A program made the position numbers and the translations under genes. 50,289 nucleotides of DNA, taken from positions 3,241 through 53,529 of the forward strand of contig DEIQ01000069.1 of the NCBI GenBank assembly GCA_002352565.1, given 5' to 3'. The notes under the pieces are model-generated. The model made no database searches, was not told the origin of the DNA, and saw only the letters and a list, made by a program, of their open reading frames with translations. The first letter of the stretch is position 1, and each line of letters opens with the position of its first letter. Source of the stretch: Proteobacteria bacterium UBA2770. Its GTDB lineage: Bacteria > Pseudomonadota > Gammaproteobacteria > UBA2770. This document shows, piece after piece, positions 1 to 50,289 of this stretch.

Positions 1-52
1 GCGCGCAGCGCGTCTGGCCTATCGACCGAGATAACCCGCCCGCCAACGAGCT

Positions 53-140
53 GGCTACCAACTTCGAGCGTGGCACAGACTTGAATCTACTTCAAGAAAA
101 CGCACGTGCTCGCGGGTCGGTGTTGATTGATTTGTTAGGC
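53..140 (-). repeat. attC-like recombination-site candidate downstream of the SDR ORF (degenerate R' end)
   Basis: On the minus strand it starts with GCCTAAC (rc of 134-140, fits RYYYAAC) 2 nt after the SDR stop. Its 5' half GCCTAACAAATCAATCAACACCG aligns with the 5' half of the 936-1076 element. Its 3' half CTGTGCC..GAAGTTGGTAGCC aligns with CTGTGCC..GAACTTGGCGTTAGGC of that element, but the R' box is degenerate. The lower boundary is uncertain. Confidence 0.35.
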
Positions 141-142
141 GT

Positions 143-910
143 TCAGTTTGTTGTCAATCCACCATCAACGGCCAAAATTGCTCCTGTAATCCAACGTGCT
201 TGATCAGATGCAAGAAATACCGTTGCACCCGAAATATCATCGGGTTCGCCGATTCGGCCAAGTGGATAGATAGTTCCAATCATTTCATCGAATTTTGTTT
301 TTCCCTCATCAGTAAGTCTGTTGATATTAGCTTGAACTAACGGGGTATTTACTGTTCCGGGAGCAATTGCATTTACCCGCACGCCCCGTTGGCCTGCCTC
401 ATAGGCGAGGGACTTTGTGAAAGCATCCATTGCCCCTTTACTTAATGAATATGCCGTTGACGGTCTTCCTGGCAACATGCGGTGTGAGAAATAGGACGAA
501 ATGTTTATCACTGAACCTTTTCTGGCCGCAAGCGCATCGAACAGTTGTTGTGTTAGAATGTAAGGTGCTTTTACATTTAGGTTCAGATGTAAATCCAATT
601 CTTCTTCGTTGGTTTCCGTGAATGGGTTAAATCGTGCAATGCCAGCATTGTTTACTAACACATCAACTTCCGGCCATATATTGAGAATATCTTGAGTAGT
701 TTTATTAATAGTCGAGATATTTGATAGGTCTGCCGACAACACATGAACCTCGACATCAAATTGTGAAAGAGTTGCGGCTGATTTTTTGAGGTTCTCTTCA
801 TCTCTGGCTATAAGAAAAACACTGGCATTATTTTTTGCAAATGCCTTGGCAATTCCAAAACCAATGCCATCGGTGCCGCCTGTTATGATTGTTCGTTTGT
901 TTGATAACAT
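143..910 (-). CDS. short-chain dehydrogenase/reductase (classical SDR)
   Basis: 255-aa ORF with an ATG start and a GGAGAG SD 5 nt upstream. Has the TGGTDGIGFG cofactor motif, NNAG, and catalytic YSLSK. GC is clearly lower than in neighbouring core genes. Confidence 0.9.
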   Translation of the reverse strand: MLSNKRTIITGGTDGIGFGIAKAFAKNNASVFLIARDEENLKKSAATLSQFDVEVHVLSADLSNISTINKTTQDILNIWPEVDVLVNNAGIARFNPFTETNEEELDLHLNLNVKAPYILTQQLFDALAARKGSVINISSYFSHRMLPGRPSTAYSLSKGAMDAFTKSLAYEAGQRGVRVNAIAPGTVNTPLVQANINRLTDEGKTKFDEMIGTIYPLGRIGEPDDISGATVFLASDQARWITGAILAVDGGLTTN

Positions 911-935
911 TTATCTCTCCCTTTTATTTTTCTCT

Positions 936-1076
936 GCCTAACGCCAAGTTCAACGGCACAGTGAGCGATGATGCTTTTGTGATAAAATTTGCATAGCAAA
1001 TTCACAAAAGGAGCAGCGCTTGCTGTGTCCAGTGGAGGCCCAACGGGCCGTAACGGGTTGCAACGTCTTGTTATAC
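936..1076 (-). repeat. attC-like structured spacer between the two cassette-like ORFs
   Basis: The minus strand reads GTATAAC (rc 1070-1076) ... GTTAGGC (rc 936-942). The outer arms pair imperfectly with bulges (AAC/GTT, AAG/CTT, TTGCAAC/GTTGAA, CGGC/GCCG). The centre has a perfect nested hairpin, CTTTTGTGA-ATTTGC-TAT-GCAAAT-..-TCACAAAAG. GTTAGGC fits GTTRRRY and lies 25 nt upstream of the SDR ATG. Confidence 0.45.
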
Positions 1077-1092
1077 GCAATTATCATTTTAG

Positions 1093-1338
1093 TTAAGCCA
1101 TAATTTTTAGAGCACAATATGGTACTAGATTGAAAATAAATATGCCAAATTTGTAATTACCGAGAAAATTGAAATACAACTCATCAAGCTTATCGGGCGA
1201 AATATGTACCATCTTCGCATGCAGTTTTTTTACTGGTGCATTAAATATAATTATCATTATAGAGGTGTATGTAAGCATCCCTATATTGATTATTGTGCAC
1301 CAACCAAGAAAAGTAGTAATCGTAGATAAATTTTCCAT
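1093..1338 (-). CDS. small hypothetical membrane protein (two predicted hydrophobic helices)
   Basis: 81-aa ORF with an ATG start and AGGA 4 nt upstream. It has two hydrophobic stretches (ITTFLGWCTIINIGMLTYTSIMIIIF and FGIFIFNLVPYCALKI). It is very AT-rich and I recognise no family. Confidence 0.5.
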   Translation of the reverse strand: MENLSTITTFLGWCTIINIGMLTYTSIMIIIFNAPVKKLHAKMVHISPDKLDELYFNFLGNYKFGIFIFNLVPYCALKIMA

Positions 1339-1381
1339 ATTCCTATTCCCTGATTATTTTATTTGTATAACAGTGAACTAG

Positions 1382-1442
1382 ACAGAAACCTCTATTAATT
1401 TACTATACGGATGCTGCCTGGTAAGTTAATAGAGGTTTCTGT
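1382..1442. repeat. perfect 17-bp inverted repeat (hairpin) between the radA stop and the first cassette-like ORF
   Basis: ACAGAAACCTCTATTAA (1382-1398) and TTAATAGAGGTTTCTGT (1426-1442) are exact reverse complements separated by 27 nt. There is no T-run on either side, so it is not a canonical intrinsic terminator. Confidence 0.8.
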
Positions 1443-1510
1443 TCCAAGGAATCGATCTCTTCCGGCGGGCATCCACCATTCAAATCCAGGAAATTCGGAT
1501 CAGCGCTCGC

Positions 1511-2887
1511 TCAGGCGAGATCAGCGCTGGTAAGCGCTTCTTGCAAATCGGTGACCACATGCAATTGCATGCCTTCGATCCCTTGGCGGGGCGCGTTCCC
1601 TTTGGGGACAATGGCCCGGGTAAAACCGTGCTGCGCTGCTTCCATCAAACGCAGCTCTCCATTGGGTACGGGACGAACTTCACCACTCAGACCCACTTCA
1701 CCAAAAACCGCCAGACTGCGATCCACCGGGCGGTTTTTAAGGCTTGAAGTGACGGCCAGCAACATGGGTAGATCGGTGCTCGTTTCAGTGACCCGCATGC
1801 CACCGACCACGTTAATAAATACATCAAGCCCGGCCGTTTGTACGCCGCCATGGCGATGCAAAACCGCCAGCAGCATCATAAGACGGGATGAGTCAATGCC
1901 CATGGATAATCGGCGCACCCCTGCAGAACCATTGGCAGTATCAGTCAAAGCCTGCACTTCGAGCAAAAGCGCCCGGGTTCCTTCCTGAATGCAGGCGATT
2001 ACGCTGCCGCTGGAATTTTTTTCCGAGCGGGAGAGAAACAGAGCAGATGGGTTGGTTATTTCCTTGAGCCCCTGTTCGGTCATCAGAAAAACCGCCAGTT
2101 CGTTGATCGTTCCAAAGCGGTTCTTAAAGGCGCGTACCATCCGAAAGCGGCTGCCAGCATCGCTTTCAAAATAGAGTACCGTATCCACCATATGTTCCAG
2201 AACCTTGGGGCCGGCAATATGTCCCTCTCGGGTGACATGCCCGATCAGCAACATGGTAATCCCTTGCTGCTTGGCGCAACGCACCAGCATCGCTGCGCAT
2301 TCCCGTACCTGCGACACTGTACCAGGCGCCGATGGCAATTGATCGCTATAAGCGCTCTGTATCGAATCGAGTACCACCAGAGCAGGCTTCTGCTGTTGAA
2401 TGACATGAAGAACCTGTTCCACGCAGGATTCGGTAAACAGCGAGATAGGCGCCTGATGGACGCCAAGCCGCCGCGCCCGCAGCGCTATTTGTTCCCTGGA
2501 TTCTTCGCCGGCGACATAAAGGCATTTCATCCCTTGCGCCAAAAAACCCACGAGTTGCAACAAAAGCGTAGACTTGCCAATCCCCGGCTCACCTCCGAGC
2601 AGGGTTACCGAGCCGGGAACCAGCCCGGAACCCAGAACCCGGTCCATCTCGGAACTACCGCAGCTAACCCGTTGAGGCGGCTGGCTACTGATGGCGGATA
2701 ACGCAACCACTTCAGATGATTGCCCGGCGTATCCCCCTGCAAGAATGGGTCTGGATGGATGCGCGACCGGTGGTGGGGCTTCGACTATGGCATCCCAGCT
2801 TTTGCATTCGGGGCATTGCCCCGCCCAGCGCGGCATAAAAACACCACAATTCTGGCAAACATAACCAGTTTTATGCGAACGCGCCAT
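1511..2887 (-). CDS. radA: DNA repair protein RadA (Sms)
   Basis: 458 aa. N-terminal zinc finger CQNCG..CPEC, Walker A GEPGIGKST, the KNRFG RadA motif, and a Lon-like C-terminal domain. Confidence 0.95.
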   Translation of the reverse strand: MARSHKTGYVCQNCGVFMPRWAGQCPECKSWDAIVEAPPPVAHPSRPILAGGYAGQSSEVVALSAISSQPPQRVSCGSSEMDRVLGSGLVPGSVTLLGGEPGIGKSTLLLQLVGFLAQGMKCLYVAGEESREQIALRARRLGVHQAPISLFTESCVEQVLHVIQQQKPALVVLDSIQSAYSDQLPSAPGTVSQVRECAAMLVRCAKQQGITMLLIGHVTREGHIAGPKVLEHMVDTVLYFESDAGSRFRMVRAFKNRFGTINELAVFLMTEQGLKEITNPSALFLSRSEKNSSGSVIACIQEGTRALLLEVQALTDTANGSAGVRRLSMGIDSSRLMMLLAVLHRHGGVQTAGLDVFINVVGGMRVTETSTDLPMLLAVTSSLKNRPVDRSLAVFGEVGLSGEVRPVPNGELRLMEAAQHGFTRAIVPKGNAPRQGIEGMQLHVVTDLQEALTSADLA

Positions 2888-4001
2888 GATGATCAGCCCG
2901 ATGAACCTTCGTGATCCTGTCCTCGTACTGATACGTGAGATGATCGCCGAGGCGGGTTAACAGATGATAGGGCGAAACACCGCTCTGCCTGGCCATGGAT
3001 TCAATAGGCATCGTTTCATCCCAAAGCGTCACTTGATCGCCCGGTTGCTCCCTGGCGTTATCACCAAGATCGACAGCGATCATATCCATGCTTGTCCGTC
3101 CCACTGCCGGAACTACGCGGGAACCTATCGCGACATGAAATCCTCCATGCGCAGGCATGCCATTGGCGTATCCAGCGGCCACGATACCAATGGTGGTTGG
3201 TTTACTCGCCCCCCACTCCCCGCCATAACCCACGGCATCACCGGGCTTGAGATGTCGCAGAGCGAGGAGACGACTGTACAGCCGCATAACGGGTTTAAGC
3301 CCCCAATCAGCCCCGCTCTCCCCTTGGGCATAGAAAGGGCTGATGCCAAATAAAGCCAACCCCGATCGACTCCAGGAACAACTCAGGGCAGGCCACTGCA
3401 TCAGCGCTGCCGAATTGGCAATACTGCGTGGCAGGGCCCAACCGGCACCTGTTTTAAGAAAACATTGCCACTGTCGGCGTGTGGCATCTTCTTCCGCTGG
3501 TAAATCAGCATCAGCGAGATGACTCATTAAAGTCACTGGCCAGTGCACGTTGTTGAAACTTCTCAAAGTTCGCAGAGTTAATTCAACGTTGTCAGGATGG
3601 AACCCCAGACGATTCATGCCTGTATTAAACTTCAACCATATGGCATGTTTCTGAAAAAGGTATTGTTTTTGCTTGAGAAAATCCAGTTGATACGAGTCAT
3701 GCACCACCAGCGTTGCTTCGAGACTGGAAGCCTGAGCAAACTCATGGATATCAAGGGCGCCTCCGAGCAGCACGATAGGCGTACGAATGCCGACAGCGCG
3801 CAAGCGCCTCAATTCCTCTGCGTGAACCACTCCAAATGCGTCCACTTGTTGCGTAAGCGCCTGCGCTACCGGCTCCAGCCCATGACCATAGGCATTGGAC
3901 TTAATCACCGCCAGTATCTTTGCTCCACCTGCCCATTGGCGGAGCAGTGCAGCATTGTGTCGTAACGCAGCATAGTCAATATGAGCGGAAATACGTATCA
4001 T
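2871..4001 (-). CDS. alr: alanine racemase
   Basis: 376 aa. Has the PLP-lysine context AVIKSNAYGHG and alanine racemase C-terminal domain features. Its stop overlaps the radA start by 17 nt and its start overlaps the dnaB stop (ATGA). Confidence 0.9.
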   Translation of the reverse strand: MIRISAHIDYAALRHNAALLRQWAGGAKILAVIKSNAYGHGLEPVAQALTQQVDAFGVVHAEELRRLRAVGIRTPIVLLGGALDIHEFAQASSLEATLVVHDSYQLDFLKQKQYLFQKHAIWLKFNTGMNRLGFHPDNVELTLRTLRSFNNVHWPVTLMSHLADADLPAEEDATRRQWQCFLKTGAGWALPRSIANSAALMQWPALSCSWSRSGLALFGISPFYAQGESGADWGLKPVMRLYSRLLALRHLKPGDAVGYGGEWGASKPTTIGIVAAGYANGMPAHGGFHVAIGSRVVPAVGRTSMDMIAVDLGDNAREQPGDQVTLWDETMPIESMARQSGVSPYHLLTRLGDHLTYQYEDRITKVHRADHHGAFA

Positions 4002-5386
4002 ATGGGGATCAAATCAATGACGCTGCTCGAATCGGCCAAATGATTATCAAAACGGGTAAATTCACCCCTAAATGTCACTCTACAGGTACCAGTAGGACCA
4101 TTGCGATGTTTACCTATGATGATTTCCGCGATGCCCTTATCCGGACTATCTTCATTATAAACTTCATCGCGATAGATGAAGATCACCAGATCGGCATCCT
4201 GCTCAATACTACCCGATTCCCTCAGATCCGACATAACAGGGCGTTTGCTGGGTCGTTGCTCAAGATTTCGGTTGAGCTGGGACAAGGCGATAACAGGAAT
4301 CTTCAGTTCCTTGGCCAGCGCCTTGAGATTGCGTGAAATCTCGGATATTTCGTTAACCCGATTTTCTTTGGCATTACCGGACTGCATGAGTTGCAAATAA
4401 TCGATCACTAGCAGACCTATGTTCTGTTCGCGTTTCATGCGCCTTGCTCGCGCCCGCAGTTCCGTAGACGTTAAACCCGGACTATCGTCAATAAAAAGGC
4501 AGGCTTCACTGATCATGGGAACCGCAGACGTAATACGGGCCCAATCCTCATCCTCAAGAGAACCCGTGCGCAACCGACTCTGATTGATCCGCCCAAACGC
4601 TGCCACCATGCGCATGGCAAGTTGTTCACCTGGCATTTCCATGCTGAAGATACCAGTCGGAATATGCGCATTCAATGCAGCATGCTCGGCAATATTCATG
4701 GCGAGACTGGTTTTTCCCATGGACGGCCGACCGGCGAGAATAATCAAATCACCGGACTGCAATCCTGCGGTCATATGATCCAGATCGGTTAATCCGGTCG
4801 CCACGCCGGTAATATGTCCTTTATTTTGGTAAAGCTCATGCACGCGGGGCATGACCGCATCCATCAATTGCTTCATGGATGCATATTCGCGTTGATTACG
4901 CCCCCCCTGCTCAGCAATAGCAAAAATCTGCTGCTCACTCCAGTCCAGAAGCTGATCAACCGACGGATGACGAACCTGAAAAGCCGCTTCAGCGATTTGG
5001 TTGGCGCTTTGTATCAACTGGCGCAGAACGGAACGTTCACGCACAATACCGGCGTACGCTCCCACATTGATAACAACGGGTGTATTTTTACTGAGCATGG
5101 CACAATAGCTGAATGCCTCCGAACCCTCCATCAGTCCTTTGCTACCAAGCCACTCGCTGACGGTGATAATATCGACCGCCACACCATCCAGGCAAAGTGC
5201 CTGGATGGCGCGAAAAATGAGACCATGATCACGCTGATAAAAATCAGACTCAACCAGTATTGCTTCCAGAACTTCCCATCGGCCGTTGTCCAGAAGTACC
5301 GCGCCGAGAACCGCCTGTTCGGCTTCCACAGAATGGGGCGGAATGCGACCTCCATCCTGATCTTCGCTCAAAGCCAGCGAAGCCAT
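3998..5386 (-). CDS. dnaB: replicative DNA helicase DnaB
   Basis: IPPHSVEAEQAVLG N-terminal motif, Walker A GRPSMGKTS, and RecA-like C-terminal domain. The ORF track starts at a TTG (5389). The ATG one codon downstream (5386) is preferred. Confidence 0.95.
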   Translation of the reverse strand: MASLALSEDQDGGRIPPHSVEAEQAVLGAVLLDNGRWEVLEAILVESDFYQRDHGLIFRAIQALCLDGVAVDIITVSEWLGSKGLMEGSEAFSYCAMLSKNTPVVINVGAYAGIVRERSVLRQLIQSANQIAEAAFQVRHPSVDQLLDWSEQQIFAIAEQGGRNQREYASMKQLMDAVMPRVHELYQNKGHITGVATGLTDLDHMTAGLQSGDLIILAGRPSMGKTSLAMNIAEHAALNAHIPTGIFSMEMPGEQLAMRMVAAFGRINQSRLRTGSLEDEDWARITSAVPMISEACLFIDDSPGLTSTELRARARRMKREQNIGLLVIDYLQLMQSGNAKENRVNEISEISRNLKALAKELKIPVIALSQLNRNLEQRPSKRPVMSDLRESGSIEQDADLVIFIYRDEVYNEDSPDKGIAEIIIGKHRNGPTGTCRVTFRGEFTRFDNHLADSSSVIDLIPI

Positions 5387-5587
5387 CAACGTTTACCCTT
5401 AAAAGGCATCATATCTGCCTACCCCTGCCGTTAACTTCGGACAGTAGTCGCTCAAAAAACAACGATGAGAACCAATTATTGACAAAGCGGCTGTTGTTGG
5501 AGTGCAGACCATGATCAGCCTCCTTCCCACAAAACGGGCTTAACCTGTCGCAGCAGATCAAGAGGACTGGCTAGAACATGGCACCAG

Positions 5588-6034
5588 TCAATTAGCGCTT
5601 ACTTCCGCGTCCAATTCTACAGTGACATTGGGGTGCAGCCGAATTTGCATCTTATAGTTGCCCAGCTTTCGAATAGAACCTTCGGCCAAGAGCACCTGAC
5701 GTTTGACCACCTTGAAACCCAGCCTATTCAATTCTTCACTGATTTCAGATGACCCAATCGATCCATAAAGCTTGCCTTCCGGACCTGCCTTAGCCCGGAT
5801 GGTCAAACGAACTTCCGAGAGCTTCTCGGATTCAGACTGCGCCTGCGCCAATGCATCGGCAGCTTCCTTCTCCAATTGAGCTCTGCGTTCCTCAAAACGC
5901 TCCCTATGTTCACGGGTCGCGGGAACAGCAAACCCGAAAGGGATAAGGTAATTGCGCGCATAGCCAGCGCGTACCGCTACCTCATCTCCCAGATGACCAA
6001 GGTTTTCGATTCGATTCAACAGAATCACATTCAT
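5588..6034 (-). CDS. rplI: 50S ribosomal protein L9
   Basis: 148 aa. MNVILL..V..LG..GD.V.V..GYARNYLIP is the classic L9 N-terminus. Confidence 0.95.
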   Translation of the reverse strand: MNVILLNRIENLGHLGDEVAVRAGYARNYLIPFGFAVPATREHRERFEERRAQLEKEAADALAQAQSESEKLSEVRLTIRAKAGPEGKLYGSIGSSEISEELNRLGFKVVKRQVLLAEGSIRKLGNYKMQIRLHPNVTVELDAEVSAN

Positions 6035-6078
6035 GTTCTCTCAACTCCTGAAATATATAAATTATATGACGGGCAATG

Positions 6079-7002
6079 TTATGATGTTCCGGATTCATTA
6101 CCGAGACGGGCTCGTATATCCGTCCAACTATCAATAACCGCCAATGCCGCCAGAAACAACCAGATAATCCCGATCAAGGGAAATAAAAAAATCATGCTCG
6201 CGTAACCCATGCCCATCCAAACCCATGGAATGCCTTTATATGCCGCCCATGCATGGATGATCGCCAAACCCTGGATAGCCAGCAGACCAACGAGCACCAT
6301 GGAGGTATTCCTCATGATTGCCATGCCGGTAATCATGGCAATCAGCACGCAACCCACCAGCACGGCACCGAATTGCCATCGGAAACCGATGGAAAGGAAT
6401 TCCCTGGAAAATGCACCGGGGCGAAACAATCTTGATTGCCAGAAACGCCCAAGAATCAACCCGCCGGCACTATGCAGCAGAATGATCGCACCTGTCAAAC
6501 CAGGCATATTCGGCGCAAGCATGGTAGTCATTTCATCGAGGGACCACCCCGCCTGATCGCCAAGCGTCTCATACTCCGAACGATCCAGCAACTTTTTGAG
6601 CCAGACTTCCCATTGCCCGACCGGATCGTCCATCAACCCATAAAAGCTCATACAGACGGCAATTGCAATCAAAGCCAAAACCTGCAAACCGGATTCCATC
6701 CTGCCGCTATTGTGAACGATCCACCCCGTCGCGCCTTCCATGATCATATAACCCACCCACACCATGGAAACCCAAAACAGCATGGAGTCTTGGGCGAAAA
6801 AAGAGAACGCGGCAATACAAATACCGGAAACAATGATTAAACGGAACACCGCCGCCGCGCCATATTGCATGGCGAGCATAGCGATAATCGCCCCTCCGGG
6901 AATATTCATCAGGGGAATAACCAGGGACGCATAAAACAGAATAATCAGCAACAGCACAGTCGGCCAAAAACCACTGTTTGCCCAGCGCGCCAGAAACACC
7001 AT
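6079..7002 (-). CDS. multi-pass inner-membrane protein conserved between rpsR and rplI
   Basis: 307 aa, hydrophobic throughout (about 8 helices), ATG start. A membrane ORF at this position in the rpsF-rpsR-rplI operon is typical of several Gammaproteobacteria (from memory of Pseudomonas gene order). Confidence 0.7.
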   Translation of the reverse strand: MVFLARWANSGFWPTVLLLIILFYASLVIPLMNIPGGAIIAMLAMQYGAAAVFRLIIVSGICIAAFSFFAQDSMLFWVSMVWVGYMIMEGATGWIVHNSGRMESGLQVLALIAIAVCMSFYGLMDDPVGQWEVWLKKLLDRSEYETLGDQAGWSLDEMTTMLAPNMPGLTGAIILLHSAGGLILGRFWQSRLFRPGAFSREFLSIGFRWQFGAVLVGCVLIAMITGMAIMRNTSMVLVGLLAIQGLAIIHAWAAYKGIPWVWMGMGYASMIFLFPLIGIIWLFLAALAVIDSWTDIRARLGNESGTS

Positions 7003-7054
7003 GGTTACAGCCCCCGCTCGCCTGTTGCAGGCTTTGCGTCACAACCTGACTAAT

Positions 7055-7288
7055 TTATGGAAGGTAGTGACGATCCGTATAAGGCAACAAAGCCAGAAAT
7101 CGAGCTCGTTTGATGGCTCTGTTCAATTGCCTCTGATATCGTGCGTTGGTACCGGTAATCCGGCTCGGAACGATCTTTCCGGCCTCGGTGATATACCCTT
7201 TCAGAGTTGCCAGATCTTTATAATCGATTTCGGTGATACCTTCGGCGGTAAAGTGACAATATTTGCGCCTTCTCATAATTCGGGACAT
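7055..7288 (-). CDS. rpsR: 30S ribosomal protein S18
   Basis: 77 aa. [53 protein letters not shown]. Confidence 0.95.
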
Positions 7289-7346
7289 AATTCTTTTCCT
7301 GTCAACAACTTGGTTTCTTCCAGCACTGTTGCTCCACCGACAGCAT

Positions 7347-7682
7347 TCAAGCCGTGGAAGCTTCCTGACCGCGCATCATCGGCGATGCCTCACTATCCCC
7401 ACTCGGGCGGGTAACCAACATGTGGCGGATAATAATTTCATTAAACTTGATCCGCTCCTCAAGCGCAATGCGAGTAGCATTATCACATTCGATATTCATC
7501 AGAACGTAATGCGCCTTATGTATTTTATTGATGGGATAGGCCAATTGTCTCCTGCCCCAATCCTCATGGCGATGGATCAGTCCGCCGGCTTCCTTGATCA
7601 TGTTCTGATAACCGTCTATCGTGGCGGAAACCTGTTCACTCTGATCCGGATGAATCAAAATGACCATTTCGTAGTGTCTCAT
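7347..7682 (-). CDS. rpsF: 30S ribosomal protein S6
   Basis: [18 protein letters not shown] is the canonical S6 N-terminus. This internal ATG (7682) has an AGAGGA SD 6 nt upstream, so the 29-codon upstream extension in the ORF track is rejected. No priB lies between rpsF and rpsR. Confidence 0.9.
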
Positions 7683-7773
7683 GGGATATCCTCTGAATAA
7701 TTGCTTTCCAATACCCGTCTGTGCCCGAAGTTCTGGAGTAAATTCTGCATTATAAAGCAGATGAATCACTCTA

Positions 7774-8565
7774 TCAATGTTTCAGAACGCCCGGAGCGCG
7801 TCTTTTCCATTCAAATAGACATATACCAGCCGCAACAGAAACGTTCAAGCTTTCAAACCCGTTTGCCATCGGAATAAACACCATCTGGTCACAAAGCCGA
7901 CGAGTAAGTTGGCGCAAGCCCTCATGTTCGGAACCCAGAACCAGCGCCAGCGGTCCGGCCATATCGGCATCATAAAGGGAAACCGTACCTTCTGCGGCGG
8001 TTCCGATGATCCAGACACCATGGTCGCGCAGCAAACGCAGCGTCCGCGCCAGATTGGCAACCCGGTAAATGGACAATCGGTGCGCAGCCCCCGAGGCAAT
8101 CCGGCAAGCCTCCGGATTGAGTGGCGCGCTGTTCCGCGCCGGCAAGATGATACCGTCGACCCCGGCAGCGGCGGCACTGCGCATGCACGCGCCAAAATTA
8201 TGCACATCCGTGATACCATCAAGCACCAGCCAGTTTCCGGGTACGGGGCTTTCCCGCAACCTGTCTTTCAAACTCGCTTCGTTACCTTGATGCGGCAAAC
8301 TAACTTCCGCCATGATGCCTTGATGACGGCCTTGACAACAGGCATCAAACTGCTTCCGATCCCAGTACTCGACCGAAATGCCGCGCTCGTTGGCCATATG
8401 CGCCAGTTTGTCGAGGCGTGGATCATTTTTTTTTTCCAGCCATAAGCGGTGAACCATTGCAGCAGAATCGTCAACAAGCCCGACTATGACATGTTCCCCC
8501 CACAAGCGGATGAAGGCTTCTTTACGCATATTTGTTGGTCTGCGGTCAGGATTCTGTTTCTTCAT
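7774..8565 (-). CDS. rlmB: 23S rRNA (guanosine-2'-O)-methyltransferase RlmB (SpoU/TrmH family)
   Basis: 263 aa. SpoU motifs are present (LDGITDVHNFGACMRSAAAAG, LVLGSEHEGL, IPM.G..ESLNVSVAAGI). The start overlaps the rnr stop (ATGA), and the true start could be the internal Met. Confidence 0.85.
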   Translation of the reverse strand: MKKQNPDRRPTNMRKEAFIRLWGEHVIVGLVDDSAAMVHRLWLEKKNDPRLDKLAHMANERGISVEYWDRKQFDACCQGRHQGIMAEVSLPHQGNEASLKDRLRESPVPGNWLVLDGITDVHNFGACMRSAAAAGVDGIILPARNSAPLNPEACRIASGAAHRLSIYRVANLARTLRLLRDHGVWIIGTAAEGTVSLYDADMAGPLALVLGSEHEGLRQLTRRLCDQMVFIPMANGFESLNVSVAAGICLFEWKRRAPGVLKH

Positions 8566-10817
8566 GATTTGGGACTGCGGCGCCGACGTCTTCTGGATGC
8601 CTTGCGCTTGACGGGTTTTTCCTCCACTTCAGTTGATGGAAACAAACCTTCGAGATCAATCTGGTAGGCTTCAAGATCCACATGGCGCAGCCGAACCCTG
8701 ATCGAATCGCCAAGGCAGAATTTCAGACCATGGGATGAACCTTCCAGCAACTGCCGTGAACGGTCATACTGATAGTAATCATTGGGCAGACTGGTCACAT
8801 GCACCCGCCCCTCTACGTAAAGATTCTGCAACTCCACAAAAAGCCCGAAAGCGGCGACCCCGCTGATAATGCCATCGAATTCCTGACCAACCCGATCTTC
8901 CATATAGAGACATTTCAGGCGTTTCATGACATCGCGGGTCGCATCGTCGGCGCGCCGATCCGTCATTGAGCAATGGCTGCCGAGATGTTGGATCTGGTGG
9001 TGATCATAGATCCATTCATCCTTCGCGGTTCCATCGATAATATGCCCGATCGCCCGGTGCACGATCAAATCAGGATAGCGCCGGATGGGAGAGGTGAAAT
9101 GCGTATACAGTGGCAATGCCAGCCCGAAATGTCCATGATGCTGCGGAGAGTAGATCGCCTGGGTCATCGTGCGCAGGATCGCCATCTGAATCATGTGAAT
9201 CCGCGGATCATCACTATGCTCTGTAACGATTTTGGCAAAATCGTCGGCGCTGATATCATCCCCAAAGCTTGTTTCAATACCAATGGAGGCGAGAAAAGCG
9301 CCCAGTTCCTCCAGCGCATCCGCCGGTGGCGACTCGTGAACGCGGAACAGACACGCCAGCCGCGCAGAACGGATGAAGCAGCCAGCTGCAACATTGGCGG
9401 CGATCATGCATTCTTCAATCAGCCGATGGACATCATGGCGTATGACGCTTTCAAATCCGTCGATGCGTCCCTGTTCATTGAGCACAGGCTTCTGCTCTGG
9501 CAAATCAAAATCCAAAGCGCCGCGTCGTTCGCGCGATCGCCTCAATAGCCGGTAAACCTTCATCAGATCCTGCAGAGATTCCATCAATGCGCTTCGATCT
9601 CCCAAGGGATGAGCCGAAGAAGAAGTAATCGCCTCGTTCACCTGATCGTAAGTCAGGCGAGCCGCGGAGCGCATTACGCCGCGATAGAATTTTCTCCCGC
9701 GTATTGCGCCCCTGGCGCCAATTTCCAATTCACAGACCATGCACAGACGATCCACGTCAGGACGCAATGAGCATAACTCATTGGACAATATAACGGGTAA
9801 CATGGGCAGAACCAGCGACGGGAAATACACCGAGTTGCCCCGTTGTCTGGCATGTTCGTCCAGAGGGCTGTCTGGCTTGACATAATGAGAAACATCGGCA
9901 ATGGCAACCCACAGACGCCATCCCTTACCTTCCCTGCGAACATAAACGGCGTCATCAAAATCCTGGGCATCCGGCCCATCAATGGTTACCAACGGCAAAT
10001 GACGCAAATCGACCCGGCCATGACACTCATCCTTATCCACGCTGGGGCGCAAATCGCGCACAGCTTCCTGAACCGCATCCGGCCAGATGTGTGGCAGTTC
10101 GTAAGCGCGCATCACAACTTCGATTTCCATGCCGGGGTCTTTCGGGTCGCCCAGCACCTCGATCACCTGTCCCTGCGGTTGACTGATCGTCGTCGGCGGA
10201 TGGGTAATAGTTACCGTGACGATATCACCATGCCGGGCATCGGCATCCTCGCCTGGAGGTATCATAATATTATGATGGAAACGCATGTTATCCGGAACCA
10301 CCGTAACGATACCATGTTCCCGATACAGGCGACCAACCAGTTGCTGGGTTCCACGTTCAAGCACGTCAACAACCGCGCCCTGAGCGCGTCCCCGGCGATC
10401 AGTGCCAGCCTGCCGAATTAACACCCGGTCGCCATGCATCAGCATACGCATTTGCGCAGGCGGCAGATAAATATCTTCGCCCCCCTCTTCCGGCACAACG
10501 AAGCCAAAGCCATCGCGATGACCGATCACGTAACCGCTGATCAGATGGCTTTTCTCCGATGGCAAATAACGACGATTGCGATTGGCCACGACTTCGCCAT
10601 CTCGAACCATGGCATGAAGACGCCTGGCGATCGCAATCTTCTGCTCCTCACGTTCCAGCCCGAATATGGTTTCAATCTGGGACTGACTCAAGGGCCCTTC
10701 TGCGTGCGCGAGTTGCTGCAAAATAAATTCCCGGCTTGGAATGGGATTGGGATAGCGCTTTTGTTCGCGTTTGGCCTGGGGATCACTCTTTTCCCAGTTT
10801 GTTATGGATTTGACCAT
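8562..10817 (-). CDS. rnr: ribonuclease R
   Basis: 751 aa. Has the RNB catalytic domain (TIDGPDAQDFDDAV, HFGL....YTHFTSPIRRYPDL), a C-terminal S1 domain, and a basic tail. Confidence 0.95.
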   Translation of the reverse strand: MVKSITNWEKSDPQAKREQKRYPNPIPSREFILQQLAHAEGPLSQSQIETIFGLEREEQKIAIARRLHAMVRDGEVVANRNRRYLPSEKSHLISGYVIGHRDGFGFVVPEEGGEDIYLPPAQMRMLMHGDRVLIRQAGTDRRGRAQGAVVDVLERGTQQLVGRLYREHGIVTVVPDNMRFHHNIMIPPGEDADARHGDIVTVTITHPPTTISQPQGQVIEVLGDPKDPGMEIEVVMRAYELPHIWPDAVQEAVRDLRPSVDKDECHGRVDLRHLPLVTIDGPDAQDFDDAVYVRREGKGWRLWVAIADVSHYVKPDSPLDEHARQRGNSVYFPSLVLPMLPVILSNELCSLRPDVDRLCMVCELEIGARGAIRGRKFYRGVMRSAARLTYDQVNEAITSSSAHPLGDRSALMESLQDLMKVYRLLRRSRERRGALDFDLPEQKPVLNEQGRIDGFESVIRHDVHRLIEECMIAANVAAGCFIRSARLACLFRVHESPPADALEELGAFLASIGIETSFGDDISADDFAKIVTEHSDDPRIHMIQMAILRTMTQAIYSPQHHGHFGLALPLYTHFTSPIRRYPDLIVHRAIGHIIDGTAKDEWIYDHHQIQHLGSHCSMTDRRADDATRDVMKRLKCLYMEDRVGQEFDGIISGVAAFGLFVELQNLYVEGRVHVTSLPNDYYQYDRSRQLLEGSSHGLKFCLGDSIRVRLRHVDLEAYQIDLEGLFPSTEVEEKPVKRKASRRRRRRSPKS

Positions 10818-10859
10818 GAGTTCCTTAAGTTATTGTTTCTCATGCATAGACACGATTAT

Positions 10860-10888
10860 TTGACAAACTTTTCCAAGTTAGATAGTAT
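10860..10888 (+). promoter_or_regulatory. sigma70-type promoter for tRNA-Leu
   Basis: TTGACA (10860-10865), a 17-nt spacer, then TAGTAT (10883-10888). The -10 box ends 17 nt before the tRNA 5' end. Confidence 0.5.
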
Positions 10889-10905
10889 CAGAAATTCGAT
10901 CCGTT

Positions 10906-10992
10906 GCCGAGATGGCGGAATTGGTAGACGCGCTAGCTTCAGGTGCTAGTGGGGGAAACCCCGTGGAGGTTCGAGTCCTCTTCTCGGCACCA
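10906..10992 (+). tRNA. tRNA-Leu (anticodon CAG)
   Basis: Acceptor stem GCCGAGA/TCTCGGC, anticodon stem CTAGC/GCTAG with loop TTCAGGT, a long variable arm (class II), T-loop TTCGAGT, and an encoded CCA. Confidence 0.9.
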
Positions 10993-11210
10993 GAAGCATC
11001 ATTGCTGATAGTTCTTAACCATCCCCCAAATAGCATTGGATCGCATATAAAATGCTCGATTCAACCTTGTTTCAGCATCACCAGTCCGAAGCTTGACATC
11101 AGCAACGCTGAGTCCATTCAACGCAGGGCGGGAAATTGATTGGCCTGGTTATGCTTGTCAACTGATTAAGAGTACGGTCCCTCCAGCTTGCTCGATCACA
11201 TTATACCACG

Positions 11211-13025
11211 CTACCACGGACTGGCGCTGTCCTCCATGGCAGCGTCCGACTTCATCGCCTGGTGACGAAATTTCAGGCGCAGCAGTTCATTAGGCTGATC
11301 CTTGATCATATTTAGCCATTGCGCCCGACCAATGGAGCTATTCCCTGCCCGCTCCGAACCTTGAGCAAAAATCGCCATTGATGACCGGATTTCCTCGTTA
11401 TTAGCCTGTTGTTCCAAAGATGATGCGCCATCATCTTCCCTGCTCGTGGATTCCCCGGATTGTTTTTGTTGCGCCAGCATGCCATTGTTTTGTGCTTCCA
11501 GACCGTCCTGGCTCTGCGACGGCTCCCCATTCGTTTCATCCCCGGCACCTTGAACCCGTTGGGCCGAATTGCCAAACGGGCTCCCGGAACCGGATTGCGA
11601 ATCAGGCGCTTGATTTTTATCTTTGAGCATCCGGACTTCCCGTAAATAATTCTGCAGCAGCGAACGATTGTAGCGGGCATCTTCAAATGTCACATCGTGA
11701 TCAAGACATGAGGTGTAAGCCGAGATAGCCGCCTCCATCTGCCCCTGTTGAGCCAGAGCATTGCCGCAATGATAAAAGTCCCGGGCGCCTGGCATGGCGC
11801 AGTAGATTTTCGCCGCCTGATCAAAATGCCCGGCGCGATACAGACTCGCGGCCTTCCATTGAAGATCATCAAACAGGGTGGCGGCTTCCTGGCTCCGATG
11901 TTCGGTATAAAGTTGGTAAGCGACATAATCCGGTTTGACCCACAGATCCTTCCAGCCAAAAGCCTGCGCATTTGGCACAGCCAAACCGTTCATCTGCAAA
12001 AATACAACGGCAATCATAGCACCAAGCCAACCACGACGAAATCCCAGAGCTGCCAGCGGCAGCAAGCCATAGACCAGCCACAGACCAAATTCCCGCCATT
12101 GATCGGTTTTCACTTCCCCCGAATCCTTCTTCCCGGTCGCAGATGCCCTGCCAGAGGCCACCAGAGACTGAAGATCGTGAAAATGCTCCTCATCAAGATG
12201 AATCATGGCGCCACCCCCTGCCGAAACCACCCGTCGCAAGAAACCAACATCGACCTCGGCGCTCACCAGTCTGCCGTCGGTATGACGGATAAAATCCGCG
12301 CCACCATTGATGGGAACCGGACCGCCGCGCACCGTGCCAACTGCGACGATAGAAAGCGGATACTGCATGGTTCTGCCTTTCTTCGCGGCGGTGATCAGCG
12401 CCTTTTGATCATGACTTCCATCAGTGATCAAGACTATCCGCCCTATCGTATGACCGCTTCCCTGAAGTAAAGACCAGGCCCGCTCCAGACCTTTTTCCGG
12501 GCGGCTGCCCTGAGCGGGCACCATCTCGGTATCCAGATGTTTTATGATATCGATCATCGTACTGAAATCGGTGGAAACCGGGGCTCCCATATAAGCATCT
12601 TCGGCAAACAGCACCAGCCCTATATTCCTTTCACCGGACTGACTTAAATAATCCAGCAATTGTTTTTTCACCCGTTCCAGTCTGGAGGGCAACACATCCG
12701 TCACATCCATGGAGCGGGACAGGTCCACCACCAGCATCAGGGCGGAATCACTGCGCATGGCGGGCACTGGCAATTTCTGCCACACCGGACCTGCCAGTGC
12801 TATCACCCCCAATATCCAGCCCAGCGCCAGCAACAGCAAACCGCCATGGCTTTGCCTGCCTCTTTGGCCGGTGAGCAGCCAAGGCAGCAGATGCCGATCC
12901 ACATGGCGGCGCCAAAAATTGCTCTGCCGATGCTGAAAGACCAGCATCGAAACAATCAGAAAAACCGGTATCAGCGCCAAAAACCAGTATGGTCTCAGAA
13001 AATGAAATTCGGCAGGAAAAGTCAT
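11211..13025 (-). CDS. VWA domain plus TPR protein (BatB/BatC-like fusion) with a Q/S/E-rich tail
   Basis: 604 aa. N-terminal TM helices, a VWA MIDAS motif (VVDLSRSM), TPR-like repeats (YRAGHFDQAAKIY, GNALAQQGQMEAAISAY), and low-complexity acidic/Gln-rich C-terminal third. The start overlaps the upstream stop (ATGA). Confidence 0.8.
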   Translation of the reverse strand: MTFPAEFHFLRPYWFLALIPVFLIVSMLVFQHRQSNFWRRHVDRHLLPWLLTGQRGRQSHGGLLLLALGWILGVIALAGPVWQKLPVPAMRSDSALMLVVDLSRSMDVTDVLPSRLERVKKQLLDYLSQSGERNIGLVLFAEDAYMGAPVSTDFSTMIDIIKHLDTEMVPAQGSRPEKGLERAWSLLQGSGHTIGRIVLITDGSHDQKALITAAKKGRTMQYPLSIVAVGTVRGGPVPINGGADFIRHTDGRLVSAEVDVGFLRRVVSAGGGAMIHLDEEHFHDLQSLVASGRASATGKKDSGEVKTDQWREFGLWLVYGLLPLAALGFRRGWLGAMIAVVFLQMNGLAVPNAQAFGWKDLWVKPDYVAYQLYTEHRSQEAATLFDDLQWKAASLYRAGHFDQAAKIYCAMPGARDFYHCGNALAQQGQMEAAISAYTSCLDHDVTFEDARYNRSLLQNYLREVRMLKDKNQAPDSQSGSGSPFGNSAQRVQGAGDETNGEPSQSQDGLEAQNNGMLAQQKQSGESTSREDDGASSLEQQANNEEIRSSMAIFAQGSERAGNSSIGRAQWLNMIKDQPNELLRLKFRHQAMKSDAAMEDSASPW

Positions 13026-14062
13026 CGGGTTTGCGCTTTTTCAGCCCTGATACCTGCAGGATCGGCGGAAAAAAAGGTCCAGATCATCATCACTGTACCC
13101 ATCAACAGTGATAATAAAAGCGCTGCCCCGAGAGGCCAGATATACCACTCTTTAACCTGGCGATAAATTTCCCTGCCACTGACGCGAGGTTCAAGTTCAT
13201 CAATCAGCGCGTAGATCCGGGTCAACTGCGCATAGTCTGTGGCCCGAAAAAATCGTCCATCACTCAATTGCGCGATGGCTCTCAACGTAGTCTCGTTCAT
13301 CATGCCGCTATGATCGATATCCGATTCGCCAAAACCGCCGCGGCGTGATCCAGCTCCGATACCGATGGTATAAACCTGAAGTCCTTCCAGAGCAGCGAAA
13401 TGAGCAGAGCGCTGCGCCGGAAGAATACCAGAGGTATCATTGCCATCGCTGAGTAAAATCAGCACCTTTTGCAATGCCATCTGATCATGCAGCCTTTTGA
13501 CGCCAAGACCGATGGCATCACCGATCGCGGTCATGGTTCCGATCATGTGCAATTCGGCTTCATCCAGCAATCGGGCGACCGTGTTGAGATCATAGGTCAG
13601 AGGAGAAGCTACATACGCCTTGTCGGCGAAAAAAATCAGCCCGATGCGATCACCTTCACGGCGCTCGATAAAATCGGATACGACCAGTTTAACCGCAGCA
13701 AGCCGGTCGACGGCTTCATCATCGATCAGAAAATCGCGCATTTCCATACTCGCCGAGAGATCAACCGCCAGCATGATGTCACGACCGCTGCGAGGATGCT
13801 CCACAGATTCGCTCATCGACAGAGGCCGGGCGGCCGCCACAATCAACAGACTCCAGATCGCCAGAGCCATCATCAACGAAAAGCGGCTCTCTGGAATTGC
13901 TTCAGGTCGACCCGCCGCCACCGTGTGATAGAAAGGCACCATCAAAGCAGCGCTCCGATGATGGCGCGCCGGGGGCAAAAACAGCCGGATCAGCAATGGC
14001 AACGGCAGAAGAAGCAAGACCAGCGGCGCGCCCCAGACCACGGAACGGATAGCATGAAACAT
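13022..14062 (-). CDS. VWA domain protein (BatA-like)
   Basis: N-terminal TM helices, a VWA MIDAS motif (AVDLSASM), and a C-terminal TM helix. The ATG at 14062 (MFHAIRS..) overlaps the upstream stop as ATGA, and I prefer it to the GTG at 14110. Confidence 0.8.
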   Translation of the reverse strand: MFHAIRSVVWGAPLVLLLLPLPLLIRLFLPPARHHRSAALMVPFYHTVAAGRPEAIPESRFSLMMALAIWSLLIVAAARPLSMSESVEHPRSGRDIMLAVDLSASMEMRDFLIDDEAVDRLAAVKLVVSDFIERREGDRIGLIFFADKAYVASPLTYDLNTVARLLDEAELHMIGTMTAIGDAIGLGVKRLHDQMALQKVLILLSDGNDTSGILPAQRSAHFAALEGLQVYTIGIGAGSRRGGFGESDIDHSGMMNETTLRAIAQLSDGRFFRATDYAQLTRIYALIDELEPRVSGREIYRQVKEWYIWPLGAALLLSLLMGTVMMIWTFFSADPAGIRAEKAQTR

Positions 14063-14553
14063 CACGCCAGCCTGCGCCTGTGCCGATAAGGATGATTCTC
14101 GATCCAGCACCGGACCAGCTCAAACAACTCGTCCATATTCCCGTCTTCCACTTTGCGATAAGGCCAGACCAGCAGATTGCGACCGGCACCATGACAAAAA
14201 CGCTCCGTCCCGCCGGCTTTATCCAGGAAAACAAGCCAGGACTCACCATACAGTGGAGCGACAGCATCGGCAGGAAACTGCGCAAGGGCAAAACGCTTCA
14301 GCAGACAGGACAAAGCCGATGCCATCCCATGGACATCCTTCTCCCTGATATACGCCAACTCGAGCGCAGATAACTCTCTCAAGGCTGAACGCTGTATCCG
14401 GCGCAGATGACGGCGCATAAAAAAAACGCTGCCCACCAACCCGCCTGCCACCAGCCCTGCTAACAGCCACCAACCCACAGGCGGAGGGAAAAAACCCACC
14501 GGCTCGGGCAAATGAATATCCCTGAGTTGCCGGATCACATCAGCGTAGGGCAT
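14062..14553 (-). CDS. DUF4381-like small membrane protein of Bat/MoxR operons
   Basis: LRDIHLPEPVGFFPPPVGWW followed by a TM helix is the usual signature of the protein between DUF58 and BatA. The start is set at ATG 14553 (MPYADV..). Confidence 0.6.
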   Translation of the reverse strand: MPYADVIRQLRDIHLPEPVGFFPPPVGWWLLAGLVAGGLVGSVFFMRRHLRRIQRSALRELSALELAYIREKDVHGMASALSCLLKRFALAQFPADAVAPLYGESWLVFLDKAGGTERFCHGAGRNLLVWPYRKVEDGNMDELFELVRCWIENHPYRHRRRLA

Positions 14554-15553
14554 GCCTGATCTCTCGGGTGTCCTGCTGCGCCCATTGTTGCAGCGCGCCT
14601 TGCAGTGCCTGAAGTGCATCCTGCTGCGTTGAGATGCAAGCCATTCTCAATCGATGCTGCCGACTGAATTCCTCAATCGCCTGCCGGCGCTGCTGGAAGG
14701 CTTTACAATGCCGGTTTCGCGTCAAAGTATCCGCATCGTTGAGTTGCAACATAGCCCTGCCGTCACTGATGCGATATCTGCCTTGAGGCAGGCTGTGATT
14801 TTCAAGCGGATCAAAAACGAGAAGCAGCGCAACGTTTCGATGCCTCTGGAGTTCATAAAGTATTTTTTCCATGTGCTGATCGTAGTGATAAAAATCGCTC
14901 ACCAGGAAAATCAGGCTGCCTTTCCGTACCCATTGAAGCACCTGTTGCAAACCTGCCGGGAAACATCTGTCCTGACAGGTTGAATCGATCAAATCGGTTT
15001 CCGGATCGACCACCATGTTTTTGAGCAACGGCACTACGCCCCGCTGTCCGGATAAAGGCCGGGTTTCGTGATTTTTCAGCGGCTTGATCACCATGCCAGC
15101 CACCTTTTCACCCGATTCCATCGCCGCCCACGCCAACAGTGCACCCAATCGACTTGCCTGTACCGACTTGAAACATTGGCGGGTGCCAAAGTGCATACTC
15201 GGCCCGTGATCTACGATCAGATAGACCGCCCGTTCCTTTTCTTCCTGAAAAATCTTGATATGGGGAATGGAGGTACGCGCCATAACGCGCCAGTCCATTG
15301 ATCGAATATCATCCCCCGCCTGATAAGTGCGGGTTTCGGTGTATTCCAGCCCATGGCCACGAAACAGGGATTTCAGTTCGCCGCCGACCGGGGCGCTTTG
15401 CCCTGGAGGAGGCGTTTCCCATAATGCAGCGGCGCAAGAATGCAGCCGAACCAGCTCGGAGAAGCTACAGCCCGCACCAGTTCCACGCTGAGTCATGCTG
15501 GTCTCAACCGTCGGAGCCAACCGCTGCATCCATCCGCGCAACAGGCTGTTCAT
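14540..15553 (-). CDS. DUF58 domain protein (MoxR-associated, VWA-like)
   Basis: GGELKSLFRGHGLEYTETRTYQAGDDIRSMDWRV is the DUF58 hallmark. ATG 15553 is preferred over TTG 15562. Confidence 0.8.
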   Translation of the reverse strand: MNSLLRGWMQRLAPTVETSMTQRGTGAGCSFSELVRLHSCAAALWETPPPGQSAPVGGELKSLFRGHGLEYTETRTYQAGDDIRSMDWRVMARTSIPHIKIFQEEKERAVYLIVDHGPSMHFGTRQCFKSVQASRLGALLAWAAMESGEKVAGMVIKPLKNHETRPLSGQRGVVPLLKNMVVDPETDLIDSTCQDRCFPAGLQQVLQWVRKGSLIFLVSDFYHYDQHMEKILYELQRHRNVALLLVFDPLENHSLPQGRYRISDGRAMLQLNDADTLTRNRHCKAFQQRRQAIEEFSRQHRLRMACISTQQDALQALQGALQQWAQQDTREIRHALR

Positions 15554-15592
15554 CCGTGGCAAGATCCGGAATGCTCATCGTGGGAAAAAAAT

Positions 15593-16597
15593 TCAGGGAA
15601 CCGGAACCAGTTGAAGCAGCCGCTCAATATAATCTTCCACGCTGACGCCATCGGCGAGCGCTTCATAGCTCAGAATCAGCCGATGACGCAACACATCAGC
15701 GGCCACCGCGTGAATATCAGCCGGAGCGACATAATCCTGTCCGGCCAGCCAGGCATGTGCGCGGGCGCAATGCTCAAGCGCAATGGTGCCACGCGGACTG
15801 GCACCATATTGAATGTAGAGTTTAAGCTTTTCATCATAATGGGACGGATCCCGACTGCTGACCACCAATTCGACCATGTAACTTTCCAGCGCAGTGGACA
15901 AATGGATATCCAACACCTCGCGGCGAGCCTCAAACAATCTCTTCTGACTGATAATGTCAGCATTGTCATGCGCTTTGCGATCCGCCCTGCGCTGAGCGCG
16001 CACCAGACGCAGAATCTCCTGTTCCTTTTCTCTGTCGGGGTAAGTAATTTTAACCTCCATCAGGAACCGGTCCAGTTGCGCTTCCGGAAGCGCATAGGTA
16101 CCCTCGTGATCAATGGGGTTCTGGGTGGCCATCACCAGAAAAAGCTCAGGCATATCATAGGTATGCTGTCCGACAGTAATCTGCTTCTCCGCCATGACTT
16201 CGAGCAGGGCAGACTGAACCTTGGCCGGCGCCCGATTGATCTCATCCGCCAGCAGAAAATGATGGAACAACGGCCCGGGCTGAAACTTGAAATCCCCCTG
16301 GGTAGGGCGATAGATATCAGTGCCGGTCAGATCTGAGGGCAACAGATCCGGCGTAAACTGGATTCTGTGAAACGTGCCTTCGATTCTACGCGCCAGAGCT
16401 TTGATTGCCGTGGTCTTGGCCAAGCCCGGCGCCCCGACCACCAGCAGATGCCCTTCCGCCAGCAGCGCGATCAACATTCGGTTCAGCAGTGTTTCCTGGC
16501 CCAGGACTTCAGCGCTCAAATCTTCAAGAAGATCCTTAAACTCAGACTGAACTGAACGCGTTTGTTGATTGGATCCCGCCGTACTTAATTTTTCCAT
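15593..16597 (-). CDS. MoxR-family AAA+ ATPase
   Basis: 334 aa. Walker A GAPGLAKT, Walker B LLADEINRA, MATQNP..EGTY.LPEAQLDRF. Confidence 0.9.
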   Translation of the reverse strand: MEKLSTAGSNQQTRSVQSEFKDLLEDLSAEVLGQETLLNRMLIALLAEGHLLVVGAPGLAKTTAIKALARRIEGTFHRIQFTPDLLPSDLTGTDIYRPTQGDFKFQPGPLFHHFLLADEINRAPAKVQSALLEVMAEKQITVGQHTYDMPELFLVMATQNPIDHEGTYALPEAQLDRFLMEVKITYPDREKEQEILRLVRAQRRADRKAHDNADIISQKRLFEARREVLDIHLSTALESYMVELVVSSRDPSHYDEKLKLYIQYGASPRGTIALEHCARAHAWLAGQDYVAPADIHAVAADVLRHRLILSYEALADGVSVEDYIERLLQLVPVP

Positions 16598-16842
16598 ACT
16601 CTATTTTATCATGGTTTACTTAACTTGCCTTTTTATCATTAGCAAGCAATGAGCTGTTCTCGCCACGCCAATCACGGAAAAACGCTTTTATTTGACTCAA
16701 AACGAGCTCATGGATATGGCATCAAGTTCTGTTCCATGTTAACTTGGAAACAGATTTTTATGATGGAATTCATGGATGCCGTCTCTCCGGTGAAATCAGC
16801 TTGATTAATGATGGCATGCCGACGATTTCCAAGGAGACATGG

Positions 16843-18138
16843 ATGCCGCCTGTAACTTCTGACAATCCAATACAAAAAAATGAGCGTGGCAACTGGATTG
16901 AGCGCTATGATCGCATCCGTCAACGCACACTGGCGATTGCAAAACCCTTAACATCTGAAGACGCCATGGTTCAGTCCATGAGCGATGTCAGCCCGCCCAA
17001 ATGGCATCTTGCTCATACCACCTGGTTCTTCGAAACATTTATTCTGGCTGGGCGCAAGGGTTTTACCCTGCACAATCCGCAATGGCAAATGCTATTCAAT
17101 TCCTATTATGAACAGGCCGGACCCTATTTCCCCCGTCCACGCAGAGGTTTGCTTTCCCGCCCGTCTCTGCAACAGGTCCTGGATTACCGGACTCGAACCG
17201 ATCACAGAATTATCGAATGGCTGCGCCAGGATTGTCCGCCCCCGGATGATCCGCTGTTAGATATTCTCGAACTCGGACTGAACCATGAAGAGCAACATCA
17301 GGAACTGATGCTCACCGACATTCTGCATATCTTTTCCTGCAATCCGCTCGATCCTGTTTATCAACCCACAAGCACCCCACACCACCAGGCACCCGCGCTG
17401 ACCTGGAAGCTATTTGAATCGCAAATCGCGAAAATCGGTCATAACGGCCATGGTTTCTCCTTTGATCAGGAAAGCCCGGCACACAGTTTTTATATTCAAT
17501 CTTTTCAATTGGCCAATCGCCCGGCAACCTGTGGTGAATATCTTGAATTCATTGAGGATGGTGGTTATAACAATCCCACCTTATGGCTGTCTGAAGGCTG
17601 GCATCAGCAGCAATCGGCAAATTGGCAAGGTCCGATGTATTGGCGTCAAACAGAGCATGAAGGATGGCAGCAGATGACCCTTTCCGGATTACTGCCTCTG
17701 GATACGCAAGCCCCGGTAGCGTATGTAAGCTTCTATGAAGCCGATGCGTTTGCCCGCTGGCGCGGATGCCGACTGCCTGGCGAACAGGAATGGGAACTTG
17801 CCGCGATGACCACTGGCACGGGCGATCACAACATGTTTGAGCAGGGCCGCCTTCGACCCAGCGCCGCTTGCCCGACGGCGAATCATCATGCCCCGCTGCT
17901 GCAATTATACGGTGATGTCTGGGAATGGACCGGTAGCGCTTACCGGCCTTATCCTGGATATTGGCCTCCCGCAGGCGCCATCGGTGAATACAACGGCAAA
18001 TTTATGTGCAATCAAATGGTATTGCGTGGCGGATCGTGCCTGACGCCTGAAGAACATATCAGACCCACCTATAGAAATTTTTTCCCGCCTCATGCGCGCT
18101 GGCAATGCATGGGGCTACGCCTTGCGAGGGATTCATGA
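16843..18138 (+). CDS. egtB: ergothioneine biosynthesis sulfoxide synthase EgtB (DinB_2 plus FGE-sulfatase domains)
   Basis: SPPKWHLAHTTWFFETF (DinB-type iron site) and a C-terminal FGE-like domain (GDVWEWT, RGGS). The start is set at ATG 16843, which has an AAGGAGA SD 5 nt upstream. The ORF track extends to 16744. Confidence 0.85.
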   Translation: MPPVTSDNPIQKNERGNWIERYDRIRQRTLAIAKPLTSEDAMVQSMSDVSPPKWHLAHTTWFFETFILAGRKGFTLHNPQWQMLFNSYYEQAGPYFPRPRRGLLSRPSLQQVLDYRTRTDHRIIEWLRQDCPPPDDPLLDILELGLNHEEQHQELMLTDILHIFSCNPLDPVYQPTSTPHHQAPALTWKLFESQIAKIGHNGHGFSFDQESPAHSFYIQSFQLANRPATCGEYLEFIEDGGYNNPTLWLSEGWHQQQSANWQGPMYWRQTEHEGWQQMTLSGLLPLDTQAPVAYVSFYEADAFARWRGCRLPGEQEWELAAMTTGTGDHNMFEQGRLRPSAACPTANHHAPLLQLYGDVWEWTGSAYRPYPGYWPPAGAIGEYNGKFMCNQMVLRGGSCLTPEEHIRPTYRNFFPPHARWQCMGLRLARDS

Positions 18139-19115
18139 GCACGTTCATTCAAAACCGCGAACCAGAACAGGTTGAGCAACCGCAGCAGGCTTTTTGTAAC
18201 AGCGTTGTGGCAAGTTTGCTTGCATCACCCAAAACCATCGCCAGCAAATGGTTCTACGATGCGCGGGGATCTGCGCTGTTCGAGCAGATTTGCCGCCAAC
18301 CGGAATATTACCCGCCTCGTTGTGAAATGGAAATTCTGCGCAGTCATCAGCAGGATATCGCCGCTCTGATCGGGTTTGACTCCACCATCATTGAGCCAGG
18401 AAGCGGTAGCAGCAGTAAAATCGATCTGTTGCTTTCCGCTACTAACGCCCGGCGCTATCTGGCGGTTGATATAAGCCCTGCGGCGCTTCAGTCCATCGAA
18501 AAACGTTTGCGCGACGCTCACCCTTCATTACACATTCAGACCATCTGCGCAGATTACAGCAACGGTCTGGAGAATCTGGAAAACTGTCTGCCGGCTCGCG
18601 GTCGTCGGCTTTTATTTTATCCGGGTTCAACTCTAGGCAATTTCGATCCGTGGGCAGCCGCCACTTTCCTCAGACAATGGCACCGGTTATTGAGAGTAGG
18701 GGATGGTTTGCTGCTCGGCATTGATCTACATAAACCCGCGAGCATTCTCGAAGCGGCGTATAACGATAAAGAGGGTGTAACAGCCCGCTTCAATCTGAAT
18801 TTGACCGAACGCATCAGGCAGGCATTCAATATCAACATTCCCGGAGATGCCTTTACCCATAAGGCTTTCTACAATGAGCCTTCAAGACGTATCGAAATGC
18901 ATCTGCAATGCCGTCACGCGCTCACGCTGGATCTGGCGGGAACCTGCATCAAATTTGCCGCCAATGAAACCATTCACACGGAAAACTCATATAAATACAC
19001 GCCCTTGGTGCTCAAACGCCTTCTGAACGGCAGCGGCTTTAGCCCGACCGCCTTCTGGCATGACACACGGCATTGGTTCGGACTTTGTTACGCAACAGTT
19101 CTGCCAAATCCTTAG
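18135..19115 (+). CDS. egtD: L-histidine N-alpha-methyltransferase EgtD
   Basis: KWFYDARGS.LFE.I...EYYP.R.E..IL, a SAM-binding EPGSGSS motif, and a C-terminal SYKY motif. ATG 18135 overlaps the egtB stop (ATGA). Confidence 0.85.
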   Translation: MSTFIQNREPEQVEQPQQAFCNSVVASLLASPKTIASKWFYDARGSALFEQICRQPEYYPPRCEMEILRSHQQDIAALIGFDSTIIEPGSGSSSKIDLLLSATNARRYLAVDISPAALQSIEKRLRDAHPSLHIQTICADYSNGLENLENCLPARGRRLLFYPGSTLGNFDPWAAATFLRQWHRLLRVGDGLLLGIDLHKPASILEAAYNDKEGVTARFNLNLTERIRQAFNINIPGDAFTHKAFYNEPSRRIEMHLQCRHALTLDLAGTCIKFAANETIHTENSYKYTPLVLKRLLNGSGFSPTAFWHDTRHWFGLCYATVLPNP

Positions 19116-19125
19116 CAGCCTGTTA

Positions 19126-19283
19126 GGGCGCCTCTGATTAAGTCATGAACCCGGTTCTTGCGTCCCTTATGCCCACTTCATTGTTAACAATCTTCGCAAC
19201 AGACCCTGCAATTATCGTCTCGAATCTGATCTGAACATGGGGAATCACACCTGAGCTTCGCCCAGACTTGATCATAGGCTCCC
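19126..19283 (-). repeat. MITE-like TIR element, copy A (inverted relative to copies B and C)
   Basis: Terminal inverted repeats GGGCGCCTCTGATTAAGTC / GACTTGATCATAGGCTCCC. The interior is near-identical to 26933-27090 over the ~70 nt nearest one end. It fills the gap between the convergent egtD and GGDEF stops. Confidence 0.8.
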
Positions 19284-21112
19284 TAAAATGATTCCAAAGA
19301 ATCAACAGTGCCACCTTCAAACGGATCCTCACAGCAAATTCGGTTTCTACCTTGTTCTTTAGCTTGGTACAGGCATCGATCCGCCCGCCATTGCCAAGTA
19401 TAAATCGTTTTTATCTGCAAAGGGACTTTCCCACCCGCAATACCGATTGAAACCGTGATCGACCACCCAACCAAATCAATGCGTTCGTTCTCTACCATAC
19501 GTCTTAATCGTTCACCGGCCAGGCTCGCAGATCGCAGATCGGCGCCAAAAAGAAGCACCATGAATTCTTCCCCGCCCCAGCGAACCTTCAAATCCTCATC
19601 GCGGAAACAGCGTATTAGAATCTCCGCCAGGCGCCGCAGAACTTCATCGCCAGCCCTATGACCATATGCATCATTGATGCGTTTGAAATGATCAACATCG
19701 ATTATCAGCACGCAAATTTTCATCCCGGCATGCTGCGCTCGGGATAAGAAACCGGGAAGCAACTGGTGAAATCCATGCCGGTTGTACAGACCGGTAAGCT
19801 GATCGGTCATAGCCTTCGAAATAAGGTCGTGTTGATGCACCAGAAAGCGCAATCTTGCTCCGAGCAAAGGCAGAAGCACTTCCCAGCTCCGAGGCCCATC
19901 AGACTCATCCCTTCGAATAAACAAAGTACCCACCGGACCTTCCTGATCTCTCAATGGGAGACTCATTAATGGCATCCGATGCACCTCTTGTGAGGCATCA
20001 TTCTGCATAGACAGATCCGGGACGTCCCCAATGCAGCGATTACCACGGTCAACGATACGTAAACCCACGATGCGATCATCAAAATCCTTTAATTGATCAA
20101 ACATTTTTTGCAATGTTTGCGCCGGATTAGGTTCCTGAATGGAAATGCGACTAATATTATCCAGAAGTTTCAACCAGCGCTGCAGCCTGCCTTCGGTCTG
20201 CAAAGAGCGCTGGTCAAGCGCACGTACCAATACGATGGTGCATAAAAAACCGACTGCTGTACCCGCCAGAACCCAGAGCACAAAGAATGTGGACTGAGCC
20301 TCCTGCCCCACATTCAGGCCATGTAAACTGAGCACTCCGGCCAGCCAGGACAATTGGAGTCCCCCGATAGCAAGAATAAAAGGCCATATCCCAAGATGCC
20401 AGTAACGGGCTTCTGCCAGAACTCCGACACCCATAAGCAAATTGCTGAGCGTGTAAATGACCATAAACTGGGGAAACATACTCTGCTTAAGCAATAAGGC
20501 ATCCACCAAGCCCAGACCGGCTGCCAGCCAGTTGAGAACAAAAGCCAAAGCGAGCAAGAGCCGCCCCTGATATCCATGCCCCGTCAAAGATCGCTCCAGT
20601 GATGGTAGCAATATGAGCAGAACCAGCAGAGAGCCAAAGGGAAAGATCAGCGCCCACACGGATAAATGCCCATATTCATTGACGCCAAGCACTACAAACA
20701 TCACCGTTGCGATAGTAAATATCAGCCCGGTAATTCCGATACTCCATGTCCAGCGACGCGGCTTTATTTGACTGGCAAGATAAGCCCACGGCCCATAGCC
20801 TGCCAGAACGATCAGTTCTCCCAATTGATCAAGGTTCAGGAATACGTCAACCAAAACTCCCGCCAGAATGAATCCAAGACCAAGCGAGCCCAACCGGTAT
20901 ATGCCACCGGCACTGAAAGCCGCTATTATCCCTCCCAGGATAGCCATCACCAGGATGATTCCTGAACCTGGCAGCCCCGCCAGCATGACCCAAAATGCCG
21001 CGATTAATGCCAGCGCCGTTAAAGCCATCCAGGATAAAATAGCCTTGCGCTGCTTTTCCTGATTCACTCTCAATTCGCCATAATGTGTAGAAACGGCATC
21101 ATTAGCTTTCAT
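19283..21112 (-). CDS. membrane-anchored diguanylate cyclase (GGDEF)
   Basis: 609 aa. About 10 N-terminal TM helices, a linker/sensor region, and a C-terminal GGDEF domain with an intact GGEEF active site and an RxxD-like I-site context. Confidence 0.9.
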   Translation of the reverse strand: MKANDAVSTHYGELRVNQEKQRKAILSWMALTALALIAAFWVMLAGLPGSGIILVMAILGGIIAAFSAGGIYRLGSLGLGFILAGVLVDVFLNLDQLGELIVLAGYGPWAYLASQIKPRRWTWSIGITGLIFTIATVMFVVLGVNEYGHLSVWALIFPFGSLLVLLILLPSLERSLTGHGYQGRLLLALAFVLNWLAAGLGLVDALLLKQSMFPQFMVIYTLSNLLMGVGVLAEARYWHLGIWPFILAIGGLQLSWLAGVLSLHGLNVGQEAQSTFFVLWVLAGTAVGFLCTIVLVRALDQRSLQTEGRLQRWLKLLDNISRISIQEPNPAQTLQKMFDQLKDFDDRIVGLRIVDRGNRCIGDVPDLSMQNDASQEVHRMPLMSLPLRDQEGPVGTLFIRRDESDGPRSWEVLLPLLGARLRFLVHQHDLISKAMTDQLTGLYNRHGFHQLLPGFLSRAQHAGMKICVLIIDVDHFKRINDAYGHRAGDEVLRRLAEILIRCFRDEDLKVRWGGEEFMVLLFGADLRSASLAGERLRRMVENERIDLVGWSITVSIGIAGGKVPLQIKTIYTWQWRADRCLYQAKEQGRNRICCEDPFEGGTVDSLESF

Positions 21113-21398
21113 GCATCCATCCTTATGACTGAATGATACGGATTTGTTATCTCTTCATCGAACCAATCATTGTTCTGAAGAACAGATATGCTTTTTGATT
21201 GTAAAACTCTATCCATGGATAGAAATGTCGTAGTACCCGGCCCATGAAATAACAATGTGTGGCTGAAATATTCTGCGGATTTTCTGCAATTCCATGGGAA
21301 CAAGGCAAGCACCCTATGTCGAACCATCGGCGCGAGAAGGCACTCAATGAAAATCATGGCGCAAAGATAACACAGTATCTCTATCCGTCAGGACAACA

Positions 21399-22301
21399 TT
21401 ATTCCGGGTCATCTTTCTCACGGTCAAGAACGATGTAGACAAGTGTGGTGATCTGCTCGGATAACAAACCAATACTCAGCAACAAGATGGCTCCGGACAG
21501 AAGCAACAACCCCATATTGGTAAAACGACCGTCTGTTAAATAGGTGTAGGAATAATAAGCCAGGCCGATCAAAAGAGAACTGGCGCTTAAAGGCGCAAAA
21601 ATTTTCAGAGGCGAATAAAGCGTGCCAATGCGTATGATGATTAGCAAAAAGCGAATACCATCTTTCAAAGGATGAATATGGCTTTTCTGACCCTCAGAAC
21701 GTTTCAGAACTTCCACAGGCATATAGGCTACTGAAAATCCACTGCGCAGAAAAGCCATGGTAATAGTTGCAGGGTATGAAAATCCATTCGGCAACAAGGG
21801 TAAAAAACGTCTGAATTGATCAGCGCGCATGATTCTGAAACCACTGGTAAGATCCAATATCGTTTGCCCACTCATCCAGCTTGCAAAACGATTGAAAATT
21901 CTGTTGGCCAGCAATCGCCCCCAGTTTGCCTGATCCAACGATGAACGGGCACCGACCACCATATCATGACCTGAAGCAAAGCCCGTCAGCAATCTGGCGA
22001 TTTCTTCGGGTTGATGCTGCCCATCGGCATCCATCATGACCAGATAACGCCCCCGAGCTGCGCGAGCACCGCTTTTGATCGCGGCGCCATTTCCCAGACC
22101 CTGTGGATGACGTATATATTGCACCGGCCATTGCTGGCAAACCATCGCAGTATGATCGGTGGAGCCATCATCCACCACAATGATTTCCGCATCAGTCATG
22201 CATTCAACCAGTCGGGGCAATAGTTTCTCGAGATTAGAGGCCTCATTACGAGCCGGTAGAATGATAGAGATTTCGGTATATTCCGCGGATCGTTCCTTCA
22301 T
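21399..22301 (-). CDS. family 2 glycosyltransferase, polyprenyl-phosphate sugar transferase type (GtrB/ArnC-like)
   Basis: 300 aa. ILPARNE start, DDGSTD, and MDADGQH (the DXD region), then two C-terminal TM helices as in GtrB-like enzymes. Confidence 0.85.
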   Translation of the reverse strand: MKERSAEYTEISIILPARNEASNLEKLLPRLVECMTDAEIIVVDDGSTDHTAMVCQQWPVQYIRHPQGLGNGAAIKSGARAARGRYLVMMDADGQHQPEEIARLLTGFASGHDMVVGARSSLDQANWGRLLANRIFNRFASWMSGQTILDLTSGFRIMRADQFRRFLPLLPNGFSYPATITMAFLRSGFSVAYMPVEVLKRSEGQKSHIHPLKDGIRFLLIIIRIGTLYSPLKIFAPLSASSLLIGLAYYSYTYLTDGRFTNMGLLLLSGAILLLSIGLLSEQITTLVYIVLDREKDDPE

Positions 22302-22526
22302 TCAGGCATCCAACTTTCTGCGAAATAATAAAAAGTCGGAATCATACGCCAGAATAACGTTCTGCGCAAAACCATCTTTTTGATTCATGCCGACTTTATT
22401 CTTCGCGCCCAAACGGGCATTCATAACGGGCGCCGAAGACAAAATAGAACCCATAGGACAGGAACGATCAAATATCATTGCCGATTTCCCTTGCCAATAT
22501 TTTCATGCCTCAATCGGATATACAGA

Positions 22527-22600
22527 TGGAGCGGGTGATGGGAATCGAACCCACGTCGTCAGGTTGGGAACCTGATGCTCTACCATTGAGCTACACCCGC
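22527..22600 (-). tRNA. tRNA-Gly (anticodon CCC)
   Basis: The reverse complement folds as acceptor GCGGGTG/CACCCGC, anticodon stem TCAGG/CCTGA with loop TTCCCAA, T-loop TTCGATT, discriminator U, and an encoded CCA. A perfect TATAAT (rc of 22619-22624) lies 18 nt upstream. Confidence 0.9.
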
Positions 22601-22707
22601 CTGTAATCGTTCTTGGGGATTATACGCCTTCTTTGCCAGATTGTAGTTCACATAGATCGTTGGATTAATCCATCATTGAGTTATTGAGTCCTTTGCATAA
22701 AAGCCAA

Positions 22708-22892
22708 GGAACCTCTGAACAAGTCTGGACGAAGGTGATTGTGATTTCCCATGTTCAGATTCTCGGGATAAATTGCGCGGGTTAGCAGGGCTATTGCGAA
22801 GATTGTCCACAATGAAGCCGGGCATAAGGGGCGCAAGCGGGTTCGACTTTGCTCACCGCAGGCACCGGGTTCATGACTTGATCAGAGCTTCC
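22708..22892 (+). repeat. MITE-like TIR element, copy B (carries a ~27-nt internal expansion)
   Basis: Ends GGAACCTCTGAACAAGTC / GACTTGATCAGAGCTTCC. It is collinear with copy C except for extra sequence, CGGGTTCGACTTTGCTCACCGCAGGC, before ACCGGGTTCATGA. Confidence 0.8.
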
Positions 22893-22982
22893 CTAAGATA
22901 AAGCGGCTGGAGCAGGTTCAACACAAACCTGGATCTACCAAAAAAGCGAGAATTTCAGTACTGAAAGGCATATACGTTGAGA

Positions 22983-23714
22983 TCAGGGGTGGTTTGATTT
23001 CTTTTGCCTGACACCATGAAGGATATAATTGATTGCAGTTCCGGGAGCGATGCAATAACGGCGGCTGAAAACACGGTAATGCATTCCAATTGTGTGGATG
23101 GTTTCAAGACCGGCTTTTTCCGCCCAGCCACCGAGTTCCTCTGGCTTGACCAACTGGCTGTAGTGATGGGTGCCCACGGGTAGCCAACGCAGTATATATT
23201 CAGCACCGATGATCGCCATCAAATATGCGCGCCATGTACGATTGATGGTGGCGAAAAATACCATTCCGCCGGGTTTGCACAATTGCACACAACTCGCCAC
23301 CAGCAATTGCGGATCAGACACATGTTCCACCACTTCCATACATATCACCCGATCATAAGATTCAGGGCTGGTGGTCAGGAATGCCTCAGCACTGGAAACC
23401 CGGTAATCAATATCCAACCCTTCTTTAAGGGCGTGATTGCGCGCGCATCCTATGCCTGAATCAGACAGATCAATCCCGGTGACACAAGCGCCCTTCCTGG
23501 CCATGCCTTCGCTGAGTATACCGCCGCCACAACCGACATCCAGAACCCTTTGATCTTGATCCAGTGGCGCGCGCCGATCAATATAATCCAAACGCAGCGG
23601 ATTGATGGCGTGCAATCCGTGGCATGGGCCATGTGGATCCCACCAGGAAGCAGCCAGCTTATCGAATCTGGCCAGTTCTTGCGCCTGCAACTCACGTTTG
23701 TGGTTTTTATTCAA
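22983..23714 (-). CDS. ubiG: bifunctional 3-demethylubiquinol / 2-polyprenyl-6-hydroxyphenol O-methyltransferase UbiG
   Basis: 243 aa. KF...A..WWDP.GP...LH.INP.R..YI, and the SAM motif VLDVGCGGGILSE. The only in-frame start in the ORF is TTG (23714), so the start is uncertain. Confidence 0.85.
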   Translation of the reverse strand: MNKNHKRELQAQELARFDKLAASWWDPHGPCHGLHAINPLRLDYIDRRAPLDQDQRVLDVGCGGGILSEGMARKGACVTGIDLSDSGIGCARNHALKEGLDIDYRVSSAEAFLTTSPESYDRVICMEVVEHVSDPQLLVASCVQLCKPGGMVFFATINRTWRAYLMAIIGAEYILRWLPVGTHHYSQLVKPEELGGWAEKAGLETIHTIGMHYRVFSRRYCIAPGTAINYILHGVRQKKSNHP

Positions 23715-23759
23715 TGGATCATGGCCGCCCGGTGCTGATGAAACCTCTACAGAGGCTCC

Positions 23760-24200
23760 TTATGGGTGATCAAAAGCCTGTTCAAAAAATTCCAGAGTGC
23801 GGCGTCAGGAATCTTGATCGGCTTTCGCATCATAACCCAATGGCAGTTTGAAGCAGCTGGCGTAATCATCAAGCAGCCGGATTGGTGAAGCTATGCGCCA
23901 CACCAGGGTAAATCACCATTTCCAGCCATGCTTCCCTGTCGCGCATGTCTTGTGTAAATGTCGGCAACTGTTCATCGGTCACAAACTGATCCGCTCCGCC
24001 ATGAAATACCAGGACTTGCGGAGCAAGCCCTGGTTGGAGCGGATTGAAGAGCCTGCCAGGCTGCCATGAAAACTCACCGCGGCATCAAGATCCAAGCCAC
24101 GGCGCGAGAGCCAGTGCAAAAGTTGCTTTTAAGCCGGTGGCGACATGCAATCCGAGAAAATTCATCAAACGTGCAGCAATCTGCATCTCGCTCCCCGGTG
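23760..24200 (-). pseudogene. dienelactone hydrolase-family gene remnant (N-terminally truncated, several frameshifts and stops)
   Basis: Minus-strand pieces fall in three frames: DLDAAVSFHGSLAGSS; LAPQVLVFHGGADQFVTDEQLPTFTQDMRDREAWLEMVIYPGVAHSFTNPAA then a stop; and YDAKADQDS, a stop, then LEFFEQAFDHP. No continuous ORF exists, and the upstream part is replaced by the 3' end of the acyl-CoA synthetase gene. Confidence 0.6.
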
Positions 24201-24210
24201 AATAGCTGCA

Positions 24211-25758
24211 TCAAATCCTGCGTTCACTGTTTTCCCAGTAGGGATCACGCAACAGACGTTTGTACAGCTTGCCCGTGGGCAGCCGCGGCAGTGCATCGGT
24301 GAAATCGATGTTTTTGGGCAATTTGAAGCGTGCGATTTTCTTCCCGGCAAATTCCAATAATTCTTCACACAGGGCATCATCACCCTCGATGCCAGACTTG
24401 AGCTCGACAACGGCTTTGAGCGACTCGCCCCATTCTTCATCCGGAATACCGAAAACCGCCACATCACCCACGGACGGATGTTGAGAAAGTGCGGCCTCGA
24501 CTTCGGCAGGATAAATGTTAACCCCGCCGGAAATGACCAGATCAGCCTTGCGATCACATAGATACAGATAGTTATCTTCGTCGAAATACCCAATATCGCC
24601 TACGGTGAACAGCTTCCCTTTGCGACTGCCTTCTGTTTTATCTTTGTCCTTGAAATATTCAAATTCACCGATCATGGAACTCATAAAAACGGAACCCTGC
24701 TCTTTGGTCGCCAGTTCATTACCATCATCATCAAGAATTTTGATGGTGGAGCCAGGCCATGGTTTGCCGACCGAACCGGGATGTTCGAGCCATTCTTTGG
24801 AATCGATGATGGTTCCGCCACCTTCGGTGGCGCCATAATACTCATAAATGACCGGGCCAAACCACTCGATGATCTTTTGCTTGGTTTCCCGCGGACAAGG
24901 AGCTGCGCCATGAATCACGGTTTCGAGACTCGAAAGATCGTAGCGTTGCTTCACATCGTCGGGCAGATGCAACAGGCGCTGGAACATAATAGGCACCATA
25001 TGCATCGAGGTGACACGATAACGCTCAATTACCTCGAGCATGCCATCGGGCGTCCATTTATCCATAAGTACCAGCGTTTGCCCGGTTTGCAGTGCCGCCA
25101 TGGAAATACCACCCGGCGCGGCATGGTAGAGTGGCCCGGTCGTCAGATGGATGCCGTCGCCCGGTTTGATACGGAACATCTGGCTCATGAGCAGATACAT
25201 CTGCCCGGCGCTTTCCGGCGTGCCGCCGAATAAAGGTCTGCGCACTCCTTTAGGTCGCCCGGTGGTGCCAGAGGTATAAAGCATGAGTTGCCCCGGAGAA
25301 CGATCTTCCGGAAGTGCTGCTGATTGCCCCTCGAATAATTCCGAATAGCTACGAAAACCTTCCGTCGCGCCTACGGAAAACATACGCTGCGGATTATAAT
25401 TCAATTCCTTGGCTGCTTCGATGGCAGCCTGACCAAAGCGCTCATGCGCCACGAATACATTGGCTTCGCTGTTTTGCACGATATAGGCGATTTCGGGGCC
25501 GGCAAGATGATAATTGATGGCGGTGACATACAAGCCCAGCTGATAGGTCGCAAGAAACAACTCGACCCAAGCAGTATCATTAGGCATGACCATCGCCACG
25601 CCATCGCCCCGTTTCAAGCCCAGGGATTGCAAGCCACGGGCAACCTGATTCGTTCGTTCCGCGAGTTCCTTGAAAGTATATTCCTTGCCTTCAGCCGAAA
25701 CCAGAGCCAGTCTTTCAGGCTCCTTTTCCGCCCATTGCCATACACCGATCGTACTCAT
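24211..25758 (-). CDS. AMP-dependent acyl-CoA synthetase (FadD-like)
   Basis: AMP-binding motifs [47 protein letters not shown], and LPRLPTGKLYKR. ATG 25758 has a strong AAGGAGGAGAGG SD, so I prefer it to TTG 25785. Confidence 0.85.
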   Translation of the reverse strand: MSTIGVWQWAEKEPERLALVSAEGKEYTFKELAERTNQVARGLQSLGLKRGDGVAMVMPNDTAWVELFLATYQLGLYVTAINYHLAGPEIAYIVQNSEANVFVAHERFGQAAIEAAKELNYNPQRMFSVGATEGFRSYSELFEGQSAALPEDRSPGQLMLYTSGTTGRPKGVRRPLFGGTPESAGQMYLLMSQMFRIKPGDGIHLTTGPLYHAAPGGISMAALQTGQTLVLMDKWTPDGMLEVIERYRVTSMHMVPIMFQRLLHLPDDVKQRYDLSSLETVIHGAAPCPRETKQKIIEWFGPVIYEYYGATEGGGTIIDSKEWLEHPGSVGKPWPGSTIKILDDDGNELATKEQGSVFMSSMIGEFEYFKDKDKTEGSRKGKLFTVGDIGYFDEDNYLYLCDRKADLVISGGVNIYPAEVEAALSQHPSVGDVAVFGIPDEEWGESLKAVVELKSGIEGDDALCEELLEFAGKKIARFKLPKNIDFTDALPRLPTGKLYKRLLRDPYWENSERRI

Positions 25759-25831
25759 GCCTCTCCTCCTTGAGATTCCGTCCAACCATATTAATAATAA
25801 CTATAGACGATTCCATTTCCAAAGGCCAACG

Positions 25832-25997
25832 CTACTCACTAGTAAGAACAACTGCCGCTTCCCCGATCCACATAATACGCTGGCTGCCTCGGAACATCCC
25901 CTGACCAACCCGGCCGTGCGCCTGATACAGGTCGATATAATCCATCCCAAAATGATCGTAAAGCAGGTATAGGCCGTTATCAGCAAACAACCCATAT
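25832..25997 (-). pseudogene. aldo/keto reductase gene fragment
   Basis: The spacer between the purC stop and the acyl-CoA synthetase start translates (minus strand) to ..FGMDYIDLYQAHG..GSQRIMWIGEAA... DYIDLYQxH is the AKR signature. There is no start or N-terminal domain, and only about 55 codons remain. Confidence 0.4.
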
Positions 25998-26918
25998 TCA
26001 TTCCGGCTGTTTGAGTAAACGTTGCGCCACGGAAGCATAGGCTTCGCTGGTCTGCGCGATGATATCAGGCGGAAGAGCCGGAGGCGGCGGTTGTTTGTTC
26101 CAACCTGATTGCTCCACGTAGTTGCGTATAATCTGCTTGTCCAAACTGGGTGCCAGCATGCCGGGATGCCAGCTTTCTTCAATCCAGAAACGGCTGGAAT
26201 CGGGTGTCAGCAATTCATCGATTAAAAACAGTTTTCCTGCTGCATCAAGCCCGAACTCGAATTTGGTGTCGGCCAGAATCAAACCGCGTCTGCGCGAATA
26301 ATCATGCGCGAAGTGATAAATTTCCAAGCTAATGCCTTCGATGCGCTTGGCCAGATCCGCGCCAATCAACTGCCCGGCCTGCTCGGAAGTAATATTGACA
26401 TCATGAGCGCCAGCCGGCGCTTTGGTGGCTGGAGTAAATAAGGGAGTGGGCAAAGCGCCACTTTCGAGCAGCCCCGAAGGCAAAGCATTGCCTGCCAGTT
26501 TCCCGCTGACACGGTATTCATTCCAGCCCGAACCCGCCAGATACCCGCGTACAACGGCTTCGATGGGAATCGGCTGAAGCTTTTGCACCACCATGGCACG
26601 CGAAGCCCAGGGTTCGTCACAGCCATAACGAGCCAGAATTGCATACGGCGATTGATCAAGACCATGATGCGCAACAATGTGATGGACAAGTCCAAACCAA
26701 TGGCGACTGAGACGAGTCAATATTTTCCCCTTGCCCGGTATCGGATCGGAAAATACCACATCAAACGCCGAGACCCGGTCGGTTGCAACCATCAGCAGGG
26801 ATTTCTCGTCTAAAAGATAAGTGTCCCGCACTTTGCCGCGATGAAACAGTGGCAATCCTGGAATCTGCGCATCAACAAGGATATCGTCGTCCATCATGGC
26901 ATCCCAACCTGATCGCAT
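25998..26918 (-). CDS. purC: phosphoribosylaminoimidazole-succinocarboxamide synthase (SAICAR synthetase)
   Basis: GKVRD.Y......L.VATDR.SAFD, LADTKFEFG, and LIDE.LTPDSSRFW. The start may be the internal MMDDD.. (26897) rather than 26918. Confidence 0.9.
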   Translation of the reverse strand: MRSGWDAMMDDDILVDAQIPGLPLFHRGKVRDTYLLDEKSLLMVATDRVSAFDVVFSDPIPGKGKILTRLSRHWFGLVHHIVAHHGLDQSPYAILARYGCDEPWASRAMVVQKLQPIPIEAVVRGYLAGSGWNEYRVSGKLAGNALPSGLLESGALPTPLFTPATKAPAGAHDVNITSEQAGQLIGADLAKRIEGISLEIYHFAHDYSRRRGLILADTKFEFGLDAAGKLFLIDELLTPDSSRFWIEESWHPGMLAPSLDKQIIRNYVEQSGWNKQPPPPALPPDIIAQTSEAYASVAQRLLKQPE

Positions 26919-26932
26919 TCTGAATTTTTAGC

Positions 26933-27090
26933 GAGCCTCTGATCAAGTCTGGACGAAGGAGATTGTGGTTCCCCATGTTCAGATTCTCGGGTTGGATTGC
27001 ACGGGTTAGCAGGGCTATTGCGAAGATTGTCAACGATGAAGCTGGGCATAAGGGACGCAAGAACCGGGTTCATGATTTAATCAGAGGCTC
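26933..27090 (+). repeat. MITE-like TIR element, copy C (overlaps the purK 3' end)
   Basis: Ends GAGCCTCTGATCAAGTC / GATTTAATCAGAGGCTC. The right-hand TIR (27070-27090) encodes, on the minus strand, EPLIKS plus the purK stop. Confidence 0.8.
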
Positions 27091-28179
27091 CTTGGTATAT
27101 TTTAACACTTGATCCAACGACCTGGCCAGGTTTCCACTATCCTGATGACGGAGGGTCACATGGCCAAGTTTGCGCCCAGGGCGCGGCATTTTACCGTAAA
27201 GGTGGAGATGCAGTCCAGGCAATGATAACAACTGATTCATCGACATGACATGACCGACCAGATTAACAGTAGCGCAATGCCCAACGCTTTCGGTAGCGCC
27301 CAGAGGATAGCCGCATATAGCGCGCAAATGATTCTCAAACTGACTGCATTCCGCGCCTTCGATGGTCCAGTGCGCCGAATTGTGCACTCGCGGTGCCATT
27401 TCGTTAACCAGAAGGCCATTGGCGGTCACAAAAAACTCAATGACCATCACCCCGACATAATTCAGGGCTTCCAGCAGGGCAATCATGATCTCCCGGGCCT
27501 GCGGTTCAATCCCGGCGGATTGTTCGTTCGGTAACAAGGGCCGGGCCCATCGGAGAATGCCTTTTTCCTGATGCGTCCGGGTCAAAGGATAAAACCGAGT
27601 GGTTCCGTTCAGCGCTCGCACCGCTGCCAGAGCAGCTTCCCACTCAAAATCCACGTGTTGTTCAACAATAAGCGGCACCATAGTGCCGACCCTCCCAAAA
27701 AAAGGTTCCAGCGGGGTAGCCTGAGTGATGATCCATTGCCCTTTTCCGTCATAACCGTAACGCCGGGTTTTCAAAACAGCTGGCAGACCCAGCTGGCCGA
27801 TCGCATTTCTCAGCTCATTGACATGTGCGACAGGGCTAAAAGCAGCGGTAGGTATGGATAATTTTTCGCACAGTTTTTTCTCCAGCAAACGATCCTGTGT
27901 CGCCAACAGGGCCTGTGCTGGCGGATGCAGCCGCGAAGCAGGCAATGACTCAATGGTTGCCTGTGGTATATGTTCCAACTCGTAGGTAATCACATCCATG
28001 TCTTTGATCCATTCCAGGATGCGAGTGGAGTCGTCGAACGGGATAGCTGTGAGCGGAGCCACCGACCCTGAGCAGGCATAAGGATCGGGATCAATGGTGC
28101 GACAGCGAATATCCAGAGGCCATCCGGCCAGCGCCAGCATGCGGGCAAGTTGCCCACCTCCCAAAATACCCACATTCAT
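27070..28179 (-). CDS. purK: N5-carboxyaminoimidazole ribonucleotide synthase
   Basis: 369 aa. MNVGILGGGQLARM N-terminus, an ATP-grasp fold, and a C-terminal GRKLGH motif. The start overlaps the purE stop (ATGA). Confidence 0.9.
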   Translation of the reverse strand: MNVGILGGGQLARMLALAGWPLDIRCRTIDPDPYACSGSVAPLTAIPFDDSTRILEWIKDMDVITYELEHIPQATIESLPASRLHPPAQALLATQDRLLEKKLCEKLSIPTAAFSPVAHVNELRNAIGQLGLPAVLKTRRYGYDGKGQWIITQATPLEPFFGRVGTMVPLIVEQHVDFEWEAALAAVRALNGTTRFYPLTRTHQEKGILRWARPLLPNEQSAGIEPQAREIMIALLEALNYVGVMVIEFFVTANGLLVNEMAPRVHNSAHWTIEGAECSQFENHLRAICGYPLGATESVGHCATVNLVGHVMSMNQLLSLPGLHLHLYGKMPRPGRKLGHVTLRHQDSGNLARSLDQVLKYTKEPLIKS

Positions 28180-28679
28180 GGCTGATTTCTCGGATCCGGG
28201 CAGGCAAGCACCTGTTGTCGCTGTCGATCGACAAAGTCTGAAAGACGGTCTTGCAATAGCATATCATCCATGGCAAGGATGCGCGCTGCCAGCAAAGCAG
28301 CGTTAATGGCGCCAGCTCGCCCAATCGCCAGCGCCCCTACCGGCACACCTGCAGGCATTTGAACAATAGATAGTAGTGAATCCATGCCCTGTAATTGTTT
28401 CGACGGCATGGGCACACCCAGCACAGGAACCAGAGTTTTCGATGCCAGCATGCCTGGCAGATGGGCAGCGCCACCAGCGCCGGCTATAATGGTTTTCAAT
28501 CCGCGTTCTAAAGCGCCTTCGGCATACTCGAACAACAGATCAGGGGTTCGATGTGCGGAAACCACGCGCACTTCATGCGCGATTTGCAATTGCTCCAGCA
28601 TATCCACGCCATAGCGCATCGTATCCCAATCGCTCGTCGAACCCATGACGACGCCAATACAAGGTTGTGAATCATTCAT
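28176..28679 (-). CDS. purE: N5-carboxyaminoimidazole ribonucleotide mutase
   Basis: 167 aa. GVVMGSTSDW, SAHRTP, and AGGAAHLPGM are class I PurE motifs. Confidence 0.95.
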   Translation of the reverse strand: MNDSQPCIGVVMGSTSDWDTMRYGVDMLEQLQIAHEVRVVSAHRTPDLLFEYAEGALERGLKTIIAGAGGAAHLPGMLASKTLVPVLGVPMPSKQLQGMDSLLSIVQMPAGVPVGALAIGRAGAINAALLAARILAMDDMLLQDRLSDFVDRQRQQVLACPDPRNQP

Positions 28680-28864
28680 TTCATGAATCTACCGCTGTGA
28701 TAAAAGTTGGATTATAAACTGATGCAGCATCAGCTATTCTCCCAATAAAATTCTGCTCAAGCAGGAATATTTGACGTTTTCGGCTATGTTTAATATGTTA
28801 TGGTGTTAAAGATTTGAACATGGATGTTGCCAAGTTGTCTACATATTAAGGATAAACAAGGATT

Positions 28865-30061
28865 ATGAGCCAAGGATTTTTTATACTGATTTTTCCTTTG
28901 ATTTTAGGCTTTATCGGGTTGTTTACCAATGGCCTGGCGTTGGTAATGCTGTTTCGCCCTTTTGAGCGCAAACGCTATCTCGGCATCCCGTGGCAGGGAA
29001 TCGTTCCACGCAACATGCCGCGATTTGCCAAAATGATTGCCAATGTCATTGAAAATGAAATGATTCATCTGAGTGACATTGCTGGATTTATCGATCCCGC
29101 TGTTTTATTGGAAAACAACCAGGAAGCCTTCATAGCAGGGATTGAGGAAAACCTGGATCAATACGCCAAAAGCATGCCTGAGAAATACCGCGCCATGCTC
29201 ACTGGCGACAACAAACGCGCTTTTGCAGAAGAACTTTTCAAACAGATCAAGGAGCAAACGCCTGAGATCACCGAGGCGTTTCTAAATCACGCCATGCAGA
29301 AAGTCGGGGTACGCGACCATATTCTGCATAATATTACCAGCGCCAGCGGTAATGTCCTTGAAACCTTGATGTTTCGTCTCGCCAAACGTGAGTTTTATAT
29401 CATCGTCGGATATGGCGGAATTTTTGGTGCCCTCCTGGGTTTTGTACAGTTTGCCGTTTTTTCTCTTGGGTTCAGCGGTTGGACCCTGCCGATCAGCGGA
29501 GCTCTGGCCGGGTTGCTCACCAATTATCTGGCTCTGGTGATGCTATTCAAGCCTGAAGAACCGGTTCAAATAGGGCCGATACGTCTCCAGGGTGCAATTC
29601 CATCGCGGGCGGACTCTCTGACGGAAAACCTGCAAACGGTGATTCCCGACTTCCTCGATGTGGGCGAGTTGTTTGCCGACATGATTGAGACTTTGACGCC
29701 AGACGTGTTGAGCCAGGCTATGCGTTATGAGTTCGATACGCTTCTGCCCGAAAAAGCGCCCCATCTGGCGCAGATGTTTTCCCAGATGATGTCGGGCGAT
29801 CAAAAAGAAAAAATGATCGACACGCTCGTTGCGGGCATCAATGAACGGTTGCCGCAGTTCAAACAGACGGCGCGGCAATATGCGCGCGAAAACGTTAATC
29901 TTGCCAAGGTCATGCAAGCAAAAGAATCTTACACGATCGATGAATTCATGCAGTTTATTCGCAGCATGCTGACGACCGAACAAACTGCTGTTATCGCTTA
30001 TGGTGGGATATTCGGCGGACTGATAGGCTTGATGATGATTTTATTGCCAGCTAGCGGCTAA
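28865..30061 (+). CDS. DUF445-family membrane protein
   Basis: 398 aa. TM helices at both ends flank a long soluble helical region, and the motif GxIPxxxxxxA recurs (WQGIVPRNMPRFA, LQGAIPSRADSL), as in DUF445 proteins. The family call is from memory. Confidence 0.65.
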   Translation: MSQGFFILIFPLILGFIGLFTNGLALVMLFRPFERKRYLGIPWQGIVPRNMPRFAKMIANVIENEMIHLSDIAGFIDPAVLLENNQEAFIAGIEENLDQYAKSMPEKYRAMLTGDNKRAFAEELFKQIKEQTPEITEAFLNHAMQKVGVRDHILHNITSASGNVLETLMFRLAKREFYIIVGYGGIFGALLGFVQFAVFSLGFSGWTLPISGALAGLLTNYLALVMLFKPEEPVQIGPIRLQGAIPSRADSLTENLQTVIPDFLDVGELFADMIETLTPDVLSQAMRYEFDTLLPEKAPHLAQMFSQMMSGDQKEKMIDTLVAGINERLPQFKQTARQYARENVNLAKVMQAKESYTIDEFMQFIRSMLTTEQTAVIAYGGIFGGLIGLMMILLPASG

Positions 30062-30084
30062 TTGCAGAGATGAAGCAATAGCGT

Positions 30085-30780
30085 ATGACAAATAATGCAA
30101 AACAAGGGTCGATGCGTCCTCATACAGACCTGATCAATGCGGATTATCCGGGCGACGAGCGCCGCCTTTTGCTTCATTCTTGTTGTGCGCCTTGCGCGGG
30201 AGAAATCATGGAATCCCTGCACGGAATCGGAATGGATTTCACGGTATTTTTTTACAATCCCAATATCCATCCGCTCAAGGAATACCTGCTGCGCAAAGAT
30301 GAGAATATCCGCTTCGCCGAGAAAATGAAGGTCCCGTTTGTAGACGCCGATTATGATCGTGATCGCTGGTTTGAGCGGGTTCGGGGGCTGGAACAGGAGC
30401 CCGAGCGCGGCCAGCGTTGTAGCGTTTGTTTCGATATGCGCTTTGAACGCTCGGCATTATACGCGCATGAGCATGGATTTGAGGTTATGACCAGCACCCT
30501 TGGAATCTCACGCTGGAAAAATCTCGAGCAGATCAATGATAGTGGCGCACGCGCCACATCGCGCTATCCAGAGCTTGCGTACTGGACTTACAACTGGCGC
30601 AAGAAAGGTGGCTCTCAGCGCATGATTGACATTTCAAAGCGTGAGCAATTTTATCAGCAGGAATATTGTGGTTGTGCCTTCAGTTTGCGTGATACCAATG
30701 CCTGGCGTCGGAAAAACGGCAAGCTTCCGGTTCATCCCGGCGAACGATTTTATGGCGCCGACCAATCCACGGAACCATGA
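30085..30780 (+). CDS. queH: epoxyqueuosine reductase QueH (DUF208)
   Basis: [25 protein letters not shown], and a C-terminal YCGC cysteine cluster typical of QueH. Confidence 0.8.
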
Positions 30781-31409
30781 ATAAAGCCGATCCCGCCCCT
30801 CTCATACTGGCCATGACCGGCGCGTCCGGCAGCGCTTATGGTGTGCGTCTGCTTGAATGTTTGCTCGAACAGGGTAAAACCGTGTATCTTGTGGTGTCCG
30901 ACGCCGCGCACCTGGTTTTAGCGATGGAAACGGACTGGTGCCTGCCAAAGCGGGCAGGAGAAGCAACCCGTTTGCTCAACGAGCGTTATGCTGATTTCCC
31001 GGGCCAGGTACAGGTATTCGCCCCTCAACAATGGATGGCGCCTATAGCCAGCGGTTCAGGGCGCTGGCAGGCTATGATTGTATGCCCCTGCACCACAGGC
31101 ACACTGGCAGCGATCGCATCCGGTCATAGTGATCACCTGATCGATCGTGCTGCTGATGTTTCACTCAAAGAAAAACGGCTCTTGATCCTGGTAGTGCGCG
31201 AAACCCCGTTTTCGCTGATTCATATCGAAAACATGCGCACGCTGACGCTGGCTGGAGCGGTGGTGATGCCGGCTAATCCAGGTTTTTATCACCAGCCGCA
31301 AAGCGTGTCCGAACTCGTAGACTTCATGGTAGCGCGCATCTTGGATCAACTGCATATCGATCATCACCTGTTGGCCCGCTGGGGTGAGCCGGGGAGACCA
31401 CCATCGTGA
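30777..31409 (+). CDS. ubiX: flavin prenyltransferase UbiX
   Basis: 210 aa. [27 protein letters not shown], and the VRETP..L.H..NM motifs. The start overlaps the queH stop (ATGA). Confidence 0.9.
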
Positions 31410-31652
31410 ACGGCGCCATAACAGGCTGAAAGCATGTGAAAATCGGCCCGGACGCTGAATAATCAGCTTTAATATCAGCGTACAGCGATTTATCAATCAA
31501 ATTGTTGTAATATAGTCGCTGATTGCGACAACTTAAAACCGGAAACCCGAAAGTCGCGAGTTTTACTTTGATTGAGTGATGGCATGTTTATTGCCGGATA
31601 TCTTGCATGTAAAAACCAACACCTCAGATGAAACGTGAGGTCATCCCGTTTG

Positions 31653-37519
<5,867 letters not shown>

Positions 37520-37963
37520 TCGCATCGCCGGTCACCAGGCTCGATGCACCGGAAGTTACAGCGCTGGAGCACTAAGGAACCTCAGTTGCTGACACGATTT
37601 TGTCGCGATGAACTGCATGGGCCGAAGCAGGACAATAGCATCAAAGACTGATAGTGCTCCTATTGCTATTGGAGTAAGAACATTGCATAAAATGGTCGTA
37701 CTACATTGATCTGCCCCGGAAGGAACGATTACAGCATCTCATCATCGATGCATTTCTTCGTGGCAAAGGAAGCGGAAGGGAACTTGGCTAAAAAGTCATC
37801 AACTCAGGCTTATTACAGGTGCCTTGAGATAATCAGCCATCTGTGTCTCAAAGATCCGCATACATTTTACCAGCGTCTCGGCTACGAGCAACACAAGCGT
37901 TAGTCGATCTTGCGTGATCCCTCTCAAACCATTCAAACCAGAGGTCAGGAGTAACCGAACGCG

Positions 37964-38164
37964 ATGGAAGTGATCATCAACGGAGAAGTTCAGCATTTTC
38001 CCGATAACACGCACATCCTCGATATGGTGCATTTGCTTTCCCTGGAAGGGCGCAGAATCGCCATAGAGATCAATGGAGAAGTCATTCCCCGCAGTCAGTA
38101 TCCAGCACGCAGACTTCAAGATGACGACAAAATTGAAATCATTCGAGCAGTAGGAGGTGGCTGA
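37964..38164 (+). CDS. thiS: sulfur carrier protein ThiS
   Basis: 66 aa, ends in GG, has a ubiquitin-like ThiS pattern, and lies immediately upstream of thiG. Confidence 0.85.
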
Positions 38165-38166
38165 AG

Positions 38167-38949
38167 ATGACTACAGATGGCTGGATCATCGGTGAACGCT
38201 CGTTCTCGTCGCGGCTACTGCTTGGCAGTGGAAAATACGCCTCTATGGATCAAATGTTTGCTGCTTTGTCAGCTTCAGCTACGGAAATGGTGACTGTAGC
38301 GATCCGCCGATTGGGAAATCCGCCCCAAAACGAAGGAGAAGATCTGTTGAGTGCCCTGCTGGATCAGGGTTATGCGGTTTTGCCCAATACGGCGGGCTGC
38401 ACCCGTGCCGATGAGGCGATCCGCACGGCATTGCTGGCGCGTGAACTGCTCGACGGTCAGACCTTGATCAAGCTCGAAGTCATTGGCGATGCCACCACCC
38501 TTTACCCGGACGTATGCGCAACGTTAAAGGCGACCGAGCAACTGGTCACTATGGGCTTTGATGTAATGGCTTATACCAGTGACGATCCGGTGGCTGCGCG
38601 TCAGATGGAAGAACTCGGTTGTGCGGCAATCATGCCATTAGCGGCGCCGATCGGCTCTGGATGGGGAATCCGCAATTTAGCCAATATCCGCTTCATTGTT
38701 GAGCAGGCAAAGATTCCGGTTTTGGTGGATGCCGGAGTCGGTACCGCTTCCGATGCTGCCATCGCCATGGAACTCGGCTGTGATGGCGTATTAATGAATA
38801 CCGCCATCGCGGGCGCTCAGGATCCGGTCATGATGGCAGGCGCTATGGCCAAAGCCGTCGCCGCAGGCCGCGAAGCTTTTCTTGCCGGCCGCATTCCCCG
38901 CCGCAAATATGGTTCACCTTCCTCACCGGTTGAAAACATGTTGCAATGA
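38167..38949 (+). CDS. thiG: thiazole synthase ThiG
   Basis: 260 aa. [32 protein letters not shown], and VDAGVGT.SDAA.AMELG.DGVL.NTAIA. Confidence 0.95.
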
Positions 38950-39671
38950 ATACCCCGATACCAGACATGGTTCCGAACACCACGCCTCACCAGCGGAGCT
39001 TCGTGCGCCGCGAAGGGCGGGTTACAGAAGGACAGGTCAGAGCCATCGAGACCTTATGGCCGACTTATGGGTTAACGCCTATATCCGGCGTCCGGTGGGA
39101 TTTTGACACGATATTCGGTAGATCTGCGCCCAAGGTACTGGAAATCGGATTCGGTAACGGGGAATCGTTTGTATCCATGGCGCGCCATAGTCCGGGAAGG
39201 GACTTCATCGGCATAGAAGTGTACCGCACCGGAATTGGCCGAACCCTGGCAGCGCTCCATCAGGCGAATATTCCGAATGCCCGTCTCGTGATGATGGATG
39301 CCAGTTTAGCGCTTTCAGATCATATCGCGCACTGTAGCCTCAATGAAATTAAAATACTGTTTCCTGATCCATGGCCAAAAAAACGTCATCACAAGCGTCG
39401 ATTTATTCAAGCGGAAACCCTGGCATTACTGGTATCGCGGCTGAGGCCCCAAGGATTTTTACATATCGCCACCGATTGGGAAGATTACGCCCGGCATATC
39501 ACCTGTTGCCTTGAAAGTGAGCCACTGCTGATCCCAGTCGGGCATGATGCGATTCCCGATGGGGTATTATGTCCCCGATCTGTCACTCGTTTTGAGCAAC
39601 GAGGGCGAGATCTTGGTCATGATATTCATGAATTTTTTCTCATGCGATCCAGCCAAACACCCATTTCCTGA
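38946..39671 (+). CDS. trmB: tRNA (guanine46-N7)-methyltransferase
   Basis: 241 aa. [27 protein letters not shown], and IATDW.DYA. The start overlaps the thiG stop (ATGA). Confidence 0.9.
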
Positions 39672-39909
39672 TATCCTGGTTCCCCCGCCTCCACGAATAG
39701 TAGAGCCTTTGCCAGCCTATTGGCACAAAAACAGCTTTCATGTTATCTCCGCCACATGCCTGTTGCTGATATCAGTAGCCGACTTCCAACGTCTGTGAAC
39801 AAAATAGTGCTTATTTTGCTATTCGGTGCCATAATTCAGATGGTTTGGAGCGATTCCGGCAATCAAAATATTTGGGCTCAAGTTTTATTAAATTCGAGGG
39901 AGTGAAGCC

Positions 39910-40305
39910 ATGTCAAAATCCGCGATGGTTCTGGGAATCACCGGCGTTATTTTTCTCGGCTATGGATTGCTGTGCTGGCTGATACCGGATCCGGTTTTGA
40001 AGCTAACTGGCATGCAAATTTCCGCCGCTTCAGGCTTGGTCGAATTTCGTGCCATGTATGGTGGCATGCAGATGGGATTTGGTCTATGGTGTCTGATGGC
40101 TTTGGGCGCCGAAAACAGGCGCATCCCGGGATTGTGGAGCGTACTGCTGATCATGGGTGGTTTGGCTCTGGCCAGAGTTATAGCCATTTTCGCCGGTGCT
40201 ACAATCAGCTTGTACCTAAGCGGCGCTTTGATCTATGAAGGCCTGACCGCCTTGGCGGCTGCCTTTTTTCTCGGTCGAGAAGGGCGTAAATCTCAAAAAA
40301 TCTGA
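39910..40305 (+). CDS. DUF4345-like small membrane protein
   Basis: 131 aa with four hydrophobic helices. EFRAMYGGMQMGFGL resembles the DUF4345 signature. The family call is from memory. Confidence 0.6.
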   Translation: MSKSAMVLGITGVIFLGYGLLCWLIPDPVLKLTGMQISAASGLVEFRAMYGGMQMGFGLWCLMALGAENRRIPGLWSVLLIMGGLALARVIAIFAGATISLYLSGALIYEGLTALAAAFFLGREGRKSQKI

Positions 40306-40334
40306 CACGGGCTTATTGTCGTAGTTAGGCGTCC

Positions 40335-40560
40335 CCGCATGATTAAGATTGCATATGGATTAATGCAGACGGGCTACCAGCGTGGATTCTGCGCTTCCAG
40401 TTAATACCGCTTCACAACCGATGACTTCCCAATTCGCGAGTTTACCGTTCGTCCATACCTACGCAAAGCTAACCATAGGTAGCTTTGCTGCTGGATTCCT
40501 GCTTCACCGAGGCCGGTTTCGTCTTGAGCTTGCGCCCAAGACCAGCGCCTTCCTCTCCAC
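40335..40560 (-). ncRNA. candidate TnpB omega/reRNA scaffold region
   Basis: Positional inference only. In characterised TnpB systems the guide RNA scaffold overlaps the tnpB 3' end and runs to the element end. A perfect 9-bp hairpin, GCAAAGCTA(loop)TAGCTTTGC (40463-40488), spans the tnpB stop codon. Confidence 0.2.
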
Positions 40561-41663
40561 AGGCTGACACGGTGAAACTCACCGCCAGGTTCTTCAAATT
40601 GATTGCCGCGTTCACGTCTCGATCATGAACCGAACCACACGCTGGGCACGCCCACTTGCGCATCGCCAGCGGCAAGGTTTCGAGCTTGTGTCCACAGCAC
40701 GAGCAGGTTTTACTGCTGGGGTACCAGCGATCTGCCACGACGATCATTCCACCGCGCTGGGCCGCCTTGTAGTCCAGCTGCCGCCGGAACTCGAAGAAAC
40801 CCATATCGGACACCGCTCGCGACAAGTGCCGGTTTTTGACCATGCCGCGCACGTTCAAGTCCTCGATGCCGATCGTGTGAAACCGGCGTGTCAGATCGGT
40901 CGTGAGTTGATGCAGGGCATCATTGCGGATGTTGCCGATACGGGCGTGCAGCCTGGACAGTTTGGCCTTCGTCTTCTTCCGGTTCTCCGAGCCTTTGACT
41001 TTGCGCGACAGCCGTTGCAGTCTGGACAGCAAAGCCTTGCGCGCCTTTGGCCCCGTGATGCTTTCTCCCGTTGAGAGTATCGCCAGCGCCGATACGCCCA
41101 AATCCACACCCACTGCGCCTTGGTTTTCGGACCTTGGCAGGTGCGAATCGTCTTGGGTATCGACCGTAATGCTGGCAAACCAGCGGTCGGCCACGCGGGA
41201 GACCGTGGCCGACATGATCTTGCCGGTGAAGCGCAACGTCTCACGCATACGCACCCAGCCCAGATTGGGGATACGTATGCGTGAACCATCGACACTGAAC
41301 TGGTCATTGGTCAGCGTGAAACTGTCGCGACTTTTGCCTTTCTTTTTGAATTGCGGATACTTGGCGCGACCGGCGAAGAAATTCTTGAAGGCTGCACCCA
41401 GCTGGATGATCGCCATTTGCGGCGCATTCTTGGTGACTTCCAGCATCCACGGGAATTGCTCGTGTTTGATGGCGTTGAGTTGACGGCGCAGCGACATTTG
41501 TGACGGCTTGGGCAGGCTGTTATCGGCTTTGCTCGCCTCGTGCTGCCAGCTGCCATTCGGCCAACGCCCAGTTGTAGGCGAAGCGGGCCGTCCCTGCCGC
41601 GCGAGCAAAGCAGGTCGCCTGCACGTTGTTTGGGTCGAGCGCGATTTTGTGGGCGATCAGCAT
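40469..41663 (-). pseudogene. tnpB: tnpB (RNA-guided nuclease family) disrupted by a 7-bp tandem duplication
   Basis: An ATG at 41663 opens MLIAHKIALDPNNVQATCFARAAGTARFAYNWALAEWQ, which then hits a stop. The 379-aa ORF continues in another frame from ..WQHEASKADNSLPKPSQ. The switch coincides with TGGCAGC-TGGCAGC (rc of 41552-41565), and deleting one copy restores a 395-codon ORF. RuvC D (GVDLGV), E (IGIEDL), the CxxC..CxxC zinc finger and HDRDVNAAINL are all intact. Confidence 0.8.
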
Positions 41664-42279
41664 GAGGCGGCCTCCACGGCTTGCTTCACGCCATCAAGCA
41701 GCTTCTGGTTTTTACGCGAGCGGCTGCCATAGAGCCGTGCCGAGAATACGGTGATGATCTCCAGCACGTCTTTCGCCAAATCTTCCTCGAACGTGGTGTC
41801 CACGCCTTTATTGATGATGAGTACCTCAACATCCTTCGCTTCGCAAATTGCAAATACCAATTCCGCGCCGAAACGCAACAGGCGGTCTTTGTGGGCGACG
41901 ACCAGGCGACCGACGCGCCCTTCGATGATTTCATCGAGCAGCCGCTTCAAACCTTTTTTGTTGTAGTTCAGCCGGAACCCAGATCGGCAATCACCTCGAA
42001 CGTCCAGCCCTGTTTAGCGCAGTACAGTTCCAGTACCTGTTTCTGCCGCTCCAGATCGTCTTTCTGGTCGTGGCTGGAAACACGGGCATATGCAATGGTT
42101 TTGCGATCTTGCGGCGCTGCGTGAAATAACTCCGGCTTGAGCTTCGCAAGGTCGTACCGGCGCTGCCGTCCCGCCGTGCGTTCCGGTATCAGCTTGCCTT
42201 CAGCCTCCCACCGCCGCAATGTCGTGATCGACACGCCCAGCGCTTCGGAGGCTTCGCCTATTGCTACATATCTATCCAT
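41657..42279 (-). pseudogene. tnpA: IS607-type serine recombinase tnpA with a 1-nt frameshift
   Basis: The N-terminal piece (MDRYVAIGEASEALGVSITTLRRWEAEGK..IAYARVSSHDQKDDLERQ..DLGSG) stops at TGA 41968. The rest (NYNKKGLKRLLDEI..VVAHKDRLLRFG..) continues in the -1 frame from the same position. The total of 623 nt needs one extra base to give an open 207-aa frame. Confidence 0.8.
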
Positions 42280-42295
42280 AATGATTTGACTCAAT

Positions 42296-42540
42296 CACTG
42301 TAATCATATCGGGCGTCATTTTAGTAGGCTCTGACGCCTCTGCGCGCCGTTGTTCCGTCCTTTCTTGTGCCTGTTTATGGCGATACCATCCGGCGCCTGT
42401 ATTCCTTGCCAGCTCCCTGCTCACGGGGCCTGATTAGTGCCAATGGTCTCAGCAATCTTCCTTTGGCTACAACCGCTTTTCTTCAGGGCTGAAATCTGGC
42501 ATCGTTGTTCGCAGGTCAGTTGTTTGTAAGTTCTCATCAT
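42296..42540 (-). pseudogene. IS30-family transposase N-terminal fragment (frameshifted, truncated by the IS607 insertion)
   Basis: The minus strand reads MMRTYKQLTCEQRCQISALKKSGCSQRKIAETIGTNQAP then a stop. The next frame reads VSRELARNTGAGWYRHKQAQERTEQRRAEASEPTKMTPDMITVIES, which is the typical IS30 HTH region. The frameshift lies in a C/G run near 42425-42428. The DDE domain is absent, and the sequence runs straight into the tnpA start. Confidence 0.6.
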
Positions 42541-42659
42541 CACTTAATCTCTGCCGGAGAAAAAGGGTAGGAGCTTACCTTCAGCTGGACCCTTCTTCTA
42601 CCTGATTAGGTGATGCACTTCAGATTTGAATCCGCGATATATAGATGTGTTTTTTGTCA

Positions 42660-42782
42660 TCCTAACGCCGAGTTAAGCGGCATCCAATGCGCAGCGCCAT
42701 TTGCGCAACAATGCCAAAGGTATGCGCAAAAAAGGCGCAAAGCGCTGAGCATTGGATTTGAGCACTTTATTCGAGCTTTTTC
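42660..42782 (-). repeat. attC-like imperfect palindrome immediately downstream of rtcB
   Basis: The plus strand CCTAACGCCGAGTTAAGCGGCA (42661-) matches CCTAACGCCAAGTTCAACGGCA (937-) at 19 of 22 positions. The minus strand ends in GTTAGGA. Long imperfect arms include ATCCAATGCTCAGCGC / GCGCTGCGCATTGGAT (15 of 16 complementary). The R''-equivalent end is degenerate (GAAAAAG). Confidence 0.4.
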
Positions 42783-42812
42783 ATTGAATCCAAGTGCAAA
42801 ATATCAGGTTTT

Positions 42813-44243
42813 TTAGCCTTTAATACATATTATCGGCTCGAGCCGGGCTACCTTTCGCGACAAGCCAGCATGTTCCGCGGCTTCCACCACCAAAGAAACA
42901 TCTTTGTATGCGCCAGGCGCCTCTTCCGCCAATCCTCTAAATGAAGGGCTTTTGACAAGAATACCCCGGCTTTCCAGTTCCTTCATGACAGAACGGCCAT
43001 GCCATAACCTGGCCGCTTGATGGCGGCTCATAGCGCGGCCAGCTCCGTGGCAGGAAGAACCAAACGCCCGCTGCTGGCTTTCCATGGTACCGGCAAGAAC
43101 ATAAGACTCCGTACCCATAGAACCACCGATGAATACGGGCTGGCCAGTTTTCTTCAGATCCTCGTCCAAGGCGGGATGCCCAGGACCCAGCGCCCTGGTC
43201 GCGCCTTTCCGGTGGACAAAAAGCATTCGACTCTCTCCTTCCACTTCATGGGCTTCCAGTTTGCAGGTATTGTGCGACACGTCATAAAGCAAGGTAAGAC
43301 AGCTATTCGGCAACACTTCCTGGAATACTTTCCTTGTCATGTCGGTCAGAATCTGCCGGTTGGCAAGCGCGCAGTTGATACCAGCTCGCATAGCTCCAAG
43401 ATATTGCCGACCAAGATCTGAGTTCACCGGAGCGCAGGCAAGATCCCGGGCCGGTAATTCGATGCCATGCTGCACAGCTGAGATGGCCATGGTTTGGAGG
43501 TATTCGGTCCCAATCTGATGACCAAGACCGCGGGAACCGCAATGAATACTTACGACCACCTCGCCACAAGATAAACCGAAGACCTGTGCGATCGAGATAT
43601 CATAGATGCCAGTGACCTGCTGAACCTCCAGATAATGGTTGCCAGAACCCAGTGTGCCCATTTCATTTCTCTGGCGTTCCTTGGCCCGTTCAGAGACCAT
43701 GGCTGGATCAGCGCCTTCCATACATCCGCATTCCTCTATCCGGGACAGATCACTATCAAGCCCCCACCCCTGTTTTACCGCCCAATGTGCTCCTCCAGTC
43801 AGCATCTCGTCCATTTCCCGGGATGTGAGGCGGATACTGCCAGAACTACCGACACCAGCGGGAATAGCGCGAGCGAGCTCATTGGCCAATATTTTCTTGT
43901 AAGGTTGGAGTTCATCATTGGTGAGACCGGTATGAAGAAGTCTGACTCCGCAGGAAATATCAAATCCTACGCCACCGGCAGAGATCACTCCACCCTGATC
44001 CGGATCAAAGGCCGCTACACCCCCAATGGGGAAACCATAGCCCCAGTGTGCGTCCGGCATGGCATAAGCTGCTTGCACTATTCCGGGCAAACAAGCCACA
44101 TTGCGTAACTGTTCCCAGACCTTGTCATCCATGCTATCGATCAACTTATGATCAGCATAGATGATGCCAGGCACCCGCATGCCGTCGTGGGGATCTATCT
44201 GCCAGCTGTATTCGCTGAGGCGGCTGAGTGGGCGAGTAACCAT
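42813..44243 (-). CDS. rtcB: RNA-splicing ligase RtcB
   Basis: 476 aa. MPDAHWGYGFPIGGV, GGVGFDISCG, GSGNHY.E, HCGSRGLGHQ, and SCHGAGR, covering all the metal-binding and GMP-histidine motifs of RtcB. Confidence 0.95.
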   Translation of the reverse strand: MVTRPLSRLSEYSWQIDPHDGMRVPGIIYADHKLIDSMDDKVWEQLRNVACLPGIVQAAYAMPDAHWGYGFPIGGVAAFDPDQGGVISAGGVGFDISCGVRLLHTGLTNDELQPYKKILANELARAIPAGVGSSGSIRLTSREMDEMLTGGAHWAVKQGWGLDSDLSRIEECGCMEGADPAMVSERAKERQRNEMGTLGSGNHYLEVQQVTGIYDISIAQVFGLSCGEVVVSIHCGSRGLGHQIGTEYLQTMAISAVQHGIELPARDLACAPVNSDLGRQYLGAMRAGINCALANRQILTDMTRKVFQEVLPNSCLTLLYDVSHNTCKLEAHEVEGESRMLFVHRKGATRALGPGHPALDEDLKKTGQPVFIGGSMGTESYVLAGTMESQQRAFGSSCHGAGRAMSRHQAARLWHGRSVMKELESRGILVKSPSFRGLAEEAPGAYKDVSLVVEAAEHAGLSRKVARLEPIICIKG

Positions 44244-44271
44244 GGAAAATCCAGTTTAAGTCGCAACATTT

Positions 44272-44694
44272 TTACACATCGACAACGCATTGAGCCATCC
44301 AGCAACCATGATGGGATTGACAGACCTTGAGTTCGGTAAGCGTGGCCCCTTTCAGCTCCACAGCCGGCTGGTGTTTTCCCTTATCAACTGGCTCCCCCCA
44401 TGCTTTTGCTTGCAAAGAATGATCCTCAAGGTTGATTTGAAATTTTCCGAAAATGAGCCCTGTTACAGACATTTCATATATGAGATGGTTGAGCCATCCC
44501 GCCAACAAGAACTCATCGTCTGGGGCCGATAGGCTTATATCCACTGACTTTCTGGATTCAATCCTGCCGGGGTCGGTCACCACAGCAATCATAGCCAGAG
44601 ATGCTTGCTCGAAGGCTTCCGTTAAGGTGCATCCATATCCCCGCACCCCGACATCCGACTCGTGGTGAAAATGTTCCCAGGATGGCAATTTCAT
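44272..44694 (-). CDS. archease (RtcB activator)
   Basis: WEHFHHESDVGVRGYGCTLTEAFEQASLAM.. and a C-terminal VKGATLTELKV are archease hallmarks. The start is set at ATG 44694 (140 aa), giving a typical archease length. The ORF track extends 20 codons further. It lies 28 nt upstream of rtcB. Confidence 0.85.
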   Translation of the reverse strand: MKLPSWEHFHHESDVGVRGYGCTLTEAFEQASLAMIAVVTDPGRIESRKSVDISLSAPDDEFLLAGWLNHLIYEMSVTGLIFGKFQINLEDHSLQAKAWGEPVDKGKHQPAVELKGATLTELKVCQSHHGCWMAQCVVDV

Positions 44695-44990
44695 GACATG
44701 CGAATCTCTGCCATGCATTTTTTGAAAACTCATGTTTTTATACAAGAAAAACAACTTAGTATGATGACACCATCATATTAATAAGTATAATCTAATTTCA
44801 TGCGTTTTTGCAGTTCCGCAAGTTGGATTACTATCATTGAAGCAGATGAATAGCGCGAGGGGAAGAAGCGAAGGTCTTTGATATGACATTTTGAGTTTCT
44901 ATACCGATCAGTATCGCCTCAAGGACCGATCACAAGTTCCCTGGATCTCTGTCGTTAACCAACCGCCGACTCGGGAGAAAACAGTTCATC

Positions 44991-46754
44991 ATGTGTGCAG
45001 AGTTCATTAAAAAAACGCTCACCAGGGATGCGATTCAACCAAATATGGATGACTATGCATCGGCTTGCCGCCGTTTTTCCTGGGAGTCGGCGAAAACATT
45101 ACTCGACGGTTTGCCTGGGGGCGGACTGAACATCGCTTATGAAGCGATCGATCGCCATGCGGATGGCAAAAAAAGCGCTCAACGAGCCCTTTGCTGGCTG
45201 GACAAGCAGGGTAAGCGGCATGATTTCACTTATGGCGACCTGAAAAAGCAGACCAATCGCTTTGCAAATGTGCTAAAGGATTTGGGAATGATGAAAGGAG
45301 ATCGCCTGTTTTCTCTTTGTGGCCGTATCCCGGCGCTCTATATCGCCGTTCTTGGCACGCTGAAAAATGGCAGTGTCTACTGCCCATTATTTTCCGCCTT
45401 CGGCCCAGAACCCATCCAGTCCAGACTATCCATAGGCGAGAGCAAGGCATTGGTCACCACCAGTCAGCTTTACAAACGCAAAATCGCAAAGCTGCGCGAT
45501 CAACTTCCAAGACTTGAGCACATTCTGATCGCAGACCTCGCTCCCGAAGATCCCTCTCCGCCAGGAACGCATAATCTCAACGCTCTCATGTCTTCGGCGA
45601 GCGCAGAGTTCGAGATCCCTCCGACCGGGGAAGAAGACCTCGCCTTGTTGCATTTTACCAGCGGCACCACCGGTCGCCCCAAGGGAGCGATGCATGTCCA
45701 TAAGGCTGTGCTGGCGCATATAGTAACAGGCCGGTTCGCTCTGGAATTGCATGAGAGCGACGTTTTCTGGTGTACGGCGGATCCGGGTTGGGTAACCGGC
45801 ACTTCCTATGGCATCATAGCCCCATTGGCTCTCGGCGCGACCATGTTGGTCGATGAACAGGAGTTTGACGCCGAACGCTGGTACAAAATACTACAAGATG
45901 AAAAAGTATCGGTATGGTATACGGCGCCGACAGCCATTCGGATGATGATGCGTTTGGGAACCGAACTTGTCCAAAATTACCACTTTCCCCAACTTCGTTT
46001 CATGGCAAGCGTTGGCGAACCCCTGAATTCAGAAGCTGTGATCTGGAGCAATGAGGCATTTGGTCGGCCCTTTCACGATAATTGGTGGCAAACGGAAACT
46101 GGTGGCATTATGATTTCCAATTATGCAAACATGGATATTAAACCAGGCTCCATGGGGTGCCCATTGCCGGGTATTGAAGCGGCTATTGCAACAAAAACCG
46201 CATCCGGGACGCTTGAATTTATCGATCAACCCGGTCAACAAGGGCATCTTGTGCTGAAAAAGGGCTGGCCTTCGATGTTTCGCGGCTATCTGCACGAAGA
46301 AGAGCGCTATCGGAAATGTTTTGTTGGTGATTGGTATTTGACAGGGGATCTTGCCAGGCGCGATGAAGATGGTTACTTTTGGTTTGTCGGTCGGGCCGAT
46401 GATTTAATCAAGACTTCCGGCCATCTCATCGGTCCTTTTGAAGTTGAAGATGTCTTAATGACCCATCCCGCCGTCGCCGAGGCTGGTGTGATCGGCAAAC
46501 CAGATCCGGTAGCCCTGGAAGTTGTCAAGGCTTTTGTTTCCCTCAAGCCTGGATTTGAACCGGACGAGGATTTACGCAAGCAACTGATGGCACATGCTCG
46601 CAAGCGCCTTGGAGCAGTGGTAGCTCCCAAGGAAATAGAATTCCGCAAAAAATTGCCCAAGACCCGAAGCGGAAAAATTCTGCGGCGCTTGCTCAAGGCC
46701 CAGGAATCAGGGCTGCCTGAGGGCGATGTTTCGACCTTGGAGAATGAAGAATGA
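44991..46754 (+). CDS. AMP-forming acetyl-CoA synthetase-like ligase (Bacillus AcsA type)
   Basis: 587 aa. [70 protein letters not shown], and [12 protein letters not shown]. It closely resembles my recollection of B. subtilis AcsA. Confidence 0.85.
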
Positions 46755-47743
46755 ACACTTGTGACAAGAACGTTGGGGCCGATTATCAGGAGTTGGATTT
46801 ATTGCGTCAGATGATACGCATCCGCCGTTTCGAGGAAAAATGCGCGGAACTCTATACAAAAGCCAAAATCCGCGGCTTTCTCCATTTATACATCGGCGAG
46901 GAAGCGGTATCAGTCGGTCTTGGTGCTGCATTGAGACCGGAAGACGCTGTGATTGCCACCTACCGCGAGCATGGTCACGCTCTGGTGCGTGGTATAAGCA
47001 TGAACTCTATCATGGCCGAGATGTATGGCAAGACGGAGGGTTGCAGCCGGGGGCGGGGCGGTTCCATGCATTTATTCGATGCAGCCACTAACTTTTATGG
47101 CGGTAGCGCCATCGTAGCTGGCGGCATCCCTATGGCGGTCGGATTGGCTCTAGCGGCGAAAATGCAGCAACGCAATCAGATCATCGTATGTTTATTCGGC
47201 GAAGGCGCGGTCGCCGAAGGCGTGTTTCATGAATCCATGAACCTTGCGGCTCTCTGGCAGGTTCCAGTATTGTTCGTGTGCGAAAACAATCTCTATGCCA
47301 TGGGTACACGGCTCGAGCGTTCTGAATCACAGACGGATATTTGCCGCAAGCTTGACAGTTATGGCATTCCCTCCTTACATATCGATGGCATGGATGTATT
47401 GGCGGTACGCGATGCGGCCCAAAAGGCTGCCTCTGAAATTCGCAATGATGGCAGACCGCGTTTTCTGGAGTGTCAAACTTACCGCTTTCGAGCCCATTCC
47501 ATGTTCGATGCCCAACTCTACCGCAGCAAAACCGAGGTTCAAGAATGGATGGAGTACGATCCCATCAAGGAATTGTTCCACAAGCTGGAAAAGGAAAGTA
47601 AAATCGAAAGCGCCAAAATCCAGGAAATCAGCGCCGAAGTCGATGCTGAAATCGCCGCAGCGGTCGATTTTGCCGAAGCCGGCACATGGGAAGCCATTGA
47701 TGATCTCTGTCGCGACGTCTACACTACGGAGACTGAAAAATGA
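46751..47743 (+). CDS. thiamine-diphosphate-dependent 2-oxoacid (acetoin/pyruvate-type) dehydrogenase E1 alpha subunit
   Basis: 330 aa. [50 protein letters not shown]. The start overlaps the ligase stop (ATGA). Confidence 0.9.
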
Positions 47744-48744
47744 GCGCGAGGGAAAAAATTCACATGACGCGCATCACATATCGGGAAGCCATACGGGAAG
47801 CCTTACGTGAAGCCCTTGCCAATGATCCCGATGTCTTTCTGGTCGGCGAGGACGTTGGTAAATACGGCGGCTGTTATGCGGTCAGCATGGGGCTATTGGA
47901 GGAATTCGGAGAAGATCGGGTGCGTGACGCCCCTTTGTCGGAAGCGGGTTTCACCGGTGCTGGTATCGGCGCTGCCATGGGTGGATTGCGCCCTATTGTC
48001 GAGATTATGACCGTGAATTTCAGTCTGTTGGCGCTTGATCAGATTATGAACAATGCGGCAACGATCCGTCACATGTCGGGCGGTCAATTCAATATTCCAC
48101 TGGTGATCCGTATGGCAACCGGTGCTGGCAAGCAACTCGCCGCCCAGCACTCCCACAGCCTTGAAGGTTGGTATGCCCATATCCCCGGATTGAAAGTCTT
48201 AACGCCTGCGACAGTCGAAGACGCCAGAGGCATGTTGAGTTCAGCTTTGGCCGATCCCGACCCGGTGCTGATCTTTGAAAATGCTACGCTCTATAACATG
48301 GAAGGATGGCTGGCGACTGATGCTGGCCAAGTGGATATCGAGCGCGCCAAAGTATATCGTGAAGGAAAAGATATCAGTATTCTAAGTTACGGAGCAAGCT
48401 TTTGGAAAAGCCTCGATGCGGCTACGAAACTTGCCGAACAAGGCATTGACGCAGAAGTCATCGACTTGCGTACCTTGCGCCCACTGGATAATGAAACGAT
48501 TTTCTCATCGGTGCGCAAGACCCACCGGGCTGTTATCGTCGATGAAGGCTGGCGGAGCGGAAGCCTGTCCGCTGAAATCATGGCTCGCCTGATGGAATTT
48601 TGTTTTTATGATCTGGATGCCCCGGTTGCGCGGGTTTGCAGTGAAGAAGTACCCATTCCCTACCCCAAACATCTGGAGAATGCAGCGATTCCGCAGCCAG
48701 AGAAAATCATAGCCGCAGTTCATGAGGTCTTGGGCCATGACTGA
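47740..48744 (+). CDS. 2-oxoacid dehydrogenase E1 beta subunit
   Basis: 334 aa. [42 protein letters not shown], and a transketolase C-terminal domain. The start overlaps the E1 alpha stop (ATGA). Confidence 0.9.
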
Positions 48745-49879
48745 CTTTTGCATGCCATCTCTGGGCTCCGATATGGAAGCCGGAACCCTGGTGGAATGGA
48801 ATATTCAGCCGGGAGATGAAGTCCATCGTGGAGATATTGTCGCAGTGGTTGAAACAGTCAAGGGCGCCATCGACGTTGAGATTTTCGAAGATGGCATCAT
48901 TGAAACGCTGTTGGTAGCGCCAGGAACCGAAATACCCGTAGGTACGCCATTGGCGCGCTTGCGCGCTTGCGGAGAGAAAACGGAGCCTCCCTCCGAAAAA
49001 CCTGCGCCGGAAAAACTGAAGCAGGAGGAACCCGTACCGACGCCTGGAATCGCTCCTTCTCCGGGCCGCCAACGCATCAGTCCATTCGCACGGCGCCGCG
49101 CCAAAGAACTTGGCATGGATTTAAGCACGGTGATCGGTTCAGATCCAAACCGCGCGATCACGGTTTTCGATATCGAAGCCACAGCCAAACGATTGAAAGC
49201 CGGTTTAAAAACCGATATGAACGCCATGCGCGCAGCCATCGCTGCTGCCATGTCCCATTCAAAGCGGGAAATCCCACATTACTATCTTAGCGCTAAAGTG
49301 GACATGGAGCCCTGCATGCATTGGCTGGAAACCCAAAACAATCAACGAGAACCTTCGGAGCGGCTGCTTCCTGTCATACTGATCGCCAAAGCGATGGCGT
49401 CAGTAATGGCCAGATTCCCTGAATTCAATGGATATTACACCAGCGATGGCTTTGCCCCGAGCAAGAATATTCATATCGGCATGGCCATCTCCCTGCGCGG
49501 CGGCGGCCTGATCGCTCCAGCGCTCCATGACTGCAGGAACAAGGATCTCGATCAATTGATGAGCGAGTTCCGGGATCTGGTGGAACGGGCGCGTGGCGGA
49601 CACTTGCGCAGTTCTGAGATGTCCGACCCAACTATCACGCTCAGCAGCCTCGGTGAGCGAGGCGTCGAAGAAATCATGCCGATCATTTTCCCCCCTCAGG
49701 TTGCTATCATAGGTTGCGGGACGGTAACAGAGCAGCCCTGGGCTGAAGGAGGCAAATTAAGCGTCCGCCGCGGCGCCACGATTAGTCTTGCTGCGGATCA
49801 TCGCGTCAGCGACGGTCATCGGGGTGCTTTGTTTCTTTCCGCACTGGCTCATCAACTACAGAATCCGGAAAAACTATGA
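48737..49879 (+). CDS. dihydrolipoamide acyltransferase (E2) with a single lipoyl domain
   Basis: Lipoyl domain ([27 protein letters not shown]), Pro/Glu-rich linker, peripheral subunit-binding domain ([16 protein letters not shown]), and catalytic domain with DHRVSDG. ATG 48737 overlaps the E1 beta stop by 8 nt. Confidence 0.85.
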
Positions 49880-50118
49880 ATCAGGAAGAAATAAAAACCC
49901 GGCTTTTAGAAATCCTGGAAGGGATTGCACCGGAAATAGAACCCGGCGAGCTGGAATCAGATGTGGATTTTCGGGAGCAATTGGATATGGATTCAATGGA
50001 TCTATTGAATTTCATCACAGCCGTGCATAAGCAAATGGGCGTCAACATTCCAGAGAGTGATTATCCCAAACTCACAAGCCTCGATGCCTGCGTCGCTTAC
50101 CTGATCAGCCGTATATAA
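49876..50118 (+). CDS. acyl carrier protein (phosphopantetheine-binding)
   Basis: 80 aa, acidic, with LDMDSMDLLNF (DS phosphopantetheine attachment motif at Ser40) in a four-helix-sized protein. The start overlaps the E2 stop (ATGA). Confidence 0.75.
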   Translation: MNQEEIKTRLLEILEGIAPEIEPGELESDVDFREQLDMDSMDLLNFITAVHKQMGVNIPESDYPKLTSLDACVAYLISRI

Positions 50119-50289
50119 TAATCAGACGGCACCGGATAACATCGTCCGCATCCGCAATCCAACCGTTATTATCTGCCACATAGAATTAATGATTTTGAGC
50201 TAAAGTCGGATGACTGTATCATTGGTTAACCGTGTGAACAGCATTCAGAGACCTTTGCGCGAAATCCATAAGGTTCTCATGCTGCGTTA

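Follow-up and report, generated by a model that had tools for sequence, protein, structure and literature searches.

Evidence for a chromosomal integron cassette array behind radA that starts at its own attI-like site and has no adjacent integrase

Two short genes of low GC content lie behind radA in the 50,289-nucleotide stretch of DNA analyzed here (the window). Are they integron gene cassettes, and if so, how did they come to stand beside core genes with no integrase in view? The original prediction was that they are two integron cassettes in an integrase-less, CALIN-like attC cluster. This main claim is borne out by attC model matches, by the recurrence of both units in other arrays, and by variation between strains: the two genes are genuine mobile integron gene cassettes. 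With a probability of roughly 90%, positions 1435 to 1 of the minus strand form the first part of a chromosomal integron cassette array equipped with an attI-like site (attI*) of its own but with no integrase adjacent to it. The data set consists of metagenomic assemblies throughout, and the loci and proteins compared carry L and P numbers, respectively. On the minus strand, the order behind radA is the attI-like site (1435-1371), the DUF6868 cassette (1370-942), the SDR cassette (941-23), and then an ORF-less cassette, of which the window includes the first 22 nt. The features are as follows (R1 is the attC covariance model described below).

1511-2887, minus strand: radA, a flanking core gene outside the element, given for context only
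1382-1442, minus strand: palindrome CAGAAACCTCTATTAACTTAC - 17 nt - GTAAATTAATAGAGGTTTCTG, with 21-bp arms, an inverted match of the window to itself
1371-1435, minus strand: attI-like site (attI*), with distal box ACCAGG, a 34-nt spacer, and proximal box TCTAGTTCACTG
1402-1429, minus strand, directed toward the cassettes: promoter-like match TTAACT-16-TATAGT (9/12 consensus, weak evidence)
942-1370, minus strand: cassette 1 (TTATAC...G), DUF6868 ORF with its own attC
936-1076, minus strand: attC of cassette 1 (attC1), R1 score of 18.1 bits, E value of 0.031 (rough, modest), full length (1-79)
23-941, minus strand: cassette 2 (TTAGGC...G), SDR ORF with its own attC
17-140, minus strand: attC of cassette 2 (attC2), R1 score of 15.6 bits, E value of 0.13 (rough, modest), full length
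1-22, minus strand: start of cassette 3, ORF-less (ATAGGCCAGACGCGC...), the rest being cut off by the window edge

The genes upstream of the array are radA (a 458-amino-acid ORF with Zn-ribbon, AAA_25, ChlI, and Lon_C domains), alr, and dnaB. As had been proposed, these are core genes with a GC content far above that of the cassettes (53 to 60% for radA and alr versus 32 to 45%), and the mean GC content of positions 1 to 1370 is 41.5%, versus 52.1% for the core. Both of the co-oriented, low-GC minus-strand ORFs that the original prediction placed behind radA are there. The one at 1338-1093 encodes an 81-amino-acid DUF6868 protein (Pfam match, 2.6e-19), and the one at 910-143 encodes a 255-amino-acid SDR protein (adh_short_C2, 1.2e-58). 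Each ATG was expected shortly after a GTT box and with its own Shine-Dalgarno sequence; we found both 25 to 26 nt past the box, with a Shine-Dalgarno-like purine run.

The cassette boundaries were originally recognized from inverted 7-mer pairs that bracket each ORF, and all four boxes are present on the minus strand (GTTATAC at 1371-1365, GTATAAC at 1076-1070, GTTAGGC at 942-936, and GCCTAAC at 140-134). Taken by themselves, such pairs are weak evidence and statistically not compelling. Inverted GTTNNNN pairs spaced 200 to 1,000 nt apart number 56 per strand in the window, versus approximately 34 expected from shuffles, and four of them fall within positions 1 to 1500; strict GTTRRRY pairs number three in 50 kb, one of which is 942/134. 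The cassette rule, according to which the first six bases of a cassette complement its own R'' box, was seen exactly in the comparative boundaries: the R' of each cassette (TTATAC and TTAGGC) is the exact complement of its own R''. In every context compared, the breakpoints fall at G|, and the junctions are all G|TT or G|AT.

A search with an attC covariance model had been suggested as a check. We used R1, which was trained solely on 15 attC sites from class 1 plasmids and serves as a stand-in for the IntegronFinder model. At an E value of ≤10, R1 gave just two matches on both strands of the 50,289 bases, and these were 1076-936 and 140-17; each is full length, lies on the cassette strand, and begins 0 to 16 nt past a stop codon. 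Both E values are below the IntegronFinder criterion (E < 1), with the reservation that they were scored with the stand-in model and are rough. On related arrays, R1 matched 20 sites behind cassette ORFs. One boundary had to be corrected: the second attC was thought to end at 53, but it spans 140-17; its R' box, GATAGGC, occupies 23-17, and G23 is the last base before the crossover. The count of two cassettes holds as far as it goes, but the array is longer than noted, as the third, ORF-less cassette begins at position 22.

Both sites have inverted, complementary R'' and R' boxes with a G|TT crossover, L'' and L' repeats, spacers of about 5 nt, and an extrahelical L'' base. The order in attC1 is R'' GTATAAC, AAGAC, L'' GTT(G)CAAC, center, L' GTTGAAC, TTGGC, and R' G|TTAGGC; that in attC2 is R'' GCCTAAC, AAATC, L'' AAT(C)AAC, center, L' GTTAT, CTCGGTC, and R' G|ATAGGC. 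There are two departures: one position of GTATAAC does not conform to RYYYAAC, and position 2 of GATAGGC is an A instead of a T. The L-box layout resembles that of the blaVIM-2 and aadB attC sites, and the L'' layout of attC1 matches that of blaVIM-2. A strong fold of the bottom strand was obtained for attC1, the 141-nt spacer between the ORFs (bottom strand, −33.9 kcal/mol, z = −5.4; top strand, −26.6 kcal/mol, z = −3.35), but not for attC2, where the minimum free energy structure pairs the R and L boxes at an ordinary energy (z = −1.1) and the strands do not differ. The better folding of the bottom strand lends indirect support to the view that IntI would recombine attC1 in this folded form. 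The concern that the spacer might be a generic repeat was not substantiated, as self-BLAST within the window returned no second copy.

Both cassettes recur in other arrays with 97.5 to 100% identity, and the similarity always ends at G|TT. Three loci (L008, L009, and L011) match the window over 1371-935 only, with 99.8 to 100% identity, and two others (L002 and L003) match it over 945-20 only, with 99.8% identity. The DUF6868 cassette has four different left neighbors and three different right neighbors, all joined at G|TT, and in L010, it is the first cassette and adjoins intI. The SDR cassette was seen in four contexts, including an integron of another phylum (Campylobacterota). In L002, it is the third cassette behind the IntI gene, and its right junction reads ...CTCGGTCG|TTATAC, versus ...CTCGGTCG|ATAGGC in the window. 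In Sulfurimonas hongkongensis (L176), the match starts at exactly 942 (G|TTAGGC), and the SDR cassette is the first one, adjoining a split, decayed IntI. The 97.5% nucleotide identity with this campylobacterotal integron is direct evidence of recent cassette traffic across phyla; we found no literature specific to Sulfurimonas integrons. Both the DUF6868 and the SDR units display mobility as discrete modules consisting of an ORF and an attC.

Relatives were compared through contigs with near-identical core genes. In genome representatives, the best radA identity was 57%, which makes a strain-level comparison impossible among them. The radA proteins of L092 and L190 to L194, on the other hand, are 100% identical to that of the window. 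Over 4.6 kb of core genes, L092 and the window share 99.0% identity, and yet the cassettes behind the same junction in L092 are different ones (ORF-less, GNAT, DUF2938, FMN_bind_2, MTase, and ABM). L191 holds a third array variant, which diverges at G|TT; it differs from L092 starting at the third cassette, exactly at G|TT. The proposed check of the region behind radA in related strains therefore had a clear outcome: near-identical strains (99% core identity) hold other cassettes there.

The sequence between radA and the first cassette resembles an integron attachment site. The crossover of attI* lies after G1371, and the site is 87% identical (over about 64 to 75 nt) to L002 positions 1202 to 1276, the stretch that separates intI from the first cassette there. 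Six integrase-linked and radA-linked contexts with four different first cassettes share one crossover point, and the proximal box with the crossover (TCTAGTTCACTG|) is identical in attI* and the integrase-linked attI. The layout ACTAGA-N34-TCTA.T....TG|TT is also found in L198 and L199, whose IntI proteins are only 48 to 50% identical; this layout was derived in the present analysis from only three family members (three lineages). In attI*, the N34 spacing and the proximal box are kept, and the distal box, ACCAGG, differs from the family-conserved ACTAGA at two of the six positions, for which reason attI* may be impaired. An exact 24-mer from the attI-like junction had no match in the JGI metagenome contigs, a collection that evidently lacks the contigs from the protein look-up.

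The palindrome overlaps attI*, and its arms pair at 20 of 21 positions. Compared with the integrase-linked version, the arms differ at two positions, and the differences are compensatory double changes; the fold z-scores are −6.7 and −7.1. We considered whether the palindrome is a LexA box, but a CTG-N10-CAG-type motif is absent in register. We also considered whether the junction region is a complete attC, but the integrase-linked copies lack an R''-type box at the distance required, and the layout fits the attI of related integrases. A consensus scan of the region gave 9 promoter-like matches, versus 3.6 expected, and the TATAGT hexamer of the match at 1402-1429 falls within a part that is conserved in both attI and attI*. 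Between radA and the cassettes, no terminator-like site was detected. Transcription of the cassettes may start from the promoter-like element in attI*, result from read-through from radA, or both.

That no integrase was in view had been part of the original prediction, and a tblastn search with IntI across the whole 50-kb window produced nothing better than an E value of 6.9. A bona fide IntI with an N-terminal extension of ∼140 amino acids is, however, encoded beside Polysacc_synt at a separate locus that has a homologous attI, and it falls in an N-terminally extended group (∼455 to 470 amino acids). The TIGR02249 scores (cutoff, 265) are 414.8 bits for P0123 and 406.1 bits for P0001, the latter being 50% identical to IntI1; the IntI-specific patch (insertion) is present in the population's integrases, and an intact 461-amino-acid IntI (P0123) occurs in the same sample set. 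The integrase of L002, which looks like a 305-amino-acid recombinase, is an N-extended IntI interrupted by an in-frame TGA; the contig has 3.8× coverage. Complete integrons, in which intI adjoins attI and attC, stand at this other locus (L174, L175, L010, and L002), whereas the element in the window has no adjoining intI. Contigs of the radA locus and the intI (Polysacc_synt) locus co-occur in seven samples, and in samples with the window-type array, the co-occurring intI is a split form (108 plus 316 amino acids) with a truncated attI; L008 and L009 represent a truncated-intI form of the population's own integron. The tetranucleotide correlation between the radA and intI loci is 0.881, compared with 0.93 to 0.96 within the window and 0.873 for the best unrelated genome. 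The two loci are linked by co-occurrence only; they may belong to one genome, and the integrase at the Polysacc_synt locus may serve the radA-linked array in trans.

Under the IntegronFinder classification, this is a CALIN, in this case one that includes a copy of attI; it is an already-known type of element and not a new one. At least two attC sites lie on one strand within 4 kb (796 nt apart, minus strand) behind promoter-less ORFs, intI is not nearby, the cassettes are not resistance cassettes, and an integrase-bearing integron co-occurs in the community. Unlike a typical CALIN, the array begins with a recognizable attI homologue, and it extends past the window. CALIN detection ignores attI sites outside classes 1 to 3 (Cury et al. 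2016, PMC4889954). The array is similar to sedentary chromosomal integrons, such as the Vibrio cholerae superintegron, in being chromosomal and beside core genes, in its association with IntI-family integrases, and in having lower-GC cassettes of accessory or unknown function, ORF-less cassettes, and strain-level variation. It differs from them in that the platform (intI and Pc) is not adjacent, the attC sites are heterogeneous and not one homogeneous repeat family, and the associated IntI is N-terminally extended (∼455 to 470 amino acids). Class 1 integrons with a truncated or deleted intI1 keep attI1 and cassettes, which the IntI of another integron could serve in trans, and they usually retain remnants of intI1. 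Here, too, attI and cassettes persist without a working adjacent integrase, but there is no intI remnant between radA and attI*, and attI* is 13% diverged from the integrase-linked copy.

Could the two genes not be integron cassettes at all, the 7-mers being due to chance and the spacers being terminator hairpins or REP-type repeats between native genes? The abundance of inverted GTTNNNN pairs in the window (56 per strand) and the ordinary fold energy of attC2 would fit this explanation, but we consider its probability negligible: the window's only two attC model matches fall exactly here, the spacer is unrepeated in the window, no terminator-like site was found, and the units recur with exact G|TT boundaries, including beside integron integrases in two phyla. 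An assembly chimera at sequence common to the arrays is likewise highly improbable. Contigs do break repeatedly within the array, and the right part of attI and the cassettes are common to both loci; however, the stretch from radA through attI*, DUF6868, and SDR is 100% identical in independent JGI, ENA, and Logan assemblies (L001, L007, L004, and L006), and the radA-specific left arm and window-specific right-arm variants lie 20 to 60 nt from the first cassette, within the range of a single read. The original prediction also raised the possibility that the cassettes were inserted behind radA at a nonspecific secondary site (attG type, consensus GWT), without an attI. Insertion of this kind, with a GWT cleavage consensus, is documented (Loot et al., bioRxiv 10.1101/2022.09.11.507474; SALINs and small CALINs), and some small CALINs have been proposed to arise in this way. 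The present cassettes, too, lie outside a complete integron with no adjacent integrase, and the ORF-less cassette is joined at G|AT, in keeping with GWT. Nevertheless, this origin is very unlikely and is contradicted by the sequence at 1435-1371: the insertion point is not a bare GWT site but an attI homologue, the 64 nt before the first cassette being 87% identical to the intI-adjoining attI, with the same crossover base and the family N34 layout. Secondary-site insertion moves only the sequence to the right of the crossover and cannot carry attI-side sequence along.

A more serious contender, if one short of even odds, accepts the identity of the cassettes and disputes the present activity of the array. 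The array would be a stranded relic, in which a rearrangement or duplication separated attI and cassettes from intI, the site is now unused, and strains differ as a result of exchange with the integrase-linked array by homologous recombination or gene conversion. Rearrangement and loss of intI are listed among the origins of CALINs (Cury et al., PMC4889954), the distal attI box has changed to ACCAGG, and decay has affected several of the population's intI copies. Moreover, L092, L191, and L192 combine a radA-type left arm and loop with an integrase-type right arm and share their first cassette with the integrase-linked L175. This is the pattern expected of a crossover in the shared loop, so the L092-type array could have been imported by homologous recombination and not by IntI at attI*. 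Against this, three differences are private to the window-type right arm, which meets the DUF6868 cassette only 20 nt away, and in L010, this cassette follows an integrase-type right arm; one or both of these joins must have required either an exact event at G|TT or a crossover inside 20 bp. The split of L191 from L092 from the third cassette onward, exactly at G|TT, and the intact 461-amino-acid IntI in the same sample set also speak against a relic.

The mechanism that we envisage for the cassette array is the known one. Each unit consists of an ORF lacking a promoter and, behind it, an attC, the bottom strand of which would fold into the substrate of IntI. This enzyme cleaves between G and TT; recombination between two attC sites leads to excision, and that between attI and attC leads to insertion. 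The DUF6868 and SDR cassettes are units of this kind and move between arrays, both within this microbial community and outside it. We also entertain, as a speculative and rather unlikely extension, that one integrase serves two docking sites and that the diverged orphan attI behind radA is a second working platform for capture and expression. The radA-side platform would then bring a promoter-like element of its own, and compensatory changes would keep its 21-bp-arm palindrome intact; together with the integrase at the Polysacc_synt locus, it would make up a naturally split, two-platform integron. If so, the long conserved palindrome would hint at a structured or symmetric part of attI, unlike the classical double-stranded attI.

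These results leave the known model of integron function unchanged. They document a cassette array on the chromosome of a gammaproteobacterial lineage without a close genome representative (best radA identity, 57%), and an orphan attI beside a core gene, with varied arrays in near-identical strains, bears on the origin and activity of CALINs. They also indicate that the cassette rule, applied to raw sequence alone, can lead to the correct recognition of integron cassettes.

The third unit is a further detail that is useful to integron biologists, as the core of this ORF-less cassette is G|AT and not G|TT. About 350 nt were seen downstream of the window start; the cassette continues into L007, L001, and L005, and further attC sites lie beyond the window edge. 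The same unit is the first one at attI in L175 and L092 and is also present behind ABM in L092, and a short canonical version of it, G|TTAGGCCAG..., is found in L172.

The array lies on the minus strand of the window, with the following layout.

2887-1511, minus: radA, followed by a 75-nt tail
1442-1382, minus: palindrome with 21-bp arms
1371 (the G), minus: junction TCTAGTTCACTG|TTATAC
1338-1093, minus: 81-aa ORF, DUF6868 protein, followed by a 141-nt spacer
910-143, minus: 255-aa ORF, classical SDR, followed by a further 124 nt, down to position 17
22-1, minus: start of an ORF-less cassette, cut at the window edge

GC content changes from 53 to 60% in radA and alr to 32 to 45% over the DUF6868 and SDR ORFs. 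All four 7-mers on which the original prediction was built lie exactly where it placed them; by themselves, they are not above chance. GTTNNNN inverted pairs 200 to 1,000 nt apart number 56 per strand in the window versus ∼34 expected from shuffles, with four of them in positions 1 to 1500, and strict GTTRRRY pairs are rare (3 in 50 kb, 942/134 among them). The case therefore stands on two independent tests, an attC model and a comparison of loci.

Class 1 plasmid integrons were found with the population's integrase as the protein query, and from 11 arrays we delineated 15 classical attC sites (blaVIM-2, aac(6')-Ib, dfrA14, dfrA12, arr-3, dfrA27, aadB, blaGES-5, dfrA5, dfrA15, estX, psp, aadA2, cmlA1, and gcuF). 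The sites were aligned and used to build a covariance model that has the canonical R''/R' and L''/L' pairings plus a single extrahelical base; this stand-in for IntegronFinder's own model was run on both strands of the whole window (E ≤ 10). It matched only two sites there, 1076-936 (minus; 18.1 bits; E = 0.031) and 140-17 (minus; 15.6 bits; E = 0.13), which are the attC sites of the DUF6868 cassette (attC1) and the SDR cassette (attC2). Both matches are full length, beginning 16 nt (attC1) and 2 nt (attC2) past the stop codons. Both sites had been predicted, with the end of attC2 placed at 53 instead of 17. The same model found 20 sites behind cassette ORFs in related loci. IntegronFinder retains attC matches at E < 1 and defines a CALIN, an attC cluster without an adjacent integrase, by two or more sites (PMC4889954); by these definitions the element is a CALIN.

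Delineated by hand, attC1 reads GTATAAC-AAGAC-GTT(G)CAAC ... GTTGAAC-TTGGC-GTTAGGC and attC2 reads GCCTAAC-AAATC-AAT(C)AAC ... GTTAT-CTCGGTC-GATAGGC; blaVIM-2 and aadB sites are built in the same way. Bottom-strand folding, proposed as a check, gave a better fold for attC1 (−33.9 kcal/mol; z = −5.4) than the top strand (−26.6 kcal/mol; z = −3.35); in attC2 the R and L boxes pair and the energy is unremarkable.

Both ORFs were located on other contigs by exact-protein look-up; when those contigs were aligned to the window with BLAST, the matching segments were sharply bounded. The match of the DUF6868 unit is confined to 1371-935. Its four left neighbors are the attI-like site behind radA (1435-1371; attI*), the attI beside intI in L010, and two other attC ends (L008/L009 and L011), and its right neighbors are three different ones. 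The match of the SDR unit is confined to 945-20. In L002/L003, SDR is the third cassette behind the IntI gene, preceded by ABM and tautomerase cassettes, and its right junction is ...CTCGGTCG|TTATAC versus ...CTCGGTCG|ATAGGC in the window. An SDR 97.5% identical at the nucleotide level is the first cassette beside a split IntI pseudogene in a chromosomal integron of Sulfurimonas hongkongensis (Campylobacterota; L176, AUPZ01000007.1, 5969-6806); its similarity to the window sets in precisely at G|TTAGGC (position 942), and its attC center is a different one. All comparative breakpoints fall at the predicted G|TT boundaries, and the rule that the first six bases of a cassette complement its own R'' box is true of each cassette.

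Related strains carry different arrays behind radA, the opposite of the result named beforehand as refuting the cassette reading (the same two ORFs at the same site). The radA-locus variant L092 encodes a 100% identical RadA, is 99.0% identical to the window across 4.6 kb of core DNA, and has the same radA junction, followed by ORF-less, GNAT, DUF2938, FMN_bind_2, methyltransferase, ABM, and again ORF-less cassettes; its ABM cassette is the first cassette of L002. A second variant, L191, equals L092 up to the DUF2938 cassette and then departs at a G|TT into another cassette. Thus, at least three arrays occur behind radA in near-identical backgrounds.

At the DUF2938/FMN_bind_2 join of L092 (∼6740-6750), the sequence is GGCGGCA|TTAGCT, with A in place of the conserved G, and the same point in L191 has a normal G|TT and a different cassette; the two L092 cassettes have probably fused and can no longer be separated. 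The DUF2938 attC (L191 ∼5020-5097; L092 6669-6746) has ends near-identical to those of the clinical arr-3 attC from L182 (AACAARGCCATCAAA ... GCCGTTTATGGCGGCGTTA), which suggests that the attC sites of a resistance cassette and of an environmental array belong to one lineage.

As predicted, no integrase is in view, and none is encoded anywhere in the window. The recombinase of L002, a low-coverage contig, is an IntI whose reading frame contains a stop (TGA); its relatives form a large, N-terminally extended family (∼455 to 470 aa) named integron integrase by several sources. Close copies adjoin Polysacc_synt-HSP20-DUF4397-DsbH in four states across samples, a decay series.

L174/L175: intI intact, 461 aa
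L172, L173, L196, L197: intI split, 108 + 316 aa; attI cut right after ACTAGA
L002: intI with in-frame TGA
L008/L009: last 193 nt of intI only, fused to an attC end and the DUF6868 cassette

Against TIGR02249 (cut-off, 265), the intact form scores 415 bits and the 316-aa form 406 bits; both have the IntI-specific patch, and the 316-aa form (P0001) is 50% identical to IntI1. Contigs of the radA and intI loci were found together in seven samples. Their tetranucleotide correlation, 0.881, is compatible with one genome as well as with two: within the window the values are 0.93 to 0.96, and the best of 58 other genomes reaches 0.873. The ∼140-aa N-terminal extension (P0002-P0120; L174 960-2345) resembles a second SAM-like N-terminal domain, and integrases of this extended kind number thousands in the database.

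In L002, the sequence that separates intI from the first cassette is 87% identical to window positions 1435-1361, and every attI or attI* copy terminates in GTCTAGTTCACTG|. Four different first cassettes (DUF5946, ORF-less, DUF6868, and ABM) follow the integrase-linked site and two the radA-linked site. The layout ACTAGA-N34-TCTA.T....TG|TT is common to two relatives (L198 and L199) with integrases only 48 to 50% identical; the window copy keeps the N34 spacing and proximal box, and its distal box is ACCAGG (family, ACTAGA). By these similarities, the junction behind radA is homologous to attI and does not represent a secondary site. The secondary-site insertion originally proposed does not agree with the attI-side sequence found upstream of the first cassette; the sites reported for that route are attG sites with the consensus GWT (bioRxiv 10.1101/2022.09.11.507474).

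The palindrome (fold z ∼ −7) overlaps attI*. Of the 21 positions in its arms, 20 pair in the window, 19 in L092, and 15 to 16 in integrase-linked copies, and two positions are changed on both arms between radA-linked and integrase-linked sites (compensatory double substitutions). The local attI copies (L174, L175, L002, L010, and L092) bear palindromes with 15- to 21-bp arms; L092-type copies are hybrids, with a radA-type left arm and loop and an integrase-type right arm. Near the S. hongkongensis intI start (L176 5729-5776) lies a palindrome, ATTTTGTAAGTTA-N18-TAACTTACAAAAT, whose words TAACTTAC/GTAAGTTA also occur in the arms of the gammaproteobacterial one.

Structure, boundaries, and distribution show that the DUF6868 and SDR units are integron cassettes of the kind moved by IntI. 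The cassette, CALIN-like reading is confirmed as an observation and supported as an interpretation; three points correct it: attC2 ends elsewhere, an attI* is present, and there are further cassettes. IntI would excise units by attC × attC and insert them by attI × attC recombination, and the enzyme encoded at the Polysacc_synt locus may serve the radA array in trans. Homologous exchange with the integrase-linked array could account equally well for the L092-type array, since the two have the right arm and first cassette in common (L175). Published CALIN origins are rearrangement, intI loss, and secondary-site insertion (PMC4889954). The finding of mobile cassettes behind radA is correct and cleanly demonstrable and, with some twists for specialists, stays inside the established integron model.

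No terminator-like site separates radA from the cassettes, which may therefore be transcribed by read-through. Inside attI*, the minus strand at 1429-1402 has a weak match to a promoter, TTAACT-16-TATAGT, which faces the cassettes; its −10 hexamer lies in a stretch that is conserved in radA-linked as well as integrase-linked sites. The match is a candidate for a cassette promoter that works without intI.

Copies of the ORF-less cassette were found as follows.

Window: 22-1 (cut)
L007: 11317-11503
L005: 956-1333
L092: 5387-5582 and 9147-9173
L175: one copy
L172: 11984-12093 (reverse complement)

This cassette starts with G|ATAGGC, not G|TT, and has the matching R'' box GCCTATC; its GAT fits GWT, the consensus reported for genomic insertion sites. 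It is first at attI in L175 and L092 and is also placed after SDR and ABM cassettes. The long version has a 60-nt partial inverted duplication with 15-bp terminal inverted repeats, and the shorter version in L172 has the canonical start G|TTAGGC. In L005 (990-1333), the truncated beginning of a DUF5946 cassette stands between two copies in inverted orientation; either the array truly inverts or converges at this point, or the arrangement is an assembly artifact at a repeat.
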